Positions 1 to 64,000 of a stretch of DNA of 64,000 nucleotides are shown here, piece by piece (within the stretch, counting starts at the first letter, position 1; each line of letters starts with the position of its first letter). The position numbers and the translations under genes are program-made. The stretch covers positions 50,041-114,040 of the IMG/VR virus record IMGVR_UViG_3300043448_000837. The stretch is one strand, 5' to 3'. The stretch comes from a virus. The notes beneath the pieces are model-generated. The model was given only the letters and a program-made list of their open reading frames with translations. It did not search any database and had not been told where the DNA came from.

Positions 1-518
1 CGCGCGAAGCCGCAGAAGTAACGACCTTCCAGTTGGCCATGAGGTTTTTCAACTACGTAATCTTCAATCACGGTAGCCAGCTGCAGGTTTCGCGGACTCA
101 GTGATTTGTGCAGGAAGGTGAAATAAACTGAATTGTCAAGATCTGAACTCAGCAGAACTCGTTCTGCAATTGGCATTACCCCTTGATAGTAGTTGTCCCC
201 AAACAATACGGTAAACGGTCCGTCAATCACACCGGCCCACGTTGTAATGGCAGCGCCAGGACCATAGGTGTCTTCACTCTGGAAGCGCACGATCGGATCA
301 CAAATCTTTGATACTTCGTCAAGAACCGGGTGGTAGATCCGTGTCCCGTCCGTTTTCACTGCCGACCTTGAAAGTGTCAGGTAAATGTTCTCGGCTCCGT
401 TATCCAGAGCGAACAGTGCCGCCAAGTAGGGAAGCGACATGCCATCAAACTTCTCCTCAAGTTTATTTCGGCCGAACCGAGTGCTACGACCGGCAGCAAG
501 AATGAGTGCGTTCTTCAT
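1..518 (-). CDS. Sugar/NTP nucleotidyltransferase (GT-A NTP_transferase family), 3' end runs off the window
   Basis: Manual translation from ATG at 518 gives MKNALILAAGRSTRFGRNK...FTVLFGDNYY, with the LAAG-x-S-T-R-F signature. It has an ATGA overlap with the upstream gene and is absent from the ORF track because it is truncated. Confidence 0.8.
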   Translation of the reverse strand, partial: MKNALILAAGRSTRFGRNKLEEKFDGMSLPYLAALFALDNGAENIYLTLSRSAVKTDGTRIYHPVLDEVSKICDPIVRFQSEDTYGPGAAITTWAGVIDGPFTVLFGDNYYQGVMPIAERVLLSSDLDNSVYFTFLHKSLSPRNLQLATVIEDYVVEKPHGQLEGRYFCGFA

Positions 519-871
519 TGTGCGATTTCTTTGTATTTTGCGGAGAACTGAGCGGGTGTCACCGCTTTGTCGTCAACGTAGTACGCCGCCCACGGTTTTC
601 CAATCTGAATGGAATCGTAAGGCACATCGTATTTAGTGCAGAATTTTTCGATTTCCTCGATAACTTCTTGCCTCACACTTTCGATATTTCCGTTTGAGCG
701 CCCCATTCCACGAGCCGTATGAAGAATAATCGTCCACCCTGCCTCCTTCATTGCTCGCATACCCGTGATAACTTCCATCTTTGGGCGCGAGTTCTCGTAG
801 TCCCTGTTTACCGTGATAAGGATTGTGTCGTCAACGTCGAAGACAATGGTTTTCTTTGGGTCGGGAATCAT
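515..871 (-). CDS. HAD-family phosphatase (capsule-biosynthesis EcbF/BcbF-like)
   Basis: Motifs DVDDT, HTARG and GKP...YVDDKA. Confidence 0.8.
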   Translation of the reverse strand: MIPDPKKTIVFDVDDTILITVNRDYENSRPKMEVITGMRAMKEAGWTIILHTARGMGRSNGNIESVRQEVIEEIEKFCTKYDVPYDSIQIGKPWAAYYVDDKAVTPAQFSAKYKEIAQ

Positions 872-942
872 AGAGAGTCAGGAGCTGATCTAAACATAGG
901 TCGCGAGAGCTGCAAGTAAAGGGCGGAAACCCGCCCAGTTTC

Positions 943-1767
943 TCACACAGGAATGACTTCTGTCGTCAGAGTTTTTAGGCGAATCTCAGCGTATCGAGAA
1001 AGCCACTCGTCCTTCGTCCGTCTGGTCTTAGGTGTTGCCAGCTCAGAGAACTCAGCGCAGATTCGCTCAACCGTCTCGTTGTTGGTTTGAAGTTTCCGTT
1101 CCAGGTCTTCGCAAGTGCCACCACCACCGGTGTGTTGCTTTGCCTTGACGCAAACGTTGTCGAACCGTAGGGTTCCCTTTCCGTGCACAGTGTGGTACAG
1201 CGACAGGAAGTAATCGTCTTTCATGCTGTACTCCGTGATTCGATCAAACGCTGGGTCGCCAGCGTAGAAACCGAAGGCGTGGCCCATAATGAACTTAAGA
1301 CCCACGGTGATCTTAGGGTGGAGGAAGCCTTTGTTACGCACTGCGTAGAAACCCCAGAGGCCGACATCTCGTCGCCCGCTCATTCGAAACCCTCGCTCAA
1401 TCAGCTCGGACATATTTTCCACCGAGTTTAGGCGGCTCGGGTGGTCCAGCGGCTTTTGCGTCCCGGTCAGCGGGGCAAGCAGTTCGAGTTCCTCAACGGC
1501 GCTAACATCGTCGTCAAATGAAAAAACAGCTGTTCCCTTGTCGTAATAGTTGGAAATGAAGCGACGTTGATTCGTCAATCCTTTCTCACCAACAACAATC
1601 TTGTACTGCGGGTTTGAACTTTGATATTTTTCCAACTCCTGGTCGTTGGCCACGAACAAAGTCACTCGGGACAGATCGACGTCGGTTTTTTCAAGATAAT
1701 TCAGAGTCAGTTTTCGGACGCCGTCTGGGCGCCCGTAAGTTGGTATGGCAATCTGGTAATCAAGCAT
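943..1767 (-). CDS. TET-associated glycosyltransferase (TAGT/GREB1-like, GT-A fold)
   Basis: Start reassigned to MLDYQIAIPTYGR. Has IPTYGR, FDDD, KDDY and GGG motifs, and overlaps the stop of the TET-like gene. Confidence 0.75.
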   Translation of the reverse strand: MLDYQIAIPTYGRPDGVRKLTLNYLEKTDVDLSRVTLFVANDQELEKYQSSNPQYKIVVGEKGLTNQRRFISNYYDKGTAVFSFDDDVSAVEELELLAPLTGTQKPLDHPSRLNSVENMSELIERGFRMSGRRDVGLWGFYAVRNKGFLHPKITVGLKFIMGHAFGFYAGDPAFDRITEYSMKDDYFLSLYHTVHGKGTLRFDNVCVKAKQHTGGGGTCEDLERKLQTNNETVERICAEFSELATPKTRRTKDEWLSRYAEIRLKTLTTEVIPV

Positions 1768-3124
1768 TGGGAGTAACGTCGGGTTGTCCTTTGATGTTGG
1801 TGTTGGAGCAGCGCTCCATCTTTTGAAGCTTCTTGTACTCATCCCACTCAGGGCTGCACCACATTCCGGGGAAGGAACCGTTCCACTTCGGCTCACCTGT
1901 TCCTCGCTCAGGGTGGTTGGTTGTAACCCATTCCATGAAGGATCGTCGGCAAGCTTCACATTCCAGGTCATCCAGGGTAACGATTGCGTCCCGTGAGTAA
2001 AACACAAGAACAAGGTTCTCAGCATCCTCGCTCAGTGGAACGAATGGAGTTTGACCGTGAACAAAGCCCTGGTTGTCTCCAATCAGAATGTCACCGTGGC
2101 GCATGTGGAAACCAAGGCCAAGTTGAGGCATCACAAAGTCAACGCCATCGTAGGAACCCCGGTCCATACAAACGAGAGCGGCCACAGCGTCCTTTGCGTT
2201 CTGACCGTCGTAATGCCAGCAGGTGGAAAAGTTGTAGTTACAGGTGATTGAGGAGAAGACCGTGTCAAACAGGCTGTAACGGGTATCTGCGATATCCTTG
2301 TACCTATTTCGCAGGATCCCCCACTCCCTCGGAAAGAGGTCTTTTGTCAGAGAATCAACTTCCTTGTAGAAAGGTGCGAAAGAAGCGAAGTCGTCGTACC
2401 GCTCCATCGTCGGGGCAGTCAACCGGGCAAAGGGTGTTCTCCCTGAGCGAGTGATTGTGCCTAGAACGGCTGAGAAAACTTTCTGCCCCCGAGGTTGCTT
2501 CGTTACGTAACGTGCTTTCCCTGCGATCGCAGCCGCTTTCCGGTCCCCAGAGGGAGCCCACTCTCGAACCAACCAATTGTCGAACCACGCCAGTTTGGCA
2601 GCATTTCTGTTCAAGATGGCCGTCTGTTTCAGGTCAAACGGCGTGCTCTTTTTTCGGACGAGGCTGTCCCACTTTTCAATCTCGTCGAGATCCACTAAAC
2701 CATCCGTTTCGACTTTTCCTACAAAGTAGGTTGTTCTAGAAACGCGAGTATCAGCGGCGACGATTGCTCTGGCTTCTTCCAAGTCGGCCACAAGGCCCTT
2801 CACAGCCTTACTGAAGAACACTTTCTGACCTTCGGTTAGCCGGATTTCCACGTTCGTGGTGATTTCCGAACCAGCGGCGTTCCCGCGTTGATCTGACAGA
2901 AGGGACTTACAGGCCCAGCGCCAGTACTCAAATTCTTTGCTGTTGGGTCGGATATTGGCTGCTGCTTTCAGACCTTTTTTGCGAAAAGCGACGGCAAGTG
3001 AACCATCGGGGCGGTACACGTTGCAATCTTCATCGATAAGTTCAAGGAAATCCGTCGATGAAGGCACTCCACCAAGTCGTTTGTCGTCAAACGGAACTAG
3101 CGCGTCTAAGTAAATTTCTCTCAT
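1760..3124 (-). CDS. TET/JBP-family 2OG-Fe(II) dioxygenase
   Basis: Iron and 2OG ligands N-x-N...WHYD (HxD), FVHGQTP (H) and LVFYSR (R); sits beside a glycosyltransferase. Confidence 0.8.
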   Translation of the reverse strand: MREIYLDALVPFDDKRLGGVPSSTDFLELIDEDCNVYRPDGSLAVAFRKKGLKAAANIRPNSKEFEYWRWACKSLLSDQRGNAAGSEITTNVEIRLTEGQKVFFSKAVKGLVADLEEARAIVAADTRVSRTTYFVGKVETDGLVDLDEIEKWDSLVRKKSTPFDLKQTAILNRNAAKLAWFDNWLVREWAPSGDRKAAAIAGKARYVTKQPRGQKVFSAVLGTITRSGRTPFARLTAPTMERYDDFASFAPFYKEVDSLTKDLFPREWGILRNRYKDIADTRYSLFDTVFSSITCNYNFSTCWHYDGQNAKDAVAALVCMDRGSYDGVDFVMPQLGLGFHMRHGDILIGDNQGFVHGQTPFVPLSEDAENLVLVFYSRDAIVTLDDLECEACRRSFMEWVTTNHPERGTGEPKWNGSFPGMWCSPEWDEYKKLQKMERCSNTNIKGQPDVTPNA

Positions 3125-3235
3125 GATGTTTAAGGAGTAACCTCACAGTTTTACCCACCTCATTATAACGGTTCGGGTCAGCGGTAAGCAAAATAAAAGG
3201 CGGTTTCCCGCCCATCCGACCAACAAGTTAAGGTC

Positions 3236-3850
3236 TTACTGCGTGTATTCGCAGAGGATATCGGACTCTTGGTCAAAGGCGCAGTTGAGCAATTTTCGCA
3301 TTTGGCGGGCGACATCAAGGTCTTTACCGAGGTAAAGAGTCGTTTTCAGAAGGTCGCTGTACACAACCGGTTGCTCTTTGGTGATTTCCTCGTCATAGAA
3401 GTTGACTCGGTAAGCAACGCCATTTGATTCGCAAAGTTCGTTTATTCGCTTTGCGTGCAGAATGAAATTCTCTCCGTGACCCTTGATTCCATCATCAAGA
3501 TTCTTCATGTCGAGATAAGCGTGAAGCATCTCGTGAAGCAAGGTGCTGCGAACTTCCAGGGGATCTTTCGCAGCGTGGCGGGCGAGTTTGATTTCCCCAG
3601 TTCCTCCGTTATTTGGCTTGTAAGTCCCCCACTTAGTTCTGTAACGACCTTCCCACTTGAGACGCGGATACGAGTTCCAGGTCTCTCCGTTTTCGTCGGT
3701 GCGAGAGACAACCTTGGGGACCGGGAGTTCTCCGTTGAAATACTTCGCATTGAACTCGGCGTACAACTCGCCAAGGTCATAAATCGCGCAAGGGTTGGGG
3801 CAGAACCGTTCAAGAAACGAGTTTGAAACTACCGTTTTGAATTCCGTCAT
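3236..3850 (-). CDS. SprT-like zinc metalloprotease
   Basis: FNAKYFNGELP...TLLHEMLH...GHGENF; likely start MTEFK at 3850. Confidence 0.8.
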   Translation of the reverse strand: MTEFKTVVSNSFLERFCPNPCAIYDLGELYAEFNAKYFNGELPVPKVVSRTDENGETWNSYPRLKWEGRYRTKWGTYKPNNGGTGEIKLARHAAKDPLEVRSTLLHEMLHAYLDMKNLDDGIKGHGENFILHAKRINELCESNGVAYRVNFYDEEITKEQPVVYSDLLKTTLYLGKDLDVARQMRKLLNCAFDQESDILCEYTQ

Positions 3851-4092
3851 CAGTCGCGAGCGGAGTGGATGGACTCGTTGATCTTCGCGGCGTAGGCCGT
3901 GGGGCTCATGCCGGTGACGGCGGACCTCCACTCCAGGAAGGCCACCTCGGCCCGGTCGCAGAGGTCTTCGTACTTGGCGATGGCATGCGGTGCCCAGGGG
4001 CTGGCCATGGCACCCTGCTTGTGGTAGAAGGCCAGCTTGACCTGGGTGGCTTCTTCGTAGAGGGCTTTGAGTTGGGTTTGAACGTCTTTCAT
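3850..4092 (-). CDS. hypothetical early protein (leaderless)
   Basis: ORF whose ATG lies 6 nt after the cassette -10 box. Confidence 0.65.
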   Translation of the reverse strand: MKDVQTQLKALYEEATQVKLAFYHKQGAMASPWAPHAIAKYEDLCDRAEVAFLEWRSAVTGMSPTAYAAKINESIHSARD

Positions 4093-4164
4093 GCTTTAAT
4101 TATGGCTCATTTTGTCGCGTTTGTAAAGGGGGCAAACCGCCCTCCCAGGTACGGTTAACCGCCC
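4093..4164 (-). promoter_or_regulatory. Early promoter cassette, copy
   Basis: GGGCGGTTAACCGTACCTGGGAGGGCGGTTTGCCCCC-TTTACA-N17-CATAAT-N6-ATG. Confidence 0.85.
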
Positions 4165-4416
4165 TCACATCCACCAGCCGATCTCGCGATCGCCATTCAT
4201 TTGCTCCAGCTGGTAATCGTGGAAGGTTTCGCAAACGTATTCAACAGTAGCGTTATCCGGCAGTTCGTCGCGGCAGATTACGTACACTTCGTTGTAAAGA
4301 TTGTCAAAGGCTTCTTTGTCACCATCGTAACCGGCGTAGCAGCAATCGTTGAGAAGCTCCTTGTGAAGCTGAAAGCTGGCGGCGAGGGCTTTCTGGGAGA
4401 GGTCGGTTTTCTTCAT
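4165..4416 (-). CDS. hypothetical early protein (leaderless)
   Basis: ORF exactly bounded by two cassette copies. Confidence 0.7.
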   Translation of the reverse strand: MKKTDLSQKALAASFQLHKELLNDCCYAGYDGDKEAFDNLYNEVYVICRDELPDNATVEYVCETFHDYQLEQMNGDREIGWWM

Positions 4417-4488
4417 GTAATTACTATAGCGCCTTTTGCCCGTTTTCGAAAGGGGGGCAAACCGCCCTCCCAGGTACGGTTAACCGCC
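4417..4488 (-). promoter_or_regulatory. Early promoter cassette, copy
   Basis: Same upstream repeat; TTTCGA-N17-TATAGT-N6-ATG. Confidence 0.85.
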
Positions 4489-4716
4489 CTAGTCCAGCTT
4501 GGATTCAGGTTCGTTAAACTGGTCGAGCAATTCGGGGGCGTAATCTTCAGCCAGGTCCCACAGATCCGTCCAATCTTGCCAAACTGTTTGCTCGTAGTGC
4601 AGATCCCAAACAATCTGACGAAGCTGCTCTAACGTCAACTGGGAGACCAATCCGTCTACGATCGCGGAAACAACCTCTTCGCGATCTTCTTCAATCCACT
4701 CAGTAGGACGATTCAT
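4489..4716 (-). CDS. hypothetical protein
   Basis: ORF translationally coupled in the operon. Confidence 0.65.
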   Translation of the reverse strand: MNRPTEWIEEDREEVVSAIVDGLVSQLTLEQLRQIVWDLHYEQTVWQDWTDLWDLAEDYAPELLDQFNEPESKLD

Positions 4717-5000
4717 ACCACTCCGTAGTCGACACGAGATTGTTGCATCAGGGCAACTTTGTACAGAATCAGGTACCCGATCAGGTCAGAAGTTACATCC
4801 TCGTCTTCATCCTCTTGGGCGTTTCTCAGCCGGGAAAGTTTATCATCTAGACGAACTTTGATCTGCTCAAGGGTGCTTGCTTTGCTGAAGACTCGGACCG
4901 GGCGCAAAGCCGAGTCCCCGTATTTACGGTTCTTTTCAAGAAGCAACTCACGTATTTCATCGCAAACTTGGGCAATGTCTTGTTGAGACTGAGTGATCAT
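4713..5000 (-). CDS. DUF1599 / nucleotide-modification-associated domain 1 protein
   Basis: LLEKNRKYGDS...VRLDDKLSRL...DLIGYLIL. Confidence 0.7.
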   Translation of the reverse strand: MITQSQQDIAQVCDEIRELLLEKNRKYGDSALRPVRVFSKASTLEQIKVRLDDKLSRLRNAQEDEDEDVTSDLIGYLILYKVALMQQSRVDYGVV

Positions 5001-5136
5001 GATTGGGGCAGAATTGAACGGTAGTACGCTTGGTAGCGGGCGAATCTGTGCACGGAGGGTTCAAACCCGAGCGACCAGCAACATTCACAGTACGAGAGAA
5101 ACTCAAACCACGGAGTTGTCGGGTCGAGGGCAGGCA

Positions 5137-5349
5137 TCACAGTTTTCCACCAACCACGCTATCATAGCTTTTGCTACTGTCGGGAAAACCGTCTTGCTCG
5201 GCTTTGAGGTACCACCGTGTTGCTTCAACGCACTGTTCCTCAGTCAGGGAAGTTAGGAGCTCTCTTCCGCTTTTGTGCATGGACACGAAAGTGCCCCAGC
5301 GTTGTTTCTTGATGTAGAAACAATCGTCAATCAGTGTTTGCTCAATCAT
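5137..5349 (-). CDS. conserved cyanophage hypothetical protein
   Basis: ORF ending YDSVVGGKL; coupled to its neighbour. Confidence 0.65.
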   Translation of the reverse strand: MIEQTLIDDCFYIKKQRWGTFVSMHKSGRELLTSLTEEQCVEATRWYLKAEQDGFPDSSKSYDSVVGGKL

Positions 5350-5659
5350 GCTGTAACCAATCGTTTTCTTTATCTTGCCGGAACCATTCGGCCAAGTCCA
5401 CCGGGTTTTGCGGCCCGATAAGGTGGTTGGAAGGGTCGGGGTCGCCCAAATCCATTACATCAAGAAGTTCGTCAAGGGAGCCTTTCTCGGGCTCGCCGTT
5501 GATTGCTCGGCGCCGTGCTCTCCTCAGAATTTCAGCAGCCGAGCGGTTCGCATTCGCCCACTTCTGGGCAAATTGCATTTCTTCGAAGGAAACGCTCAAG
5601 CCACCCGAAATTCGAGCGGCAATGTCTTCTAGGCGAATCCGTGTTTGAGTTGAGAGCAT
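5342..5659 (-). CDS. conserved cyanophage hypothetical protein
   Basis: MLSTQTRIRLE...LGDPDPSNH type ORF. Confidence 0.7.
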   Translation of the reverse strand: MLSTQTRIRLEDIAARISGGLSVSFEEMQFAQKWANANRSAAEILRRARRRAINGEPEKGSLDELLDVMDLGDPDPSNHLIGPQNPVDLAEWFRQDKENDWLQHD

Positions 5660-5687
5660 TTTACTTTTCCCGTTGGATAATTTTACC

Positions 5688-5969
5688 TCACCTGCCGTGT
5701 TTGTTGATCGTGTCCCTCCAGAAATCGGATGTCATTTCCTGAGAGCCTGTCATTTTGGCAACGGGCACGCCATCAACCAGTGCGATAAGAGTTGGAGTCG
5801 CTTCAACTTCGCACTGTTTTGCAAACTCGGACCACTCTCCGTTCTCTTTGGCGGTGGTAATAGTAACGACACTTTCCCAGTTGGGAACCTTCTTCAGTTG
5901 TGTTTCGGCGTACATACAGGGTCGGCACCCTTCTTGTACGAATAGGTGGATTTCAGTACCGATAGCCAT
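5688..5969 (-). CDS. Thioredoxin/glutaredoxin-like protein
   Basis: CRPC active site and TPTL cis-Pro motif. Confidence 0.75.
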   Translation of the reverse strand: MAIGTEIHLFVQEGCRPCMYAETQLKKVPNWESVVTITTAKENGEWSEFAKQCEVEATPTLIALVDGVPVAKMTGSQEMTSDFWRDTINKHGR

Positions 5970-6174
5970 GGTAGTTGCAAGAGGGGCAGTGGACGTTGTA
6001 CTGGGGCGGATAAGATGTCAGCATGACACTTGGGCTCGAATCCCACAGTTCGTTTCCGCAAAGTGGGCACGCGATGCCATTCGGTGCGGGGGATCCCCAC
6101 CGAGCTCGCTGAACTTCAAAGTTGTGCTCTTCCAGGGACTTGAGATTGTTGAGTTTGGTCATGTCAACCTCCAA
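5953..6174 (-). CDS. small Zn-ribbon protein
   Basis: CPLC...CPSC. Confidence 0.55.
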   Translation of the reverse strand: MEVDMTKLNNLKSLEEHNFEVQRARWGSPAPNGIACPLCGNELWDSSPSVMLTSYPPQYNVHCPSCNYHGYRY

Positions 6175-6808
6175 CGTCTCCGCTCACAACGACGGGCTCC
6201 ACATCGCCACAGAGGACCTCGACCTCAATTCGGCCCATGATACTCAGGACATGGTCTCTCACCCGCTCTCTCGTTTCCTTTGTGAATCCCTCGTAGTTGG
6301 AAATCCTCAAACTCTTGTTGAGCGTGTCAGCGATCACCATCAAGTCACCGGCGGATAGTTTCATTGTTACTCCTCCCTCACAACTACAAAGTGGCGTTGC
6401 GCCTCTGCGGGCAACTGATCGTAAACTTTCTGCTCGTCTCGCAGGGACTTATTCCAGGCTTGCACCATCAGCAGGTAAATGCAGAGGGAGAGTTCATACG
6501 TGGTAATGTCAGGTTTGGGGCGATACTTGAAACTTCGCCCATCCTCAAGCGCCTCCTGCAGGGAGGTATCCCCAAAGAAGTGAGCGAAGAAGTTAGCGGT
6601 GGCGCGATCGGTGTCAGTCATTGCTATCAGTGTGAAGACGCCAGTTTACATCACGAGCGGTTGGAATCTTGAGAGCCATCCGCAGCGTGTTGTTTTCGTG
6701 AATCAGCAGCTTGACCATGTCGAGCGTTGTAACCTCGCACTCGGGAAACTGCTTGCCCACTTCGTGAGCGATTCGCATGTATTCGGTTTTGTAGTCAAGT
6801 TCAATCAT
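6164..6808 (-). other. three small coupled hypothetical ORFs (6164-6364, 6367-6621, 6614-6808)
   Basis: Overlapping start/stop codons on the same strand. Confidence 0.55.
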
Positions 6809-7161
6809 TCGGGCAAAGCCTCCAGTGCGCGGCGGATGTTGGCAAGATCTTTCATCTGGTCACTGAAGAATTCTCCCGTTGCTACAAGGCGTTTGAGTCC
6901 CTCCAGTGCTACCTCCTTCAAGCTCGGTGGCCTTGGACGGCGATAGTTGTAGAACTCAATCACATCTTCTTCCTCCCACCCAGCACACTGCTTGAGGTAA
7001 TTTCCGCAAGCCAGTAGCTCCTGATCTGCGCCCCATTGGGCGGCACTGGCAGCCAAGTGCAGATCGCTTTGCGCTACTCGCACTGGCGTGCCTTCATGCC
7101 AGATCTCGCCAATCCATTTCTCTACGATCTCCGGCGGTGGGGTAAGTTTGGGGTCAGTCAC
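6805..7161 (-). CDS. paralogous family A protein (TPPPE...AAQWGADQEL...RRPxPPSLKE)
   Basis: GTG start inferred; paralogues at 11747 and 22636. Confidence 0.7.
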   Translation of the reverse strand: MTDPKLTPPPEIVEKWIGEIWHEGTPVRVAQSDLHLAASAAQWGADQELLACGNYLKQCAGWEEEDVIEFYNYRRPRPPSLKEVALEGLKRLVATGEFFSDQMKDLANIRRALEALPE

Positions 7162-7345
7162 TACATGCCTCCTCTCGAAGTTCAGTTGTAATCCAATCAA
7201 TCTGAGGACCAAACGCCTCCTCCAACCATATCGCCACTTCTCGAATAGCAGCGCGAGCTTCCGGTTGGCCAGTAGTTTTTGAACGTGCGTATTCAACGTA
7301 GATTGCGTGTTGAACCCGATTCACTAACGAGTCGTAGTCACTCAT
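7154..7345 (-). CDS. hypothetical protein
   Basis: Start MSDYDS; coupled to neighbours. Confidence 0.55.
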   Translation of the reverse strand: MSDYDSLVNRVQHAIYVEYARSKTTGQPEARAAIREVAIWLEEAFGPQIDWITTELREEACSD

Positions 7346-7946
7346 TTCCCGAACCCTCACCTCCCTTCAGTGCCATGAAGGCGTCCCTGAACCCCCACCA
7401 TCGCATTTCGTACTCCCCGGCCCCCCACTCACCATACTTTTCGTAGTAGGCTTTCAAAGCCGGGGACAGTTCGTATTTCACGCAGTAGTCGTCGTACAAG
7501 TCAAAGACTTTGTTGATAGCGGCCTTGCAAGGATCATCCAGCTCGTACTCTTCGTGTTCTTCCACGAATTCCAGCATATCCTTAAGAGCCGCAACCTCAT
7601 CTTCGTTAAAACTGCAAGAAATCTCACCTTGCTCGTAACTCGGAATCAGTTCCGCCTCCAGCGCCTCGTCAGTCATGATTGGTTGCATATTTGCAAACAG
7701 GTGTTTAGCTACTTCTTTGCTTTGCTCTTTGATGTTTGCCTGGGCTCTTGCCATCGCGATTCCTTTGGCAAGGTAACCCCAGTCGCGCACTTCGGTGACG
7801 GGTTTCGTTTCACCGCAAACCTCACATTGCCCTTCATAGATGCTTGAGCACCCGACAGAATACTTGCCGTATGCTTGACCGCAATCTTTGCACACAACGT
7901 CGGCTTGGGTCAGCCTTGTGACTAGGTTTTCACTCAAGGGTTTCAT
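7338..7946 (-). CDS. hypothetical protein with N-terminal CxxC-CxxC
   Basis: 202-aa ORF. Confidence 0.65.
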   Translation of the reverse strand: MKPLSENLVTRLTQADVVCKDCGQAYGKYSVGCSSIYEGQCEVCGETKPVTEVRDWGYLAKGIAMARAQANIKEQSKEVAKHLFANMQPIMTDEALEAELIPSYEQGEISCSFNEDEVAALKDMLEFVEEHEEYELDDPCKAAINKVFDLYDDYCVKYELSPALKAYYEKYGEWGAGEYEMRWWGFRDAFMALKGGEGSGNE

Positions 7947-8346
7947 CTGCCTTGCTCCTGGTTTTGATTGTAATAGTAAGGAAAGAGTTCTCTCAGAATT
8001 GTGTCAACGGCGTTGTAGGTTTTACCTCCAATCTTGCAACTCTCAAGCTGGTAACGGCGAAGGAGTTGGTAAAGGGTACGGTACTCAGAGGGGGTCATAG
8101 TTTCTTTGTGCAGCGCACAGAAATTGGGCTCAGTCATTTCTTCTCCTTAAGCTTCAGGTAATTATACTCCGTGGCGCACTGTTTGGGTTGTTCGGTGCAG
8201 TAGATGATTCCGGCGTTTCTGCCACGTTCGATGTTACCTTTCTCTGGCAGAGTTGCGCCGATAGAAATTAACATTCCCGAAACCACAAGGACGATAAAGC
8301 ATGTCATAAATCCGACAAACACTGATTCTCCTTCTGTTCTTATCAT
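7943..8346 (-). other. two small hypothetical ORFs (7943-8137; 8134-8346 with a TM helix)
   Basis: ATGA overlaps. Confidence 0.55.
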
Positions 8347-8585
8347 TCTCCACCCTCCAGTTCGTCGGCGATGAGCTCCAGGGTGCTTGCGCGGATGTAC
8401 TCAACGCCGCCTATGAACTCAGTGTCTACCCGCCAATCGTTTGCAACAGCTCGCAGTGAAGCGGCGATAGTGGATGCCATCCGCGCTGCTTCATTGGAAA
8501 CGTCGCAAGGATTAAGGTCGTATTCCTTGCGTATAGCTGCTGCAAGCACCGCATGCGCGGCGGGGGAGAGTTCAATCATTGGCAC
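8343..8585 (-). CDS. paralogous family B protein (LSPAAxAVL...AAxLRA...IADELEG)
   Basis: Motif shared with 8572, 8978 and 11341. Confidence 0.65.
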   Translation of the reverse strand: MPMIELSPAAHAVLAAAIRKEYDLNPCDVSNEAARMASTIAASLRAVANDWRVDTEFIGGVEYIRASTLELIADELEGGE

Positions 8586-8778
8586 CCTCCAGCTCCTCGG
8601 CGATCAGGCGGATCTGGGAGGAATCCACAGCGCGGACACCAAGAACGTCGTAACCAAGTTGCTCGTCAAGGGCACGCAGTGCGGCGGCAAGAGCTTTGCG
8701 ATCGGTTTCGAACGAAGGCTCATTGTAAAGGCCAATTCGGTTGAAGGCAGTGTAAACTGCAAGAGCTTGAGAAGTCAT
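8572..8778 (-). CDS. paralogous family B protein
   Basis: LAAALRA...LIAEELEG. Confidence 0.65.
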   Translation of the reverse strand: MTSQALAVYTAFNRIGLYNEPSFETDRKALAAALRALDEQLGYDVLGVRAVDSSQIRLIAEELEGAND

Positions 8779-8978
8779 TCGGGCAAAATAAAGTCAATGT
8801 CGGAGGCGATTGCGTTGAGAATCGCGGTCTCTTCCCACAGAAGAGTGCCGTAGTCGCGGGAACCCTTCTCGCAGGCACGATTGCACTCGTGGGTCAGATT
8901 GTGCGCCTCGTTGCGAAGGGCTTGGATCACACGCTCCCAATCGGCGCGGCAGAGGGTGAAGGTGTACAAAGGTTCCAT
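8775..8978 (-). CDS. hypothetical protein
   Basis: Coupled ORF. Confidence 0.55.
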   Translation of the reverse strand: MEPLYTFTLCRADWERVIQALRNEAHNLTHECNRACEKGSRDYGTLLWEETAILNAIASDIDFILPE

Positions 8979-9256
8979 CAGTTGAAACCCTCCAGTTCGT
9001 CGGCGATGGCGAGGATTGCCTCACGGATTGAGTCACTTCTTGCCTCCATTCCTTGGTCCCACTCGATGTGGCCAGTGAATGAGGCATAGTCATCGGGTGC
9101 TACCTGATCAGCAGCAGCTCGCAGAGCGGCGGCCACTTCCAATCGCGTGCATTGAAAAGCAACGATTTCGGTTTCCGGGTGACAAACGGAAGTTGCTGCA
9201 TTCAGCACCGCCTGCGCGGCGGGAGAGAGAGTGGTCACAGCGGTTTCGTTTTCCAT
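8978..9256 (-). CDS. paralogous family B protein (leaderless)
   Basis: LSPAAQAVL...ILAIADELEG; ATG 6 nt after -10. Confidence 0.7.
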   Translation of the reverse strand: MENETAVTTLSPAAQAVLNAATSVCHPETEIVAFQCTRLEVAAALRAAADQVAPDDYASFTGHIEWDQGMEARSDSIREAILAIADELEGFN

Positions 9257-9329
9257 GAATTAACTATAGCGCCTTTTGCCCGTTTTCGAAAGGGGGGCAA
9301 ACCGCCCCATCAGGTAGGGGAAACCGTCC
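9257..9329 (-). promoter_or_regulatory. Early promoter cassette, copy
   Basis: TTTCGA-N17-TATAGT-N6-ATG. Confidence 0.8.
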
Positions 9330-9487
9330 CTCGGATGGGACCGTCGCCTTTGCCTTCCAGAGACTTTACAAGTAGCTCGGTGAACTTCTCTTGAGCCTCG
9401 GAATCGTACGCCATCATATTGCCGTTCAGCTCTCGAAGTAATTCGGTCAGATCCTTCCACTCCTCTTGCTCCATGTTTCGTCCTCAA

Positions 9488-9766
9488 TCAAAAAACATCG
9501 TTTGGTGTGAATACTAGGCTAGCGTCTGCTGCCCACTCCACGATTCTATCTCCCAAGTCAAGTGCTTCTTCCGGGGATAGAAGAATCTCCTCAAAGTCAC
9601 CATACTCAGATCGCCGCCCCAGAATATAGCGAGCAGCGTGTACAACTCGCTTCCAGAACGGTAACGGGCTTAGGTGTATTTCGATAAACAGGTCTTCGGT
9701 GTCCGAGGTAACTACGAGCGAATGCTGAATACTTCCGCAGCGGCAAAGGTATAGCGTTCGCTTCAT
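9488..9766 (-). CDS. hypothetical protein
   Basis: Coupled ORF. Confidence 0.6.
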   Translation of the reverse strand: MKRTLYLCRCGSIQHSLVVTSDTEDLFIEIHLSPLPFWKRVVHAARYILGRRSEYGDFEEILLSPEEALDLGDRIVEWAADASLVFTPNDVF

Positions 9767-10155
9767 CGCTTCACGTGAATTACAGGAACGTTGTTCCTCT
9801 GCAGCATCTCGATATTCCCAGCGTTATCGTCAGCCCAAACAAGCGGATCACCGTAGAACGAACGGATCCTGTTTAGGTGATCTTCCTTGATAACGTGATC
9901 CGGAACTCCCTCTTGATCGTCTGGGCGCATGAAGATTTGAATCGGAAGAAGGCCGCGCATCTTCAACCATTCGGTTGTTTGTGGGCGCAGTCGTTCAGGG
10001 CGAGCGGTCGAGATTAGCAGAGGACGTTCAGCCTGGAGGGCGATTGCCACAAGAAGCATCGCGGCATTTTCTCTCAGGGTTAGGAGGTTGTTCTCGTCGT
10101 AATGCTCTGAGGTAAGGGTGCCATCAATGTCAAAGACAACAGGTTGTTTTCTCAT
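9763..10155 (-). CDS. HAD phosphatase resembling the T4 PNK 3'-phosphatase domain
   Basis: FDIDGTL, STARPE, MRP, DD motifs; start MRKQP. Confidence 0.75.
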   Translation of the reverse strand: MRKQPVVFDIDGTLTSEHYDENNLLTLRENAAMLLVAIALQAERPLLISTARPERLRPQTTEWLKMRGLLPIQIFMRPDDQEGVPDHVIKEDHLNRIRSFYGDPLVWADDNAGNIEMLQRNNVPVIHVKR

Positions 10156-11341
10156 ACCAATTTTGCTTGCAGTTTGTCCAGGGTCTGAAGAAGGTTGTTC
10201 ATTCGGTTTGCCTCTTGCTGAGCCTCGTCCAGTTGCCCCCTCGTAACGTAGGTGGCGATTGTTTTCGAGCGCCCCGCGCGATAAGTTTCTGCGTAGGCGT
10301 CGGCGCATAGTGCCAGAATCGCCCACTGTTCGTTGGTCAGGGTTACCGAGCGACTGATTTCGTTCTCAGGCTCTCCTGCGAAAACAACTAGCTCTGTGTC
10401 AGTCAACATTTTCTCTCTCTTTGAAGAATTCCGCTGCGATTCTGTCCGCGTTTCGCTTTATTTCGTAGCGCACCCATGGGCTGTCCGGGTGATAGCGAAC
10501 CTTGAACCAGAAACGTTGAAGCTCGATGCGGAGGAGCTTGGATTGCAACACTAACCAGTCATACACGTTGCTATCTTGAACAACAACGTAAACGAGGCAA
10601 GCGCCAATCGTGAACCAAGTTAGTGTGGCGACGTTCATAGTATATTTGCCGAGTCAACTACTACAAGAGTTGAATCGATAGCAACTAGCCACGTGTTCAA
10701 CAGTTTTTTCAGTTTATCGTTATCAACGTTCTCACCGTTGATGTTTAGGTTGAGGTCAGTGTCGTGATCGCCGTTGTAAGACCGGTAGGAAAAGTCAACG
10801 GTGTTCTTTTCAGAGCTCATTTTGTTTCTTGATGTTGAGTAGGAGAAGGAAGCCTTCGTATTTTGAGAAGGTGGCAACAGGTTGCCAGTGGTTCAGATAA
10901 GAGGTCGAAAGATACCACTCGTCGTCTTTTTTGTAGACGCGAGCGACAGGAACACCCCCATAACTAGCAGCGTAAATCACCTCCGCTTCCGAGGAGGAGA
11001 CGATCCACAATGGTGACTGATAGTCCAAGGGTTTACCGTACTCGACGAATGTTCTCCCAGTAAGGAGAGTCTGGACGTTCATTGGGTTGCACCTTGATCG
11101 GAGTGAGAGTTGCTTTGCGACGCTTGAGAATTTCCCAGAGTCCCGCTTTCAATCGCGGGTCGGTAGTAGTATTATAGGCAGTCACGAGTTTCGTAAATGC
11201 CTCGTCGCGTTCGGGAATGCGGAGGTTTTCACGCGAGAGAATGTCTTTCGTGAGGTCAAGATCGCCAGGTTTGCCTTGAACTTTTGCCCTGCCGAAATTG
11301 CCGGTGTGAACGCCAGTAGTTCGTAGTCCGTGATTTGCCAT
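10152..11341 (-). other. five small hypothetical ORFs (10152-10409, 10399-10638, 10635-10820, 10810-11082, 11033-11341)
   Basis: Tightly packed minus-strand ORFs. Confidence 0.55.
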
Positions 11342-11547
11342 CAGTTAGCACCCTCCAGCTCGTCGGCGATGGCGAGGAGGATGTCAACAGGGACTACCTC
11401 AATCGTTTTATTTACCGCTACGTCGGCAAAGGTACTTTGTTTTGCAGCAGCTCGCAGCACGGCGGCAACCGACAGCCTGTTGTCGCAAGGTGCTTTCAGG
11501 TAGGCATCCAGTACCGCCTGCGCGGCGGGGGAGAGAGGTTCAGTCAT
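11341..11547 (-). CDS. paralogous family B protein
   Basis: MTEPLSPAAQAVL...LLAIADELEG. Confidence 0.65.
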   Translation of the reverse strand: MTEPLSPAAQAVLDAYLKAPCDNRLSVAAVLRAAAKQSTFADVAVNKTIEVVPVDILLAIADELEGAN

Positions 11548-11750
11548 AGATTTGAAAGAAAAACGAGTAGTTGTGCGATCAGAAGCAAAGTCAGGCCTAT
11601 CGGGCCCATAATGACAAAGTAGGCGTAGAAAATCAACAGCATCATTGCGTCTACAAGTTCCATGCCTCTGATCCAATGGCGCTCGCTGAACGCGAAAATC
11701 AAGCACGAAAAGATGCCAGCGATGATCCAGAGGGTGGTGCTGCCAGTCAT
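11544..11750 (-). CDS. small membrane protein
   Basis: Two hydrophobic segments. Confidence 0.55.
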   Translation of the reverse strand: MTGSTTLWIIAGIFSCLIFAFSERHWIRGMELVDAMMLLIFYAYFVIMGPIGLTLLLIAQLLVFLSNL

Positions 11751-12091
11751 TCAGGCAGCGCCTCCAGTGCGCGGCGGATCAGGTCAGAGTCCCCGCCAGA
11801 TGTTTCAAATGCCGCTGCAAATGACTCAAAGTGGATCAGCGCCTGCTCCTTCAAGCTCGGCGGCTTGGGGCGGCGAATCATACGAAGATCTGTTGAAACA
11901 TGCTTGCCGTCGCAAATCAATTCACGGGCAAGCACCTCGCAGCACGCCTCCAGCTCAGTGTCGGCGCCCCATTGAGCGGCGCGATCAATCATGTAATCTT
12001 CGCGCTCAACGCTAATAACCTTGAACGGCGACTCTGATAGCCATTCACACCGCAGCTCCGGCGGTGGGGTGATGGGGTGTTGGTTAGTCAT
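11747..12091 (-). CDS. paralogous family A protein
   Basis: ITPPPEL...AAQWGAD...RRPKPPSLKEQAL. Confidence 0.7.
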   Translation of the reverse strand: MTNQHPITPPPELRCEWLSESPFKVISVEREDYMIDRAAQWGADTELEACCEVLARELICDGKHVSTDLRMIRRPKPPSLKEQALIHFESFAAAFETSGGDSDLIRRALEALPE

Positions 12092-12101
12092 GTTGGTTAA
12101 T

Positions 12102-12338
12102 TCAGTTGCCAGGAAAGGTGATCGTGAGCTCATCGCTCCAGAGAGCAGAACTTTCACAGCGAGACAGGTGCATCACGCAGCCTCCGCCAACCATTGTGAA
12201 GTCAGGGTCAAGTCGAACTAGGAAAGGTTGGTTGGAGTATTCAACTCGGCAGCAAAGGTAGTGACCCGGTGCGGTAGGTCTGTTGCGAGGTTTAAGGGTT
12301 AGGTTCGTTGTGAGGGGCACGGGGTCGTTTTCGTTCAT
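12102..12338 (-). CDS. hypothetical early protein (leaderless)
   Basis: ATG 6 nt after -10. Confidence 0.6.
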   Translation of the reverse strand: MNENDPVPLTTNLTLKPRNRPTAPGHYLCCRVEYSNQPFLVRLDPDFTMVGGGCVMHLSRCESSALWSDELTITFPGN

Positions 12339-12409
12339 GAATTAACTATAGCGCCTTTTGCCCGTTTTCGAAAGGGGGCAAACCGCCCTCCCAGGTACGG
12401 TTAACCGCC
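12339..12409 (-). promoter_or_regulatory. Early promoter cassette, copy
   Basis: Near-identical to 4417-4488. Confidence 0.85.
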
Positions 12410-12539
12410 CTACTCGTGATAACCGATAATCACGTATCCTTGCTTCCTCAGGTCGTCCAAAGCGTGTTTCCCCCAGGGAACCCATCGCCACTCAGTTTTT
12501 CCACCTGTAAGAAGCAAGTGAACGCACATGTACCTCATC

Positions 12540-13421
12540 TCAGCACCCAAGTGTCTGCAGGATTTTACCTTTGCGCTTCAACATCTGCTTGAACTCAAGC
12601 GCCTCGAAGAGCGCCTCGACGTGAAGGGGAATGGGCGGACTCGACGCAAACCAGATCAGATCCGGAACGTCGTGCTCCAGCGTTACCAAACGCAGGTTAG
12701 CGAGGAAAGTCCCGGCATTGTCTTTCACCTTCGGGTGAAGGCAAATTCGGTCGGCACCGGTGAGTCCCGAGAAAACGTCCTCCTTGGGGCGACTTTCCTC
12801 GATAATTTTGACGGCAGTCTTCGGACCGATCTTAGGAATCCCTGCCACGTTATCGCTGGAATCACCGCTGAGCGCCTTGAAGTATTTGACCTCTGCCGGG
12901 AACACACCGAAGTGATTAAGCACGCCGTCAATGTCAACAAGCTCGATCTTCTTCGTCGAGCTAAACAGCAGGACCTTCACCCTGTTGCTAACTAACTGAA
13001 GCAAATCTTTGTCACAAGTTAAGATGTGAATTTCGTCGTAGGCCGTTGAATGACGTGAAATATGCGCGATTACGTCGTCAGCCTCGTAGCCTGGTGCCTT
13101 CGCGATCGTCATGCCCAGCGTGGGCAAAACTTCATCCAGCAGCAGGCTTTGATCGGCGTAGTGGGCAATGTCGCCACCCTCACGATTGGCCTTGTAGGCA
13201 GTTGACTCTTTCTTGCGCCAGTTGTTTCCACCTTCGGCGCAGGGAATCACGCAGCTATACTCTTCCTTCGCCATGATGGCAAAGAGTGCGTTTAGGAACC
13301 CCATTGTCCCGGTAACGGGAATTCCGGCCGAAGTTGTGAGCTCACCGCAGGTGCGTGTGAGTGCAGATCGCGAGCGGTGGAACAGGGCGGAGCAGTCGAT
13401 TAGCAGCAGGCGGTTCTTCAT
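12540..13421 (-). CDS. 5'-3' exonuclease / flap endonuclease (Pol I N-terminal, T4 RNase H-like)
   Basis: LLLID, YKANR, YEADDVI, DKDLLQL, GDSSDNVAGIPKIGPKTA. Confidence 0.92.
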   Translation of the reverse strand: MKNRLLLIDCSALFHRSRSALTRTCGELTTSAGIPVTGTMGFLNALFAIMAKEEYSCVIPCAEGGNNWRKKESTAYKANREGGDIAHYADQSLLLDEVLPTLGMTIAKAPGYEADDVIAHISRHSTAYDEIHILTCDKDLLQLVSNRVKVLLFSSTKKIELVDIDGVLNHFGVFPAEVKYFKALSGDSSDNVAGIPKIGPKTAVKIIEESRPKEDVFSGLTGADRICLHPKVKDNAGTFLANLRLVTLEHDVPDLIWFASSPPIPLHVEALFEALEFKQMLKRKGKILQTLGC

Positions 13422-14113
13422 TGAGGGTCGGTTTCGATCTGAAAGAAGGTGTCTTGGGTGGCGTTGTAGGCAGTTAGCACTCCGGTTTTGTACGCAAGAG
13501 TGTCAATGCAAATACCGTTCGGAATTCGGTAGGGCAATGCGCCTTTCGGAGTGTGACCGAAGACAACTTTCTTGAGGTTCGGGGTCCACTTTTCAAATTG
13601 CGGCCCATCGTCCAGAAAGGGTTTCCGCATCCATAGAAATTGCTCTCGAAGGAAGTGCGTCCCCATCATCGTTTGGGGATCCTCACCAGGCGGGCACCCT
13701 GCGTGCGTAAACAGTGTGTCACCGATTACAGCGTAGTACGGCAGCTCGCGAAGCCATTCGGCGTGTTTCCGTAGTTTTTCGAAATCTTCCCAGTTTCCAC
13801 CATTCTTGACCCAGTCTTCCCACCCGCAACCCTCGTCAGCGTTTAGAAACATCTGCTCGTGATTGCCACGAATCACGGTGAATGCCTCAAGACCGTTGCG
13901 AGTGGGATCCTCGAGAAGGCAGCGAGTGAGTTCCAGGACGACCAAGTCCTCCCCGCCACGATCAATCAAGTCGCCAAGAAGAATGACATGGGCTCCGCTG
14001 TCGCGAACCCAGTCAAGAAACATTAGGTAAGGTTCTGCAGTTGCGTGAATGTCACCAACGGCGATCACGTCGCCGGGATTGATAACATCGCAGAAGTTAA
14101 AAATATCCATCAA
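13418..14113 (-). CDS. Metallophosphoesterase (PrpA/B-like Ser/Thr phosphatase)
   Basis: GDIH, GDLIDRG, RGNHE, HAG, FGHTP. Confidence 0.88.
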   Translation of the reverse strand: MMDIFNFCDVINPGDVIAVGDIHATAEPYLMFLDWVRDSGAHVILLGDLIDRGGEDLVVLELTRCLLEDPTRNGLEAFTVIRGNHEQMFLNADEGCGWEDWVKNGGNWEDFEKLRKHAEWLRELPYYAVIGDTLFTHAGCPPGEDPQTMMGTHFLREQFLWMRKPFLDDGPQFEKWTPNLKKVVFGHTPKGALPYRIPNGICIDTLAYKTGVLTAYNATQDTFFQIETDPQ

Positions 14114-14568
14114 AAGATAAAGTTGATTCGATCAAAAGATTCGTTATAGATGTTCTTCAGAGAAGCGTTCAGCTTCTGGTGCATGGTGCGAATCACATGC
14201 TCGGGAACTTTGCGAGTCCGAGAAGCGTTGCGCTTCAGGCAGGTTTCAACAGTCGGGTTGACGACCACGGCTTCAATCTTGGTGTAACCGTAAGACTTCA
14301 GAAGAGCGATAGCCTCCTTCCGATAAGACGCTCGATAATGAGTACCGTCCAGAATAACAGGCATACCGCAAGCTTCAGAAACCAGTTCCTCAATTCGGTC
14401 CTGGATTTCCACCCAGTTGCCCTGGATATCAGCGGACCCGTAGAGTTCAGCGCGGATGTCGTCACCGGAGATAACAAAAGCATTCTCAGACTCTGCCAGT
14501 TCGGAAGCAAAGGTGGATTTGCCGGAGCCAGGAGCTCCAACCATCACGTAAGCGCGGAATTCGTTCAT
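14110..14568 (-). CDS. P-loop kinase (AAA_33, PNK-kinase-like), leaderless
   Basis: GAPGSGKST, D-IR, RNASR..VP; start 6 nt after -10. Confidence 0.85.
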   Translation of the reverse strand: MNEFRAYVMVGAPGSGKSTFASELAESENAFVISGDDIRAELYGSADIQGNWVEIQDRIEELVSEACGMPVILDGTHYRASYRKEAIALLKSYGYTKIEAVVVNPTVETCLKRNASRTRKVPEHVIRTMHQKLNASLKNIYNESFDRINFIF

Positions 14569-14641
14569 GGTATAACTATAGCGTTTTTTGGCCGAAAGGT
14601 AAAGGGGGCAAACCGCCCTCCCAGGTACGGTTAACCGCCCT
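14569..14641 (-). promoter_or_regulatory. Early promoter cassette, copy
   Basis: TTTACC-N17-TATAGT-N6-ATG. Confidence 0.85.
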
Positions 14642-14855
14642 TTCGAGAAGCTTCGTAGAACCGCCAACGATCGAGCCACTCCTTCCAAGGGTTGGAATCG
14701 TCGATTACTCCTTGATCAAGGTTCACAAAGTCTTGAACGATTCGCGCAGCGTCCTGAAGATCTTCGTCACTCCATGGTTCTTTCGGGAAAATGTTCTGGT
14801 TAGGAGTTGCGAGTAGGAGGTTACGCAGCTTGGACTTTAGAATTTCTGTTGTCAC
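14631..14855 (-). CDS. hypothetical protein
   Basis: ORF whose stop lies within the cassette palindrome. Confidence 0.55.
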   Translation of the reverse strand: MTTEILKSKLRNLLLATPNQNIFPKEPWSDEDLQDAARIVQDFVNLDQGVIDDSNPWKEWLDRWRFYEASRKGG

Positions 14856-15387
14856 GGTGAAGCTCCTCTTTACGAAGGATCATAGCCAAGGCAGTCGCGT
14901 ATTCATCTCCACCGTACAGACCGATAAGATCCTGGAGGAATTCCTCCGCATCGATGAAGAATCGCATTTGCGTCGAAGAGTTGGTTCGGCGGTTGATGAT
15001 TGTCGGACAGTCATAGACTTCTCCGAGTTTTCTCGCCATTTCCTGCTGATCGGAACCGAGAACAATCGCGGCTTCCTTCCAGTAGGAAGATTCTACAGCT
15101 TTTGAGACTGCTTCGTACGGGCTCTTGGCTTTGTTAAAGTATACCCGATTCATGTCCAGTTTCGCTTCTCGGCATAGGTGCGTTAGAAGAAGCACACGAA
15201 GGTCCCAATCGTTGTTTTTCACTCCGTCGGACACGTAAACGTGGGCTTCATCGCCGTGGGCGAGCATCATTTGAATAAGCTCAATATGCCCCGAATGAGG
15301 TATATTCATCCGAGCAAAAGTTACGGTGCGCTCATAACGGATGGGTTGTTGTTTCAAGATCGTCTTTTCTCTAACTATAGTAATCAT
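14821..15387 (-). CDS. Cytidylyltransferase-like (HxGH) nucleotidyltransferase
   Basis: FARMNIPHSGH; VLGSD. Confidence 0.7.
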   Translation of the reverse strand: MITIVREKTILKQQPIRYERTVTFARMNIPHSGHIELIQMMLAHGDEAHVYVSDGVKNNDWDLRVLLLTHLCREAKLDMNRVYFNKAKSPYEAVSKAVESSYWKEAAIVLGSDQQEMARKLGEVYDCPTIINRRTNSSTQMRFFIDAEEFLQDLIGLYGGDEYATALAMILRKEELHRDNRNSKVQAA

Positions 15388-15418
15388 ACCGCGAAACGGT
15401 GTCTAAGTAAAGGCGGGT

Positions 15419-16198
15419 TTACCGTCTGTCTTGGGCGGTTAACCGCCCCTTCACCCATCCTAAGGGTTCTTCACCAGGGATGAACATTTTTTCGACAACT
15501 TGCTTCAGGTTTTTGTACCACCTCATGCTCTTAGTTTTAGGTTCCACCCCAAACATAGGGTTATTGCTCCCGGCGACGGCCAAACTTTTCAGTTTACGGG
15601 TCTCCTCCAAGATAGGTTTTCTCCCGTTCCTCCACCCCTCGGGTAAATCGGAGTTTGGGGGTATCATTGTTTCTCGCTCACCATTGGTAATCCACACCCA
15701 TTCATCAATCCTGAAGCAGTTTTCTCTCATTTTTTGGAGGGTCTCTTCTGAGGCTTTTTTGCCCTTCCTGCCTAGTCCGATTTTTCTTTTTCTCTCCTCC
15801 GAGTGGGGTCCTCGGATTTGCCCTCGATTTTTTGAGCCACCTGTCTTACCCATTTCGGAGTAAAATTCAAAAGATCGTTTCGGGAAGTTCGCTGTTCTGT
15901 TATGGTGGGCCTGCCACTTTACACGTAGTGTTTCAAACAACGGGGGAAGAACTTCCCTAGGCACCATAGCAAAGCATTTCCTGCCGGTAACTTCACTCTG
16001 GATAACACCGGCAATCCAATGCTGATAGGTTGTTAGTGACTGAGAGTTTAATGGAGTCAGTAAACCTCCCTCGCAGTCAGGGACTTCAATATGATGAATT
16101 TCTCTACCGTACCAATCCCAATCTTCTTCTGATAAGCGAAGGTTAGCAATGTGGCAATCGTACAAAAAGTCGCTGTAAATGTCTTCTACAGAACGCAT
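15419..16198 (-). CDS. HNH-like homing endonuclease with NUMOD3 repeats
   Basis: EIHHI...LTTYQHWIA; HSEERKRKIG, NNPMFG; start at 16198 after a GGGTATAAT site. Confidence 0.7.
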   Translation of the reverse strand: MRSVEDIYSDFLYDCHIANLRLSEEDWDWYGREIHHIEVPDCEGGLLTPLNSQSLTTYQHWIAGVIQSEVTGRKCFAMVPREVLPPLFETLRVKWQAHHNRTANFPKRSFEFYSEMGKTGGSKNRGQIRGPHSEERKRKIGLGRKGKKASEETLQKMRENCFRIDEWVWITNGERETMIPPNSDLPEGWRNGRKPILEETRKLKSLAVAGSNNPMFGVEPKTKSMRWYKNLKQVVEKMFIPGEEPLGWVKGRLTAQDRR

Positions 16199-16259
16199 GA
16201 CATCAGAATAACTAACGTTATTATACCCGTGTCCGGTATGAGGTAAGTTAAAGTCTGTG

Positions 16260-16442
16260 CTAGCCGCCCTCCTCACTGTCAAACGTGAAATACTCGTAGA
16301 TTTCGCTCATAACGCATTGCTCGATGTGCGCTATGATTGACCCTTCGTTCGGATTTTCCACGTGTTTGTGGGCTCGTGCGTATCCCCGTCTCACACCCTG
16401 CTCGATTGCCATCTCCAGGATGACTCTAGTCTTCGGTTTCAT
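16260..16442 (-). CDS. conserved cyanophage hypothetical protein
   Basis: RAHKHVENP motif ORF. Confidence 0.6.
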   Translation of the reverse strand: MKPKTRVILEMAIEQGVRRGYARAHKHVENPNEGSIIAHIEQCVMSEIYEYFTFDSEEGG

Positions 16443-17265
16443 CGTCGTCTCCCCACCTTAGAACAAGGTGATCATAGGTTCCTGCGAAGTAGTGGTAAAG
16501 TTGTCTGGCGAAGATCTCGTACGGCTCGCCTTGCCCTTCGATTGCGGAAGTTACCGCCACTTGCCAGAAGATTCGAAGGTGGTCTTTTTCAGGGAGTGGT
16601 TTCATCGTACCCTACTATCAAAGATTTTCTTGAGTTCGTTATGAACTGTTCGCAGTTCATCGTACCCATTGTTAATAGTCAATAAATCTTTATTGTGCCC
16701 AAAAAGACTGAAAAGTTGTCGCAGTTGCTCTTCTGAGAGTGTGAGTTTGTAGTTCTTTTGGATTTCAATCATAGTTTATTCCTGTAAGTGTATGTAATTT
16801 CTCCAGTTTCCTTATTCATCAGGTGTGCCCAGTCAGTTGGAAGTGTATCACAACAATCCCGAAACTTTTCAGTTGAAGATACTTCCATCACAATAGGAAG
16901 ATTGTTAGAATGATGATAAAAGATTGCTACAAGAGTCATAAGAGGTTCCTGTGTGTATGAGAATATTATAAGGCACTCACAGGGTCTGCGGTGAGGTCTT
17001 GTGCCAGTTCTTCAAGTGTCAAGTCGTTCCCAAAACATATCAATCATACCACAATTTACTGATGTCCAGAAAACTTGATAGGATTTTCCATCAATAAACA
17101 TAGTCGTGCCAGTTTGGTTCCTAATCTCATCAGGGTCAAGAATTTCTTGGGTTATCCAAAACTTCCAATCATTAAAGCATCTTATAAAATCACACATTAA
17201 AGTTCCTTTGTTTGTCCTACTATTATAAGGCATTTACAGGGTCTATGGTGAGGTCTTGTGCCAGT

Positions 17266-17766
17266 TTAGGGAGTGTCCAGAAGTGCCTTGAGTGCTTCTT
17301 TGAGTTTCTTATTTTCTTCCTCAAGTTCTTTAACTTTTTGAGAAAGAGAAGTATCATCTTGAGTTTCTTCTTTCTTCTCAAGAATAGTTCCAGTTACATT
17401 AGCACCCTCAAGGTTAGCACACCTAAGGTTAGCATACTCAAGGTAAGCACCCCGAAGGTAAGCACCCACAAGGTTAGCATCCCTAAGGTTAGCATACCTA
17501 AGGTTAGCACCCCGAAGGTTAGCATCCACAAGGTCAGCACCCCGAAGGTTAGCACCCACAAGGTTAGCACCCCGAAGGTTAGCATCCACAAGGTCAGCAC
17601 CCACAAGGTTAGCACCCCGAAGGTTAGCATCCACAAGGTCAGCACCCCGAAGGTTAGCACCCACAAGGTTAGCACCCCGAAGGTTAGCATCCACAAGGTC
17701 AGCACCCCGAAGGTTAGCACCCACAAGGTAAGCACCAGGTTTGATTTCGTATCCGTTGATTTTCAT
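17266..17766 (-). CDS. Pentapeptide-repeat protein
   Basis: A(N/D)L(R/V)(G/D) repeats; start MKINGY. Confidence 0.9.
17400..17740. repeat. 15-bp tandem coding repeat of the pentapeptide gene
   Basis: Units of the form aggttagcaccccga / aggtcagcacccaca. Confidence 0.9.
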
Positions 17767-18899
17767 AAGAGGTGTCTGTGTGTATGAGAGTATTATAAGG
17801 CAAAACACACTCCATCACAAGGAGGAGTGTGCCAGTTTAGGGAGTGTCCTGATAATACATATCCTCTTCATATTTTACATAATCACTTTGAAGATAGTTA
17901 AAGAACTCTCCGTCTTCACTTCTCATAGTATAGCACCACTCATCAAAGATTTCTCCAATCCAATACCACCCGACTTGGATTTTTTCAAAGAAGTTCATAG
18001 GACGATTGTAGAGTTTAGTCATTTATCGTGAAACCAATTGTAAGCAATCATCCACAATACTCCCCAAGCAGTTCCAAACATAAACCACAAAACATACTGT
18101 GGAAAGAACAAAGCAACTAACAGAACACCAAACCAAAGTGAAGGAACATAGATTGTTTTTAGAGATTTGATGTATTTGAGTAGTTTAGTCATTCTTCATC
18201 CTCATTATAAAACTCATCCCAATCAGGATGAGGAAGTCCAGCAACTACCATTTCACCACATTCAGGACAGTGAAACATACCAATAGGAGCATCTTTGTAG
18301 ATGTCTGCTGTTGGGTCAAAAGTGCATTTAGTCATTTCAATTTTGTAATTAGTCATAAGTCTTTAAATAGTATGATACGAACTTAGGTGTTCATTAACAT
18401 AAGCAATCGCTTTCTTAATATCTCCATTTGTTGAGTATAATGCCTTCTTGCAATCCATTATCCCGGCACCAGTTATTTCACGCAACTCTTTAATTAACTT
18501 AGGGTCTTTATGAGGTTCAGTCATTTCAAGTTATCCATAAGAAATTGTTTGTAATCATCTTGTCCTTTATAATACTCATCGGAATAATCAGGATTATCAA
18601 TTGTATAATCGGGCAACCACTCCTTCAGTAGTTTTATCATTTCTATGACAAACCTTGGGTCGTGTAGTCCTCCCGTTTTTTTAAGATAATAGAAAAAGAA
18701 AGATTCTTTGTTTATACTCATTTTTTCACCTCACAAGAAGCAATAAGTTTTACGATGTGATAGTATTCTTTGTAGTGCTCTGTATTATTCCATTCTTCAT
18801 AGGCATCTTCTATTGTAAGATAAATGTGCTGATTGGTCTTATGTAAATCAGCATAGACTTTACCATCCTGCCTCTTCAACATAATCACATAGAATTCAG

Positions 18900-19124
18900 T
18901 CATTCTTCATCCTCTGCAATTTTCCAGTGTTTGTCCTGCAAGTTTCCGAAACGGTTGGATCCAGTCCGAGTAGACACCCAGAAGAAGTATTTGCGGTTCT
19001 CGGATGCCAGAAACAACTCACCGCCAGTGTCCTGTTCGACAATGCACAGTGGGTTGCCATCCATTGAGTTTGCTAGGCGATTCTTCGCCTTGGCGCTGAG
19101 TGCTTCGACTCTGACTTTCCTCAT
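18900..19124 (-). CDS. conserved cyanophage hypothetical protein
   Basis: KAKNRLANSM...YFFWV. Confidence 0.65.
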   Translation of the reverse strand: MRKVRVEALSAKAKNRLANSMDGNPLCIVEQDTGGELFLASENRKYFFWVSTRTGSNRFGNLQDKHWKIAEDEE

Positions 19125-19723
19125 TTAAAACTAATCACAGTGGGCATCGGAGCGTTGTAGGCAAGCTCCTTCAGGTTGAGACGCTTCGCGTCGTGAGCGT
19201 AGTGGAAGAACCCGCTGTTGGTTCCTTGCCACATGCGGGTAGGATTGCAAGCATGCTTATCAGCAAGGTTGCCAGACTGAGCACGCATAGCTTTCAGGGC
19301 GCGAGCACACTCGTCGTATGACAGATTCAGGTCGGTTTCAACACGCCACAGCAGGCGGTAGGATTGGTTGCGGAAACGACCGTCGTTGGAAAAGGTGAAG
19401 TAACCGAGCCAAGGCTTCATGTCGAAGTAGTTAAACCACTGGACCATATCGTTACCGGAAACTTCGCAAACGTCAAAGTCGAGACCGACAAGCGTTTGAG
19501 TGCGCCAGCAGAGCTTTTCAAACTGGAGTTCCATCAGATCGCGACCGTTCAGGAGACCACCGTAAAAAGGGCAACCTTTCTCGGTCACAAGGCGAATGAA
19601 TTCGTGCTCGTGCAGCGCCTCCCAGGGACGCTGAATCATACGCTCGCGGAGCTTACCGTACTCCTGGAGAGTTTCGGGCTTGGACTGACGGGGATCGCCG
19701 AGGTGGCAGAGGACTTTGTTCAT
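19121..19723 (-). CDS. AEP/primase-polymerase-like domain protein (leaderless)
   Basis: GLDFD, YFTFS, YRL, D..C.NPTRM pattern. Confidence 0.5.
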   Translation of the reverse strand: MNKVLCHLGDPRQSKPETLQEYGKLRERMIQRPWEALHEHEFIRLVTEKGCPFYGGLLNGRDLMELQFEKLCWRTQTLVGLDFDVCEVSGNDMVQWFNYFDMKPWLGYFTFSNDGRFRNQSYRLLWRVETDLNLSYDECARALKAMRAQSGNLADKHACNPTRMWQGTNSGFFHYAHDAKRLNLKELAYNAPMPTVISFK

Positions 19724-19796
19724 GATATAACTATAGCGTGGTTTGGCTGTTTTGGAAAGGGGGGCAAACCGCCCTCCCAGGTACGGTTAACCGCCC
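19724..19796 (-). promoter_or_regulatory. Early promoter cassette, copy
   Basis: TTTCCA-N17-TATAGT-N6-ATG. Confidence 0.85.
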
Positions 19797-20600
19797 TCAC
19801 GGCAAAGTAAGTTCAAGAAGTGGGTTAAAGTCTGGATTAAGATCGCTGGAGTTTACCCCGGTGTAGTAACCACGCGGATTACATATTACACGACAATCGC
19901 CGATGTTGTAATCGAATGAGTTATGTGTGTGTCCGTGCGACCAAACTTTAATTTGAGGGTGCGCCAAGATGTAATCGTTCATGTCGGTAACATACGCCCC
20001 GTTCGCAATACCTGCAGAACGATATTTCGGGTGAACGGACTGGTAAGAAGGGGCATGATGTGTCATTACCCATATTTTTCTCATCTTCATCTCGTTGAGT
20101 TTCTCTGTCAGAAATTTGCGAGATCTTTTATGAAAAGACAAAGTATCGTCCGGGGTCATCTTTCGGTATTTTGATGTTATTCGAACGGTCTTATAGTCGT
20201 TCATGCACTGAGCCGCCTCCATCATTTCCAGTGCATTCTCGTTGCGAAAATCTGTCCAAAACGTTGAACCAATGAACATCCAGTCTTCGACCTCAGCGAT
20301 GTTGTCTTCCAGCAACTCAATACCTTTGGGAAGGTTATCGCGAAGAGCAACCCAGGTTCCCTCGTAGTTGTATCCGTAGTGCTCGTGATTTCCAGCGATG
20401 TAAAGAACCCGATCAAAGTTTTTCAGACACTTATCCAGAAAGTCAAGATAGACTTTCCGAAGGGGTCCGTTTGTTTTCAGGTGCTTTGCGCACAGAATGT
20501 CTCCCCCGAGAACCAGAACATCGCCGGTGCCGAGGTCAGGAACTTCCCCACCACTACAAAACTCGAGGTGCAGATCGGATACGACTCTTACTGTTGTCAT
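19797..20600 (-). CDS. Metallophosphoesterase
   Basis: SDLHLE, GDI, GNHEHY, THHAPS, HGHTH, CNPRGY. Confidence 0.9.
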   Translation of the reverse strand: MTTVRVVSDLHLEFCSGGEVPDLGTGDVLVLGGDILCAKHLKTNGPLRKVYLDFLDKCLKNFDRVLYIAGNHEHYGYNYEGTWVALRDNLPKGIELLEDNIAEVEDWMFIGSTFWTDFRNENALEMMEAAQCMNDYKTVRITSKYRKMTPDDTLSFHKRSRKFLTEKLNEMKMRKIWVMTHHAPSYQSVHPKYRSAGIANGAYVTDMNDYILAHPQIKVWSHGHTHNSFDYNIGDCRVICNPRGYYTGVNSSDLNPDFNPLLELTLP

Positions 20601-20854
20601 TTCACTAGCTCAAATTTCTTCTTCAGTGCATTGAGAGATTGTTTTCGTGCGCGAATTTGCCCTTTGCACAAACCTTTCGTCTGCTTACGCTTTCCGGAGT
20701 TATGCAGCCAGTTCGGTACTCTTTTCATGCTTCAAGCATAGCTCAAAAGGCGGTCCCCGTAAAGCCGGGAAACCGCCCTAAGAAGGTAGGGGAAACCCTA
20801 CCCGTCGAAAACAGCCTGCAGCGGGCCTCAACCGGTGGCTAGGCCCACCGTCCC

Positions 20855-21097
20855 TCACACAGCGGCAGGCTCCGCAGCGGGCTCCTCGGTGGCCTCAGGG
20901 AGCGTCAGGCCGAAGGCCTCAAGGATGTCAGGGTAACCAGCTTGAACGATCGCACGGAGAAGTCCGTCGTCGTCCATTTGGCTTACAGCAGCTTGGACAG
21001 CTTCGCTGTAAACACGAATCAGCTCGCGCAGGGGAGCGTTTTCACAAACGCGGGAAACGAGAACGTTTACCACGTCGTCACGATTTTCGATAGCCAT
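20855..21097 (-). CDS. hypothetical protein
   Basis: 80-aa ORF. Confidence 0.65.
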   Translation of the reverse strand: MAIENRDDVVNVLVSRVCENAPLRELIRVYSEAVQAAVSQMDDDGLLRAIVQAGYPDILEAFGLTLPEATEEPAAEPAAV

Positions 21098-21152
21098 AGT
21101 ATGTTGTTACTAAGATTGTAAATTGGGTAGTTACGGGGAAGTTCGTAACTAA

Positions 21153-21238
21153 CGGAGAGAACAGGACTCGAACCTGCGAAGGGTTTTATCCCCCGACCGC
21201 TCTCGAAACGGCGTCCTCGACCGAACCGGACTCTCTCC
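21153..21238 (-). tRNA. tRNA-Ser(CGA)
   Basis: Cloverleaf with long V arm, loop TT-CGA-GA. Confidence 0.85.
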
Positions 21239-21242
21239 AAGG

Positions 21243-21324
21243 TGTCCCCTGCCGGACTTGAACCGGCACGACTACTGTCAGCGCATTTTAAGTGCGCCGC
21301 GCCTACCAATTACGCCAAGGGGAC
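21243..21324 (-). tRNA. tRNA-Leu(UAA)
   Basis: Loop CT-TAA-AA. Confidence 0.9.
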
Positions 21325-21328
21325 AAGG

Positions 21329-21401
21329 TGCTCAGTGCGAGGATCGAACTCGCCTGTATCCGATTATGAGTCGGGTGCTTTCACCAGATAGCTAACTGAG
21401 C
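21329..21401 (-). tRNA. tRNA-CAU (Met or Ile2)
   Basis: Loop CT-CAT-AA. Confidence 0.85.
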
Positions 21402-21429
21402 AAAACTTGTGTTGAACTCCGAAAACAGT

Positions 21430-21705
21430 TTAGCTAGAACTCACGAGCCGGTAAATTGGGCCGATTCGGTTTCGGAACATGAGCTCGATCGTTGCAAGTT
21501 CTGGCGACCTTTCAGCTTTCTTGCGAGATTGAGAATCCTTCCAGAAGATTAACGTCTCGACCATTCCCCCAGGGTTGACTGAGTGGGTCTTGCGCAAGAA
21601 GCCACGTTGACGTTGAAGCCAAGGGAGCCAGACTTGATTGTCGGCGGTGATGAAATCTTCTACAAGGTGGGGCGTAACCTGGAATAGCAGACGCTCAATT
21701 TCCAC
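21430..21705 (-). CDS. ABM-like cyanobacterial protein (TIGR03792-like)
   Basis: IERLLFQV...D..VW..WL..Q.GFL.K. Confidence 0.55.
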   Translation of the reverse strand: MEIERLLFQVTPHLVEDFITADNQVWLPWLQRQRGFLRKTHSVNPGGMVETLIFWKDSQSRKKAERSPELATIELMFRNRIGPIYRLVSSS

Positions 21706-21958
21706 GCTTCCACTCCTCCCACTTGTCAACGGGGCACCGCATATTGGCTGACGCAGTCTTCAGCGGCATGAAACAACCGCAAACCTCACAGGTTTGACTG
21801 TCGCTGCGGTAACGGTCGCAGCTTTCACAGATTGCCATCCGCTCTTTCGCCACGGCGCGAGGGGCAATCGTTGGATCCTCGAGAAGTCGCTTCGCCGTGT
21901 CTTTGATCGAGGCTGCGAAACTTCGACGACAACAATCCGGATCGTTCACATCCCCCAT
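21695..21958 (-). CDS. Cys-rich protein (DUF6171-like)
   Basis: ERMAICESC...CEVCGCFM..K.....CP..KW. Confidence 0.6.
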   Translation of the reverse strand: MGDVNDPDCCRRSFAASIKDTAKRLLEDPTIAPRAVAKERMAICESCDRYRSDSQTCEVCGCFMPLKTASANMRCPVDKWEEWKRGN

Positions 21959-22130
21959 GCTTTTCTCCGTTGAGCGTTTTCAGGGTCGCAATTTTTCGCG
22001 TATTCCATTGGAGTAACCATGAGCCATTCCCCCGAGTTTTCTCCAGAAATTAGAGGGAGAGTTTCGTCGTGGGTTAAATTCTCGTATTCGGATCCGTCTC
22101 GCATTCTGACTCGATAAAGAGGTTCACCCA

Positions 22131-22613
22131 TCAGTCCCAATACGAATGAAGTGTGCGAAGATGCGAGAGTATTATACCGTCCTCGACAGAGCGGTAAACT
22201 GAGGGCAGCTTTCCGTGTTGCTTGTAGTATGCCAGCTCAGAAACAACGGCACGAGTCACGGTGCAATCGGCAACCCACTCACGAAACCAGAAACAATCGA
22301 ACTTTTCAATATACCGCCAAGTGGGATCTTCGTGGGTCCACGCTCTGCCATAACCATCGTACTTACTAGAAAGACTCCAGCCCAGATCGTCGCAAATCCA
22401 GGCATCGTAACGCTCAGGGTCGTCGATAGTGAGGACCTGTTTATACTCTTCGGATCCGCCCTTTGCTTGACACCAGACGAAGTCTTCGCCGGGATCGTTT
22501 GAACGACTGCATTTGAAAACGCAGTTGACTATCATGTAGGGGACATTGGGCCACGGTTTAGGCGACTCCGAGGTACGAAAGTCCACCCGAAGGTTTGTGA
22601 TTTGCAAAGCCAT
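22131..22613 (-). CDS. hypothetical protein
   Basis: 160-aa ORF. Confidence 0.65.
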   Translation of the reverse strand: MALQITNLRVDFRTSESPKPWPNVPYMIVNCVFKCSRSNDPGEDFVWCQAKGGSEEYKQVLTIDDPERYDAWICDDLGWSLSSKYDGYGRAWTHEDPTWRYIEKFDCFWFREWVADCTVTRAVVSELAYYKQHGKLPSVYRSVEDGIILSHLRTLHSYWD

Positions 22614-22635
22614 GATTTATCTCTCAGAAGAATAA

Positions 22636-22986
22636 TCAGTCATCGAGTTGCTCCAGTGCGCGGCGGATAAGTGCGAGCTCTTCAGGGCCAAACGTGACAT
22701 AGGCTCCGTCTGTTCCCGCTGGTTTTGCCAATTCCAACGCTTGTTCCTTCAAGCTCGGCGGCTTGGGACGGCGGGCGGCGCGGAGGGCAGGGATGGCCAT
22801 GCCGTCTTCGCCCCAATAGCCCATGCGCTTCATCCATTCAATGACGGCATCCAGCTCCTGGTCGGCACCCCATTGGGCGGCTTTTCTGGCAACGTAGTGT
22901 ACTACCGATTTCTTTTTGTTTGAAGCTTCGTCCATCCACTGGTGCAGCAAGTTTACCGGTGGTGGGGTGATGTTGTAGTCAGTCAT
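22636..22986 (-). CDS. paralogous family A protein
   Basis: ITPPP...AAQWGADQEL...RRPKPPSLKEQAL. Confidence 0.7.
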   Translation of the reverse strand: MTDYNITPPPVNLLHQWMDEASNKKKSVVHYVARKAAQWGADQELDAVIEWMKRMGYWGEDGMAIPALRAARRPKPPSLKEQALELAKPAGTDGAYVTFGPEELALIRRALEQLDD

Positions 22987-23233
22987 TGGAACCCTCGAGA
23001 ATCGCCTTGAAGAAAGCTAGCCGATCGGACGTGTAAGAACCGTCCACACCGTGACGAGCGCAGAACGCCAAAATAGCCTTGGTGGTTTCGCTTGGGTAAG
23101 GACTGGCGAAAGGACCGTACTCGATGTGATCGAGGAACTCTTGGCGCATGATTTTGCGCAGAGTTGCGATGTCGTCTTGATCCACGGTGATGGATCGTTC
23201 GCGCGGAGCGTAGCCGTAAAAGGTAATTTGCAT
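22979..23233 (-). CDS. hypothetical protein
   Basis: Coupled ORF. Confidence 0.55.
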   Translation of the reverse strand: MQITFYGYAPRERSITVDQDDIATLRKIMRQEFLDHIEYGPFASPYPSETTKAILAFCARHGVDGSYTSDRLAFFKAILEGSND

Positions 23234-23264
23234 TGCGGTAGAAAGTGATGTGGACGCAGTTGGG

Positions 23265-23672
23265 TCACTTGTTCATTTGCAGAGTAGGAACAGGCATTCC
23301 ACCTTCAGTGGGAACGTAGATGGTTACGTTACCTTTGTTGGAACCTTCTTCCAGTCCAGTGATGTACAGATACTGGAGGTACTCGCGATTGTCCTTCAGA
23401 GAATCGCCAATGATCTGGTTTGCCTTGGCAACACCAGAAGCACGGATGATTTCGGCATCAGCAAGTTGTTGTGCAGAATCTTTCTTTGCTTGTGCTTCCA
23501 GAACTGCTACCTGGCGAGTGTATTCTGCCTTCTGAAGTTCTGCCTTACCGGCAAGAGATTGTTGCCACACATTATATTGTGGACCACCAATGAATACGAT
23601 GGCAGCAAATACACCTACACCAAGCAAAATAGCAGCAACGGTGGGGTCAATAAATCCGTTTTGAGTTTTCAT
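23265..23672 (-). CDS. membrane-anchored SPFH/band-7-like protein
   Basis: TM helix, coiled coil, YLQYLYI...YVPTEGGMP. Confidence 0.65.
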   Translation of the reverse strand: MKTQNGFIDPTVAAILLGVGVFAAIVFIGGPQYNVWQQSLAGKAELQKAEYTRQVAVLEAQAKKDSAQQLADAEIIRASGVAKANQIIGDSLKDNREYLQYLYITGLEEGSNKGNVTIYVPTEGGMPVPTLQMNK

Positions 23673-23675
23673 GGT

Positions 23676-24806
23676 TTAGTGAGTAATAACGACAAGTTTT
23701 TCTTGGGGAATCAGACTCAGAATCTCATTCATCGTGGTAGATTCTTTCTCACCCAGAAACTCTTTACAAATTTCCCCATAGTTTAGTCCAAATTCGTGAG
23801 TGAATACAGGACGACCCAGTGACTTCTCAACTGCTTCGTGAAAGACATCGAAGGGGCAACAAAGTTCTTTTGTGAAAAGTTGAAATTCAGCAATTTCACG
23901 ATAAGACTTTTCTTTCCACCACTCAGTATCATACAATGCAATTGCCTTTTCCGCACCAATAGAATTTTTAGGAGACATATTTTCAGATTGCCTCCGTAAC
24001 GATCTTGGCACCCTTGAACTTAGAGCGAGCACCTTTGTTCTTGGTGTCAACGCCGGTCACCACCGCAACTTGCGGCGTGGCGGAACCAGTGTGCAGCAGA
24101 ATATCACCTTTCTTCAGAACATCGGGAGTGCCGATGTAATGGATTTCCTTGCCATTGATAGAGGCGCTGAAGGTGTAAGGCACAACTTCTTCCAGTTGGT
24201 CCTTATCCAGAACGTGGATGGCACCGGTGGTCTTTTCCTCAATCAGATACTTGTTCTGACTGTTGGTACCGATGTGAACGCCGTATGCGGTTTTGCCGTC
24301 AACAGTGAAGGAGTACAGGTTTTTGGTGTCAGTCATTTCAGTTTCTTGTTCGTAGGGTTTCAGGTCGATGCCGTAGGCATAGAAGGTTTGGCGAGAGTCT
24401 TGGTAGACGCACTTGTAGTAACCTTGCATATTGGCTTCTTGACGCCAAACTACTTCTGCGGGTTTTTTGCCGTTGGACTTGGTGACGAGGTCACCGATTT
24501 GAAATTTCATGGTGGTCACAGGTTTTCAACTTCGTAAAGGAGGACTTCAACTTCTTCCTCAGATAGATGCCCAAGAACATCATCAGTGATAGGAGTATCA
24601 TAGCAGATATTCCAATCATCTTCAATTCCTTTGATGACTGCTACCTCATACATTCCTTCATCAGCACCATATGAACCGCCAAATCCAAAAGGACTTGTAA
24701 AACGGACAACACTTACACCATATCCATTATCAAAGAATTGACGGGCAGCAATACCACGATCAGGATAGTTAGTGTGGGGTTGAAAATTAAGATCCGAAAA
24801 TTTCAT
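23676..24806 (-). other. three hypothetical ORFs (23676-23978, 23983-24510, 24516-24806)
   Basis: Minus-strand ORFs in tandem. Confidence 0.6.
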
Positions 24807-24864
24807 GTCGATTTATCTTGGGAAAATTTGTTGTTTCGAAGAACGGGGGGCCGAAGCCCCAGGC

Positions 24865-25698
24865 TCAGACCGCAGCGAGTTCGGTCAGCACGCGCATCGC
24901 ACGCTGGTTGATGCGAGAACCTTGCCCAAAGTTGGCGTAGTTGAAGCGACCAGCGGCAGACTTCCGCGAGTAGTTGGAAGCGTATTCGGTCACAGCGTTG
25001 AACGCATCGTAGAAGGTGCGACCTTCGTTACCGCGACCCGTGTAGAACAGGCCGTTCAGTTGGGTCACAAAGGAGTCACGCATGGTGTCAACATCTTTCT
25101 GGTAGATCGCCTCCAGAGCGTTACGGAACTGCGCCTGAGAGCAAGGCGTAACGGCCAGCTTATCCACGTACTCGGCGTATTTCTTCATCGCACCGTTGAC
25201 GTAGTCAACCACAGCGGTGGATTCAAGCACACGCTCGTTCACACCAGCCTGGTGGCGGTACTTCTCGCTCAGGTCAGAGTAGGCCATTGCGAAGGTGTTA
25301 CCGCAGATGACGCGAGTGGCCGAAGGGCCGATTGCAACGCTGGCGTTACCAACGTGGCCGTTCAGAAGGGTGATGTAAGCCTTGTAGTTCTCGCCGATGA
25401 CTTTGAACTCTTGGTTAACTTGGGCTTGGGCGAAGACCCGAGCACCGTTGTTCAGGTAACCCATGTTCTCAACGGAGAGCAAACCTTCTTCAACCATGGG
25501 GTTGATCAGTTTCAGAAGGTCGCTGTTTTGAACCGTCTCGTAATTGGGGGACACGGAGCCAAGGCACTTACCGTTGTCATCGCGGACGACGGCAACCTTC
25601 TCGTCCCACTTGATGGGCTGACCGTCGTTCCCGGTGAAGAACAGGGGACGGTGAGACACGGTCCAGTCGAGGTTGTTGGTGACAGCAAAAGCAGGCAT
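24865..25698 (-). CDS. DUF932 (LGT_TIGR03299-like) protein
   Basis: LDWTV, YETVQN, LLNGH, RVICGNT, AFNAVTEY. Confidence 0.85.
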   Translation of the reverse strand: MPAFAVTNNLDWTVSHRPLFFTGNDGQPIKWDEKVAVVRDDNGKCLGSVSPNYETVQNSDLLKLINPMVEEGLLSVENMGYLNNGARVFAQAQVNQEFKVIGENYKAYITLLNGHVGNASVAIGPSATRVICGNTFAMAYSDLSEKYRHQAGVNERVLESTAVVDYVNGAMKKYAEYVDKLAVTPCSQAQFRNALEAIYQKDVDTMRDSFVTQLNGLFYTGRGNEGRTFYDAFNAVTEYASNYSRKSAAGRFNYANFGQGSRINQRAMRVLTELAAV

Positions 25699-25728
25699 GT
25701 TGTTTTCGGAAGTTGTTTGAACTGTAAG

Positions 25729-25796
25729 TATTATAGCGGGTTTTGGGACGGAAGTAAAGCGGGTAAACCGCCCCGGCAAGGTACGGTTAACCGCCC
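25729..25796 (-). promoter_or_regulatory. Early promoter cassette, copy (leadered)
   Basis: TTTACT-N17-TATAAT. Confidence 0.8.
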
Positions 25797-26379
25797 TCAG
25801 CGCACGCAGTAGTCGCGCGAGCGAGTCCAGCCGATGGGGCAGGTTTCTCCACCATTGTAGAAAACTTGGGTGTTACCTTCAGGAACGCAGGCACCACCGG
25901 ACGCAAACGTTCGGATTGGGCAGCTGCCAAATTTCTGCACAGGAATGCTCTGTGCCAGGACAACTTGGCCGAAGATCACAGAGCTGAGGCAAAACAGAAA
26001 CGGTTTCATTCTGAGAGATTCAGGTCGTTTACGAACAGAAAAGAAAGACCAGCGTCGCAAGCGTCCGCCATGAAAAGACCTTCGTGGCGAAGCAGTTCCG
26101 CATCAGCATGGTTTCCTTGTTTATAGAGGAACTCAACCTGATCAGCCATGTCTTCAAGACGACTCGCAACGAGCGTCTGAAGTTCAATTCCGCGCATATT
26201 TTCGAATTCCTCGATGAAATAAGAGTGTTCGGTGTGGTTCACAGGTACTTGAGCTCCAGGGCTTGAATGATCGGCTCAATCTCACGAGCAGTGTAAGCAG
26301 TGGCGCTGTAAACACCGTCAACGTAAATGTCGTATCGGGGGCCGAGGTGGGTACGGCGAACCTTGGTAGTGATCTTCAT
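25797..26379 (-). other. three small ORFs (25797-26009 secreted Cys-rich; 26006-26242; 26239-26379 leaderless)
   Basis: Coupled ORFs after a cassette. Confidence 0.55.
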
Positions 26380-26452
26380 GTTATAACTATAGCTGGTTTT
26401 GGCACGGGAGTAAAGGGGGTAAACCGCCCTGGCGTGGGCGGGTAACCGCCCC
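26380..26452 (-). promoter_or_regulatory. Early promoter cassette, copy
   Basis: TTTACT-N17-TATAGT-N6-ATG. Confidence 0.8.
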
Positions 26453-27245
26453 TCAGGCGTCCCCGAACTCTTTCTTCAGGCGTTCGTACTCCTGGCGACG
26501 ACTGTTTCGAATGAACTCTTCTCTTTTGAGACGAGCGTTAAATTCCTCGTCATTTTCCTCCCTTTGCTTGGTTACCGTAAAGATTGCGGTAACGCAGTCG
26601 TAATATCCTCGCTCGGCTTCCAGTTCCACTTGCGTGAAACCTTGTTCCATCGCTTCCGTCAAATTTGCAATAGCTGTTTGGATGGAACAATAGTCGATGT
26701 CGAGTTGACGAGTCTCGGTAATTTGTTGACGTTTTTGTGCAGTCATTGTTTTGTAATTTTAGGTTTTAGTAAGGGCTTGTTTTTGAGCCTCGATCCAGCG
26801 GCTCTCAAAAAACTCTCTCATCGCGTCGCGAAAGGCGAGGATGGCTTCTTGCTGAGCTTTACTGTGCAGAGAGTCTGCCAAGTAAGTCGCGTGGCGATGA
26901 ACCAAGCTCTCGAAGTCTCTCGCCCCGGCTTCGTACGCCTTTGCGTAGAACTCTTTCAGGTCGGATGTCAGTGAATCGATGGCGTCAGTCATTGTTGTCC
27001 CAGTCAGCAACTGTGGTATAGGTTTCGATAAGAACAAGTGTTTGTCCTAACAATCTGTGGTTTTGATAGTCTGCAAACGCTTCTTCGCGAGTCGGATAAC
27101 CATACGTGTTGAAGACATATTCACCCCAACTGGTTTGGGGGTCTAGCAGATGCCCCTCTTTAGAGAGAAGCTTCCAGCAGTAGCTGATTTCGACTTTTGT
27201 TTTCATTTTGCGGGGTTCATAAACAACAAGTGGCATTGTGATCAA
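26453..27245 (-). other. three hypothetical ORFs (26453-26746, 26759-26992, 26985-27245)
   Basis: Coupled minus-strand ORFs. Confidence 0.55.
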
Positions 27246-27955
27246 GCTCGAATTTCAACGAGTTCCTTCCGGTGGCAGTCCCAGAGGACCAGGGCAGGCG
27301 ACTCTTCGCAGAACCACGACCGCTTGACCCCACCGCAACCGGCATCGAGCACCAAAGAATTTTCGGTTGAACAAACCACGTGGTAGTGTCCGGCGACGCG
27401 CACCCAGGGCCGCTCGCTGGCGTGCTCCCACCAGAATACACGACCTTTCCCTTCTTTACTGTTCGGTCCGTACATCATCAGGCTCTTCGCCTTCTTCGGC
27501 ACGTCAAATACCATGTGAAACAGCGGGTATTCAGGCACTTCGAGCCAGGAAGGGAAGTATGCGTGTGAGCATCTGTACTCCTGGTTTGAATCATCGCGAA
27601 AACAGAAGCCGTAAGGCATCGTTTCCAGCCACTGGCCCACCTCCGACAGCGGAATCTCAGCCGCCGCGAAATCCTCAATCGTGCGAGCCAACTCAGGCGA
27701 AACGTGAACGTTATTTCCGCGAATGTATCGCTCCAGCTTGTCCTGGTGGTTGGAACGCAGAACAATCGCACCCAGTTCTTTCTGAGCTTGCTTCAGCAGC
27801 TGGTACACACCAGCGGAATCGCTGAAGTCGCAGCGGGAGTCAAACACATCGCCCAGAATTACGGGAATCAGAGCGTTGGTTTGGCAGTATGCGAGCGCCT
27901 CCCACAGAGGGCGATACTGCGAGTGAATATCGCCGATCAGAGCGTAGCTACGCAT
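27242..27955 (-). CDS. Metallophosphoesterase
   Basis: GDIHS, GDVFD, SNHQ, GHYH, LDAGC. Confidence 0.8.
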   Translation of the reverse strand: MRSYALIGDIHSQYRPLWEALAYCQTNALIPVILGDVFDSRCDFSDSAGVYQLLKQAQKELGAIVLRSNHQDKLERYIRGNNVHVSPELARTIEDFAAAEIPLSEVGQWLETMPYGFCFRDDSNQEYRCSHAYFPSWLEVPEYPLFHMVFDVPKKAKSLMMYGPNSKEGKGRVFWWEHASERPWVRVAGHYHVVCSTENSLVLDAGCGGVKRSWFCEESPALVLWDCHRKELVEIRA

Positions 27956-27957
27956 GT

Positions 27958-28167
27958 CTAGCCCACCTCCACTTCTTTGATCTTGTAGTAATCGTATTCT
28001 CTCAAGTCGCCATCGCAATCTACGAAAGAACCGTCTTTCAACGATTCCCCATAGTTCTTCGCATCTTCCTTATTCATGAAGACCGACACCGAGTATTCTA
28101 CATCCTCACCCTCGTAGTCCATGCCACCGCAAACCACGTAAACCACCATCCCTTTCTTCATTTCCAT
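27958..28167 (-). CDS. hypothetical early protein (leaderless)
   Basis: ATG 6 nt after TATACT. Confidence 0.6.
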   Translation of the reverse strand: MEMKKGMVVYVVCGGMDYEGEDVEYSVSVFMNKEDAKNYGESLKDGSFVDCDGDLREYDYYKIKEVEVG

Positions 28168-28240
28168 ACCTTTAGTATAGCTCATCCTGCCGGTTTTCGA
28201 AAGGGGGGCAAACCGCCCTCCCAGGTACGGTTAACCGCCC
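28168..28240 (-). promoter_or_regulatory. Early promoter cassette, copy
   Basis: TTTCGA-N17-TATACT-N6-ATG. Confidence 0.85.
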
Positions 28241-29332
28241 TCACAGGCCCAGCAAGGCGTCCAGCTGCTTGGGCTTCATTTTCCCCACGAATTCCATGAA
28301 GTTCGCGTACTTGCCGGCACGAATGCCGAACATTGCACCGGAAACATTCGGGTGGTTTTCGAGGACAATGCCCGCAAATTCCTTCTGGGAGTAACCTTCG
28401 TACAGTCGCACGAAGCCCTCAACCATGAACCCGATATCGCCGATACGATCGCGCAAAGCGTTGAACTCTGCGGAATAGTCGGGGAAGTGCAGCAGGAACT
28501 CGTCCAGATCGTCGTTCAGGTACAGCTCGGAGAAGTCAGGATCCCCGTTACCGCGAACGCGATGCAACTGAACGTAAACGTCGGACTTGACCTTGATTCG
28601 GTTACCGTTCGCGTCGCAAACGATGAAGCCTTCGTGGTCGGCACCGCGAGCGTTGACTGCGTCAACGATGTTGTCAGCACCGAAATTGAAGGACTCAGCC
28701 ACCCAGAATACGCGGGAGAAATCACCCAGCGGCAACTCTACGAAATCGTTCGCACGATCCCGCACTGCCAGCAGCCGTAACATCGGCTCGTCGTACTTCA
28801 CAACGATCCGGTTCTCGGCAGCGCACAACTCAAACACGTAGCAGTAATTCGGGTTCAGATCGAAAGCGTTATAGCGCATGTACCGGAAGGTATCCCAGAA
28901 CAGCTCTTCAAACGACATACCGGAATCACCAACGCTGCCAGCACCGCCGACAGAACCGGAGGTAGAAACAACCCACTGCACACCGTTCCAGAACAGTTTA
29001 ATCAGCGAGCCATCATACTTCTCGTATACGTTCGCGGAGGACCAATCAATCTCATCAGCTTCAGCTTCGCCCAGGTTGAAGAAACGGTCGAAAGCGTAAG
29101 CAACCAGGCGAAAGTACGGCGAATGATCACCGTCGTTATCCACTCGCTCTACGACGGCACCACGGCAAGCACGTACGATCGGGTTACCCTTGTCGGTACC
29201 AATTACTCCGTACTTCAGGTTGAACAAACCAGGGAAACGGTCGTCCGTAGAAACGCGGATGTCCAGGTCCGCCAGGGGACCCAGCCCATAGTCGTTCAGC
29301 CAGTTGATCAGGTTGTTTCGCAAGTTATCCAT
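28241..29332 (-). CDS. RNA ligase, T4 Rnl1-like (leaderless)
   Basis: CRG, RFFN, EKYDGS (motif I), FEL, NRIVV, EGFIV, IKVK. Confidence 0.9.
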   Translation of the reverse strand: MDNLRNNLINWLNDYGLGPLADLDIRVSTDDRFPGLFNLKYGVIGTDKGNPIVRACRGAVVERVDNDGDHSPYFRLVAYAFDRFFNLGEAEADEIDWSSANVYEKYDGSLIKLFWNGVQWVVSTSGSVGGAGSVGDSGMSFEELFWDTFRYMRYNAFDLNPNYCYVFELCAAENRIVVKYDEPMLRLLAVRDRANDFVELPLGDFSRVFWVAESFNFGADNIVDAVNARGADHEGFIVCDANGNRIKVKSDVYVQLHRVRGNGDPDFSELYLNDDLDEFLLHFPDYSAEFNALRDRIGDIGFMVEGFVRLYEGYSQKEFAGIVLENHPNVSGAMFGIRAGKYANFMEFVGKMKPKQLDALLGL

Positions 29333-29403
29333 GCTATAAGCATAGCGCTTTTTGGCCCAGGGGTAAAGGGGGTAAACCGCCCTCCCAGGTACGGTTAACC
29401 GTC
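29333..29403 (-). promoter_or_regulatory. Early promoter cassette, copy
   Basis: TTTACC-N17-TATGCT-N6-ATG. Confidence 0.85.
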
Positions 29404-29580
29404 CACTTTCTCTTTCTTGAGCTCTTCCAACGTTCTTTCAATTGAAACCAAACGATTTCCGATTTGCATCAAAAGGTCGGTTAAACCCTCGATCTCTTCG
29501 TGAATATCCTGATGGTGAAACCGCAAGGGTTTCTGAATAATTTTTCTGAGCTTTGCTTTTTTCATTTTACAGAAAAAACA

Positions 29581-29652
29581 TACTCCCAGCCAGATTTGAA
29601 CTGACGACATCCCACTTGTAAGGAGGGCGCTCTACCGCTGAGCTATAGGAGC
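29581..29652 (-). tRNA. tRNA-Val(UAC)
   Basis: Loop CT-TAC-AA. Confidence 0.88.
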
Positions 29653-29724
29653 TGGCGGCCCTTTTGTTGACGGAGTGAAGCCGAACTCCGAGGGTACTTG
29701 CAAGTTTGGACCTTACTTTCCCCG

Positions 29725-29799
29725 ATCCGCCGTGCGGGAATCGAACCCGCTATCGATCTCCCTTGTCGGGGTGTCATTGCCATTTAGACTACCGACGGA
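29725..29799 (-). ncRNA. tRNA-like RNA with shrunken anticodon arm
   Basis: Acceptor tccgtcg/cggcgga, D arm and perfect T arm gcgggTTCGATTcccgc; anticodon arm only ccc-cgacaa-ggg. Confidence 0.6.
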
Positions 29800-29894
29800 A
29801 GGAGCCGCTTACGGCGGCAAGTCGTCACACGGAAGGGGATTTACCACCTCGAAAGGGGGTGGAACCACCCCGGAAAGGGGTGGAAGCGACTAGC

Positions 29895-31391
29895 TCAGAA
29901 GGTGAACTTCGTTTGAATTACGCCACCAAAGTTAGACGAAGCGCCGGTGAACGCTTGGTTGTTGGTTACGTAGAAGACAGCGGGAGTGATCGAGATGTTG
30001 TCGCTCACACGGTACTTGTAGAAGGCTTCCCACATCAGAGCATCCTTGGAAAGACTTGCGGCATTTCCAGGTTGGCCGATAGCGAAACCAGCACCGTTGC
30101 CTTTCGCGAAGACGTCACTCCACTGAAGGCCAGCGTACCACGATTCAGCGTTGGTTGCACCTGCAGGAGTGGTCTTGTTTTGAGCGGTCAGGCTCACAGT
30201 GTTCCAGCCGTAGCCAGCGCTCACAGAGGGCACGATTCCAGACTTGGAAGGTTGCCAGTAGGCGCTGATTGCGTAGCCGTTGGAAGTTTGACCGGGAGCA
30301 AGAACGCCAGAACCACCGTTCAGAGCGTTAAAAGTGCGAACCCGAGTTCCTTCCGTACCGTAGCGGTAACCGAACGCAACACCGTAATTAGAAGCACGGT
30401 AGCCAACTTGAGCCATCGTGTTCAGGGCGCCGGATTCGTTGAACTCACCCTTGGTGGAATCGTTTCCATTCTGGGCAACGTAGTTCAGACCAGCCACGAA
30501 ACCTTTCTTGCCGGGCTGCCTCCACTGGGCGCCGAAACCTGCACCGGTTGCCTTGTTGTAAACACCAGGCGCACCAGCAAGCTGGAAGAAGTCAAGGATT
30601 TCCGACTTGTACGCGGAAGGAATCCAGGCCATCTCCGTGTTACGAACCAGGGGGCCAGCGGTCAGGGTTAGACCCTTCGTGAAGGCGGGGAACTGGTAGT
30701 ACAGGCGATCCAGTTTGACAGTGTCGGCGGTGCTTTCAGCCTTGTCCAGCTTGAACAGCGAGGAGCTTGATCCGAAAGGTTGAGCCGAGAAGTTACCGGA
30801 ACGCAGGCGAGTGCGCAGCAGATCTTTGCCGGTGAACGACGTGTCGAAGTTCAGGCGAAGGTCGTAGTTGAAGGCGGTTTCCCCAACGTTCGTGCTGGGA
30901 GCGTTTTTGCCAACACCGGGAGTCTTGGCGCCATCAACTCCACCCAGAATGAAATTTGCTTCACCGCGAAGTTTGGTGGTGGTTGAGAACTGAGTTGCTT
31001 CCAGTTGACCAACCTTGGCTTCCAGCTTACTCACGCGACCGCGAATCACGGCCAGTTCAGCGGCGAACTCACGGGCAAGACGATTGAGTTCGTCCGTGAC
31101 TTCAGTTACGCGATCCAGGCAGGCATTCAGCAGGGCGGCAGCTTCGTAACGGGTCATCGCTTGACCGCCACCGTAAGTTCCGTCCGGGTAACCTGCAACG
31201 CAACCGTAGTTTTCTACGAGTTTTTGCAGAGCACCGTACGCCCAGTCGGTAGGCTTGACGTCTGAGAATTGAGCAATGCTCGTCACTTGCTCGGAAGAGT
31301 ATTGATTGACTGCGGCGATATTAAGATCAGCTGCAGATGCTACCAGCGGCGTCGTAACAACAGCACCGGCAACAATAAAAGATTTGATCAT
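29895..31391 (-). CDS. Cyanobacterial porin (SLH + OprB-type barrel; Som/iron-uptake porin)
   Basis: Signal peptide, FSDVKPTDWAY...YGCVAGYPDG, QFSTTTKLRG, C-terminal TKFTF. Confidence 0.93.
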   Translation of the reverse strand: MIKSFIVAGAVVTTPLVASAADLNIAAVNQYSSEQVTSIAQFSDVKPTDWAYGALQKLVENYGCVAGYPDGTYGGGQAMTRYEAAALLNACLDRVTEVTDELNRLAREFAAELAVIRGRVSKLEAKVGQLEATQFSTTTKLRGEANFILGGVDGAKTPGVGKNAPSTNVGETAFNYDLRLNFDTSFTGKDLLRTRLRSGNFSAQPFGSSSSLFKLDKAESTADTVKLDRLYYQFPAFTKGLTLTAGPLVRNTEMAWIPSAYKSEILDFFQLAGAPGVYNKATGAGFGAQWRQPGKKGFVAGLNYVAQNGNDSTKGEFNESGALNTMAQVGYRASNYGVAFGYRYGTEGTRVRTFNALNGGSGVLAPGQTSNGYAISAYWQPSKSGIVPSVSAGYGWNTVSLTAQNKTTPAGATNAESWYAGLQWSDVFAKGNGAGFAIGQPGNAASLSKDALMWEAFYKYRVSDNISITPAVFYVTNNQAFTGASSNFGGVIQTKFTF

Positions 31392-31418
31392 GCTCTATAT
31401 AGTTAGAGTGTTTTGTAC

Positions 31419-31446
31419 AAAACCCCCGATTAGAGTGATCGGGGAA
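31419..31446 (-). terminator. intrinsic terminator after tRNA-Gly
   Basis: ccccgatc-actcta-atcggggg followed by tttt. Confidence 0.55.
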
Positions 31447-31518
31447 AGCGGAATACCGGGATCGAACCGGTGACATCTTGCTTGGAAGGCGAGCGTTCTA
31501 CCGCTGAACTAATTCCGC
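31447..31518 (-). tRNA. tRNA-Gly(UCC)
   Basis: Loop CT-TCC-AA. Confidence 0.88.
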
Positions 31519-31898
31519 GAATTTCTGTAAGTTCGAGTGGACTTACCTTTGTTTAAATTCCTAAAGTTAGGTGTGAGCGAATGGCAGTTTGGACACAGCA
31601 ACTCAAGGTTGGACGGGTTGTTGTTTGTAGCGTCCCCATCGATGTGATTGATTTCTAGGGGAACGTTTCTGGTGACAGGGTGAACTTCACCCCACCCGCA
31701 CCTTGGGCAACGGTTGTTGGCCTGCTCAAGTAAGAACCTCCGAATGTGATTTGATTGCTTAACCTGTGAGCCCAGGGTTATCTCACCGGATAACCACTTA
31801 CGGATGGCCTCTTGATACTGATAATCTATCTGACAGCGGTTGCTGCAGTATTTGTTAGTTTTTCGGCGGCAGGTTGCCCCGCAAGTTAAGCAAGTCAT
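31509..31898 (-). CDS. HNH endonuclease between tRNA-Thr and tRNA-Gly
   Basis: CxxC, LEINHIDGDATNN...NLELLCPNCHS. Confidence 0.88.
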   Translation of the reverse strand: MTCLTCGATCRRKTNKYCSNRCQIDYQYQEAIRKWLSGEITLGSQVKQSNHIRRFLLEQANNRCPRCGWGEVHPVTRNVPLEINHIDGDATNNNPSNLELLCPNCHSLTPNFRNLNKGKSTRTYRNSRN

Positions 31899-31907
31899 AA
31901 TTGAAGG

Positions 31908-31979
31908 AGCCCCCGACATGATTTGAACACGCGACATCCTCATTACAAGTGAGGCGCTCTACCACTGAGCTACAAGGGC
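31908..31979 (-). tRNA. tRNA-Thr(UGU)
   Basis: Loop CT-TGT-AA. Confidence 0.9.
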
Positions 31980-32031
31980 AGAAGAAAAGGTGCTTTCGCA
32001 CCTAGCATAGTCACAAGCGAAGTTCGTAAAC

Positions 32032-32400
32032 TTAGGCTCGCGAGTAACACACGTTAATGTGGCCACGGCCAGGATTTGCCAGCGCCTGGAAAGCAGCGTA
32101 GGAGAGATCAAGGTCTCGCCCAGCCACGAATGGGCCACGATCGTTGATTCGCACGACGACCGAACGGCCCCCGTGAGTTACTCGAAGTCGGGTTCCGAAC
32201 GGAAGATTACGGTGTGCCGCTGTCAAGGCATAGGTGTTAAACCGTTCTCCGCTCGCTGTAGTTTGACCGTGATAACCGTCACCTACTCCATAATAGCTGG
32301 CGCCAGAGCATGACGAAGCTAGAGAAGGCGATGGAGCCAGGAAAGTCATTCCGGCAACGGCGGCCAAACCAAACAAACCCTTCAGTTTCGAAACAAGCAT
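32032..32400 (-). CDS. rlpA: RlpA-like DPBB lytic transglycosylase
   Basis: ASYYG...[20 protein letters not shown]...VRINDRGPF. Confidence 0.9.
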
Positions 32401-32573
32401 TTAATTAGATAGAAATCAACATCCACCTCGCAAAGTGTGGGTCCGTGTTTCAACGGCACTTGTGGGTGGCTCTAGGAGTTTAAGGAATGACTGCATTCCC
32501 GAGTTGCTCCCCGCAGTGTATCGTGGGGCCGACCTCATAAATCGGTGTTAAAAGCAACGCCGCTATTATAACG

Positions 32574-32599
32574 GAAAAAAGGGAGGCGTAAACCTCCCC
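32574..32599 (-). terminator. terminator of the tmRNA
   Basis: gggagg-tttacg-cctccc-tttttt. Confidence 0.7.
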
Positions 32600-32788
32600 G
32601 TTCGCTCAGAGTGTGTTGCTCAAACGGCAACAGCAGTCCTGCGGAATGAAACGATGTTGTTGAGATTTATTCTCACTTCACCCTGCACGGTCGATAACCA
32701 GTTTACCCCCGTGAAGTGGAGGTAAGGCGATTCGAACGCCTGTGTCGCACAGAGCGCCCCAGTTTATAGTCTTGTGAGAGGACTGATT
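32600..32788 (-). ncRNA. ssrA: Two-piece (circularly permuted) tmRNA
   Basis: The T-arm/3' acceptor (...GTTCGAATC...TACCTCCA, ending at 32717) precedes the 5' piece GGGGGTAAACTGGTTATCGAC. The acceptor stem has G3.U70. Tag frame 32664-32620 reads (A)LNNIVSFRRTAVAV*. Confidence 0.88.
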
Positions 32789-33289
32789 TCAGCGTAATTT
32801 TCTACCTTTACGGTAATTTTCTGGGATAGGGTCACCTACCCTTATCTTCAAGTTTTTCTCCCCATTGGTAACCCACATAGTGCCGAATTGAGAATTTCTC
32901 TCCCCTTGTTGGTGTTTCATTTCAGCAAGAGTTTTTCGTCTCTTAGCTTTAGCCTCAGGAGATAGGGCAGCTTTTACGGCTAGAAGTCTATTCTTGCGTA
33001 GATTATTTAGCTGGTTCGATCTGTATTCTTCGTCGTTTTTCCACAGGAACGAAGTTCTCTCCCACATCTTCTCTAAGCCGCCGCTATTTCGAGCAAGTTG
33101 GTTAATAATTTCTTCTTTTCCAATTTCTCCTACCAATCCCTTCCACGCAATAAAATCACGTTTGTCTCCCCATAGTTGCCAGTTGCAGTAATGAAACATT
33201 GCATGTTGAGTTACCGAGACCTCGACTAGGTTTGAAAGATCATCGGTTCCCCCTTTATACTTCGGCAGAATGTGATGTTTGTGGGTCAT
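32789..33289 (-). CDS. HNH homing endonuclease
   Basis: HKHHILPKYKGGTDDLSNLV...HAMFH; same family as the intron ORF at 50708. Confidence 0.8.
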   Translation of the reverse strand: MTHKHHILPKYKGGTDDLSNLVEVSVTQHAMFHYCNWQLWGDKRDFIAWKGLVGEIGKEEIINQLARNSGGLEKMWERTSFLWKNDEEYRSNQLNNLRKNRLLAVKAALSPEAKAKRRKTLAEMKHQQGERNSQFGTMWVTNGEKNLKIRVGDPIPENYRKGRKLR

Positions 33290-33372
33290 TGTAATCGGTA
33301 ATCCGATTACTTTTACCCCAACGCTAGAATCGAACCTCTATTGAAACGGAGTTGTTACCACCCGAAGGTAGA

Positions 33373-33444
33373 TTGGCGATACTGGACTTGAACCAGTGAC
33401 TTCTTCCGTGTCAAGGAAGTACTCTACCTCTGAGTTAATCGCCC
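33373..33444 (-). tRNA. tRNA-Val(GAC)
   Basis: Loop TT-GAC-AC. Confidence 0.88.
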
Positions 33445-33447
33445 TGG

Positions 33448-33534
33448 CGGAAGATACTGGATTCGAACCAGTGGTGCCGTTACCGACACAACGGTTTAGC
33501 AAACCGTCGCCTTAAACCACTCGGCCAATCTTCC
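33448..33534 (-). tRNA. tRNA-Ser(GCU)
   Basis: Loop TT-GCT-AA, long V arm. Confidence 0.9.
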
Positions 33535-33538
33535 AAGG

Positions 33539-33612
33539 TGCCCCCTGTAGGATTCGAACCTACGACTTCCTGGTTCGAAGCCAGGCGCTCTACTCCACTG
33601 AGCTAAGAGGGC
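33539..33612 (-). tRNA. tRNA-Arg(UCG)
   Basis: Loop CT-TCG-AA. Confidence 0.88.
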
Positions 33613-33615
33613 GAA

Positions 33616-33689
33616 TGAGAGATGGTGGATTTGAACCACCGACCATAGGCATATGAGACCCGTACTCTGCCAGACTGAGCTAATCTCTC
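33616..33689 (-). tRNA. tRNA-Met(CAU), elongator-type
   Basis: Loop CT-CAT-AT. Confidence 0.85.
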
Positions 33690-33707
33690 AAATTCCCTTT
33701 CGGGAAA

Positions 33708-33788
33708 TGCCCCCAGTCGGACTTGAACCGACAAACCTTTCGGCGGCTGATTTTGAATCAGCTGTGTTTACCATTTCACCACAAGGGC
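33708..33788 (-). tRNA. tRNA-Leu(CAA)
   Basis: Loop TT-CAA-AA. Confidence 0.9.
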
Positions 33789-33792
33789 AAGG

Positions 33793-33865
33793 CACCCTCG
33801 GCAGGATTTGAACCTGCGACTAACCGCTTAGAAGGCGGATGCTCTAGCCACTGAGCTACGAGGGC
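33793..33865 (-). tRNA. tRNA-Arg(UCU)
   Basis: Loop CT-TCT-AA. Confidence 0.9.
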
Positions 33866-33868
33866 AAA

Positions 33869-33942
33869 CGCTCTCTGTAGGATTCGAACCTACGACCTTC
33901 TGATCCGTAGTCAGACGCTCTAATCCGCTGAGCTAAGAGAGC
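33869..33942 (-). tRNA. tRNA-Arg(ACG)
   Basis: Loop CT-ACG-GA. Confidence 0.9.
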
Positions 33943-33946
33943 ATGG

Positions 33947-34017
33947 CACCGAAACAAGGACTTGAACCTTGGATAACAGTTTTGGAGACTGTCGTGTTAC
34001 CACTACACTATTTCGGT
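33947..34017 (-). tRNA. tRNA-Trp(CCA)
   Basis: Loop CT-CCA-AA. Confidence 0.9.
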
Positions 34018-34037
34018 AAAGTTGCCCGTCAGGGCAA

Positions 34038-34111
34038 TGTCCGTGAGAGGACTCGAACCTCCAACAACTACCACCTCAAAGTAGCGCGTCTGCCAATTGC
34101 GCCACACGGAC
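34038..34111 (-). tRNA. tRNA-Leu(GAG), short variable loop
   Basis: Loop TT-GAG-GT, Leu-type D loop, 5-nt V region. Confidence 0.8.
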
Positions 34112-34116
34112 ATTGG

Positions 34117-34188
34117 TTCTGGAGCTAGGACTCGAACCCAGGAATGGCGGGACCAAAACCCGCTGCCTTACCACTTGGCTACTCCAGA
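34117..34188 (-). tRNA. tRNA-Gln(UUG)
   Basis: Loop TT-TTG-GT. Confidence 0.9.
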
Positions 34189-34207
34189 TTACTTGGCACG
34201 AGGCCAA

Positions 34208-34279
34208 AGTTTCGGGTCGGAATCGAACCGACGCATGAAGGTTTTGCAGACCTTCGCCTTACCACTTGGCTACCGAAAC
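34208..34279 (-). tRNA. tRNA-Cys(GCA)
   Basis: Loop CT-GCA-AA. Confidence 0.9.
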
Positions 34280-34281
34280 GG

Positions 34282-34354
34282 GGTGGTCGATGAGATTTGA
34301 ACTCACATGAACCAGATCCACAATCTGGCGCATTAACCATTATGCTACGACCAC
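34282..34354 (-). tRNA. tRNA-His(GUG)
   Basis: Loop TT-GTG-GA. Confidence 0.9.
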
Positions 34355-34356
34355 AG

Positions 34357-34441
34357 CGGAGAGGGTGGGATTCGAACCCACGGAGGCTTTCACCTCGCTA
34401 GTTTTCAAGACTAGAGCCATCAACCACTCGACCACCTCTCC
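34357..34441 (-). tRNA. tRNA-Ser(UGA)
   Basis: Loop CT-TGA-AA. Confidence 0.9.
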
Positions 34442-34445
34442 AAGG

Positions 34446-34517
34446 AGCGGATGAAGGGATTTGAACCCTCGACTTTCTCCTTGGCAAGGAGATGCTCTAC
34501 CACTGAGCTACATCCGC
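34446..34517 (-). tRNA. tRNA-Gly(GCC)
   Basis: Loop TT-GCC-AA. Confidence 0.9.
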
Positions 34518-34537
34518 GAACGTTCCCGAAGGAACGA

Positions 34538-34610
34538 TGGAGAATAGGAGACTCGAACTCCTGACATCCTGCTTGCAAAGCAGGCGCTCTACCAGCTGAG
34601 CTAATTCCCC
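34538..34610 (-). tRNA. tRNA-Ala(UGC)
   Basis: Loop TT-TGC-AA. Confidence 0.9.
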
Positions 34611-34815
34611 GAGCAGGGCGAGAGTATCTGCCTACGATTAACGACTTGCGTAAAGATTAGAACTGAGTCACGCAACTTGGTCGCCTAACCCAGACTTTGC
34701 TTTGTCGCAGTACCGTTACTTTACGATGCAGCTTACGGGACTCTTCATTTAATGCAACATTCCTCGTTGCACCCTCTTTGGCCTCCTTCCTGGCTATCTG
34801 CCAGACGAGTACCAA
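34611..34815 (-). ncRNA. candidate structured ncRNA between tRNA-Thr and tRNA-Ala
   Basis: About 200 nt with no credible ORF; hairpins ctggc/gccag, tgcaac/gttgca, ttgcgt/acgcaa. Confidence 0.5.
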
Positions 34816-34887
34816 AGCCATCACTGAGGCTTGAACTCAGGACCTCCATCTTACCAAGATGGCGCACTACCACTGTGCTATGACGGC
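34816..34887 (-). tRNA. tRNA-Thr(GGU)
   Basis: Loop TT-GGT-AA. Confidence 0.9.
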
Positions 34888-34891
34888 GAAG

Positions 34892-34973
34892 TGGGAAAGA
34901 CTGGATTTGAACCAGTGTAGGCAGAGCCAAAGGTTTTACAGACCTCCTCCTTTAACCACTCGGACACTTTCCC
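34892..34973 (-). tRNA. tRNA-Tyr(GUA)
   Basis: Loop CT-GTA-AA. Confidence 0.9.
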
Positions 34974-35227
34974 AAAATCCCCTTGCGGGGGGATTTGACG
35001 GTCTCTGCAGAGTAGATTGTCAGTTCAATACCTTCAATCACCGTCGTCCGCCCAGTTACCAGCTGGGCGGTGTAGCATTCAGTAACCCATGAGAATGCCA
35101 GCGGGGACCACTCGTATCAGGTCATTAGCCTCCCTTTTGCCTCAGGAGCTCGGCGCACGGCATACTCTCCGTACTGGAGTCGCACTTTTTGGTCAAGGCA
35201 GCAAAACTCCTTGTTGCCCGAAGGCAA
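34974..35227 (-). ncRNA. candidate structured ncRNA between tRNA-Pro and tRNA-Tyr
   Basis: About 250 nt with many hairpins (ccgcccag/ctgggcgg, gcattc/gaatgc, gacggt/accgtc). Confidence 0.5.
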
Positions 35228-35301
<74 letters not shown>

Positions 35302-36193
35302 TGATGGCCCCATTTAACACGTGAAACGCTTCAAGAACGCACAGAGGTGGGGGCTCGTGGCTTCCAGCAGGGCTCGCATATTGGCCGGTAAGAGTGTTTC
35401 ATCCAGCAGCACCAACGGCAAGACAGCCCTCAAGGAAGCACCACACATTAACGACTGTATGAGTGGCCGTGTCGGGAACTTAACGACGTATTCCATACGA
35501 CTCCGGTGTCTAGAACGGAGGGGTTGGTAGGAGGGGCGGCCTCCTGAGTGCGTCACCGCCCGCTTTTGCGTCACCCAGCCAGTGACCGGGGAGAGGCATT
35601 GCACTTCCTACGTTTGCCGGTTTTCAACCGGCCCCTGGAATGAAATCCAGGATGCTTCGTTCTCCCTTGAGCGATCCGAAGAACGCGGGACGGTGATTGC
35701 AGACCGCAGCCCGATGCTATGCCCGGACATTTCCGGACCACGCAGAGCGGGAACGCGAACCAGCGAACTGGCCGCACCACACCGACAGAGCAGTGTGGGT
35801 GGTTGGTGAGGCAGGTGTCTCTACGCTGTACTTCCACAAGTGTCTACGCTATACGTTACACAAGTGTCACGAACAGTTCAACTCCTTTTGCTTTCCTTAC
35901 CTCGGCAGGGTGCCGCTACCTCCCTTGTTGCGGCGTGTTTGTACGTTTCGTTCATCCAGGTACGTTACTAGACCTAGGACACTTTTTCTTTTCCCGCATC
36001 AAGTCGTCAGTGTCGTTAACGCTTGAGCATGGAATGGGAGTTCACCCATTCGTAACTTATTTGGGAGCCTGAACTATGACTCTTACAGGCAGTTTGGCAT
36101 TTTTCTCGCTCCCGGACTACGCAAACTGCCAAATGGCATCCGGGCACAAGCCTACTCCCCCCTCGTCTAGTAGGCATCGCATGGACGAGGGAA
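35302..36193 (-). ncRNA. ~890-nt ncRNA region made of serial pseudoknot/kissing-loop modules
   Basis: At least 7 H-type pseudoknots plus a kissing pair read by eye; flanked by tRNAs; no credible ORF. Confidence 0.65.
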
Positions 36194-36265
36194 CTGGCCC
36201 GGCAGGGATCGAACCTGCGACAACTTGATTAACAGTCAAGCGTTCTACCGCTGAACTACAGGCCA
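36194..36265 (-). tRNA. tRNA-Asn(GUU)
   Basis: Loop CT-GTT-AA. Confidence 0.9.
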
Positions 36266-36305
36266 TTGTGGGAGTGTCTTTAGGGCGCATCTCATTCCCA
36301 AAAGC

Positions 36306-36452
36306 GTACCGAGTGATGGAATCGAACTATCACCGTTCTTTCAGTGAGTTACCATCTCACCTAGGTTTCCGCAGCATTCATCTGACGACTGGTTAAGTCA
36401 ACAAATCAAATGCTCGTCCACCTGAACTACCTACCCTTAGAACTCGGCTTAT
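36306..36452 (-). ncRNA. enlarged tRNA-like RNA
   Basis: Terminal ccgag/ctcgg stem, T-loop GTTCGATTC, D-like gttc-aggtggac-gagc, large insert. Confidence 0.45.
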
Positions 36453-36474
36453 GCTGAAGTTTGCCTTACGGCAA

Positions 36475-36548
36475 TGGCGGAGGCAGGATTCGAACCTGCG
36501 ACCTCCAGGTTATGAGCCTGGCGAGCTACCGGACTGCTCTACTCCACG
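36475..36548 (-). tRNA. tRNA-Met(CAU), initiator-like
   Basis: Unpaired C1, D arm gagcagtccggtagctc, loop CT-CAT-AA. Confidence 0.85.
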
Positions 36549-36662
36549 ATTCAACCCCCAGTTGTAACAAGCGTTGCCAGCTGGACGCACTTGAAACCGG
36601 ATTTTACAACGCTAATGGCCCCAGGGGCGGTGACCGGCGTTGTGCCCACCAAAATGGGCAAA

Positions 36663-36736
36663 TGGGAACTGACGGATTTGAACCATCGACACCACGGGCT
36701 TCAACCGTGTGCTCTACCAAGCTGAGCTAAGTCCCC
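36663..36736 (-). tRNA. tRNA-Phe(GAA)
   Basis: Loop TT-GAA-GC. Confidence 0.88.
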
Positions 36737-36740
36737 GAGG

Positions 36741-36812
36741 TGGAACCGACAAGACTTGAACTTGTGACCGCTCGGTTATCAGCCGAGTGCTCTACCACTG
36801 AGCTACGGTTCC
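36741..36812 (-). tRNA. tRNA-Ile(GAU)
   Basis: Loop CT-GAT-AA. Confidence 0.9.
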
Positions 36813-36987
36813 ATGATTGGGCGGGATTGCTGCTAACTGTTACTTTCACTGACGGAAAGAACTCCCAGCAGTCCCTAACAGTTTTAGTCTTGTTTAGGAC
36901 TCCCATGCGGGCAGCTCACTTTCGTATCACTCTTGCAGAACCAAGAGGTATCAGATGAGCGGTGCAGTTTTGTGTCATGCCGGACAA
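36813..36987 (-). ncRNA. candidate structured ncRNA between tRNA-Asp and tRNA-Ile
   Basis: About 175 nt; gctca/tgagc, ctcttg/caagag, gtcct/gggac helices. Confidence 0.5.
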
Positions 36988-37059
36988 CGACCCTAACGGG
37001 ATTTGAACCCGTGATACTACCGTGACAGGGTAGCGTGATCACCGCTTCACTATAGGGTC
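36988..37059 (-). tRNA. tRNA-Asp(GUC)
   Basis: Loop CT-GTC-AC. Confidence 0.9.
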
Positions 37060-37081
37060 AAGACGAGGTTTGTAACCTCTA

Positions 37082-37153
37082 TGGGTCGTCTGAGATTCGA
37101 ACTCAGGGCCAATCGGTTAAAAGCCGAGTGCTCTACCGCTGAGCTAACGACCC
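37082..37153 (-). tRNA. tRNA-Lys(UUU)
   Basis: Loop CT-TTT-AA. Confidence 0.9.
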
Positions 37154-37554
37154 GTGGATCTCTGGCTGGGATGGTACCGCCGTCATTAACCTCCTACCCA
37201 GAGGTTACCAGAGATGTTGTTCGCTTTCGTGGGCCTGAGAACGGATTGGTTACCGCCAGGTGTACCTTTCTCGTGCGGCGCTGAAACGGATTGGTTACCG
37301 CCAACTTACCGCCTCTTGTCTTTCCGAAGGAAAGTATCAGGCGAATGGACTCTTGGCTGGGGCGATGCGTCCGTCATTAACCAGCTGTTCACTGATTACC
37401 AAGAGGCGGGCGTCCCTAGTCCCCGCGATTTGCCAGAACTGATGAAGTGGCCGGAGACCGAAGTCATAACCCACCTCTCGTTTCGAGTGCGTTTTAGCTC
37501 TTAAACTACGCTACTGAAGTAGCGGTGGGTCTGACACCACACGTTTCACTCTAA
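37154..37554 (-). ncRNA. ~400-nt ncRNA region with two duplicated RNA motifs
   Basis: 19-mer repeated at 37240 and 37285; three-way-junction motif at 37159-37213 and 37350-37405. Confidence 0.6.
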
Positions 37555-37626
37555 TAGTCCCAACGGGATTCGAACCCGTGCTACAACCTTGAAAGGGTTG
37601 TGACCTAACCGCTAGTCGATAGGACC
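37555..37626 (-). tRNA. tRNA-Glu(UUC)
   Basis: Loop CT-TTC-AA. Confidence 0.9.
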
Positions 37627-37998
37627 ATTTGAAAACCTTTGGCTCAGTTCATGCCGTGCGATTTACCCTGGACCGCATATCCAGGCACCAAAGGTTTTTG
37701 GTAATTTCTATTGAGTTTTCAAGTTTCGTGTGACCTTGGAGAAGAACCTCTTTCAACCACCCTTTTATCATAGCGCCTTTTGCGCCAGAAGTAAAGGGGT
37801 GGAAACCGCCCAGAGAGGGCGGGAAACCGTCCTAGTGACTGAAGCGTCGGCAGCGCCGACCTGGTCACGCACGGAGGTGGGTTTTTCACTTTTCAAGGTT
37901 CGGGGCGAGGCTTTCCTCAACCACCCTTTAACTATAGCGCCTTTTGCGCCAGAAGTAAAGGGGTGGAAACCGTACCGAGGGTACGGGAAACCGCCCTA

Positions 37999-38079
37999 TG
38001 CCCTCCGGGAGACTCGAACTCCCACGCACAAGGCACTGGTACCTAAAACCAGGGCGTCTACCAATTCCGCCAGGAGGGC
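37999..38079 (-). tRNA. tRNA-Leu(UAG)
   Basis: Loop TT-TAG-GT. Confidence 0.9.
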
Positions 38080-38084
38080 AAATA

Positions 38085-38184
38085 AGACTGGAATGGAATG
38101 AACGGGAATCGAACCCGTCACTGAAGAGTTCCTTCTGGAGGTTTTTCTCTCCGAGCACCGCCGAGGCACCCCACGTTCCAGTCT
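38085..38184 (-). ncRNA. tRNA-like RNA with non-canonical anticodon loop
   Basis: T arm gacgggTTCGATTcccgtt, ggag-agaaaaac-ctcc arm, outer stem agactggaa/ttccagtct. Confidence 0.6.
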
Positions 38185-38563
38185 ATCGAATTTTCAAGGT
38201 TCGGGGCGAGGCTTTCCTCAACCACCCTTTAACTATAGCGCCTTTTGCGCCAGAAGTAAAGGGGTGGAAACCGCCCAGAGAGGGCGGTAACCCGGTGGTT
38301 GTGTCCGGGTCCACACAAGAGAATCCCCGGACCGGTGACCCGCCAGCCGTAAAGCCGACGGAGCACCCAACCACCCTTTAACTATAACCCGTTTAGGGGC
38401 TCGAGTAAAGGGGGCAAACCGGCCTTTTCAGGCGGTTAACCGCCCTTTCGTCGCTCTTGCTCGTAAATATACTGCAGTCCAAGCATTGGAACAACAATTA
38501 CACCAAACCCGCAGAGTCCGAGCCAAATGGGACTGTCGGCAAGTGTGCGTACGAGGTGAAGCA

Positions 38564-38818
38564 TTAGGCTCCCTGGAAGTATTCAAGCGTTGGCCACTTA
38601 TCCTCGATCCATATCATGGTTTTCACGATATCTGCGCGAGCTTTCATCTTTGTAGGTGCGATTCCGTTGTGCATGTGAGTTCCCCATGGTCCTCCATCTT
38701 CCCAAACAAGACACCAGTGCCACTCTTGTTTTCCTTCGCACCACCACACCTCTGCCGAGCAGTTTCGACTGTCAAGGCGAACGGTGGTCACATGTCTGTT
38801 TCCAGAACCGGTAATCAC
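38564..38818 (-). CDS. hypothetical protein
   Basis: Trp-rich 84-aa ORF. Confidence 0.55.
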   Translation of the reverse strand: MITGSGNRHVTTVRLDSRNCSAEVWWCEGKQEWHWCLVWEDGGPWGTHMHNGIAPTKMKARADIVKTMIWIEDKWPTLEYFQGA

Positions 38819-38824
38819 AGATCG

Positions 38825-39040
38825 TCAATCCGATACTTCGACTGAAGTAGCAGGTCGAGCTCCGTCTTCAACCTTTCGGAAGACGATTTGCTTGTGAACG
38901 GCATAAATTTCGAGAGTGTCTCCTTCACCCCAGCCGAGGGCATCAAGGAGCTCGTCAGGAAACGGAAAAACGAGGTTACCTTCGTCATCTTCTTCAAGGG
39001 TGATCGTGAATGAGTCGGGATCTGTGTTAAACCCAGGCAT
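38825..39040 (-). CDS. AbrB/MazE-like DNA-binding protein
   Basis: GNLVFPFPDELLDALGWGEGDTL. Confidence 0.75.
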   Translation of the reverse strand: MPGFNTDPDSFTITLEEDDEGNLVFPFPDELLDALGWGEGDTLEIYAVHKQIVFRKVEDGARPATSVEVSD

Positions 39041-39430
39041 TGTTCTCTGAAATGATGATTGTTTTCGTAGGGTTCACAATGAGAATGTCGTTTCGCATTG
39101 TGTGCATCCTTTCTCGATTTCTCGACGAAGTTGGAAGCTCTTGTAGTAGAAGTTTAGTTCCATTGGGATCAACCTCGTACATTTGCAAGATCCCTGGGGG
39201 GAACGAACGCGGCGGAATCACTTGGGACCTCTGTAATCGTTAGCCATTTGGACTCCAAATCCTCGCCGTTTTCGTGAAGGGAACGAACTGCTCGTCCGAT
39301 GGTGCAGAACACTTTCCCCCTCTCCCCCCAGGCGCACCCGGTCCAGAATTTTCCGGACACGTTTTCAACCAGGAACATTTCGAGTTAAGTCGCACTGAGC
39401 TCAGCATAGGTGCCGAGCTGGCGGGTAAAC

Positions 39431-39868
39431 TCAGTGACCTGCGAAAGCTTGGAGTAGATACAAATCGCTCAGAATTGATTCTGCCATCGCCTGCATGTGA
39501 CTACCGATTCCAACGAGCCGGGGGTCTTGACTGTTTTCTTCGCAGAACTTGTAAAAAATACCAACGGCGCTATTAAGAGCCATAAGGTAATCAAGATTAA
39601 GCTCCACCAGGGACTGCGCATCAAAAAACTCCATAGAGATTCCTGGACCTGAAAACAGACTGAAATCCGGGTCAAACCCACATGCGCGAAGGGTTTCAAC
39701 AAGGCCGTCCATCAGTTCTCCGAGATCGTTATAGATTCTCTCGAAAAGAAGGTGGGCCTCATAGAAGTTCGGACCCCGTACATTCCAATGCGAAAGACGG
39801 GCAACGATTATGGCGTCGTTCAGGTATTTTACCGATTTGTTGGAGTAGACCGTAAATTCTTCGTTCAT
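39431..39868 (-). CDS. dps: Dps/ferritin-like protein
   Basis: HWNVRGPNFYEAHLLFERIY...DGLVE. Confidence 0.75.
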   Translation of the reverse strand: MNEEFTVYSNKSVKYLNDAIIVARLSHWNVRGPNFYEAHLLFERIYNDLGELMDGLVETLRACGFDPDFSLFSGPGISMEFFDAQSLVELNLDYLMALNSAVGIFYKFCEENSQDPRLVGIGSHMQAMAESILSDLYLLQAFAGH

Positions 39869-39887
39869 GTTAGGGTTCCTCACTTGT

Positions 39888-40365
39888 TTATGATCGGTGG
39901 CTATGTTCAGGGTCACGATCAGGTTTTACCCTTTTCCGACACTCTTTGACATGCTCTGCCAACTCTTTCAGGTCGCAAATTAAAGAACCACTTTCTTCGT
40001 TGCATCCGATCACGAGGCCGCAAAGCGGGCACCGAAACTTGGATTTTATGTAATTATCTTCGAGTTTCATTTTATTTCCTATACACTTGTCGAGAATGGG
40101 CGTAAAGCTCCACCGAAACTGAATCCCCGTGCTGATGAACGGCCAGGTATTCTCTGTTCGGGTCGTAATTTGCCAGTGTTTCCGTCAACTTCTCAGCGAA
40201 TACGTCCTCGGTGTCCCTTTGAGGCAGAGAACGAAGAAACTTGAAAACTTCTTCCCAAGTCAGAAAATTGCAGGCTTCCGAGTCATAGAAGTGGCATCCT
40301 CTTTGACCGATATGTTTTTGAAAGCTACGCGAGAGGTGATTCATCTTGATACCGCATTGGAACAA
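39888..40365 (-). other. two hypothetical ORFs (39888-40070, 40072-40365)
   Basis: Tandem minus-strand ORFs. Confidence 0.55.
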
Positions 40366-40514
40366 GAGCGCCTCTTACCCTTCTCTTCAAAACTGGCCGA
40401 GAATCGCTGATCATCTTCGCAGTGCGATACGACGCATCCTTGCCATTCAACTCCGAAGAGCCTTCACATGGGTGCGTTTCATCGTATTTTGATGACGTAT
40501 CGCTCATAGGAACC

Positions 40515-41135
40515 TTAATAGGAAATCTGCCAGTTGCCGTCTTTCTTCTCGGAGATTGTAAAGGAAAACTGCTTCGCCTTCTCGCCCGGTGCGGCGTCGT
40601 AGAAGATACCGCTGAAGGATTTACCGTCGTCCGCCATCAGATAGTTGTTGGCTTCATTCGGAGGGTTACCTTCGCTGTCGGTGATATCGGTTACGCCATC
40701 CAGGTACACGCTTGCGATAACTTTCTTCAAGAAAGTTTCCATCTTGGCGCTCAAATCGCCCTCAGCAAACTCAAACTCGTTGAATTCTACGGGCTCGGGC
40801 TCAATCTGAAACTCAAGCTTGTCTGCTTGAACCTGCAGAACCGAATCTGGATCAGGCCACTGGGAAGGATCCACACTCAGCAAAGCATCAACAACCTCGC
40901 AGTATTCGTCGTAGGTTGCTTCAGGGCCAAGATCGATACGGTCGATCAACTCGAGCATCGAGATACGACCATCTGCGAAATCGTGCCGCAGAGTCTGCAG
41001 GTAAGAACGTGGGAATTCCGAGAAGTTTCCCCCTGTTGTCTCCCACAGGAGATCAGTTACACGTTTTGCGCTTTCGGAGAACGACTGGTCCGCCCCGAAC
41101 TTCGGATTTCGATCGAACACCATGGGAAGAGGCAA
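40515..41135 (-). CDS. acidic hypothetical late protein
   Basis: 206-aa ORF after GGGTAAAA. Confidence 0.7.
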   Translation of the reverse strand: MPLPMVFDRNPKFGADQSFSESAKRVTDLLWETTGGNFSEFPRSYLQTLRHDFADGRISMLELIDRIDLGPEATYDEYCEVVDALLSVDPSQWPDPDSVLQVQADKLEFQIEPEPVEFNEFEFAEGDLSAKMETFLKKVIASVYLDGVTDITDSEGNPPNEANNYLMADDGKSFSGIFYDAAPGEKAKQFSFTISEKKDGNWQISY

Positions 41136-41174
41136 TACTTTCCCTTATTTTACCCTCTTTTGACCACGAGTAAA

Positions 41175-41480
41175 CTACATTTCAGGTTCTTGCAATCGCG
41201 GGTTCCTTCTTCCACCGCTGAAATCAATCGACTTGAGCCGGATGCCGAGATCGTAATAATGATCGAAGATATCGACCATTCGTCGAGCTTTGATCACATC
41301 GGTGACACCGTCTCTACGGACAACGATGTAACAATCGTTGGTTAGATTTTTAGGGTCGATGTCACTCAGAAGGACATCTTGTGCGATAACTCGAATCTTT
41401 TCCAAGGGATTAGCGGCTGATTTCTTCCCAGTCCATGCTGGCGTAAACAAGCTGGCTGGCGTTTGCTCCGGCAACCGCAA
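41175..41480 (-). CDS. conserved cyanophage hypothetical protein
   Basis: VDIFDHYYD...G.RNPRL; start uncertain. Confidence 0.6.
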   Translation of the reverse strand: MRLPEQTPASLFTPAWTGKKSAANPLEKIRVIAQDVLLSDIDPKNLTNDCYIVVRRDGVTDVIKARRMVDIFDHYYDLGIRLKSIDFSGGRRNPRLQEPEM

Positions 41481-43125
41481 CCGATAGCGTGTACGGGGTT
41501 CCCGTCAAACCGTCGCGCTCAAGCTGAAAGGCAAACAGAGCCTCTTTCAGAATGTCGATTGAAGGTGAGCCCTGGTTTGAGGCAGAGGTGTAACCCGAGG
41601 CAAGAACTCTGCCACCGGTGATTTCAGTACCTGTTAGATTGTATTCCACGGAAGAACTATCCCCGGCACTCACCCAAGTCCCGCCCGCAATTGTTCCGCT
41701 TGCAACTACGCGCCAGTTGTAAACCTCGTTATTTCCGCTCCCTAGAATCGAGATCGCAGTGAGAATTGCGATTGCATCGAGTCGAGAAGTTTTCAGTTGA
41801 AGAGACACAACCGGGTAGTAGGTTCCTGCCACGGTTAAAGCTTTTGGCGCTGTGATCGCAGTTCCGACGCTCTGCTGAGATCCTCGCAGTTCGTAACCAC
41901 CTTCTGAGATTACCGTCGTGCAAATTTGCTTCAGAGTGCTTGCTGACGCTGTCACCCCTATGTTAGCAACCTCGTAACGCATCGGCAAAGAAGCCGAGGT
42001 AATATAGGTGGAAGCAATCAGGTTAGCGTGTTGAAATTGGTGGCACAGGATGAATGTTCCGTCAATCACGAAACCGAGGCGAACTGTTCCGACACCCAGC
42101 CATTCCATGTCGAGGAATAGAATCTGCGCCTTTGTTGGGTCCAGGGTCAACCCTGAAGGACCTGTTCCGTTCAACGGGTCAACGTTCCAGCCAGTGTCGC
42201 TCGGTCCGTATACACCTCCGGCTTGACTGATTTTCGTTTCGACTAAGGAACCGGTAACGGAACTTCTTTCGACGAAACAAAGGCTGTTCGTCGTACCGCC
42301 TAGCTCAAGGTAGTAACCATTGGCAGAACCGTAGTAACCAACTCGTTGGCGAAGATTGGTCTTGGGTGTGTTGAACACAAATGTGTCCATCACTAGCAGA
42401 GACTTACCGGGTTGATATGAGAAAACTTTCGTGGTTTCTCGAATTACTTCGGCGCCCGATGCCGTGGTTACGTTCAAGTCGACCAAACCTTGGGCGGCGT
42501 TGAAAGATGTAGAACCGCCGGTTACAGTCGCGGTGCTCCAAAGATTGTTGTCTGCGTAACGATGGCTGGAGTCAAACAGCGTGTATGGGGCGGAAGTGCG
42601 CAGGCGCCCGAAAGCGTCTGTCGACATATAAGGAAATGCCGTAACAGTTGAAGTCGTCGTAACGTTCCCTGAAACAACCCAAGGAGAAGTTCCCTGGTTG
42701 GCGGTAACTGTGCCGCTGATTGGCAGAGGGTTACCAGCGTCGTTTTTAACTTCGACTTCACCAGTAATAGAAACCGCGCCGTTGATGTTCTGGGACGCAG
42801 GCCAGTTTGTGACTGCAACGTTTGATGCTGGTCCGCTACCTCCCCCGGAGTACAGATCGTACATCACAATCTGCAGCTCGTCAGCGGAATTGCAGAACGA
42901 AGTGTTTTGACGAAGAGTTAGAGTGGTGGCAACTCCATCGTCTGTCAGAATGATCGTCGCTTCGTACTCCTCAGGGTCGAAGAAAGGAATATTTCTTGTT
43001 AAGTTCGTGATGTGAGCGAATTGCTCAATTGTATAGACGCCAGGAATCTCGATTGTGCCTTCCCCTTCATTTCCAGGAGTAAATGTCCAATTTTGAAGAA
43101 CGTACATGGGGGAAGGTTTCATCAA
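41410..43125 (-). CDS. virion structural / tail-associated protein
   Basis: DAFGRLRTS.PYTLFDSSH, YQPGKS, EWLGVG motifs of cyanophage structural proteins. Confidence 0.7.
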   Translation of the reverse strand: MMKPSPMYVLQNWTFTPGNEGEGTIEIPGVYTIEQFAHITNLTRNIPFFDPEEYEATIILTDDGVATTLTLRQNTSFCNSADELQIVMYDLYSGGGSGPASNVAVTNWPASQNINGAVSITGEVEVKNDAGNPLPISGTVTANQGTSPWVVSGNVTTTSTVTAFPYMSTDAFGRLRTSAPYTLFDSSHRYADNNLWSTATVTGGSTSFNAAQGLVDLNVTTASGAEVIRETTKVFSYQPGKSLLVMDTFVFNTPKTNLRQRVGYYGSANGYYLELGGTTNSLCFVERSSVTGSLVETKISQAGGVYGPSDTGWNVDPLNGTGPSGLTLDPTKAQILFLDMEWLGVGTVRLGFVIDGTFILCHQFQHANLIASTYITSASLPMRYEVANIGVTASASTLKQICTTVISEGGYELRGSQQSVGTAITAPKALTVAGTYYPVVSLQLKTSRLDAIAILTAISILGSGNNEVYNWRVVASGTIAGGTWVSAGDSSSVEYNLTGTEITGGRVLASGYTSASNQGSPSIDILKEALFAFQLERDGLTGTPYTLSVAVAGANASQLVYASMDWEEISR

Positions 43126-43192
43126 TAGTTGATTTTACCCTCGAAGTGCTTCTTTACTGCGAGTTTCACCGAGATCTGGTACACAAAGCGTA

Positions 43193-44299
43193 TCAGTAGT
43201 CGGCCTCCAGGTAGCAGCTCATCAAGGCGATGCCGATCACGCTGCTGGTGCCGCCAACGCTCATCCAGCCGCGTTGGGTCAGAAGCGTGGTGGTGGTTGG
43301 CATGTTAGTGTTGATCGTGCCAGAGGTTGTGGCTCCGGTGCCGAGATCGGTCACGGCGTAGCTGACTGACTGCGTGCTGCCTGGGGGCGAGAACATAACC
43401 AGCTCATAGACCTTGGTGCGATCCGTTGTCGGTACGGGGAAGCTGGCGCCGAGGTCGACCTTGGTGATTGCAGCAGTGCCCCGGTGCATGATCTGGATGT
43501 TGGCGTCTGCTGCGTCCCAGCCCATGCCGATGATGTTGGTGATCGTGCTCGGCTGAACGTCGGTCGGCGCAGCAGTGGTGTTGGCCATGCCGACAAAAGC
43601 ACGGTTGGTGGTGGTTGCGACGCCGGTGGCTGGTCCCCAGCGGCAGACATAGAAGAAGCCGCCTTCGTCCGCAGCAGCGCCGCCAACAGTCCAGCCGAGG
43701 TTTGGGTAGCGCCAGCCAGCAACCGCTGAGGTTGATGCAGTGGTGACGAGATACTCAACACGCTGCGTTCGCGTGTATCTGTTGGTGGTGGCGATTGCAG
43801 CGGAGGTCGCAGTGCCTGTTGCAGTAAGGGCAACGGTCCCCATGACTGCAGGCGCGTTGGAGCCACTCACGCCCGACCACAGCATCACCCGGTTTTGAGC
43901 CAGTGTCGGCTGCAGTGCAGCATCGGCCGATGTAGTGCTGTTTTTGAAGGCCACCAAAGATCGCCCGCCGATTGATAGCGAGGTGATCTTTACGCCTGCA
44001 GTTGGAGTCGTAACTGTGGCGTTATCAGCGAGAACAAGATCGCCGTCGTGGATGGTTACATCGCTAGCGCCACCAAACGCTCCAGCGTTGTTATACTGCA
44101 CTTGGCCACTACTTCCAGCAGGGCTTCCCCCTCCGCCACCCGCTCCGACCTCAACAATGCTTTGTACTCCAGAAACGTCTTTCTTCAGAAAGAGTTTTCC
44201 GTCGTAGGTGTTAATCGCAAGCTCACCTAGGGCCAGCTGCGCAGTAGTGGGAACTGCCCCTTGAACGGCTGAGCGCCGTAATTTAATTGTCTGTGCCAT
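43193..44299 (-). CDS. tail fibre / receptor-binding protein
   Basis: N-terminal IKLRRSAV...GELAINTYDGKLFLK; GQVQYNNAGAFGG. Confidence 0.75.
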   Translation of the reverse strand: MAQTIKLRRSAVQGAVPTTAQLALGELAINTYDGKLFLKKDVSGVQSIVEVGAGGGGGSPAGSSGQVQYNNAGAFGGASDVTIHDGDLVLADNATVTTPTAGVKITSLSIGGRSLVAFKNSTTSADAALQPTLAQNRVMLWSGVSGSNAPAVMGTVALTATGTATSAAIATTNRYTRTQRVEYLVTTASTSAVAGWRYPNLGWTVGGAAADEGGFFYVCRWGPATGVATTTNRAFVGMANTTAAPTDVQPSTITNIIGMGWDAADANIQIMHRGTAAITKVDLGASFPVPTTDRTKVYELVMFSPPGSTQSVSYAVTDLGTGATTSGTINTNMPTTTTLLTQRGWMSVGGTSSVIGIALMSCYLEADY

Positions 44300-44347
44300 G
44301 TGGCTATCCTCTTAGTTGCTATATAGCAGGATAAATGTGAAGTAAAC

Positions 44348-47113
44348 TCAGTATGTTCCGCCGTCAATCGTGTTGGTCCAGGTCGGAACGTTCGACGAGT
44401 TTACAGAAAGAATTGTACCAACACCGTTTGTAGCATCCCAAGTTCCAGCGGCTGTAACTCCTGCAGCACTCGTACCGTTGCCATAGACAACGCCATTCGC
44501 TGTCAGGGACGTTAAACCAGTTCCACCGTTGGCAACGACCACAGTTCCAGTAACGTTTGCCGCAGTTCCAGTGATGTTTGAATCAGTGAAGGCAATCGTT
44601 TTGGTTGCGGTTCCGTTGTAGAACTTGATGGTTCCGGAGTTGTTCCAGGAATCTCCGCTGGCTGGGGTTGTTGGGTCAGCAACACCTGTGCCGTAGTTAA
44701 TACTGGCGGTGGCTGCAGAGGCGTTCACCAGAGTGATCTTGCCAGTCATCGTGCCGCCGCTTCTTGCCAGCGCAGCGTTGGCTAGATCGTAGGCAGTCTT
44801 GACCGAGTTCGGTGAAGCAGCAGTTGTGATCGAAGTCGAGGCGACTGAATCAGTAACCTGCAGAATACCGGCGACAGAAGTCGTGCCACCCCGGACATCT
44901 GCCGAAACAGTTCCCGTTACGCGACCGTAAGCATCAATCGTCTGGGACTGAACAAAGTTGATTCCAGCAGTTCCCGACGTGTTAGTTTGAGAAACTGTGG
45001 CAAGGTCAACTTGGTCCGAGCCGTTGATGACAGTGCGGCCTGCGGCAACGTTGACGTCAAGGGTGTTGCCTGTTTTGGTGAGACCGTTTCCAGCGGTAAT
45101 TTGGCCCGCACCCGAGAATTGAGTGAACGAGATTGAGTCTCCGGTGAAGGTTGTGTAACCCGCTCCCGAAACTCCCATCCGAATCGGAGAGTTCTGAGTT
45201 TGAACGAATCCGTTTCCGCCGTTAGTTGTACCCGACGTTACAAAGATGAAGTCACCAGGCGAGATTTCCCCAGTGGGTGCGTTGTCGAAGTCAGTCGCAC
45301 GAGTCCATACACCGTTTGCGCCGGTTCCGATCGTAGTAATCGTGTAAACGCCGTTGTACGCAGCAGTTGTGTGATCTTTGACAAGGATTCTCAGTCCTGT
45401 TGCGGCGAATGTTCCAGAACCGTCTAGGCTGTTCGGCGTTCCAGTTAGTGTTGCCCCAACACCAGGGTTACCAATAACACCGATGCTCAGACCAGTTCCG
45501 TTAGTGAGAACAGCGTTCACACCGCCATAAGTGGCCGAAACTTTAACTTGATTACTTGCCGGAACAGCCGTGACGTAATAAGTCGTGTTGGCGGTAAGAC
45601 CGGTTCCTGTTACAGTGTTACCGGTGCGAAGCTGCGAGTTAACCAGAAGACCGTGATCGGCACTGAAGGTGATTGTATCTGTGCCCGTAATCGTGGTGAT
45701 TGTGAGCGCAGTACCACCCGACACGTAGGTGTAAGAAACTGCCGTGGTAGTGGCGTAATCTGCGGCAGCGTGAACGTTTAGGCTTTGGGCAATGGCGTCA
45801 GCGTACTGCTTTGTGACGGCATCGTTGGCAGCAACAGGTGCGCCAACCAGGGTGATTCTGGCGCCGTTGACATCAACTACACCAGTACCGTTGGGAACAA
45901 GGTTGACGTTCGTGTTAGTTCCACCTGCGGTGAATGTTAGAGCGCCGGTGCCGGTGATTGAACCGGTAGTTGTTCCAGTACCGCCATTCGCAACAGCAAT
46001 CGTAGAACCGTTCCAGGTTCCCGAAGTGATCGTTCCAACGGTAGCGAGACTGGAAAGTGCTGTTACACCCGTGTCAACCAGTGTGCCGGAAGTGGGAAGC
46101 GTAACGTTGGTGTTACCTGTAACAGTCAGTGTCGTTGTGAAAGCGCCGGAAGTTGTTAGGTTCCCACCCAGCGTAATCGTTCTTGCGCCGTTGTTGACGC
46201 CGGTTCCACCATAAGTCGGGCTGACAACTGAGCCGTTCCAGGTGCCGGAGGTAATGGTTCCAACGGTTGCCAGACTGGAAAGGGATGTAACAGCGGTGTT
46301 AACTAGCGTGCCCGTGGTAGGCAGAGTTACGTTGGTCGCACCAGTTGTCGTCAGGGTTAAAGCGTTTGCGCCAGAAGTAGTGAAGTTTCCAGCGATGTCA
46401 ATGTTGCCACCCAAACTCAGGGTTCTGTTGGCATTCTCGACATCAATCGTCAGAGCGCGAGCGGCGGTCAGGGCGATAGAAGAAGTTGCACCGATTGAAA
46501 CGTCGAACGCGGCGCTGGTGTCGCGAAGCGCCAGAGTTCCGAGTCCGGTGATGCTTGTCAAACCGGCGATCGTGGTTGCTGTGCCGCCAAGCGATACGGC
46601 TGTTGAACCCAGAGTTACTGAGCTGTTGACAAGTTTGCTGTTGGGGATCGAGTTGTTTGCGACCGACAGCGAAACAGTAACGTTGCTGCCTGAAGGTTGA
46701 GTCGCAGTGGAAGACAGAATCGTTCCGTCACCTGTGATCGAGAAAGTATTACCTGTCGCAAAAGTGAAGCTTCCTGCGTTGCCGGTGACTGTGAAGGTGG
46801 AAGCAACGGCGCTAACCGCAGTGCGCACATAGGCTGTTGAAGCCGCTTTCGTACTGTTGTCCGACTGAAGTTGGGTTGGGACTGTGATTGTTCCGGTGAA
46901 GTCCTTGGTTCCTGTGATTGTTGCGTTCGCACTCAGTGAAACGAAAGCACCAGCACCACCGATGGCAATGATCGAGGTCGCGTTACCCCCTAAGTTACCT
47001 GAACCGTAGTACAGGATTGCATCATTTTCGTTAAACGCTAATTCAGCGTTAGCGAGGGCAGAGGGAGCGCCTGAAGAGCCTGCTCGCCGTTTGATTCTGA
47101 TAATGTTGGCCAT
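44348..47113 (-). CDS. long tail fibre protein
   Basis: IRIKRR N-terminus, G/T-rich repeats, DAVTKQY, WTRATD, IDGGTY end. Confidence 0.8.
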   Translation of the reverse strand: MANIIRIKRRAGSSGAPSALANAELAFNENDAILYYGSGNLGGNATSIIAIGGAGAFVSLSANATITGTKDFTGTITVPTQLQSDNSTKAASTAYVRTAVSAVASTFTVTGNAGSFTFATGNTFSITGDGTILSSTATQPSGSNVTVSLSVANNSIPNSKLVNSSVTLGSTAVSLGGTATTIAGLTSITGLGTLALRDTSAAFDVSIGATSSIALTAARALTIDVENANRTLSLGGNIDIAGNFTTSGANALTLTTTGATNVTLPTTGTLVNTAVTSLSSLATVGTITSGTWNGSVVSPTYGGTGVNNGARTITLGGNLTTSGAFTTTLTVTGNTNVTLPTSGTLVDTGVTALSSLATVGTITSGTWNGSTIAVANGGTGTTTGSITGTGALTFTAGGTNTNVNLVPNGTGVVDVNGARITLVGAPVAANDAVTKQYADAIAQSLNVHAAADYATTTAVSYTYVSGGTALTITTITGTDTITFSADHGLLVNSQLRTGNTVTGTGLTANTTYYVTAVPASNQVKVSATYGGVNAVLTNGTGLSIGVIGNPGVGATLTGTPNSLDGSGTFAATGLRILVKDHTTAAYNGVYTITTIGTGANGVWTRATDFDNAPTGEISPGDFIFVTSGTTNGGNGFVQTQNSPIRMGVSGAGYTTFTGDSISFTQFSGAGQITAGNGLTKTGNTLDVNVAAGRTVINGSDQVDLATVSQTNTSGTAGINFVQSQTIDAYGRVTGTVSADVRGGTTSVAGILQVTDSVASTSITTAASPNSVKTAYDLANAALARSGGTMTGKITLVNASAATASINYGTGVADPTTPASGDSWNNSGTIKFYNGTATKTIAFTDSNITGTAANVTGTVVVANGGTGLTSLTANGVVYGNGTSAAGVTAAGTWDATNGVGTILSVNSSNVPTWTNTIDGGTY

Positions 47114-48399
47114 TAATAGGTTCCCCCATTGGTTATGTCAAGAAGAGTGGTGTCGGTTTTCCAGAATGTGGTTGCAGAGTCGTACACAAGTGTACTTTGA
47201 TTCGTTAAGCCGGTAGTATCGACATCCGGTAAATTGTTGATGGGGACGCCACCACCTCCTGCCGCGATGTAATCTTGAACCCACTGAATCGTAACAAAAG
47301 CTAACGGGTCAGCCGGAATTGCGTAACCAGCGAGGATTGGGCCTTCAAAAGTTCCACCCTGAGTTGTAACCATTTCCTGGGGGTACGGTACAACGGAAAT
47401 CCACTGACCCCCGTTAACGTCAACATACCACATATTCAGGTTGCTGGTTTCGGCGTCGTACCAGAAATCCCCGGGAGAGGGGTTCGGTGGCGGCGAAGAG
47501 CTGATGGTTGTTCTTGTGCATTCGGATGGATTTGAAGTCACTTCGGTCAGCGTGATCCAGGCGTCCGGGGCACCAGAATTATCTCGAAGGTACAAGACGT
47601 TTTGAATCGTGTTGTACCAGAGGGCACCGTTCACAGGGTTGGCTGGTTCAGTGGCACTAATGAGAACCGGTGGGGGAGCCCTTCCCGGTTCGGGAGTAAT
47701 TGCAATCCACACACCACCTTGTGGACCTAGAGTCCAAATCTTGAGCAGGTCGCTTACGGTATCGTACCAAAGGTAGCCAACCAGAGGATTAACCGGCGGA
47801 GTGACACTTACGAAAACAGGACTTTCCTCCTCAGGGATCCCTTGAGAAATGAGAATCCAGCTCGATGTGCCAAATGGAGCCTCTTTCCAAACTTTTAACT
47901 CGTTTGTGTTATCGTTGAACCATAGTGCACCTTGTTGCGGATCGGGCGGAGGTGAAACGCTAACCGTAACTAAGTCGCAACAAGACGTTGAAGAGGAGGC
48001 AGCATTTTCCCAGGTGTTGCCTCCGGGGGTGCTGACGCGAACCTTCAATACCCTTTCAAGGAGGTCAAACCACAGGAAACCTGGCTCCGCATTCTGAGGT
48101 GCAGAAGAACTGATCAGAACCGGCGGCTCTGGCGTAGGGATTGATGACGTGATGTCAATCCAACGAGGGGCTGTTTCCCCATTCAAAAATCCCCAAATCT
48201 TCAGAGTTTCGTCAAGTGTGTCGTACCACAATGCCCCCTGTAAAGGGTTCTTGGGTGCGGCGGCACTAAAATATACGGGTGCTGAGGAAGATGTCGGAAC
48301 GTTTACAGCAAGCCACTGAGTCCCTGTCCACTTCCAGGATCTTCCGTTAAACGTATATACTTGGCCGAGAGTGGGATTTGATGGAAAATTGTATGCCAT
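47113..48399 (-). CDS. tail fibre / virion protein with PP..G.LW(Y/F)D repeats
   Basis: NFPSNPTLGQVY N-terminus; six repeats. Confidence 0.75.
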   Translation of the reverse strand: MAYNFPSNPTLGQVYTFNGRSWKWTGTQWLAVNVPTSSSAPVYFSAAAPKNPLQGALWYDTLDETLKIWGFLNGETAPRWIDITSSIPTPEPPVLISSSAPQNAEPGFLWFDLLERVLKVRVSTPGGNTWENAASSSTSCCDLVTVSVSPPPDPQQGALWFNDNTNELKVWKEAPFGTSSWILISQGIPEEESPVFVSVTPPVNPLVGYLWYDTVSDLLKIWTLGPQGGVWIAITPEPGRAPPPVLISATEPANPVNGALWYNTIQNVLYLRDNSGAPDAWITLTEVTSNPSECTRTTISSSPPPNPSPGDFWYDAETSNLNMWYVDVNGGQWISVVPYPQEMVTTQGGTFEGPILAGYAIPADPLAFVTIQWVQDYIAAGGGGVPINNLPDVDTTGLTNQSTLVYDSATTFWKTDTTLLDITNGGTY

Positions 48400-48457
48400 T
48401 AACCGGTGGGCTCAGCACTCTTTTCAAGGTTTTACCCCACCCAAAATGTTCGCATAC

Positions 48458-48483
48458 AAGAAAAGGGAGGTTTCCCTCCCTGA
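48458..48483 (-). terminator. intrinsic terminator
   Basis: gggagg-gaaa-cctccc-ttttctt. Confidence 0.7.
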
Positions 48484-48582
48484 AAGTTCAAACGATGCCC
48501 GAAGGTTTGTTAGAAGCGTATTGCTTTTCAATGCGGTCTTTTGCTTTGATCTTAGCAAACAACCAAACCAAGAATGCGGGTT

Positions 48583-48735
48583 TCATAGCTGGCACTCCTT
48601 TACTCCACGGTACTTGAGGCCACGGTATGTAAACCAGCGACTGGCGTCGCAGTGGACGCGATTCCACCAAACTTTGAAGTTAGATTGATGGGTTTTAGTG
48701 TCATACTTGACACCGCGATAAGTAGCGATTGACAT
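48583..48735 (-). CDS. DUF4278 protein
   Basis: Manual translation MSIATYRGVKYD...FTYRGLKY; below the ORF-track size cutoff. Confidence 0.8.
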   Translation of the reverse strand: MSIATYRGVKYDTKTHQSNFKVWWNRVHCDASRWFTYRGLKYRGVKECQL

Positions 48736-48759
48736 TGGATTCACTCTATAAAGAAACAG

Positions 48760-48820
48760 AGTGCGTTCCTTCGGCGAAAAGCCTACTTCCGTTTGCTATT
48801 TGCAAATAACAAATGAACGT
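48760..48820 (-). ncRNA. glnA RNA (glutamine riboswitch)
   Basis: CGTTCA-[hairpin]-CGGAAGTAGG-[hairpin]-GAAGGAACGC directly upstream of DUF4278. Confidence 0.85.
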
Positions 48821-49079
48821 GAGTTGTTTTACCCTTAAAGTAGGATAATGAGGAGAGGAATCGCCAGGGCGGCAATTCCCAACAGAAAGCCTCCGATCTC
48901 AAGAATCAGAGGCATCAGACTGTACGGTTGCATTTTTGCGAAGGGTGATTTCCCGCTTCGCCACGTTGCCGCTCGCAGTTGCCATTACGATGGCAACCGA
49001 AACGAAGCCAACGAGGCCAATCACAGCGAGAGCGAGGTCGGTACCAGTGAAGATGGCCCAGGTTTCCATGTGTCGTTTT

Positions 49080-49769
49080 CTAACTGAGTTTATTATAGCC
49101 CGCCTTGCCGGCGGAGTAAAGGGCGGTTAACCGGTCTAGCAGGTACGGTAAACCGTCCGGATGGATGAGTTCGGTTGTTGTAGGAGAGGAATATCGCCAA
49201 CCCTGTTGTTTGCAGTAACGGAGGCAGTCTTGCTCAAGGTCGAAGCATTCGCCGAGGGTGGAGGTGTGAAGGTGGATGATGGAGATGAGTTGCCCCTTAC
49301 GAAATCGCTCGGAGAGAGTTAACCTGGTGATACCTAACTTAAAGTGTGTGCCAGATTCATCCAAGTAGCGGATAAGGTAGAGGGTCCCAGGTAGAAGGCG
49401 CTGTTTGGATGTTGGTATCCAGGAGTTTTCTACTCCTTTCATTATTTCGCTATGTTTTACTCTCTCATCAGGATTATCCCATCTTTGTCGTCTGGCTTGC
49501 AGATGTTTTTCTTTACCGGTTACCCACGATTTCACTGCTGCTTTCCGTTTCTGCTCAGGGTCATGTGCTTTTGATGCTTGGGACTTGCAACAGAACTGTC
49601 TTTCCACGAACCTAATAACCGTTGTCTCCTTGACAACTCCGTGGGGACAAGAGCAACGAACTCTCGTAAGAGCGGTCAGATGATTAGGCACGAATACGCA
49701 CATGCTGAGGCGAGCGGCAGTGTTTGCCATCTCCTGTTTCCAGTTGCGTTGTGCGTACTGATTTGCCAT
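49080..49769 (-). CDS. free-standing putative homing endonuclease downstream of psbA
   Basis: N-terminal Cys/His motif; C-terminal LYLIRY...FKLGIT...E (GIY-YIG/T5orf172-like). Confidence 0.6.
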   Translation of the reverse strand: MANQYAQRNWKQEMANTAARLSMCVFVPNHLTALTRVRCSCPHGVVKETTVIRFVERQFCCKSQASKAHDPEQKRKAAVKSWVTGKEKHLQARRQRWDNPDERVKHSEIMKGVENSWIPTSKQRLLPGTLYLIRYLDESGTHFKLGITRLTLSERFRKGQLISIIHLHTSTLGECFDLEQDCLRYCKQQGWRYSSPTTTELIHPDGLPYLLDRLTALYSAGKAGYNKLS

Positions 49770-49823
49770 ACAAAAAGACCTCTGCAGGTATTATACCGCA
49801 GAGGTCGAGAAGTAAACTGTAAC

Positions 49824-51702
49824 TCAGCCGATCGAGGGAGCGGTGAGGGCTACAGGTGTGAAGTCAACAGAAGCGAGGTCCAACGGAAAATTGTGGGCAT
49901 TTCTTTCGTGAGCTACTTCAAAACCAAGATTAGCACGATTCAGAATGTCAGCCCAAGTTGGAATAACACGATTCTGGCTATCAACCAAAGATTGGTTGAA
50001 GTTGAAGCCGTTTAGGTTGAAGGCCATGGTCGAGACGCCTAGCGCCGCGAACCATATTCCGACCACAGGCCAAGCAGCAAGAAAGAAATGAAGAGAACGG
50101 CTATTATTGAAGGATGCATACTGGAAGATCAAACGACCGAAGTAGCCATGGGCTGCAACAATGTTATAGGTTTCTTCTTCTTGTCCGAACTTGTATCCGT
50201 AGTTCTGGGAAATGTCCTCGGTCGTTTCACGAATCAGGCTGGAAGTCACCAGCGAACCGTGCATAGCACTGAACAAAGAACCACCAAAAACACCTGCAAC
50301 ACCCAGCATGTGGAAAGGGTGCATTAGAATGTTGTGCTCAGCTTGGAAAACGAGCATGTAGTTGAAGGTTCCGCTGATTCCGAGTGGCATACCATCGGAG
50401 AATGAACCTTGTCCGAAAGGATAAACCAGGAAAACGGCGGTTGCTGCTGCTACCGGAGCAGAGTAAGCAACAAAAATCCAAGGACGCATACCCAGGCGGT
50501 AGCTAAGCTCCCATTCACGGCCCATGTAGCAAAAAACGCCGAGAAGGAAGTGGAAGACGGTAAGTTGGTAAGGGCCACCGTTGTAGCAGGGTGGCATCCA
50601 CTTGTTTCCAAGTGGCGTGGACTATATCATCACTCTCACGAGTGTCGGGCGCTAATGTCGTATTACGAGTCACGCTTGACTCACCGACTAGTCTCTGAAC
50701 CTTCCGCTCAAGCGTGAGCGGCTTGGCTGCTGATTGCCATACTAATGGAACACGTAACCCCGTTGTGAATAAGGCGTTCCCCGATGGGTAACTTAGCCAG
50801 GTGGGCGGTTGACACCTTGACACCAAAGGCTTCCTCAATCATTTCTGCCACTTGACTGTAATCGACACCGGGTTCGGCAACGATTGTTCCGAGTTTCTTT
50901 CCGATCTTTCGTTCGGTAATCTTCTCGTGAACGTGGAAGTGGCGCTCCCATTTCCTACTGTCAAATACAGATTGGCGAGAGTTTCTCTTATTTTTTCCTC
51001 GATTATCGTCATTCCAGGTGGAGAGTTTTCTTCCTATGGCTTGACGAGTTTCCCGAGGTTGCTTAAGAGCGGCTTCTCGGAGTTGGCCGCTTTCTTTAGC
51101 GGCTTTACCACCTTTCTTCCCAGCAAAGGAAAGAATCAGCTCAACGATTTCCTCCTTGTTTATCGCACCGGACAAAGCCTTGTAAGCGATTCGGTCACCC
51201 TCGCTGCCCCAAAGTTGCCAGTTGGCGTAGTGGAACATTGCGTGACGAGTAACACTAATACCCTTAACAATGTTGGAAGGGTCGTCGGAGCCGCCGAGAT
51301 GTCTAGGTAGTAAATGGTGATTGTGTTTCATTTTCAGGTTTCCAGCAGTTCACCCGATTTATAGTGGCCCTACAGGCTGAGCCACTCATCCAAGGAAGCA
51401 GCTTCCCAGATAGGGTAGAAGTGCAGGCCAATAGCGTTACTGGACGGCACAACAGCGCCAGAAATGATGTTGTTCCCATACAGGAGAGAACCAGCGACTG
51501 GTTCACGAATTCCGTCGATATCGACAGGAGGAGCGGCGACGAACGCGACAATGAAGCAAATAGTTGCGGCAAGCAACGTCGGGATCATCAGTGTACCAAA
51601 CCAACCTACGTAGAGGCGGTTATTGGTTGAAGTCACCCATTGGCAGAAAGACTCCCAGGAATCAGCGAGGGGAGAACGACGAGTTAAAACAGAAGCGGTC
51701 AT
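49824..51702 (-). CDS. psbA: Photosystem II D1; exon 1 51702-51380, exon 2 50586-49824 (361 aa spliced)
   Basis: Canonical D1 sequence; splicing restores DEWL-YNGGPYQ; E130 (MGREWE). Confidence 0.97.
50587..51379 (-). mobile_element. Group I intron (793 nt) in psbA
   Basis: 5' splice site after U with P1 gtggct/gggccac; P10 tgtag/ctaca; core GAACTGCTGGAA, AATCAGCAGCCAAG, TTCAGAGACTA, GATATAGTCC; terminal G. Confidence 0.92.
50708..51331 (-). CDS. intron-encoded HNH homing endonuclease
   Basis: [18 protein letters not shown]...HAMFH. Confidence 0.85.
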   Translation of the reverse strand: MKHNHHLLPRHLGGSDDPSNIVKGISVTRHAMFHYANWQLWGSEGDRIAYKALSGAINKEEIVELILSFAGKKGGKAAKESGQLREAALKQPRETRQAIGRKLSTWNDDNRGKNKRNSRQSVFDSRKWERHFHVHEKITERKIGKKLGTIVAEPGVDYSQVAEMIEEAFGVKVSTAHLAKLPIGERLIHNGVTCSISMAISSQAAHA

Positions 51703-51798
51703 TAGTCATGATAAGTACGTTTGCATTTTAAGTACTCAGCGGAACTACCGCCTACATGACCATTATACCCTTTGTAAAGTTTTGTAAACTTTTATACC

Positions 51799-52350
51799 TC
51801 AGCCGCCCTTCGTCAGTTTGTTTGCTTCACGCTCCAGCTTGCGCTGCTCAGGAGTCATGGCAGCGTTGCTCTCACGCTTGGCGGCGGCGAAGTACTTGTC
51901 GGATGCCTTCAATGCGGCTCTCTCAGCTTTGTCCAGTGCCATGCTTGCGTTGAGTCGGCGGCGCAGAGACTCAGGGCTCTTGTCACCTTTCGTTGCAGCA
52001 TTGACGAGAGCAAGCTCACCCTTGGCGGCTTTGACCGCCTTTTCCGTTTTTGCCCACTCTTTCTTCAAGTCCTTGGACGAGGCGCGAGGTTTAGCTCCTT
52101 TCATCTTCTGAACCACCGCCTTCGCGTCAGAGTCGGTGGCTGCTCTCGGCCTACTTGCGGGTTTCTCAGCAGGTCCACCCTCGGTACCTTTCCGGCATTT
52201 CCCCCGAGTTCCGTAAGCTGAACCGTCAGGGCGCACGCAGCGAGTGAAATCGTAGAGGTCGCCCTCAGCGAAATCCGCAGCTTGAGTTTGGGCTGCGAGT
52301 TGAGCGAATTGCTCAAGCGCCTCCTCAGAAAAAGAACCGTACATGGTCAA
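51799..52350 (-). CDS. basic late protein, candidate head-internal protein
   Basis: GSFSEEAL leader; YDFTRCVRPDGSAYGTRGKCRKG module. Confidence 0.65.
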   Translation of the reverse strand: MTMYGSFSEEALEQFAQLAAQTQAADFAEGDLYDFTRCVRPDGSAYGTRGKCRKGTEGGPAEKPASRPRAATDSDAKAVVQKMKGAKPRASSKDLKKEWAKTEKAVKAAKGELALVNAATKGDKSPESLRRRLNASMALDKAERAALKASDKYFAAAKRESNAAMTPEQRKLEREANKLTKGG

Positions 52351-52367
52351 ACTGTTTCGATACCAAT

Positions 52368-52580
52368 TTATACCCTTCCTTCAGTGGAATGAATCCACTT
52401 TTTGAGCTCTAGGGTGTATTTACGCAAGACTTCCGCCTGGGTGAGATGCCACGAATTGCCTGTTTGAAGGTAAAGGCGCATGTGCTCGTCGACAGCGTTC
52501 AAACACTGCTTAATCACAGGGTTCCACGGTTCACGAACCGGTGTGTTCCAGGTTCGTTTATTCTCACCAGTGCTCTTCAT
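52368..52580 (-). CDS. conserved cyanophage hypothetical protein
   Basis: WNTPVREPWN. Confidence 0.65.
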   Translation of the reverse strand: MKSTGENKRTWNTPVREPWNPVIKQCLNAVDEHMRLYLQTGNSWHLTQAEVLRKYTLELKKWIHSTEGRV

Positions 52581-52950
52581 CGTTTGCGTCCAAACGTTTG
52601 GCTATTCTCTCAAGCTCCGACGCGATTCCTTCTACCAACTCGCTTTCGCGCACATCAAGCATATAGTGGTCAATATCACGAGTTCGGTCAAGTTCGCCTT
52701 GCCGATTGTTCGCCATCAAAATGATCGGCCCAAGCAACGCTGCCTGAGTCGAAAGCATCAAGTTTAGCAAAATGAAGGGGTATGGGTCCGGTTTCATCGG
52801 AGTTCCAACATTCAGGCAAACCCACAGAACCATTGCTGCGGATTGGCCTAGAATGAAGTTCCAACTTCCGACCACATTGACAAATCTGTCTGCTAGTGTT
52901 TTCCGCTCGGGTGGTTTCGGTCGCATGACACGAATCCTCTCGATTGGCAC
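52564..52950 (-). CDS. DUF1003 membrane protein
   Basis: GSWNFI...DPYPFILLNLMLSTQAA..PIILMA.NRQ. Confidence 0.88.
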   Translation of the reverse strand: MPIERIRVMRPKPPERKTLADRFVNVVGSWNFILGQSAAMVLWVCLNVGTPMKPDPYPFILLNLMLSTQAALLGPIILMANNRQGELDRTRDIDHYMLDVRESELVEGIASELERIAKRLDANDEEHW

Positions 52951-53137
52951 AACTACCCCTTCAAAGTTTCATATGCTACTTTTACCCGTCAGTGGGCCAT
53001 CAAAGCATAAACTTCTTCAGTTGTTAGCCCGCCATTTTCAAGCACGTCTTGCAAGATTCGGTCCGCTTCATCTTCCGCCTCGTCAGTGCCCTTGCGAAGC
53101 AGCTCCTTCCGGCGAATCATCTCTTTCAGGTTGTCGC

Positions 53138-53965
53138 TCATTGTAACCTACCAAGTTCTTGAATGTACTCTTCTCCGAGGCGGGTTCTTTTATTCTTCGC
53201 CGCCTGACTGTGTCCTTGAATTTCCTTGTACCTGTCAAGGTATCGATTTACCATGCTCACGTAGGGATCGCTTGCGAGTTCTGGATTTTTCCAGTCCACA
53301 AGACTTGCGATCTTAGCGAGATCTTGCATGACACGAGAAGGCTGCCGAGAGGCTGGAACGCTCAAGCCGTAATCAACAAGTTGAACATTGTTGCCGCTGA
53401 CGATGAACTGCAGAGCGTGAAGATCGCCGTGGGCGTAACCCAGCTTGTGCAGGTCGCGAATCGCCGCCGACGCCTTTTTTGCCTGTGAAGCATTCATGAC
53501 AGGCTCATTCTCTCCACGGGAGTAACCCTCCCACAGCGGTTTGCCTTTGGCTGCCGCCATCTCGATATGCTCGGCCGAATGGGAATGGATCTTGGGTCCG
53601 TGACCCAGTTCACCCATCTTCTTCGCCAGCTCAACCTCAAACTCTCCAAACTCTCCCTTCTTCCCGTCCTTGCCAACCAGCAGTTGTTTCACAACTCGTT
53701 TGCCGTCCGGACTGATTGAAACCTTCCCGTAGTTGCCTTCAGCGAGTGGTTTCCACTTGTCGTATCCTACTTTAGTCGAGGAATTTTCGAATGTTCGACG
53801 ATTTCTGTCATAGGCCTTCGACATTCTTGCCAGTAGTTCCGCCGTCTTTCCGACTTCTTTCGAAGACGAAAAAGCGACCCGACAACTGCGCTGAGACGCA
53901 ATACATGTCGAGCCGCAGGATTTACCTCGGACACACCTTCTTTTACGTCGATTCTTTCCCACCAA
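53138..53965 (-). CDS. protein kinase-like protein with Cys-rich basic N-terminus
   Basis: AEGNYGKV, VVK, HGDLH, VDYG. Confidence 0.75.
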   Translation of the reverse strand: MVGKNRRKRRCVRGKSCGSTCIASQRSCRVAFSSSKEVGKTAELLARMSKAYDRNRRTFENSSTKVGYDKWKPLAEGNYGKVSISPDGKRVVKQLLVGKDGKKGEFGEFEVELAKKMGELGHGPKIHSHSAEHIEMAAAKGKPLWEGYSRGENEPVMNASQAKKASAAIRDLHKLGYAHGDLHALQFIVSGNNVQLVDYGLSVPASRQPSRVMQDLAKIASLVDWKNPELASDPYVSMVNRYLDRYKEIQGHSQAAKNKRTRLGEEYIQELGRLQ

Positions 53966-53993
53966 GATTTAGCGTCTGATTGGTTTTACCCGG

Positions 53994-54524
53994 TCAACTT
54001 TCCTGGTAGACGGACACAAACACCGTGCCCTGCTTCACCAGAGGCAACAGTTTGTACAGGAGATCCTCATTATACATTCGGACGCAGCCGTGTGTTGGAA
54101 CCAGACGTTGCTTCGGAAGCCAAGCTCCAGGCCAGCCATTGGCTGAACCGCCTCCGTGGATCATAATTCCCGCCCGGCCGAACTTGGCCTCCTGGCGCTC
54201 TAGCTCAACAAGATCGAATGAAACCCAGCCGTACGCCATCAGAGTGCGATCGTAAGGTGGATTCGCACCTTCTTTGGCGTAGTCGTTGTACACGGTTCCG
54301 ATCTGGTAGAGACCCGGCGGTGTATCCGTGTTGGTGTACTTATATTCGGTGTCGCTACCTTGGCCGCGAGCCAGGCAATTCACTTCCCACAGCTTTCTGC
54401 CACCGTAGGCGTAGGCAGTCGCTTTTTCTGTGATGTCGTTAACAATGAGGTGCGTGTCGCCTTCTTTGAAGCCGAAATCTTGAGGTTTTCTGTTTGGGCC
54501 GATCATAATCAAAAGAGGGGCCAA
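53994..54524 (-). CDS. L,D-transpeptidase (YkuD)-like protein
   Basis: DTPPGLY, IMIHGGG, THGCVRM. Confidence 0.8.
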   Translation of the reverse strand: MAPLLIMIGPNRKPQDFGFKEGDTHLIVNDITEKATAYAYGGRKLWEVNCLARGQGSDTEYKYTNTDTPPGLYQIGTVYNDYAKEGANPPYDRTLMAYGWVSFDLVELERQEAKFGRAGIMIHGGGSANGWPGAWLPKQRLVPTHGCVRMYNEDLLYKLLPLVKQGTVFVSVYQES

Positions 54525-54540
54525 AGCCCCCCTGCGAAAG

Positions 54541-54753
54541 TTACTTCAGAAAAGGAATTTTTCCGATCATTTTAGTTAGCGGTTGAAGCGCCTTTAGCAG
54601 AGCTTCAATTCTGTTCAAAGTCAGAAGCAGAAGATCGAGTTTTTTCTCCAGGGAGTCAACCCTTTTCGTAATTGGCTCAAGACCTTGTTCGAGTTCGCCT
54701 CGAATGAACGATCCAGGGTCGTTAGCGGCTCCGAAGATTTGATCGATTTTCAT
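54541..54753 (-). CDS. hypothetical coiled-coil protein
   Basis: Coupled to hsp20. Confidence 0.55.
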   Translation of the reverse strand: MKIDQIFGAANDPGSFIRGELEQGLEPITKRVDSLEKKLDLLLLTLNRIEALLKALQPLTKMIGKIPFLK

Positions 54754-55109
54754 GATTCCTCTAATACTTGAACTTCGACGATTCTTGCATCCCTCTTTGG
54801 AATGCGAATGGTCAGAAGACCGTGCTTCAAGGAAGCCGCTGCCTCGTCGGGGGACAACCTTTGTCCGATGGTAATATATGCGTTGCCGCGAGGTGTTTCC
54901 ACGGACAGAGATCTTCCTTCGATCCGAACTTTGACGTCTTCGGGTTTGACTCCAGGAACCTCAATCTCTGCGACTGCAGCGTGATCCTCGCTTAGAATGC
55001 GATAATTCAGTGCCGTATTTCGCGAGACTGGGGCCTGATACTGAGACATTTGATTAAGAAGTTGATCAAACTCAGCGAACAAGGGGTTGCGAATAATAGC
55101 GTTAGTCAT
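54750..55109 (-). CDS. small heat-shock protein Hsp20
   Basis: EVPGVKPEDVKV...ASLKHGLLTIRIPK. Confidence 0.88.
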   Translation of the reverse strand: MTNAIIRNPLFAEFDQLLNQMSQYQAPVSRNTALNYRILSEDHAAVAEIEVPGVKPEDVKVRIEGRSLSVETPRGNAYITIGQRLSPDEAAASLKHGLLTIRIPKRDARIVEVQVLEES

Positions 55110-55187
55110 GGTTCTCAGGGCGCAAAGCGCAAAAGGTGAGATGGAGTTTCCTCCACCCTGATTATACCCCGGTCTTCCTTCCGTAAA

Positions 55188-55427
55188 CTACTTCGGCTGC
55201 GGAACACACTTCGGTTTCTTCAGCTTCTGCTGTTGAGCCTGGAGCTGTGGATCCGGTTGCGAAGCCTGCACCACTTGCGGTTGAGGGGGCTGTGGAGGCT
55301 GCGGTGGTGGCTTCGGCTGCGGTGGTGGCTTGGGCGGGCAAGGCTCCGCAGCGGGCTGCCCCGGCTCCGCGTAGAGCATCGCTGAAACGGCTTCAAGCGC
55401 CTCTTGAGAGAATCCAGAAATGTTCAT
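55188..55427 (-). CDS. Pro/Gln-rich late protein
   Basis: ISGFSQEAL leader. Confidence 0.6.
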   Translation of the reverse strand: MNISGFSQEALEAVSAMLYAEPGQPAAEPCPPKPPPQPKPPPQPPQPPQPQVVQASQPDPQLQAQQQKLKKPKCVPQPK

Positions 55428-55750
55428 CCGAGCATTCTCATCCCTTGAACTTCCTTGCTACTTCCACCCTGCGGGTTACCCGGACCCTTCGGATACGACG
55501 CAGGGGAGAGCATTTCGCTATCAATGTTTTCTTTGAGTTTTCCTTGGTCGCCGGGCTGTTTTCCGCGTCGGGAATCAATATCCGAGTTCAAGTTGGTATT
55601 GCGCTTGAACCACGGATCCGTTTCGTAGTTCTGCTTGTTTACAGGGCCACCCTTTCCGGTCTTGAACTGTTTCTTCCAGTCCGGGTCAGCAAACTCAAGC
55701 ATCAACGTCACTTCTGAAAGTGATTCCGGAGAGAAGCCAGGGATATCCAT
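55424..55750 (-). CDS. late protein
   Basis: IPGFSPESL leader. Confidence 0.65.
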   Translation of the reverse strand: MDIPGFSPESLSEVTLMLEFADPDWKKQFKTGKGGPVNKQNYETDPWFKRNTNLNSDIDSRRGKQPGDQGKLKENIDSEMLSPASYPKGPGNPQGGSSKEVQGMRMLG

Positions 55751-56643
55751 CAGTCGTTACCATATTTGTCTCTGATGAATTGCTCTTGGGTCTTGATTCT
55801 TTCGTCGTACATTTTCAGAATTTTGCCGATCATTTCTTCACCCGAACGGCTTCCAAACTGCTTCTTGTAATCTTCGGCTTCTTTCTTAAGGTCAGCGAGA
55901 CCGTCGATAGCCATGTTACGAGGGGAGGTTCCAATCAACTGACCACCTGGCCGCCTCACATCTTCTTCAGCTCGCCTCTTCGGCATTTCTTTTACAAGGC
56001 TTCGAACTGTGTCGGTGCTTCCTCCGCCTAGTTTCTTACGTGTGTCGCCAACCAAAGCGATGAAGTCGGTATCTTTAGGAACGCCACGGCGAATCATCTC
56101 CTCGATACGCTTCTTGTCCGACTTGAATTTTGAGTCAGACATGACTTCAGCAGCAATCTTCTCGCTCTTGGTCATTTTTGGCTTGCCTACTGTGTGGCTC
56201 TTTCCTGAGCTGTCCAGGATCTTCTCGCCTTCCGGAAGTAGGTCGGCTAGCTGGTTAATGGCGCTCTTTTCCTCTGCGCTGACTTCAGTTCCTTTGCGGC
56301 ACTTGCCACCTGTGCCGTAGCGAGAGCCATTGGGACGCTCACAAGTTGTGAAGTCGTAGGTGCCATCAAGCATCGCGGAAACTTCTTGAGCCACGTCTTC
56401 AGAGTAACCCATTGAGACCAGGCGCTCGGCATGATCAGAGGACTTACCTTTCGACTTCCCTGCCATTGAGAGGGCGATTGCGATTGCTTGGTCTTGCGAT
56501 TTCACCACCTTGCCTTCCTTTCCGCCTTTACCCCGGCCACTGTGCAACGGTTTCGGGTCGTGATGTTTCCACCGGTGCATCACCTGCCCCACCTCATCTT
56601 TGTGGGCTGACATAGAATGACCTTTGGGCAATTCCTTTGACAT
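55750..56643 (-). CDS. late protein with QAIAIALS motif and YDFxxCxRPxG module
   Basis: VKSQDQAIAIALSMAG; YDFTTCERPNGSRYGTGGKCRKG. Confidence 0.7.
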   Translation of the reverse strand: MSKELPKGHSMSAHKDEVGQVMHRWKHHDPKPLHSGRGKGGKEGKVVKSQDQAIAIALSMAGKSKGKSSDHAERLVSMGYSEDVAQEVSAMLDGTYDFTTCERPNGSRYGTGGKCRKGTEVSAEEKSAINQLADLLPEGEKILDSSGKSHTVGKPKMTKSEKIAAEVMSDSKFKSDKKRIEEMIRRGVPKDTDFIALVGDTRKKLGGGSTDTVRSLVKEMPKRRAEEDVRRPGGQLIGTSPRNMAIDGLADLKKEAEDYKKQFGSRSGEEMIGKILKMYDERIKTQEQFIRDKYGND

Positions 56644-56645
56644 GG

Positions 56646-56864
56646 CTATTGATCTAGATCACTTATTTTACCCTCAATTTGCTCCACATAGTCTCGCAAC
56701 TGAGTTACCTGGTGTGCCAATTTCGCCATGATTGAAAGCGCCTCGGTCAGAAACTCCTCAATTTCCTCTCGAGAGAGTTCGTGTAGCCTTCGTCTGATCG
56801 AAAGCACACGAAACTCCGTCTCAAGGGGAAACGGCTTAACCTCAAAGTTCTTCTCGGAGTCCAT
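56646..56864 (-). CDS. nblA: NblA-like phycobilisome degradation protein
   Basis: PLETEFRV...LSREEIEEFL matches the NblA LE-xx-F / SRE pattern; start MDSEK. Confidence 0.55.
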   Translation of the reverse strand: MDSEKNFEVKPFPLETEFRVLSIRRRLHELSREEIEEFLTEALSIMAKLAHQVTQLRDYVEQIEGKISDLDQ

Positions 56865-57519
56865 GTGCAATCGCCTGAAGTTCAAAGAATTTTTCTGCGG
56901 CGTATTCTTTCTCCTCGTCACTCATGGGCTCACCCTCGACGTACTTTAGCAGCATCACCATCTCAGCGTCCGTCAAAGTGCGGATCTCGTGGATAAGGTT
57001 TGGGCTTAACAACGTTGCCTTGTGCTCTTCAAAGTTGTAGACGAACTCGGGAGTGCTCCAGTCCTCGGGCGAGCTATCGTAAGATACGTGGTAATTGTTC
57101 TCGGACATCTCGCAGTTGAGAACTTTACTCTCGTCAAGGCCCAAAATCTCGGCAATTTCCTTGTAGGTCTTGCCCTCTTTCACGAGGTCGGACACTTTGT
57201 TTCGATAGTTGGCAATCCAGCGTGGTGTCCTTACCATGCGAGAGTAATCTCGAAGGGCGTGTTGAATGTAGCCCCTCGCAGTGTTCCATGCGTAAGTGCT
57301 ATACTTAACGTCCATATCGGAGCGGTAACGGGTTGCGGCAACGCACAACGCGAACTTTGCCACCGACTCAAGATCTTCTCGCGTAAGTGATCCCGTGTGA
57401 CCTCCCGTCAAACACTTTGCGCCGTAGGCGAGTCTGCCTGCGATCCAAGTGTGTTCCGTCACAAGTTTCTGCTGCTCGGGCGTCAGTCTCGGGTATTTTT
57501 TGTTGCGACGGCGTGTCAT
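56842..57519 (-). CDS. sigma-70 family sigma factor, SigF/SigB-like
   Basis: REDLES, YSTYAW, GYIQHALRDYSRMVRTPRW, HTH YKEIAEILG. Confidence 0.85.
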   Translation of the reverse strand: MTRRRNKKYPRLTPEQQKLVTEHTWIAGRLAYGAKCLTGGHTGSLTREDLESVAKFALCVAATRYRSDMDVKYSTYAWNTARGYIQHALRDYSRMVRTPRWIANYRNKVSDLVKEGKTYKEIAEILGLDESKVLNCEMSENNYHVSYDSSPEDWSTPEFVYNFEEHKATLLSPNLIHEIRTLTDAEMVMLLKYVEGEPMSDEEKEYAAEKFFELQAIAHGLREEL

Positions 57520-57520
57520 C

Positions 57521-59446
57521 TTAGGCTTCGCAGGAAGTGCATTCCGCATAGTTTGTTGTCCCAGTTTCTTGAGGAATTTCGGCTTTTTCAGTGTGAGCCA
57601 TGAAGTCAGTATAGCCGCCGATGTGCTTCTTGTATAGCCAAAGCTGGGGAACTGTCTGCCATTCAGGGTCCCAATACCCTTTATCTTGAGCCTCTTGTTT
57701 CGAGATTTCCTCGAAAACAATGTTTCTCTTTTGAAGTTCGTCTTTCAGTTTGACGCACCACGGGCAACCTTCCTTTGTAACCACCAGCGCTGGCACCACC
57801 TTTTTATTTGTTAGCAGAGAACTTGACTTTAGGTAGTACAAAGATTTCAGTCCCATCTTCCAGGCAGAAAGGTGAAGACGAGTGATATAAGCAGCGTCAG
57901 ACTCCGGGTCTACAAACAGATTCAAACTTTGCCCTTGGCAGATAAACGGTTGACGATCAGCTGCTTGCTTTACCAGTTCAAACTGGTCAATTTCCCGAGC
58001 TGTTTTGAAGATTTCTTTCTCCTCGTCACTCAGAACGGTAAGGTCCTGAACACTCCCCTTTGCTGTCAGAATCTGCTCCCAAATCCCTTCGCTGACTCCG
58101 CGCTCACAGAGAAGCTTTTCTAGAACAGGATTTTTTCGAACGTAAGTTCCTTTGGCTTGTTTCGCAACAAAATAGTTTGAGTCGATTGGCTCAATCCCTT
58201 GACTAAACGCCCCACTAATAACACTATTGGTCCGAGTAGGAGCAACAGCAATAAGATGAGTATGGCGTCTACCGGACCCCACGCACCACTCGGGCTCCCC
58301 AAACTTCTGTGCCAGTTCTCGTGAGGCAACTTCGGCTCGCTCTCGAATCCACTTATGCGTTTCGATGTTGAGTTCACGAGCGCCAGGCGAGCTGAAAGGT
58401 AATCCACGTTTCTGATACAGTGTGTGAAGGCCCATTGTGCCAAGACCTAGTGCCCGGCTTTTCTCAGCGAAGCGAACGGAGCGACCGAGTCCAACTTTGT
58501 CTTTTGCCTTGCGAATGAATTCCGAAACGACTGCATCGAGGAGATGAATCGCGAGTTCGGGGACTGTACGTCCAGTAGTAGGAGATTTCCAACCACTAAA
58601 CTCGTCGTACCGACTAAGATTGAGGCTGCTAAGGACGCAGACGAACGAATGATGCTCATCGGTGTGAAGGAAGATTTCTGAGCAAAGATTTGAGGTTTTC
58701 ACGGAGAGACCACGCTCAGTGTAACACTCCGGATTTTGCCGATTGGCGTTGTCAATGAAGACCAGATAAGGGGAGCCGGAGATCATCCTGGTTTTTAACA
58801 CCTCTCCAAACAATTCTTGTTTATGACTATCTCCTGCAATCATTGACTCTACCCAGTCATCGGTAATCGTTAGAGCTATGTTACCGTCTAGGAATTTCCT
58901 AGGATCCCCTTTAGAGTGGTCTTTGGAGCGGAGGATTTCTGGGACATCTTTATGGTCGATAGGGATGTAATGGGCGAAAGACCCTCGTCTTACACCCCCT
59001 TGGCTAACTACCCTGGCACACAAATCAAACTGTTGAGCCCAAGGAACCACCCCAGTTGACTTACCTCCCCCCGAGATTGGAGCGCCCGCAGGCCGGATGT
59101 CTCCGTAATATACGCCTACTCCTCCCCCGTTTTTAGACAGCTGAGCCGTCTCCTTAAGGTGAGAATAGATTGAAGATACGCTATCTGAAATGTGAACGGA
59201 GAAGCAGCTGATGGGCAATCCGCGACTGGTTCCGAAATTAGAGCAAACCGGGCTCGCTGGCCCCAGCCAACCTTCCCACAGGCAATGAAATAGGTCTTCC
59301 TCAAGAGTGGGATCTTGATTGACTTTTGCGGCAGTAGAAGCCAATCTAATCATCATGTCACGAGGGGTTTCTCCTGGTAGCAGGTAACCGGCGGACAGAG
59401 TGTGGAGTGCCTCTTCGGGCATCCATTCGGGGTGTGTTTCAAACAT
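57521..59446 (-). CDS. nrdA: Class I ribonucleotide reductase alpha with inserted glutaredoxin domain
   Basis: PISCF, GGGVG, SNLCSEI, APT, KSLYY; then CPWC...TVPQ...IGGY; ends CTSCEA. Confidence 0.95.
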   Translation of the reverse strand: MFETHPEWMPEEALHTLSAGYLLPGETPRDMMIRLASTAAKVNQDPTLEEDLFHCLWEGWLGPASPVCSNFGTSRGLPISCFSVHISDSVSSIYSHLKETAQLSKNGGGVGVYYGDIRPAGAPISGGGKSTGVVPWAQQFDLCARVVSQGGVRRGSFAHYIPIDHKDVPEILRSKDHSKGDPRKFLDGNIALTITDDWVESMIAGDSHKQELFGEVLKTRMISGSPYLVFIDNANRQNPECYTERGLSVKTSNLCSEIFLHTDEHHSFVCVLSSLNLSRYDEFSGWKSPTTGRTVPELAIHLLDAVVSEFIRKAKDKVGLGRSVRFAEKSRALGLGTMGLHTLYQKRGLPFSSPGARELNIETHKWIRERAEVASRELAQKFGEPEWCVGSGRRHTHLIAVAPTRTNSVISGAFSQGIEPIDSNYFVAKQAKGTYVRKNPVLEKLLCERGVSEGIWEQILTAKGSVQDLTVLSDEEKEIFKTAREIDQFELVKQAADRQPFICQGQSLNLFVDPESDAAYITRLHLSAWKMGLKSLYYLKSSSLLTNKKVVPALVVTKEGCPWCVKLKDELQKRNIVFEEISKQEAQDKGYWDPEWQTVPQLWLYKKHIGGYTDFMAHTEKAEIPQETGTTNYAECTSCEA

Positions 59447-60080
59447 TAGTCTTCTTTTTGTAAGGTCCTCTCTTTTTGCCTTTCGCGGCTTCTGACTTTT
59501 TGCGTCTGGTCTCCTCCGAATCTTTTTTGCCTTTTCGATTTTGATTTCCGATACGGGACTCAGATAACTTGCGTTTATGCTCCGCAGTTAAAGGTTTGCC
59601 TTTCTTTGCCTCCGACATTTTTTGTTTGGCTTCCGGGCTACGGGACGCGCCGAAAGAAGGATGAGACTCACCTGTTCTGCCAAACATGGGATTTTTCTCA
59701 CCCCTGTTGTCAAATCCTTTTTCTTGTAAGGCTTTTTTGGTTCCTTCGGAAATTGCTTGTTTTTCTTCCGGGGATCTTGGCTTGCCTTTATTGTGAGCTT
59801 GACTTCCAGTGGTGTCGAATTTTGTTGACGTTTGATAGGAGCGGTTAGAAAACTCTGGATTTGAAGCAACTTTGAAAGTTCTCTGCCACTGGATCTCAGA
59901 GATAACGGCAGCTTCTGCTGAGTTGAACACTCCCAGGATTATCCTGGAGTCTGGGGAGAAACTTTTATCGGAAAAGGAACCTAGGTAACCGTCGTGAAGA
60001 TTTTCTGTGCTGTGTTTTCCGATGTAGTTTCTGCCTCCGGGTTTGCTCTCATAGCTCAAATAGACAATGTGCCAAGTCAT
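59439..60080 (-). CDS. GIY-YIG (Seg-like) homing endonuclease with NUMOD3, between nrdB and nrdA
   Basis: IVY...YIGKH...DGYLGS; NPMFG, SEETRRKKSEA. Confidence 0.85.
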   Translation of the reverse strand: MTWHIVYLSYESKPGGRNYIGKHSTENLHDGYLGSFSDKSFSPDSRIILGVFNSAEAAVISEIQWQRTFKVASNPEFSNRSYQTSTKFDTTGSQAHNKGKPRSPEEKQAISEGTKKALQEKGFDNRGEKNPMFGRTGESHPSFGASRSPEAKQKMSEAKKGKPLTAEHKRKLSESRIGNQNRKGKKDSEETRRKKSEAAKGKKRGPYKKKTNV

Positions 60081-61054
60081 GTCAAAACTAAGTCAAGGGT
60101 TCGTAAATTCACTCCACTAAAATCTTGAGTAGGTTTGGAAACATAGTTGCTTCCATCTTTGGCTTGAGCGAAGAAGTCTGTGCTGGTTGCACCTTCCATG
60201 ATCGGGTGAAACCACTCCTTGATTCGCGTGGCGGCAGCTTCGTCGTAGGTGTATCTTTTGCCAATGTTCAAACGCATGAGCCGGTCGTTTGCGCGGTAAT
60301 AAAGGTAGTTCTCAACGTCGTATTTGTCGATGGTGCTGAGCTTTCGGCCTTTGAAGATGTTGTCCAGGAAGACCAGCTCGTTCTTCACAACTTCATCGAA
60401 ACCGCGAACGATGTTGTATTCCTCGATTTCACCCAGGCCCTCTTCCTTCACCAACTGGTTGAACAGGGCTATTCCGGTTTCTGAATGTTGCTGCTCATCA
60501 AGAGCCGACCAAGAAATGATTTGAGCGATTCCCTTGAAACGCCCAGTAAGGTTAAGGGAGAGAAGAACAGCAAAAGAACTGAATAGAGAAACACCTTCCC
60601 CAGCACCGCTGAACACAGCAAGAGACTCTTTAACTCCTCGATTTTCAAGGAAGTAGCCGATCTTTTGTTGGGCGATTGGGTCGCCAAGGAATGCTTCAAA
60701 CTCATCTAACCCAAGAGTGTCGGATAGCAGATTGTACGCCTCAGCATGAACAATTTCCGAGAGGGCGAAAGCTCTTGCGACTGCAGCAACCTCGTGTTTG
60801 GGAAACCATTCTGGAATGTTTGACCAGTAATCGCTAACATGGCACTCAAGTTGAGTAAACCCCCGGAGGATACCGCCCACGATTTCCCGTTCGTCCTGGC
60901 TTGCGTTTTGCCAGTCGCGAATGTCACTCTCAAAGGAAGCCTCTTGAGGGCGCCATTGAGACGATTGAGCCTTGTGGTAGGCTTCGAAAAACTCAGGGAA
61001 TTCAAATTTCCCGTTCACTTTGTAGGGTTGCCGGTACTCGCGGATACTTGTCAT
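60077..61054 (-). CDS. nrdB: Ribonucleotide reductase beta
   Basis: EIVHAEAY, EGVSLFSSF, DEQQH, DFF. Confidence 0.95.
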   Translation of the reverse strand: MTSIREYRQPYKVNGKFEFPEFFEAYHKAQSSQWRPQEASFESDIRDWQNASQDEREIVGGILRGFTQLECHVSDYWSNIPEWFPKHEVAAVARAFALSEIVHAEAYNLLSDTLGLDEFEAFLGDPIAQQKIGYFLENRGVKESLAVFSGAGEGVSLFSSFAVLLSLNLTGRFKGIAQIISWSALDEQQHSETGIALFNQLVKEEGLGEIEEYNIVRGFDEVVKNELVFLDNIFKGRKLSTIDKYDVENYLYYRANDRLMRLNIGKRYTYDEAAATRIKEWFHPIMEGATSTDFFAQAKDGSNYVSKPTQDFSGVNLRTLDLVLT

Positions 61055-61619
61055 TCTTACGTTTCAGGCGTTTTTCTTCTCGCTCGGCGAGATACTGTTT
61101 TCGGACGGGTTCGTGTTTGGTCTCGTCCCACCAATCTGGTTTCTTGCTGTAGCGCCACTCGGCGTAACCTTTGTAGCCGTTAATGTAGTTGCGGTATGCA
61201 GTAACAGGGTCGCCAGGAACTTTGAACTCTACGGGCATTGCTTGGACAAACTCGGTGTGGTCTCGGGAGTAATCTTTGTTGTGATTGGTGTACACCAGAG
61301 TTCTGATTTGGTTTAGTCCGTGTAGAGTTCCGTGGTATTTGTCATAACGCTGCCAATACTCGTCGGCCATGCCAAAAGCATGTTCAAGCAACCAATGAAC
61401 GTTTGCGGGACTTTCGTAGAGCCACTTTGCACAGGGATGGTGAGCGAACCCTTTCGTGCCGTAGTTGGTCCCGTCTGGTTTCTGGATGTAAACGTTATGC
61501 GTGTTGAAAGCCCATGGGGTCAGCAGTTGAAGCGACTCCGTGGGCATTTTCACTATGAGTTTGTCGGGTAGATCTTTGGCAGCAAGGCAAGGATCGTTGT
61601 TTACAGCAAAAATGTTCAC
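61002..61619 (-). CDS. Pyrimidine-dimer DNA glycosylase (DenV-like)
   Basis: NIF...DKLIVKMPTESLQLL, HHPCAKW, QAMP, AYRNY. Confidence 0.75.
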   Translation of the reverse strand: MNIFAVNNDPCLAAKDLPDKLIVKMPTESLQLLTPWAFNTHNVYIQKPDGTNYGTKGFAHHPCAKWLYESPANVHWLLEHAFGMADEYWQRYDKYHGTLHGLNQIRTLVYTNHNKDYSRDHTEFVQAMPVEFKVPGDPVTAYRNYINGYKGYAEWRYSKKPDWWDETKHEPVRKQYLAEREEKRLKRKNDKYPRVPATLQSEREI

Positions 61620-61750
61620 GGTAGTTTGGAACAGGTGAGTTTAATATAGGGCCGAAAGCTACAGGTAAACCTTAACTTTCCATTTTTGCATAACGTTGCA
61701 TTCTTTCGGTTTCTTTCTGCCGCATCTCCAGGAATGCGTTCTGCATCCGC

Positions 61751-62065
61751 TCAAGTTCCTTCTGTTGTTTCCTTTGCTGCCTCTCGGCCATTATACTGAT
61801 CAACCATAGCAGGGTTATGTTGCCAAGAAGGGTTCCCACTGCCGAAGCTACGGTAAGACTGATAATCAGGGACATAACGACCAAGAGAGAAATTGTTAAC
61901 CATGCGAATATCCGAGTTCGGAAAGCACCAGCATTCACCACCCTCATTCAAAAAGACCATCCACAGAAGATCGTGCTCCTGTGAATAGTCGATAACAGCG
62001 TGAGCCCACCCTCTTCCTTTCGGAGTTTCTAGGGGCAATGGTGGGTTCAACTGCGTAAGGCTCAT
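61751..62065 (-). CDS. hypothetical protein
   Basis: QLNPPLPLETPKG family. Confidence 0.65.
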   Translation of the reverse strand: MSLTQLNPPLPLETPKGRGWAHAVIDYSQEHDLLWMVFLNEGGECWCFPNSDIRMVNNFSLGRYVPDYQSYRSFGSGNPSWQHNPAMVDQYNGREAAKETTEGT

Positions 62066-62155
62066 GAACCTTGGCCCCGATACCGGCGTTTCCTTCCCCG
62101 GTTCGGCGTTGCAGCAAGATTCGTATTGCGAGAACGGCCCTGCGCCGTTTTCTTT

Positions 62156-62407
62156 TCAACCCGAACAATCACTTTCTGACCGGTCGGGGACTTCATTTTT
62201 GCCATCTTGTTCTCGGATGTAGTTTAGTAAACAAGTTTCAAATTCGGTTTGAAACTCTTGCCTGAGCTCTTCTGTCTCGGAAAAGTGGGCCAACCAGAGT
62301 CCGCACTCGGAGCCATCCGGAGCGGACAGATCGAACCCTTCTTCAGTTTCTTCAACTGTGAGATCTTTGAGCGATTCGGGGGTTGGCCACCACATTTGTG
62401 TCACCAA
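62156..62407 (-). CDS. hypothetical protein
   Basis: Coupled ORF. Confidence 0.5.
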   Translation of the reverse strand: MVTQMWWPTPESLKDLTVEETEEGFDLSAPDGSECGLWLAHFSETEELRQEFQTEFETCLLNYIREQDGKNEVPDRSESDCSG

Positions 62408-62598
62408 ATTCCGGGAATGATTTGGCCGGTTAGGGCATAGGCACCAAGAGCAGCGATGACACCAAGCATTGCGAGGCGTCCATTCAGTTTTTCTGCGCGT
62501 TCGTTGTGAGGAACGCCGTAAGGATGGTCAACCATGGTAATTGGAGGTTCTTTTGCGAAGATGTTTTGCTGTCCCAGCTCGTTGGAAGTGACTGTCAT
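62401..62598 (-). CDS. hli: High-light inducible protein
   Basis: AEKLNGRLAMLG...TGQIIPGIW. Confidence 0.95.
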   Translation of the reverse strand: MTVTSNELGQQNIFAKEPPITMVDHPYGVPHNERAEKLNGRLAMLGVIAALGAYALTGQIIPGIW

Positions 62599-62797
62599 TA
62601 GTTTAGTGCGTAGGACACCACCAGTATAGGGGCTCGTTACAAAAGTAAACGTCAAGCCTCATCTTTGTTCTTCTGCTCTTTCTTTTCGAGTTTTCGCAGG
62701 CGACGGTGTTCCAGCCACTTATGAAAGAATGCCAGCTCACCGAATGAGAAAAGCTCGGGATTCTTGAGAGCTTCTTTAGCCAGTTTCTTTTTACTTG

Positions 62798-63124
62798 TCA
62801 TCTGTTGATCTCCTGCATTGAAATTTCGATCGGTTGAAAGTAGTCAATCAAGACTTGCATTCCTTCTCGCGAATTCATGTCCCCGCAGGTATATACGTCG
62901 ATGGCGCAACACCCTCTCTCCGGGAAAGTGTGAATGCTGATGTGACTTTCTGCGAGAGCGTAAACGATTGTTACGCCTTGCGGAACAAATTGGTGAGAAA
63001 ACCGGTTGAGAACGGTTGCGCCGCACACTTCCACAGCTTTCTCAAAAGCCCGTTTGATTCCCTCAGAATCGTCAAGCAAGTTAAAAGCTATCCCGTAAAG
63101 GGATACAAGTACGTGATGTCCCAA
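62798..63124 (-). CDS. speD: S-adenosylmethionine decarboxylase
   Basis: PQGVT, LAESHISIHTFPE, DVYTCG. Confidence 0.92.
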   Translation of the reverse strand: MGHHVLVSLYGIAFNLLDDSEGIKRAFEKAVEVCGATVLNRFSHQFVPQGVTIVYALAESHISIHTFPERGCCAIDVYTCGDMNSREGMQVLIDYFQPIEISMQEINR

Positions 63125-63138
63125 CCCTCATAAGCCTC

Positions 63139-63483
63139 CTACGAATCCGGAACTAGGATTTCTTTTGTTTTTTCACGAAGTTCGACAACAGTTGCTGAAC
63201 CGATGTGGTGTCCCACGTACTTCCCCTGTTTCGTTAAATACACGTAAACAGGTAGGTCGATCGTGTAGTCGTTGTTAAGCGCATAGCGCTCAAGGCACTG
63301 GTACAAGCGGAGTTTCGTAAAGTCATTGTCGTGGTTGATTACGTCATTCAGGTTAACTTCCTGATAAGCAACTTCCGAAAAACCTTCGTACACTGCTCGA
63401 TCATGTTTGCTCATGTGTTTGCAAACGTCGCAGTCCTCGTCGTAGACCTTCGTGACAATGAAAGTTTTACCCGTTTCAGTCAT
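63139..63483 (-). CDS. Thioredoxin-fold protein
   Basis: CDVC, LPVY. Confidence 0.6.
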   Translation of the reverse strand: MTETGKTFIVTKVYDEDCDVCKHMSKHDRAVYEGFSEVAYQEVNLNDVINHDNDFTKLRLYQCLERYALNNDYTIDLPVYVYLTKQGKYVGHHIGSATVVELREKTKEILVPDS

Positions 63484-63728
63484 ACCCCCACCACCTTCCA
63501 AAGGTCGATATCCCGAGTTTTTTCTTCAGAGTGGTATATGCAACACATGGAATCCCATTTGAGCGGGTTGGGGAACTCTTTTGTAACTAGGGTGCAATCT
63601 ACAAACGGTGACTCAGTTTCCACGATCTCGCGAGCAAAATCCTCGGCATCCTCGTATTCCTCGGCAAGGACATACGCCTCGTACTCTACTCTCACAACGT
63701 AGAGTTTCTTTCCTTCGTATTCAATCAT
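63480..63728 (-). CDS. hypothetical protein
   Basis: 82-aa ORF. Confidence 0.55.
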   Translation of the reverse strand: MIEYEGKKLYVVRVEYEAYVLAEEYEDAEDFAREIVETESPFVDCTLVTKEFPNPLKWDSMCCIYHSEEKTRDIDLWKVVGV

Positions 63729-64000
63729 TTGATTAAGGCTTCCAGTTCGGTGGTGGCAATCTTAGCAGAAGAGGCAATAAACGCACAAATGCTACTTTTA
63801 GGCACAGTTCAATTGCTGCACCAAGAGCAATTAGTAGAGCGAAGGTGAATAGAGAGTTAAGCATCGGCACCCTCCACCCCAGGCACCGGCAGCGCCCAGT
63901 GGGGGAGCCAGGTCATGTCAGGCTCCAGATTTTTCCCCAGCATTTTTATAAGAGTCCACGACGGCAGCCCAAGCATGTCGTCAAACACCCAACACCTCCC

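Follow-up and report, generated by a model that had tools for sequence, protein, structure and literature searches.

The window, a 64,000-nucleotide stretch of DNA, makes up the latter half of an IMG/VR virus record of 114 kb with a completeness rating of ~51%. It carries cyanobacterial-type genes, e.g., an OprB/SLH porin, as well as a glutamine riboswitch and a group I intron, and its 32 tRNA genes (ARAGORN and Rfam) all lie on the minus strand. Two of these, tRNA-Asn(GUU) at 36194-36265 and tRNA-Pro(UGG) at 35228-35301, both recognized on the minus strand by ARAGORN and Rfam, enclose a spacer of 892 nt (35302-36193, minus strand), of which tRNA-Asn forms the 5′ boundary and tRNA-Pro the 3′ boundary. 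A consensus scan places four promoter-like sites (TTTACT-17-TATAGT/TATGAT) upstream of the spacer, at 38409-37767, and an intrinsic terminator downstream of it, at 32599-32580, and finds neither a promoter-like site nor a terminator inside. Because the promoter-like sites occur only upstream and the terminator only downstream, the spacer is most simply read, from these scans, as an internal part of one ~5.8-kb tRNA operon. Directly flanked by tRNAs of the same strand, it has the placement of a non-tRNA RNA of the T4 rnaC/rnaD type within a phage tRNA unit.

A gene for a ferritin-like protein is located 3 kb upstream of the spacer, and a T4 Rnl1-type RNA ligase is encoded beside the tRNA array. 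In T4, Rnl1 repairs nuclease-cut tRNA, and the ligase beside the array fits, in our view, a phage pressed by RNA-targeting defences. A permuted tmRNA-like gene, a sub-threshold match, lies separate from the spacer at ~32555-32772.

Open frames of 30-117 amino acids can be drawn on both strands of the spacer, none of them with a meaningful match in Pfam or PHROGs. The only frame led by a Shine–Dalgarno-like sequence (GGAG) begins with the ATG at 35496, and it is broken in relatives by a 10-nt insertion (L033) or by a stop after 24 codons (L034); in L097, five of its six changes are, by our reading, non-synonymous. The preliminary description of this DNA had seen no credible ORF here, and we concur. 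The same frame was considered as a tmRNA tag, on account of a VVKF sequence like that of cyanobacterial tags, and was ruled out by the non-synonymous substitutions and indels in the relatives.

The spacer matches no Rfam 15 family, GOLLD and ROOL included, either at the gathering thresholds or at E≤10; across 34500-38300, cmscan at E≤10 returned tRNAs and chance hits only, with none inside 35302-36193. Neither a tRNA-like domain nor a tmRNA is detected in the spacer by ARAGORN or Rfam. Signatures of RNase P RNA, SRP RNA, tmRNA and a group I intron were also sought by eye in the conserved core; none of them held, and Rfam was empty for the spacer. Against GenBank phages, blastn with the spacer gives no match at E≤1e-5 and, at E≤1, a copy of module F (described below) in the Synechococcus phage S-SZBM1 besides chance hits, and the 72,556 records of PLSDB plasmids contain no match at E≤1.

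For comparison, ~45 related arrays (given L numbers below) were gathered via the ferritin-like protein, via DNA patterns built from conserved motifs, and by BLAST. They belong to freshwater and estuarine cyanophages that range from near-identical to 56% identity in the flanking protein, and the homologous segments are always found in tRNA arrays, co-oriented with the tRNAs.

The preliminary description had listed, by eye, a series of pseudoknots and a pair of kissing hairpins in the spacer, and every one of these base pairings is present on the minus strand at the positions it gave. The folding energy of the whole spacer is only mildly unusual (MFE z = -2.25 for the minus and -1.31 for the plus strand). 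A pseudoknot finder, which requires two interleaved helices of at least 5 bp each, was run against a background of 200 dinucleotide shuffles. Under permissive criteria, the number of sites able to form a pseudoknot is what chance would give (6 observed versus 5.3 ± 1.7), so that spotting a pseudoknot by eye is not evidence in itself. Strong candidates, with scores of at least 36, are enriched (3 observed versus 0.28 expected, P = 0.004), one of the three being a scoring artefact within module G. The top score, 42, is reached by 1.8% of the shuffles. The expectation of an unusual pseudoknot density is thus borne out for the strong candidates and not for the weak ones.

The first element, PK1 (36150-36191, minus strand), directly 3′ of tRNA-Asn, is a candidate H-type pseudoknot formed by CCCUCGUC/GACGAGGG and GCCUACU/AGUAGGC, and it is the one that attains the highest score of the region. 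PK1 is confined to close relatives, among which its stems are invariant and the two substitutions both fall in loops.

The next element, module F (36088-36144, minus strand), is an H-type pseudoknot that displays covariation. Its first stem, S1, is formed by CCCGGA/UCCGGG and its second stem, S2, by GGCAGUUUG/CAAACUGCC; the conserved UGCCAUUU makes up loop 1, and loop 3 is rich in A. In a set of 17 distinct sequences, the pairing of S1 amounts to 95%, and three of its pairs differ on both sides; none of 500 shuffles is as high, and sliding the 3′ partner out of position cuts the pairing to 22-56%. S2 is 89.5% paired among 17 distinct sequences, with none of 500 shuffles equal, a count made after the MAFFT alignment was re-registered by script (two groups were out of register) and including one row, L131, that was wrongly shifted. 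The S2 strand exists in at least six sequences, e.g., GGCAGUUUG, GGCCGUUU, CCGGUUUCC, GAUGGUUUC and CUGGUUU, and the partner matches each of them; in S-SZBM1 the stem reads GGUAGUUU/AAACUACC. Both stems of the pseudoknot first proposed at 36144-36088 are therefore upheld by compensatory changes. The U•G pairs in stems identify the minus strand as the RNA strand.

Two hairpins at 36032-36082 (minus strand), with loops AGUUCA and UGAACU, are candidates for a kissing interaction. The loop pairing is present, stems and loops are invariant among relatives, and a similar layout occurs in 40 of 500 shuffles (8%). An analogous kissing-loop module of relatives, module D, covaries. The neighbouring PK4 (35978-36026, minus strand), proposed as a pseudoknot of UCAAG/CUUGA and GACACU/AGUGUC at 36026-35978, is not supported as such: its score is at chance level, and an uncompensated G-to-A change, which leaves a C•A mismatch in the second stem, is carried by the L036 and L024 types, i.e., by half of the four variants. 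The fifth listed element, HP5 (35941-35977, minus strand), had likewise been described as a pseudoknot. Its hairpin stem covaries, in that four close variants carry U•G, C-G or U-A at one pair and A-U or G-C at another, but the second stem is not conserved, and we retain the hairpin and drop the knot.

PK6 (35907-35934, minus strand; given as 35935-35907 in the preliminary description) is a small H-type pseudoknot of GCCGC/GCGGC and AGGG/CCCU. In L071, a single distant homologue, the corresponding strands are GUCGC/GCGAC and GGGG/CCCC, and these double changes preserve both stems, in favour of the pseudoknot as first drawn.

Module R′ (35808-35903, minus strand) is a long hairpin with the conserved, purine-rich GAGGUAAGGAAAGCAAAAGGAG as its 5′ strand and CACCUGCCUC as its 3′ strand. 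The closing helices covary, e.g., AGGAGC/GCACCU versus CGGAGG/CCACCG, and the apical part is replaced in the window by a 24-nt tandem repeat of 2.1 copies (35820-35868; Tandem Repeats Finder). The R signature is present in 21 viral contigs, and the full R motif in 10 distinct variants adjoining tRNAs, including that of Ralstonia phage RSP15. The R 5′ strand matches the Ralstonia phage over 37 nt at 89% identity, the remaining motif having been seen by eye.

Module A (35777-35798, minus strand) is a hairpin, CCACAC-UGCUCUGUCG-GUGUGG, with an almost invariant loop. Together with its flank it is 100% identical over 39 nt to L022, where the flanking protein is 56% identical, and in L030 and L100 one of its pairs is changed on both sides, from C-G to U-A. 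It is followed at 35709-35775 (minus strand) by modules B and X. Module B is a hairpin, CCAG-UUCG-CUGG, that is longer in L022. Module X has the form CCCG-CUC-UGC-[7-bp hairpin]-GCA-U-CGGG, and relatives have its apical hairpin swapped for a UUCG, GAAA or GUAA tetraloop, with a varied stem that keeps its pairing. Module E (35653-35707, minus strand) consists of GCGGU-loop-ACCGU, a variable hairpin and the conserved AAGGGAGAACGA. It is contained in every related array found, and its middle hairpin takes four different sequences, all of them paired. Module E is an independent unit, since L028 has it in the absence of X and L033 has it ahead of X. A metagenome scan with the module E pattern yielded 13 true arrays among mostly chance matches. 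In bacterial genome contigs, all 120 listed matches to this pattern are chance, in GC-rich bacteria and with no cyanobacteria and no wider similarity among them.

HP2 (35616-35651, minus strand) comprises two simple hairpins, CCUGGA/UCCAGG and GCCGGUU-GAAA-AACCGGC. It is common to L006 and L134, and it falls within a segment of ~130 nt that is missing from L002, L004 and L024. Next to it is module G (35527-35611, minus strand), a multi-helix RNA of ~85 nt composed of helices P1 (GUAGGA/UCCUAC) and P1.1 (UGC/GCA) and hairpins P2 and P3, the latter with GGGCGG/CCGCCC. Both P1 (GUAGGA/UCCUAC versus GCAGGA/UCCUGC, a U-A to C-G exchange) and P1.1 (UGC/GCA versus CAC/GUG) covary. A 20-nt signature of module G is present in 46 viral contigs; the 47 instances that could be parsed (18 distinct, 81-105 nt in length) occur only in tRNA arrays, and all 47 are within 1.5 kb of same-strand tRNAs. 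The pseudoknot previously placed at 35561-35529 is in part correct: GGGCGG/CCGCCC is a real helix, i.e., P3, whereas the CUCCU strand had been given the wrong partner, as it pairs with GUAGGA in the covarying closing helix of the module. Another pseudoknot, between AGUGC and the GCACU in the P3 loop, is possible on the basis of two compensatory changes in the candidate pairing (AGUGCA/UGCACU to UGUGUA/UACACA), with per-sequence shuffle tests not significant.

The last part of the spacer is occupied by the PK8 region with the long hairpin T (35359-35520, minus strand), conserved in L097, L290, L034 and L033, and by module H. The elements of the former are CUCCG/CGGAG, CGUAU-GGA-AUACG, a CCAC...GUGG hairpin and GCUUCC...GGAAGC, and the indels and changes that the region has undergone in relatives are incompatible with coding. 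The candidate stems of PK8 itself (35520-35491) are invariant in six variants, and a competing hairpin is present. Module H (35307-35354, minus strand), GCCCCCAC-CUCUG-[variable hairpin]-UCACGUG-UUAAAU-GGGGC, ends 5 nt before tRNA-Pro. It is represented by 17 distinct variants, in which the inner hairpin has three pairs changed on both sides and the single strands are invariant.

The comparison of close relatives defines how these elements are put together. Relatives with 93-98% identical flanks (~98% in the ferritin-like gene) are without 35807-35755 (53 nt, i.e., module A and part of module B) and ~35652-35523 (~130 nt, i.e., the two simple hairpins and module G), and the same close relatives carry another apical half of module R. 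The boundaries of the indels are module boundaries. More distant phages combine the units differently: in L028 a pair of tRNAs encloses E, F and H alone, L066 carries just a hairpin, X and E, the order A-S-E-F-X is found in L033, L030 and L071, and a tRNA-Asn separates module G from the other modules in L022. Each module is single-copy in the window, and BLAST of the spacer against the whole window reveals no second copy of any part of it. Modules Z (abiF), D, S, W and Y and a double-T-arm tRNA-like element, all known from relatives, were sought in the window and not found. Indels that respect module boundaries, varied combinations and single copies together exclude one obligate large fold as well as an origin from repeats or a mobile element. 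The preliminary description had spoken of a string of different compact modules, which is well supported by covariation and module turnover, or else of a new large ncRNA class, which fails because close relatives lose or swap modules, orders differ and tRNAs split the modules.

In sum, the spacer is very probably, from sequence comparison, a cassette array in which ~15 small structured RNAs, 25-95 nt long, fold independently of one another, and several of its modules are pseudoknots. Compensatory changes of the kind described above support F, PK6, G, X, A, the inner hairpin of H and the stem of HP5.

A link from such arrays to defence is provided by the relatives. The Rfam abiF RNA (RF03085) is found in the arrays of L037 (55.7 bits), L143 (52.2 bits), L294 (44.8 bits) and L032 (42.3 bits), in L037 directly 3′ of module E. 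As the RNA antitoxin of a type III toxin-antitoxin and abortive-infection system, abiF RNA (AbiFr) keeps the HEPN RNase AbiF/Abi_2 inactive (PMC12737573); it has been listed in the cyanophage S-CREM1, with no role proposed (PMC9964418). An Abi_2 toxin gene is absent from the four abiF-carrying phage records, two of them rated 100% complete, and we take these abiF copies to be toxin-less because no Abi_2 protein is encoded in the records. In the cultured Synechococcus phage S-SZBM1, module F lies in the spacer between tRNA-Pro and tRNA-Ala, and a copy fitting the abiF consensus can be recognized there by eye. The abiF copies end 4-7 nt before a tRNA; of the 14 contexts in which a tRNA follows module H, 10 have the module ending 3-5 nt short of the 5′ end of that tRNA, and module G likewise ends close before a tRNA in 19 of 27 contexts. 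As all three usually end 3-7 nt ahead of a tRNA, RNase P cleavage would define the 3′ end of each.

The window has no abiF RNA of its own. Its hallmark (a 37-nt hairpin with AAGCCUCUCAACGAUGCUCAAA between 6-bp closing strands, at least 37 bits), present in L037, L143, L294 and L032, has no match in the window, none is detected in the whole 114-kb record at E≤10, and module H is not recognized by the Rfam abiF model. None of the modules in the window matched a known antitoxin RNA. A ToxI-like tandem array of identical ~34-45-nt repeats is absent from the spacer, where the 24-nt repeat of module R′ is the only repeat. There is no credible ORF for a toxin endoribonuclease in or beside the spacer, which is non-discriminating since a decoy would show the same, and the 72,556 plasmid records contain no bacterial copy of a module beside a toxin gene. 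With neither an abiF copy nor a known antitoxin in the window, decoy function is here an argument from analogy.

The explanation that best accounts for the locus as a whole, and that we put forward tentatively, is a modular array in a tRNA operon whose modules act as decoys or antidotes. The operon would be transcribed from the tandem promoter-like sites at ~38.4-37.8 kb to the terminator at ~32.6 kb. The spacer would be released, as in tRNA processing generally, by RNase P acting at tRNA-Pro and by 3′ processing of tRNA-Asn, either as a multivalent RNA of ~890 nt or, with further cuts, as smaller pieces. The modules, as the comparison of relatives shows, are separately evolving units swapped among phages by recombination. 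Once released, they may act in trans as protein-binding decoys or antidotes, directed at those nucleases of host defence that are curbed by small RNAs. Taken by itself, this decoy function is the leading reading, suggested by analogy from the slot, the processing geometry and the turnover of cassettes, and we hold it with marked reserve. The more specific proposal, that each module is a toxin-less copy of a different picocyanobacterial RNA restraining a defence nuclease, so that the array would form a multivalent anti-defence island, strikes us as somewhat unlikely.

The modules might instead serve the operon in cis, by aiding the folding of the precursor, guiding or spacing the cuts of RNase P, RNase E and RNase Z, or blocking exonucleases, with no role after release. 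Such elements would be expected to stand where H, G, R and abiF-type modules usually stand, 3-10 nt before the 5′ end of a tRNA, and to be co-oriented with the tRNAs inside the arrays, as the modules always are (47 of 47 for module G). However, most tRNAs of the array are 0-20 nt apart without a module, so processing needs none; loops and junctions (e.g., module A in its loop, and H, E and G in their single strands) are as conserved as stems, which points to specific ligands; and abiF RNA, found in such slots in relatives, is a known trans-acting protein ligand. We therefore regard a purely cis-acting role as improbable.

We also consider it improbable that the modules are trans-acting small RNAs with targets outside defence, e.g., protein sponges or aptamers that modulate metabolism, RNA decay, ribosome rescue or translation in the host. 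The conserved pseudoknots, with their A-rich loops, do resemble aptamers or protein-binding folds, and the permuted tmRNA-like gene and the glutamine riboswitch show a phage that invests in controlling its host through RNA. Yet the rapid turnover of modules among near-identical phages is more typical of arms-race accessory genes, and no module has a riboswitch-like position upstream of an ORF.

A single large ornate ncRNA of ~890 nt, similar to GOLLD or ROOL and with the modules as domains of one architecture, is still harder to sustain, and we consider it highly improbable. Its size, its location in a phage tRNA array and its release in one piece by tRNA processing would all be similar, and the place of G in L037, between modules D and E, is like that of an inserted peripheral domain. 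Against this, neither GOLLD nor ROOL is matched at E≤10, the 53-nt and ~130-nt blocks are missing and others swapped in close relatives, with unconserved order and tRNAs between modules, and a conserved long-range helix was not found, the MFE z being only -2.25.

That the spacer is a non-functional residue (degenerate tRNA genes, scars of mobile elements, or genes for small proteins), as some of the listed pseudoknots (at chance) and several drawable ORFs of 60-117 amino acids might have hinted, is scarcely credible, being largely refuted by compensatory changes and near-perfect conservation, by single-copy modules without tRNA-like matches, and by ORFs that match no family and are disrupted in relatives.

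The region defines no fewer than six families of small RNAs (F, G, H, E, X and R) that are absent from Rfam 15 and conserved across many uncultured cyanophages. A decoy role would make phage tRNA operons a general vehicle for the delivery of RNA antidotes, and each module a probe for a further host defence system. Should the island proposal be true, the uncatalogued families F, G, H, E, X, A, R and PK6 would be leads to a number of RNA-controlled host defence systems yet to be described. Even without a decoy role, F is a well-supported new pseudoknot and G a widespread RNA.

Several known systems share parts of this arrangement. As in the pseudoknot string of tmRNA, several H-type pseudoknots follow one another close to tRNA-like elements, but the spacer is without a tRNA-like domain, a tag reading frame or a match to the tmRNA model. 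GOLLD and ROOL are large ornate RNAs, long and ORF-free, of phage tRNA regions (PMC12286853). The spacer shares with them a long, ORF-free structured RNA in such a region, but it has no covariance-model match and no single conserved multi-domain architecture. The orphan abiF RNA of the relatives is likewise a small folded RNA in tRNA-array spacers, toxin-less, and module H is similar to it in outline, with a closing stem rich in GC and with CCUCU and UAAA strands, whereas H falls outside the abiF model and neither this window nor the record contains a match.

The logic proposed for the array, a phage RNA that copies a host antitoxin, is that of Pectobacterium phage phiTE, which is said, in work by Blower and colleagues from 2012, to escape ToxIN through pseudo-ToxI. 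Pseudo-ToxI is a phage ncRNA, a tandem repeat of one ToxI-homologous unit, that neutralises an abortive-infection RNase. It repeats a single unit, whereas the modules of the spacer are all different, and the two-copy 24-nt repeat is the only repeat there. In T4, rnaC and rnaD (species 1 and 2) are small stable non-tRNA RNAs of the tRNA cluster that are released by the tRNA-processing enzymes. Like them, the modules described here would be small non-tRNA RNAs transcribed together with phage tRNAs, but in place of the two of T4, ~15 modules of fast turnover are assembled in one spacer.

Module R, a motif of approximately 60 nt that adjoins tRNAs, recurs in other viral contigs (L304:5077–5137, L294:5325–5388 and L306:1498–1577), the last of which is Ralstonia phage RSP15 (LC121084; Ackermannviridae). 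It is carried by both AT-rich and GC-rich phages, and reads GAGGYAAGGAAAGNAAAAGGAGCAUGGG...GAUACCGCACCUGCCUC, with a conserved A•A mismatch flanked by covarying helices. Module R has no entry in Rfam 15. In module R', the long-hairpin version in the window (35808–35903, minus strand), the apical part is occupied by a tandem repeat of 24 nt in 2.1 copies (35820–35868), the sole repeat-array feature in the spacer between tRNA-Asn and tRNA-Pro. At the same place, the close relatives L036 and L292 carry two copies of a repeat of about 32 nt.

Module D, a pair of kissing hairpins with the loops ACUGCC and GGCAGU, is inserted between modules X and E in the spacers of L006, L022, L037, L093, L034 and L131, and is absent from the window. 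In L093, both loops are altered in concert, to AGUGCC and GGCACU. Likewise absent from the window are the tRNA-like elements of L022 (13009–13098) and of the L006 and L097 spacers, in which a single acceptor-like stem encloses either two or three hairpins resembling T-arms, such as GGCGG-UUCGAUU-CCGUC; one such element is called tRNA-Leu(CAG) by ARAGORN. The tRNA arrays of two relatives also gave tRNA-Sec model matches below the threshold of 47 bits (L287:406–489, 41.6 bits; L034:741–834, 32.5 bits), which may represent unusual long-arm tRNAs.

At the edge of the window tRNA region, the minus strand encodes a T4 Rnl1-type RNA ligase (28241–29332; Pfam RNA_lig_T4_1, 7e-19), which may be a tRNA-repair counter-defence gene. 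An OprB-family porin gene of cyanobacterial type, with an N-terminal SLH domain (29895–31391, minus strand), has tRNA genes on either side. Elsewhere on this strand are a glutamine riboswitch aptamer (48760–48821; 54 bits) and a group I intron (50598–51476; 68 bits), whose span includes an ORF of 207 aa (50708–51331).

The minus strand also carries a permuted, two-piece tmRNA-like gene (32555–32772), arranged as T-arm and CCA end, GGGGGUAA..., the frame LNNIVSFRRTAVAV-stop and a terminator. Against the Rfam tmRNA_permuted model it scores 32.2 bits (E = 2e-4), below the threshold of 47; the relative L093 has a match over threshold, at 52.7 bits.

What the first reader, a model, noticed from the sequence alone, without database searches (positions are those of the whole stretch)
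37154..37554. 400-nt spacer built from two duplicated RNA motifs (A-B-B-A)
Seen: motif A at 37405-37350 and 37213-37159 is stem-GGTAA-[variable hairpin]-GGTTAATGACGG-[var]-CCCAGCC-stem. The junction sequences are conserved while the helices differ but still pair, which is natural covariation within one genome. Between them motif B, TGGCGGTAACCAATCCGTT, is repeated exactly at 45-nt spacing (37303-37285, 37258-37240) and can fold as a mini-pseudoknot (tgg/cca + cgg/ccg). Inference: these are unrecognised aptamer, ribozyme or decoy motifs. Conserved junction nucleotides suggest ligand binding (e.g. a sponge for nucleotide immune signals) or self-cleavage.
Basis: partly seen in the sequence, partly recalled or inferred. 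Interest (0 to 1): 0.8.

Follow-up and report, generated by a model that had tools for sequence, protein, structure and literature searches.

The report
Modular small RNAs in cyanophage tRNA operon
The 400-base gap between two tRNA genes of this lake cyanophage holds several uncatalogued folded RNA modules; one is a hairpin shared with many unrelated phages and matches a very abundant RNA in lake samples, but what any of them does is unknown.

Summary
Motif A occurs twice (37405-37350, 37213-37159). Its three-way-junction core is invariant and six helix pairs changed on both sides while staying paired. Motif B (19 nt) occurs twice exactly, 45 nt apart.

A-B-B-A is not a designed unit. Close relatives have tRNA-Glu, module C, one A, then UCCA and the next tRNA. 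This window has an extra 191-nt insert (hairpin, B-B, A2) that again ends in UCCA.

A and C occur only in five IMG/VR contigs of one narrow lineage. B is different: a plain hairpin, GGCGG-UAACCAAU-CCG(CC/UU), not the proposed mini-pseudoknot. Its 16-mer is in 79 IMG/VR loci against 6 for a reversed control. It also replaces the anticodon arm of a tRNA-like gene in Mu-like phages.

No Rfam family matches any module.

One lake metatranscriptome has a contig covering exactly C+A1. Two others have a very deep contig equal to the B-B segment, which stops at 37301 in a sequencing adapter.

Best reading: small RNAs co-transcribed with the tRNAs and cut out by tRNA-processing enzymes, as with T4 rnaC/rnaD. 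Aptamer, ribozyme or decoy roles remain untested.

The scan has noted similar cyanophage tRNA-array modules on other DNA, but not these motifs.

The parts
37767..37795 (-). Nearest of four tandem sigma-70-like promoters (TTTACT-17-TATGAT). Sits about 140 nt upstream of tRNA-Glu.
   Evidence: seven promoter-like sites found against 0.7 expected. Four are on the minus strand, at 38409, 38260, 37959 and 37795. They lie inside the 82-nt repeats (family D1).
37554..37627 (-). tRNA-Glu(UUC); upstream boundary of the spacer.
37485..37553 (-). Leader with two small hairpins. Present in L047 and L051, absent in L052.
37406..37480 (-). Module C. Stem Ca (GAGGUGG 37477-37471 with CCACUUC 37450-37444) encloses a GAC-UUCG-GUC hairpin. 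Hairpin Cb follows (GCGGG 37426-37422 with CCCGC 37410-37406), with loop GACUAGGGACG.
   Evidence: Alignments. Ca keeps pairing through changes on both sides in L052 (GGAGUGA/UCACUCC). C is duplicated in tandem in L050 and L051.
37346..37405 (-). Module A1. A three-way junction of P1 (7 bp), P2 (8 bp), AU, P3 (5 bp) and CCAG, followed by the tail UCCA.
   Evidence: RNA contig of run X17 covers 37348-37502 with no mismatch.
37304..37345 (-). Linker hairpin (CUUUCC-UUCG-GAAAG). It is the first part of the 191-nt insert that is absent from L047 and L051. CAAGAGGCGG at 37318-37309 is a perfect 10-nt complement of 37409-37400.
   Evidence: (inverted repeat I6).
37217..37303 (-). B-B cassette. Two hairpins with loop UAACCAAU: B1 at 37303-37285 and B2 at 37258-37240. 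Their outer stems covary (GUUG/CAGC against CCUG/CAGG).
   Evidence: RNA contigs of depth about 2700 and 2500 in runs X15 and X16 equal 37217-37301 with one mismatch and end at 37301 in an adapter.
37155..37214 (-). Module A2 with tail UCCA. One C then separates it from tRNA-Lys.
37082..37153 (-). tRNA-Lys(UUU); downstream boundary of the spacer.

Best explanation
The spacer encodes two small non-coding RNAs of about 150 nt with the same plan. RNA-1 is C + A1. RNA-2 is linker/B-B + A2.

Both are transcribed with the tRNAs from the repeated promoters upstream. Host tRNA-processing enzymes free them: RNase P cutting at the 5' end of the next tRNA would leave the A domain ending in U-CCA.

The A three-way junction is the constant 3' domain, serving fold, stability or end definition. 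The 5' hairpins (Ca/Cb, or B1/B2) are exchangeable heads. The B loop UAACCAAU is most likely a recognition site for a partner common to many phage-host systems, so B-B would act as a two-site binder or sponge.

Shown: the anatomy, the covariation, the modularity, the distribution, and presence in RNA libraries.

Inferred: the processing route, accumulation of this phage's own RNAs as discrete species, and any binding partner.
For: Operon context:
- Same strand as 29 tRNAs.
- Promoter-like sites upstream and no terminator inside the spacer.
- RNA contigs cover the tRNA-Glu leader.

A is a selected fold: six pairs changed on both sides while staying paired around an invariant junction.

Module boundaries:
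- Relatives carry one A directly followed by UCCA and a tRNA. That tRNA is Lys in L047 and L051, and Asp in L052.
- The window's 191-nt insert is bounded by UCCA on both sides.
- C is duplicated in L050 and L051.

RNA evidence:
- The X17 contig is exactly 37502-37348 (C+A1).
- The X15 and X16 contigs equal the B-B cassette at about 100 times the depth of the leader. They stop at 37301 in an Illumina adapter.

B is a real, widespread element:
- 79 loci against 6 for the reversed control.
- It is in the sense orientation and intergenic.
- It sits on a tRNA-like scaffold in Mu-like phages.

Precedent: T4 rnaC and rnaD lie in the T4 tRNA cluster, and rnaD is followed by an encoded ACCA. Their function is still unknown (PMC9697503).
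Against: - There are only three distinct A sequences and four distinct C sequences, all from close kin.
- Folding energies are unremarkable (z from -0.8 to -2.2).
- P3 carries mismatches in both window copies.
- Contigs cannot prove RNA ends or strand. The X17 contig has depth 3.
- The deep B-B contig diverges from the window beyond 37217, so it comes from another genome that was not found.
- The end at 37301 could be a reverse-transcription stop rather than an RNA end.
- UCCA is conserved in a set of sequences that has diverged little.
- No partner for B is known.
Confidence: 0.5

Rival explanations
1. Passive punctuation. The modules have no function of their own. They only shape the polycistronic precursor so that RNase P, Z, E or III cut the flanking tRNAs correctly, or they protect 3' ends, and they are degraded afterwards.
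For: - A sits 5 nt before a tRNA 5' end in every genome.
- Its helix plus NCCA resembles a minimal RNase P substrate (established knowledge of RNase P model substrates; not tested here).
- Most tRNAs of this operon are only 0-20 nt apart without such modules, so spacers are dispensable in general.
Against: - A spacer that is degraded would not give an RNA contig about 100 times deeper than the operon leader.
- The invariant 8-nt B loop across unrelated phages and settings without tRNAs is not explained by tRNA processing.
Confidence: 0.2
2. Self-cleaving RNA. The 85-nt B-B cassette, or the sequence around it, cuts itself at or next to 37302/37301, as ribozymes that cleave at their own 5' end do. 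This would release modules without host enzymes.
For: - The same sharp end at 37301, running into an adapter, is seen in two runs.
- The cassette is conserved 84 of 85 nt while both flanks differ.
- B also occurs in phage contigs rich in ribozyme-associated RNAs: hatchet, RAGATH-7 and RAGATH-9.
Against: - No match to any ribozyme family in Rfam, even at E<=10.
- By inspection, no HDV-like P1 partner and no hammerhead core can be drawn.
- Most B copies elsewhere are lone hairpins, too small to be catalytic.
- The end may be an enzymatic cut or a reverse-transcription stop.
Confidence: 0.08
3. Ligand-binding aptamer or riboswitch. The conserved A junction would bind a small molecule.
For: The junction nucleotides are invariant while the helices vary, as in many three-way-junction aptamers.
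Against: - No expression platform and no downstream open reading frame; tRNA genes lie on both sides.
- No Rfam riboswitch match in the spacer, although the glutamine riboswitch elsewhere in the window was found readily.
- The distribution is narrow: five contigs.
Confidence: 0.05
4. Selfish or neutral repeats. The modules are small mobile or slippage-generated duplications that persist without function.
For: - Copy number and order vary between near-identical phages: C duplicated in L050 and L051, and a 191-nt insert here.
- The insert is bounded by short direct repeats (UCCA).
Against: - Compensatory changes between A1 and A2 at 39% divergence.
- Exact conservation of the 19-nt B core while the rest of the tandem unit decayed.
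- RNA abundance.
Confidence: 0.1

Closest known systems
Phage T4 rnaC and rnaD (species 1 and species 2 stable RNAs)
   Same: - Non-tRNA RNAs of about 120-140 nt inside a T4-type phage tRNA cluster, on the tRNA strand and butted against a tRNA.
- rnaD is followed by an encoded ACCA, as A is by UCCA.
- Function unknown after 50 years (PMC9697503).
   Different: - No sequence similarity.
- rnaC carries a canonical T arm. A, B and C have none, and neither ARAGORN nor the Rfam tRNA model sees them.
- The modular shuffling of heads on a constant 3' domain is not described for T4.
GOLLD and ROOL large ornate RNAs
   Same: Phage or prophage non-coding RNAs often next to tRNA islands, highly abundant, function unknown (PMC12286853).
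   Different: They are 500-800 nt with elaborate conserved folds and have Rfam models. There is no match here, and the modules here are 20-150 nt.
Ribozyme and RAGATH RNA islands of phages (hatchet, RAGATH-7, RAGATH-9, permuted tmRNA)
   Same: - The B hairpin occurs in contigs that carry these families (L075, L091).
- This window also has a sub-threshold permuted-tmRNA match at 32555-32772.
   Different: None of these families matches the spacer. The association is by contig, not by adjacency: B lies about 4.5 kb from them in L091.
Non-tRNA RNase P substrates made of a helix plus 3' NCCA (for example the 4.5S RNA precursor and phage P1/P7 C4 RNA; from established knowledge, a lead only)
   Same: A ends in a 7-bp helix continuous with an 8-bp helix, followed by U-CCA.
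   Different: Cleavage was not tested. The topology differs from a tRNA top half, because four unpaired nucleotides (CCAG) precede the 3' strand of P1.
T4 gp43 translational operator hairpin (5-bp stem, 8-nt loop; recalled from memory, a lead only)
   Same: B has the same geometry. In several phages it lies about 20 nt upstream of a start codon.
   Different: The loop sequence differs. B is shared by unrelated phages and occurs where no open reading frame follows, so one autoregulatory protein cannot explain it.

Membership tests
Any Rfam 15 family (riboswitches, ribozymes, sRNAs) | Covariance-model match at or near the gathering score | tested here: not met
   Inside 37154-37553 the only hit is a chance-level mir-54 match on the opposite strand (16 bits against 70 needed).
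tRNA or tRNA-like (acceptor stem + T arm) | 7-bp acceptor stem, T arm with a GTTCRANYC loop, and detection by ARAGORN or RF00005 | tested here: not met
   Searches give no hit in the spacer. A has a 7-bp terminal stem and UCCA, but no T loop, and CCAG lies between P3 and P1.
T4 rnaC/rnaD-type stable RNAs of phage tRNA clusters | Lies within the tRNA cluster on the tRNA strand, between or next to tRNAs | tested here: met
T4 rnaC/rnaD-type stable RNAs of phage tRNA clusters | Accumulates as a discrete stable RNA processed from the tRNA precursor | tested here: inconclusive
   RNA contigs match C+A1 (depth 3) and the B-B cassette (depth about 2700, from a relative). Contigs cannot show ends or processing.
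T4 rnaC/rnaD-type stable RNAs of phage tRNA clusters | Sequence or fold homology to rnaC or rnaD | tested here: not met
   blastn finds only chance-level words. Folds are compared.
Riboswitch | Aptamer in a 5' leader, followed by an expression platform and a regulated open reading frame | tested here: not met
   tRNA genes lie on both sides. The only open reading frames are unconserved ones of 45-96 codons.
   At the two positions after CCG, 19 and 23 of 24 intergenic copies pair with the two G's (GC or GU), which is the hairpin. The -1 base is mostly G, not U.
CRISPR mini-array or solitary repeat unit | Repeats of about 28-37 nt with spacers of about 30-40 nt | tested here: not met
   The exact repeat is 19 nt and the period 45 nt. 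The units are a diverged tandem duplication. Similarity to known CRISPR repeats was not tested.
Self-cleaving ribozymes (hammerhead, HDV-like, twister, twister-sister, pistol, hatchet) | Family consensus core and fold | tested here: not met
   Searches give no match. The hatchet model did fire on L091, so the search works. Catalysis itself is not testable here.

The most novel reading that the evidence does not exclude
The B hairpin (GGCGG-UAACCAAU-CCGCC) is a portable RNA handle that many unrelated phages display: in tandem, on a tRNA-like scaffold, or in early-gene leaders. They would use it to bind or titrate one conserved host component or defence factor. The B-B RNA would then be one of the most abundant non-ribosomal RNAs in lake metatranscriptomes, and the A domain a new 3'-terminal scaffold that delivers such heads from tRNA operons.
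Probability: 0.15. Interest if true: 0.85.

Novelty: new variant of a known kind. Interest (0 to 1): 0.58.

Why it matters
Small RNAs embedded in phage tRNA clusters have been known since T4 rnaC and rnaD, yet none has an assigned function.

This locus shows that such RNAs can be built from exchangeable modules. It also identifies one module, the B hairpin, whose exact loop recurs in very different phages and whose tandem form is highly abundant in environmental RNA.

That gives a concrete, short bait of 18 nt for finding the partner. The partner could reveal what this whole class of phage RNAs is for, whether tRNA-pool protection, counter-defence or control of translation.

Tried and rejected
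Searches for the spacer or its homologues:
- blastn of the whole spacer, of the B-B cassette and of the 30-nt foreign continuation against 50,697 phage genomes: nothing, or chance hits only.
- Exact-pattern scans for the B-B tandem and for the continuation of the abundant RNA: none in viral, metagenome or genome collections. The source of the abundant RNA was therefore not found.
- A looser A pattern, and the A covariance model run on 19 related tRNA-operon loci and on five phage records: no further copies.
- Relatives found through the virion protein mostly lack tRNA arrays.
Contigs of Dps-gene homologues could not be fetched that way.
- Earlier-findings look-up by sequence returned only this genome.

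B in other collections:
- B 18-mer in bacterial genomes: 40 hits, almost all inside long open reading frames (GGLVTA-type coding), with three intergenic hairpins. B is therefore not a cellular element.
- Literature search for the B sequence: none.
- Proteins next to B hairpins: no shared family.

Ideas rejected:
- Complement of the B loop in this window: not enriched in a meaningful place.
- Promoter reading of A (GGTAA-16-TAATGA) and a transcription start at 37301: rejected on poor hexamers and spacing, by reading the sequence.
- HDV-like and hammerhead drawings of the cassette: no consistent P1 or core, by reading the sequence.
- Parts of the stretch without cover in the laid runs are not taken as evidence of absence.

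Full report
**Context**

The window is part of a 114-kb IMG/VR virus record, about half complete. It is a T4-like cyanophage. It carries psbA split by a group I intron, a glutamine riboswitch, ribonucleotide reductase, tail-fibre genes and an Rnl1-type RNA ligase. Runs that hold the DNA are freshwater or lake metagenomes.

About 29 tRNA genes lie on the minus strand between 29.5 and 38.1 kb. The finding is the 400-nt gap between tRNA-Glu (37554-37627) and tRNA-Lys (37082-37153). Four promoter-like sites (TTTACT-17-TATAGT or TATGAT) lie upstream on the same strand, the nearest at 37795-37767. No terminator-like site lies in the gap.

**Observation**

A folds as a three-way junction:
- P1, 7 bp
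- P2, 8 bp, closed by UAA/UUA
- AU
- P3, 5 bp (GACGG...)
- CCAG, then the 3' strand of P1
- an unpaired tail, UCCA

A1 and A2 differ at 22 of 56 positions, and all differences are in helices or loops. With the third variant (L052), six pairs changed on both sides and stayed paired, and 96% of cells pair. No shuffle of 500 reached the observed covariation. Slid registers pair at only 22-54%. P3 is the weak helix: it has an A.C mismatch in each window copy and is perfect in L052.

Thermodynamic z-scores are ordinary. The case therefore rests on covariation, not on folding energy.

**Relatives and modularity**

Pattern scans of IMG/VR gave mostly chance hits, plus four true homologues:
- L047 has tRNA-Glu, a leader, module C, one A, and then UCCA-C directly followed by tRNA-Lys.
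- L050 and L051 have the same, with C duplicated in tandem.
- L052, from a different tRNA order, has tRNA-Glu, C, A, and then UCCA-U directly followed by tRNA-Asp.

The minimal unit is thus C+A, about 140 nt. C has a stem (Ca) that covaries between the window and L052, enclosing a UUCG hairpin. It also has a hairpin (Cb) with an 11-nt loop, GACUAGGGACG.

Compared with L047, the window has 191 extra nucleotides between UCCA and tRNA-Lys: a linker hairpin, B-B and A2. This insert again ends in UCCA. A-B-B-A is therefore two RNAs of similar plan placed one after the other, not a symmetric device.

The start of the insert (CAAGAGGCGGUAAG) resembles the start of C (CGAGAGGUGGGUAAUG). B1 sits where the UUCG hairpin of C sits. 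This suggests heads exchanged on a constant A domain; that step is inference.

A covariance model of A found only these copies in the five phage records. It found nothing in 19 further cyanophage loci, some of which carry tRNA operons next to the same Dps-like gene. A and C are lineage-restricted.

**B is something else**

- The 16-mer GGCGGTAACCAATCCG occurs in 79 IMG/VR loci, against 6 for the same letters reversed.
- About half of the non-redundant copies are intergenic. They are in the sense orientation relative to flanking genes. Their stems are extended by covarying pairs, typically GGGCGG-UAACCAAU-CCGCCC. This supports a plain hairpin with a fixed 8-nt loop and not the proposed UGG/CCA + CGG/CCG pseudoknot.
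- The settings are unrelated:
  - freshwater siphovirus-like early or replication modules, about 8 nt after a stop codon and about 22 nt before a start codon (L098, L103);
  - large phages that also carry RAGATH-7, RAGATH-9, hatchet and permuted tmRNA, where B keeps the CCGUU form of this window and sits in a larger conserved element (L075, L091, L133);
  - an 82-nt tRNA-like gene in which B replaces the anticodon arm, located between the repressor and the MuA-type transposase of Mu-like phages (L079, L095).
- In bacterial genomes the 18-mer is almost always inside coding sequence.
- In the window, the two B units are a tandem duplication of about 45 nt. Only the 19-nt B core stayed identical. 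The outer stems of the two hairpins covary (GUUG/CAGC against CCUG/CAGG).

**RNA evidence (all contigs, so ends and strand are hints only)**

- Run X17, a lake metatranscriptome from 2017, has one 155-nt contig equal to 37502-37348 with no mismatch. That is C+A1, stopping two bases short of the CCA. Its depth is 3.
- Runs X15 and X16, lake metatranscriptomes from 2025 filed under two studies, each have a contig of depth about 2700 and about 2500. It equals 37301-37217 with one mismatch.
  - On one side it runs straight into the Illumina adapter AGATCGGAAGAGC at 37301.
  - On the other side it continues into sequence unlike the window.
  - In the same runs the tRNA-Glu leader of a close relative has depth 20-30.
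- So the 85-nt B-B cassette exists in another genome with different flanks. Its RNA is about 100-fold more abundant than the operon leader, which rules out DNA carry-over. It has a sharp terminus two bases into B1.
- If the libraries are dUTP-stranded, this terminus is the 5' end of a minus-sense RNA. It could also be a reverse-transcription stop.
- The source genome was not found in any collection.

**Interpretation**

The best-supported reading is that the gap encodes small structured RNAs. They would be co-transcribed with the tRNAs and released by the tRNA-processing machinery, with A as a constant 3' domain ending in U-CCA and exchangeable hairpin heads. The nearest precedent is T4 rnaC and rnaD. 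These lie in the T4 tRNA cluster, one of them is followed by an encoded ACCA, and they are still of unknown function. There is no sequence or fold homology to them.

The fixed B loop, kept across phages of very different hosts and even mounted on a tRNA scaffold, argues for a specific partner. No partner could be identified.

Other readings:
- A riboswitch is unlikely, because no open reading frame and no expression platform follow.
- A known ribozyme is excluded at the level of Rfam models.
- A novel ribozyme, or a specific nuclease site at 37302/37301, remains possible.

**Relation to earlier notes of this scan**

Other first-reader notes on this genome describe the tandem promoters and a permuted tmRNA.
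- The promoters are supported.
- The tmRNA gets a sub-threshold Rfam match at 32555-32772 (32 bits against 47 needed).

Follow-up reports on other genomes describe comparable uncatalogued modules in cyanophage tRNA arrays, with the same T4 analogy. None shares sequence with this stretch.

**Verdict**

The general phenomenon, non-coding RNAs in phage tRNA clusters, is known. New here are these particular motifs, their modular build, the wide spread of the B hairpin, and its abundance in environmental RNA.

Noticed in passing
window 32555-32772 (-): Sub-threshold match to the permuted tmRNA family (RF04321: 32.2 bits against 47 needed, E 9e-4), at the downstream end of the tRNA operon. ARAGORN did not call it.
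   Followed up: partly
window 37753-37834 and 37917-37998: An 82-nt repeat (88% identical). Each copy holds a GC hairpin with compensatory changes (CCGCCC.../CCGTACC...) followed by a promoter-like TTTACT-17-TATGAT or TATAGT on the minus strand. Two more such promoters lie at 38409 and 38260.
   Followed up: partly
L079:2248-2329 (+); also L076, L095, L105, L124, L136, L141: An 82-nt tRNA-like gene of Mu-like phages, between the CI-like repressor and the MuA-type transposase. It has normal acceptor, D and T arms that covary between phages. The anticodon arm is replaced by the B hairpin (a 13-nt loop, GGUAACCAAUCCG, on a 5-bp stem). ARAGORN calls it tRNA-???. Rfam's tRNA model did not report the L076 copy at gathering score.
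   Followed up: partly
L075, L091 (IMG/VR sample 3300045988): Large phage contigs carrying RAGATH-7, RAGATH-9, a hatchet ribozyme and a permuted tmRNA within a few kb of each other. They also hold a conserved element of about 80 nt (GCAUUCUA ... B hairpin ... AAAG AAUACUAAC) that is shared with L133.
   Followed up: partly
L059:11806-11830: The loop of hairpin Cb (ACUAGGGAC) recurs on a different stem (GGGGGGG/CCCCCC) in an intergenic region of an unrelated GC-rich phage contig, about 30 nt upstream of a start codon. This may be chance.
   Followed up: no
window 29653-29672 (-): The sequence directly upstream of tRNA-Val(UAC) ends in ...GGGCCGCCA. This could be another CCA-terminated non-tRNA element butted against a tRNA.
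   Followed up: no
window 28241-29332 (-) and 39431-39916 (-): A T4 Rnl1-type RNA ligase gene and a Dps/ferritin-like gene (PF00210) flank the tRNA operon. A homing-endonuclease-like open reading frame (32789-33289) sits inside the operon, as segB does in the T4 tRNA cluster.
   Followed up: partly
window 37409-37400 with 37318-37309, and with 37480-37471: CCGCCUCUUG, which includes the 5' strand of A1's P1, has two other perfect or near-perfect partners: CAAGAGGCGG in the insert and GAGAGGUGGG at the start of C. This gives mutually exclusive folds. Whether that is a switch or a by-product of module duplication is unknown.
   Followed up: no

Follow-up and report, generated by a model that had tools for sequence, protein, structure and literature searches.

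Host-type boxA motifs in the predicted leaders of a cyanophage tRNA and small-RNA operon

Background

Arrays of tRNA genes are found in many large phages, and the efficient transcription of such long untranslated units has hardly been studied. In the phage locus described here, a boxA motif of the type known from cyanobacterial rRNA operons is repeated at the head of the array. The tRNA cluster of phage T4 and its stable RNAs form one transcription unit, which is processed by host RNases; to our knowledge no boxA-type leader has been described for T4.

In Escherichia coli the rRNA (rrn) operons carry the elements boxB, boxA and boxC just past the promoter and again ahead of the 23S gene, and boxA is necessary and sufficient for rrn antitermination (PMC10250234). 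NusB-S10 binds boxA and, with NusA, NusG, SuhB and S4, gives rise to a processive complex which perhaps also chaperones RNA folding (PMC10250234). According to Stringer et al., as cited in PMC7862264, boxA is also located upstream of CRISPR arrays. In cyanobacteria the sequence GAACCTTGAAAA is the boxA of 16S-23S spacers (PMC8461337), its function there being assigned by homology. Two papers state that cyanobacteria are devoid of Rho, so that the classical target of antitermination is missing.

An earlier reading of the locus (below, the original prediction) took it for a phage RNA operon built like an rrn operon, with tandem promoters and boxB-boxA antitermination leaders, which might in addition titrate the host complex off rRNA synthesis. 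In this work we have analyzed these leaders, their relatives in other viruses and their counterparts in cyanobacterial rRNA operons. We propose, with a probability of about 0.6, that the hairpin-boxA leaders recruit the host Nus elongation machinery for the transcription of a tRNA/small-RNA operon.

Results and discussion

The record and the RNA operon

The window, i.e. the whole stretch of 64 kb that was analyzed, is the final part of a 114-kb IMG/VR virus record with an estimated completeness of about 51%. The record encodes psbA, interrupted by an insert, and an SLH-OprB porin of cyanobacterial type with many cellular homologues at about 80% identity; psbA is also present in a 98%-identical relative. 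On account of these three features we regard the record as a cyanophage. Its hosts are likely to be picocyanobacteria; comparison of the phage tRNA-Ala did not discriminate between host clades.

The minus strand of the window carries 32 tRNA genes, 27 of which are grouped within 38080-33373. We consider it probable that the minus strand from about 38380 to 32580 (approximately 5.8 kb, 27 tRNA genes) constitutes a cyanophage tRNA/small-RNA operon with the control region given in Table 1. A terminator scan called no canonical terminator inside the tRNA array, and the first one downstream is the likely end of the transcription unit. The RNA expected from the first promoter is strongly folded, with an MFE of -69.2 kcal/mol (z -5.3; none of 200 shuffles was as good). 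In Rfam, neither the leader nor the P1 RNA nor the tRNA-shaped RNA matched a family.

Table 1 Predicted features of the control region, operon body and operon end (window coordinates)
Feature	Position	Strand	Description
Cassette P1	38381-38445	-	Stem-loop GGCGG-TTAA-CCGCC 38444-38431, -35 TTTACT 38409-38404, -10 TATAGT 38386-38381
P1 transcript	38268-38379	-	About 110 nt, strongly folded, without boxA; ends in stem-loop CCGCCCTCTCTGGGCGG (38287-38271) and TTT
Promoter P2	38232-38260	-	TTTACT-17-TATAGT
P2 leader	38191-38230	-	AAAGGGTGGTTG, hairpin GAGGAAAGCCTC 38218-38207, CCCC, boxA GAACCTTGAAAA 38202-38191, then TTCG-ATAG
tRNA-shaped RNA	38085-38184	-	Stem AGACTGGAA/TTCCAGTCT, tRNA-type T-arm
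tRNA-Leu(TAG)	37998-38080	-	Part of the 301-bp module missing in L122 and L123
Cassette stem-loop	37970-37986	-	CCGTACCCTCGGTACGG, then TTT
Promoter P3	37931-37959	-	TTTACT-17-TATAGT
P3 leader	37890-37929	-	Hairpin as in P2 37917-37906, boxA GAACCTTGAAAA 37901-37890
Cassette stem-loop	37806-37822	-	CCGCCCTCTCTGGGCGG, then TTT; in the path of P3 transcripts
Promoter P4	37767-37795	-	TTTACT-17-TATGAT
P4 leader	37716-37765	-	AAAGGGTGGTTG, hairpin GAGGTTCTTCTC 37750-37739, boxA variant GAAACTTGAAAA 37727-37716, then CTCA-ATAG
Conserved folded RNA	37632-37698	-	Closing stem AAAACCTTTGG/CCAAAGGTTTT; between the P4 boxA and tRNA-Glu
Operon body	33373-37627	-	26 tRNA genes, tRNA-Glu to tRNA-Val, with folded RNA spacers
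Intrinsic terminator	32580-32599	-	First canonical one downstream, 8-bp stem and six T; past the HNH ORF 32789-33289

The promoters belong to a genome-wide cassette family

Minus-strand positions 38445-37754 hold four cassettes, each made up of a stem-loop and a sigma-70-like promoter. The repeated unit is 74 nt long (38441-38368, 38292-38219, 37991-37918 and 37827-37754; mutual identity 70-100%) and consists, in minus-strand order, of a GC-rich stem-loop, TTT, TTTACT, a 17-nt spacer which itself forms a small hairpin, TATAGT (TATGAT in P4) and AAAGGGTGGTTG. The P1 stem-loop takes in the stop codon of a small ORF upstream. All four promoters lie on the minus strand where the original prediction had placed them, and the transcript starts at AAAGGGTGGTTG (38379-38368, 38230-38219, 37929-37918 and 37765-37754) are predicted ones. 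These are the only exact copies of AAAGGGTGGTTG in the 64 kb; with up to one mismatch there are five matches against 0.42 expected, a number reached by no shuffle.

A pattern search of the whole 114-kb record revealed 17 such cassettes, all on one strand, which together form a family similar to the promoter-early stem-loops (PeSLs) of T4-type phages. None of the 13 cassettes outside the RNA-operon region has a boxA within 75 nt, whereas three of the four inside it do (Fisher exact p = 0.006). Several of the 13 have an ATG about 7 nt past the -10 motif, and leaderless mRNAs are therefore predicted for them. In two relatives (L122 and L123) with about 98% identity elsewhere, precisely the 301 bp that separate two copies of the cassette are missing, a module comprising P2 with its boxA leader, the tRNA-shaped RNA and tRNA-Leu. 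The comparison shows that relatives gain and lose modules by recombination between cassette copies. The rrn-style P1-P2 design proposed for the four promoters is therefore not supported, as they are drawn from a family spread over the whole genome whose members come and go among relatives. The consensus terminator scan did not call the cassette stem-loops, which have a 6-bp GC stem and a tail of UUU only; the stem-loops of PeSLs are effective terminators in T4-type phages (PMC2839356).

Hairpin-boxA leaders in the window

The leaders of P2 and P3 have the hairpin GAGG-AAAG-CCTC and GAACCTTGAAAA, and that of P4 contains GAAACTTGAAAA, all as originally read; in P2 and P3, CCCC stands between hairpin and box. 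In P2 and P3 the exact 12-mer lies about 28-39 nt past the start predicted from TTTACT-17-TATAGT. The P4 leader has another hairpin (GAGG-TTCT-TCTC), another spacer and a boxA variant identical at 11 of 12 positions, and is by its sequence a diverged copy. No motif of the boxA type was found after P1. Two more boxA-like matches were judged incidental: 40236-40247 on the plus strand, antisense within a minus-strand ORF, and 48432-48421 on the minus strand, ahead of a structural gene.

The P2 and P3 copies are situated within a direct repeat of 104 nt, 92% identical, whose end coincides with the final base of boxA, and hence they count as one event. With these duplicates and with closest relatives that are 98% identical, the independent support within the lineage comes from P4 and from L318 only. 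In the latter, a divergent relative, the -10 motif, hairpin and spacer differ from those of P4 while the 16-nt block ACGAAACTTGAAAACT is retained without change; downstream, both the folded RNA and tRNA-Glu show conservation.

A boxC or long-range leader-trailer helix was not found within 18 kb for the 45-nt segments that follow the three boxes (RNAduplex, best z about -3 to -3.7 among approximately 1800 windows; best contiguous G-U-tolerant helices 12-16 nt). Downstream of each box, and within about 8-20 nt of it, there is a local stem closing an RNA of 70-100 nt.

boxA in cyanobacterial rRNA operons

Cyanobacterial rRNA operons were sampled as metagenome contigs anchored on a cyanobacterial 16S signature, the box itself not being used for retrieval. 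The box was present with at most one mismatch in 33 of the 38 sampled spacers, always with CTGCATA(G) directly after it; 14 of the 38 spacers had exactly GAACCTTGAAAA and 13 exactly GAACCTTGACAA, two sequences that agree at 11 of 12 bases. The GAACCTTGACAA (C) variant corresponds to a tight 16S cluster (at least 95% identity) fitting the picocyanobacterial primer Picocya-boxA-R (PMC9769826) and was found in the spacers of 11 of the 12 sampled picocyanobacteria. One picocyanobacterial contig of the same 16S cluster (L168) has the A variant, i.e. exact GAACCTTGAAAA.

Among the 77 16S leaders of at least 350 nt, 11 contained a box of the GAACC(T/A)(T/A)GAAAA type, as did one shorter leader (L149). 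The distance from box to 16S ranged from 114 to 293 nt, and was 114-180 nt in 10 of the 11. Exact GAACCTTGAAAA occurred in L149 and in three of the leaders of 350 nt or more, four 16S leaders in all. In several of the leaders with a box of this type, a TATATT-like -10 motif is followed by a hairpin, C-rich bases, the box, four further bases and ATAGTTTGAAAG. This layout, including ATAG four bases past boxA, is common to the phage leaders P2 (…AAAATTCGATAG) and P4 (…AAAACTCAATAG) and to non-picocyanobacterial 16S leaders. The picocyanobacterial 16S leaders have a GCACTCTTTGAAC-like element instead, which appears to resemble the E. coli box.

We therefore identify the phage GAACCTTGAAAA, from its sequence, as a cyanobacterial rrn boxA, from which the spacer box of the likely host group usually differs at position 10. 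Its identity with the boxA of cyanobacterial rRNA operons, as first proposed, is borne out for cyanobacteria in general (PMC8461337; 14 of 38 spacers) but less so for the likely picocyanobacterial hosts, where GAACCTTGACAA is the usual spacer box and the 16S leader contains a box of another kind.

The same layout precedes other viral tRNA arrays

In IMG/VR the sequence CCGAACCTTGAAAA has 116 matches, of which only 10 have ATAG or a tRNA gene beside the motif, and most of the 116 appear to be due to chance. Several unrelated contigs among them display a -10 motif, hairpin and box with a tRNA array from 22-27 nt on. About 12 distinct versions of the leader were found, with a hairpin of varying sequence directly 5′ of the box, within a few nucleotides.

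Retrieval independent of boxA was achieved by scanning viral sequences with the transcript-start hairpin GTGGTTGAGAGACCAC, which yielded at least 91 unique contexts. Among the matches listed, the hairpin lies 5-8 nt past a -10 motif in nearly all of the 91 contexts, and three types of leaders can be distinguished. The 38 type A leaders contain G[CA]AC[CA]T[TCA]GA[CA]AA within 22 nt of the hairpin (GCACCTTGACAA being the commonest 12-mer) followed by an array starting with tRNA-Lys; the 30 type B leaders have a different structured leader, mostly followed by tRNA-Arg, and no box; the remaining 23, several of which run into protein genes, are also without a box. The core is thus present in 38 of the 61 hairpin leaders not of type B, again among the matches listed for the 91 contexts. 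A random 12-mer would match the pattern with a chance of about 1.4e-6, a figure that is not a formal p-value, the leaders being interrelated.

All scans taken together gave at least 71 motif sites in at least 70 loci where a 12-mer of the boxA family lies 10-24 nt ahead of the first tRNA, which is tRNA-Lys in 68 of 71 sites among the matches listed. psbA or psbD is present in 11 of the 17 leader-bearing contigs examined, both complete genomes (247 and 258 kb) included, and a cyanobacterial tmRNA is present in L258. The leaders of the window and the family with the GTGGTTGAGAGACCAC hairpin have TAAAGGGTGGTTGAG in common, the hairpin of the window being remodelled. Judging from these comparisons, the predicted layout of -10 motif, 5′ hairpin, boxA-family 12-mer and tRNA at 10-24 nt heads the tRNA arrays of cyanophage contigs by the dozen. 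That the motif is present, occupies this position, is conserved and accompanies RNA operons is observed directly.

The hairpin, originally designated boxB, turned out to be a general cyanophage 5′-end element that is present also without boxA, so the label expresses only an analogy of position. Its occurrence on transcripts with and without boxA makes a role as 5′-end stabiliser or start-site element more likely.

No boxA was detected at the tRNA arrays of S-CRM01, S-CREM1 and S-CBWM1, where the few 12-mer matches fall within coding genes, and the 5′ hairpin is absent from five marine Kyanoviridae isolates. Blastn against GenBank phages with a leader of 79 nt gave no match, under an E-value limit that alignments of this length do not pass. 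A scan of genome contigs for the -10 and start motif gave only chance matches in unrelated MAGs. The 'transcription elongation protein' of S-CBWM1 was considered as an elongation factor and rejected, as it is a SprT-like protein.

Proposed recruitment of the Nus machinery and alternative explanations

The proposed mechanism would begin with binding of the host NusB-S10 (NusE) pair to the nascent boxA RNA of transcripts from P2, P3 and P4. NusA and NusG would then join and convert RNA polymerase into an rrn-type elongation complex resistant to pauses and terminators, able to transcribe through the tRNA hairpins and the downstream cassette stem-loops (37986-37970 and 37822-37806) as far as the first canonical terminator at 32599-32580; the complex may also aid RNA folding. 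We infer both the Nus binding and the read-through at the phage leaders.

NusB and NusG profiles match the control genome of Synechococcus elongatus, and neither protein is encoded in the 114-kb phage fragment according to the same profile search. S10 is, as far as we know, universal. The RNA-binding domain of Rho had no match in the S. elongatus control and was matched in 9 of 9 other bacterial controls. Because cyanobacteria are without Rho, the benefit to the phage would be processivity, speed, resistance to intrinsic termination or RNA chaperoning rather than protection from Rho. The original notion of an antitermination leader is supported in so far as the box lies in a predicted leader, after a hairpin and before untranslated genes, and is kept in diverged leaders; it needs correction in that the classical target, Rho, is absent.

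It is unlikely, in our estimation, that the 12-mer acts without any loading of Nus factors, as an RNA-processing or stability signal (a single-stranded AU-rich entry site for RNase E, for example, or a determinant of leader trimming for the first tRNA) or as the DNA site of a regulator. The motif is A/U-rich, predicted to be single-stranded and adjoins the 5′ hairpin; in about 70 phage leaders among the matches listed it is only 10-24 nt away from the first tRNA, in a stretch that is trimmed off in any case; and the absence of Rho from cyanobacteria also speaks for such a role. However, the conserved core is identical to that of host rrn leaders and spacers, in which its distances to promoter and mature end are very different, RNase P requires no such box, and hairpin-led mRNA leaders lack the motif.

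A slightly smaller chance is given to boxA being a passive hitch-hiker, a fragment from the leader or spacer of a host rrn operon which was captured once, multiplied with the mobile cassette and is not used. The 92% identity of the P2 and P3 duplicates, with a repeat end coinciding with the last base of boxA, would fit this explanation, as would the gain and loss of cassettes among relatives and the existence of phage tRNA arrays free of boxA. It accounts poorly for a box kept against diverging flanks (P4 compared with P3 and with L318), for a boxA-family core in dozens of leaders with differing promoters and hairpins, and for the constant position of the box relative to transcript start and first tRNA.

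Finally, an rrn-like tandem-promoter design whose boxA leaders chiefly draw Nus factors off host rRNA synthesis is very improbable. Strong transcription of three boxA leaders in 500 bp behind consensus-like promoters might in principle lead to competition for NusB. However, the cassette family from which these promoters come has 17 members and mostly serves protein genes, their copy number differs between near-identical phages, and most related leaders have a single boxA.

Comparison with known systems

Recruitment of Nus factors, our preferred reading, has several precedents. As in the leader of an rrn operon, the boxA has the sequence used by the host phylum, is found just past the predicted promoter with the hairpin preceding it, and stands ahead of what is predicted to be a long untranslated structured transcript that includes tRNAs. 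Unlike it, the phage-borne leader drives tRNAs and small RNAs and not rRNA, has a generic phage hairpin and no detectable boxC or leader-trailer helix, and belongs to a phage whose host is Rho-less.

In the nut sites of phage lambda (boxA-boxB with protein N), as is proposed here, a phage puts a host-type boxA into a promoter-proximal RNA leader for processivity. The order is reversed here, with the hairpin first; the product is untranslated RNA and not delayed-early genes; and the box copies that of host rrn. We know of no N-like protein for this phage.

The CRISPR-array boxA (Stringer et al., as cited in PMC7862264) is similar in heading a long, repetitive, untranslated array for the expression of its distal units; the target proposed there is Rho, absent in cyanobacteria, and here the array consists of tRNA genes in a virus. 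The PeSLs (Arbiol et al. 2010, PMC2839356) likewise combine a repeated stem-loop and a sigma-70-like promoter that bound small modules, and whole modules are gained or lost exactly from copy to copy, as with the 301 bp from P2 to tRNA-Leu in the present case. The cassettes described here differ from PeSLs in that three copies, having gained a leader with hairpin and boxA, serve RNA genes and in that their terminators are putative, and the PeSLs of RB49 and phi1 are unrelated to them in sequence. With the T4 tRNA cluster the locus shares phage-encoded tRNAs and small stable RNAs arranged as a unit.

A literature search found no paper on boxA-led cyanophage tRNA operons. What is known, then, is boxA-led processive transcription of untranslated arrays; what is new is a host-rrn-type boxA heading phage tRNA operons in a Rho-less host. 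Host-type boxA at the head of an array offers a concrete mechanism for the transcription of such units, and would extend Nus antitermination beyond lambdoid nut sites, rRNA operons and CRISPR arrays.

Only tentatively do we generalize that the use of an rrn-type boxA to hijack the host rRNA elongation complex is a common cyanophage strategy for tRNA and ncRNA operons, that in Rho-less cyanobacteria it exposes a Rho-independent core function of Nus-boxA, and that the phage boxA variant follows that of its host. Because the host phylum has no Rho, any role of boxA here must be the Rho-independent part, which is hard to isolate in E. coli; if the proposal is true, this core would be speed, suppression of pauses, resistance to intrinsic terminators or co-transcriptional RNA folding. 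The phage variant, which begins with GA or GC and has either A or C as its tenth base, is a possible marker for host prediction if it does track the host's. The conserved leader could serve as a part for the expression of RNA arrays in cyanobacteria, and the 5′ hairpin with boxA as a marker for transcript starts in the genomes of uncultured cyanophages.

RNAs encoded between the promoters and the end of the tRNA operon

The transcript driven by P1, the first of the four promoter cassettes heading the tRNA/small-RNA operon, carries no boxA and has no match in Rfam; in the predicted Y-shaped fold its 5′ segment GGGTGGTTG is paired with CAACCACC. The RNA that follows the boxA of P2 is recognized by ARAGORN, at a relaxed threshold only, as a tRNA whose anticodon comprises four bases (‘aaaa’), and it is missing in two relatives (L122 and L123). 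At the distal end of the operon a promoter accompanies sub-threshold matches to permuted tmRNA, and its -35 motif falls within the loop of the operon's terminator.

Features of the window discussed in this section (-, minus strand)
Feature	Position	Strand	Characteristics
P1-driven Y-shaped RNA, ~110 nt	38379-38268	-	folding: MFE -69 kcal/mol, z -5.3
RNA of ~100 nt, 3′ of P2 boxA	38184-38085	-	8-bp acceptor-like stem and tRNA-type T-arm
Sub-threshold permuted tmRNA matches	32555-32772	-	promoter and terminator at 32599-32565
AAACCTTGAAAA site	48432-48421	-	22 nt 5′ of the start of ORF 47113-48399
psbA, two pieces	49926-50597 and 51403-51615	-	Photo_RC matches
ORF between the psbA pieces	50708-51331
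S-CBWM1 gp6 homologue	3269-3838	-	49% identical

Hairpins and boxA-like sites in viral and picocyanobacterial leaders

The 5′ hairpin GTGGTTGAGAGACCAC is found at the head of predicted transcripts in at least 120 viral contigs of IMG/VR (L388-L505; e.g. L397, L404 and L419). Among the matches listed, 30 of the 91 unique contexts combine this hairpin with a conserved structured leader, TGCGGTGACCCCC…GGCGATAGGAAC, devoid of boxA, and the gene that follows in these 30 is most often tRNA-Arg. The isolate S-CREM1 (OP535465.1, 41608-41623) has a version of the hairpin with compensatory changes, GCGGTTGAGAGACCGC, placed 4 nt 5′ of tRNA-Leu and likewise without boxA.

In five other IMG/VR viral contigs (L095, L104, L108, L111 and L114) a -10 motif is followed by a hairpin, CCGAACCTTGAAAA, four bases and ATAG, a layout similar to that of the cyanobacterial rrn leader. 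No tRNA was found within 600 nt in any of them, and no Rfam family reached the gathering score in the four that were scanned (all except L111). Copies of abiF RNA (RF03085) lie within the boxA-led phage tRNA arrays of L003, L308 and L353 (IMG/VR). In the window itself, AAACCTTGAAAA occurs behind a terminator; it is retained in relatives so nearly identical that its conservation is uninformative, and it was judged incidental.

The 16S leaders of picocyanobacteria (metagenome loci L136, L162, L168, L196, L199, L221 and L227) contain a conserved GCACTCTTTGAAC-like element which resembles the boxA of E. coli and differs from the spacer box of the same organisms, GAACCTTGA(A/C)AA.

Genes compared with those of cyanophage S-CBWM1

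The window encodes a homologue of S-CBWM1 gp6. In S-CBWM1, gp6 carries the annotation ‘putative transcription elongation protein’; its sole Pfam match is SprT-like. The ORF-containing insert of ~800 bp that splits psbA probably represents an intron carrying a homing endonuclease; the annotation of psbA in S-CBWM1 shows such an arrangement.
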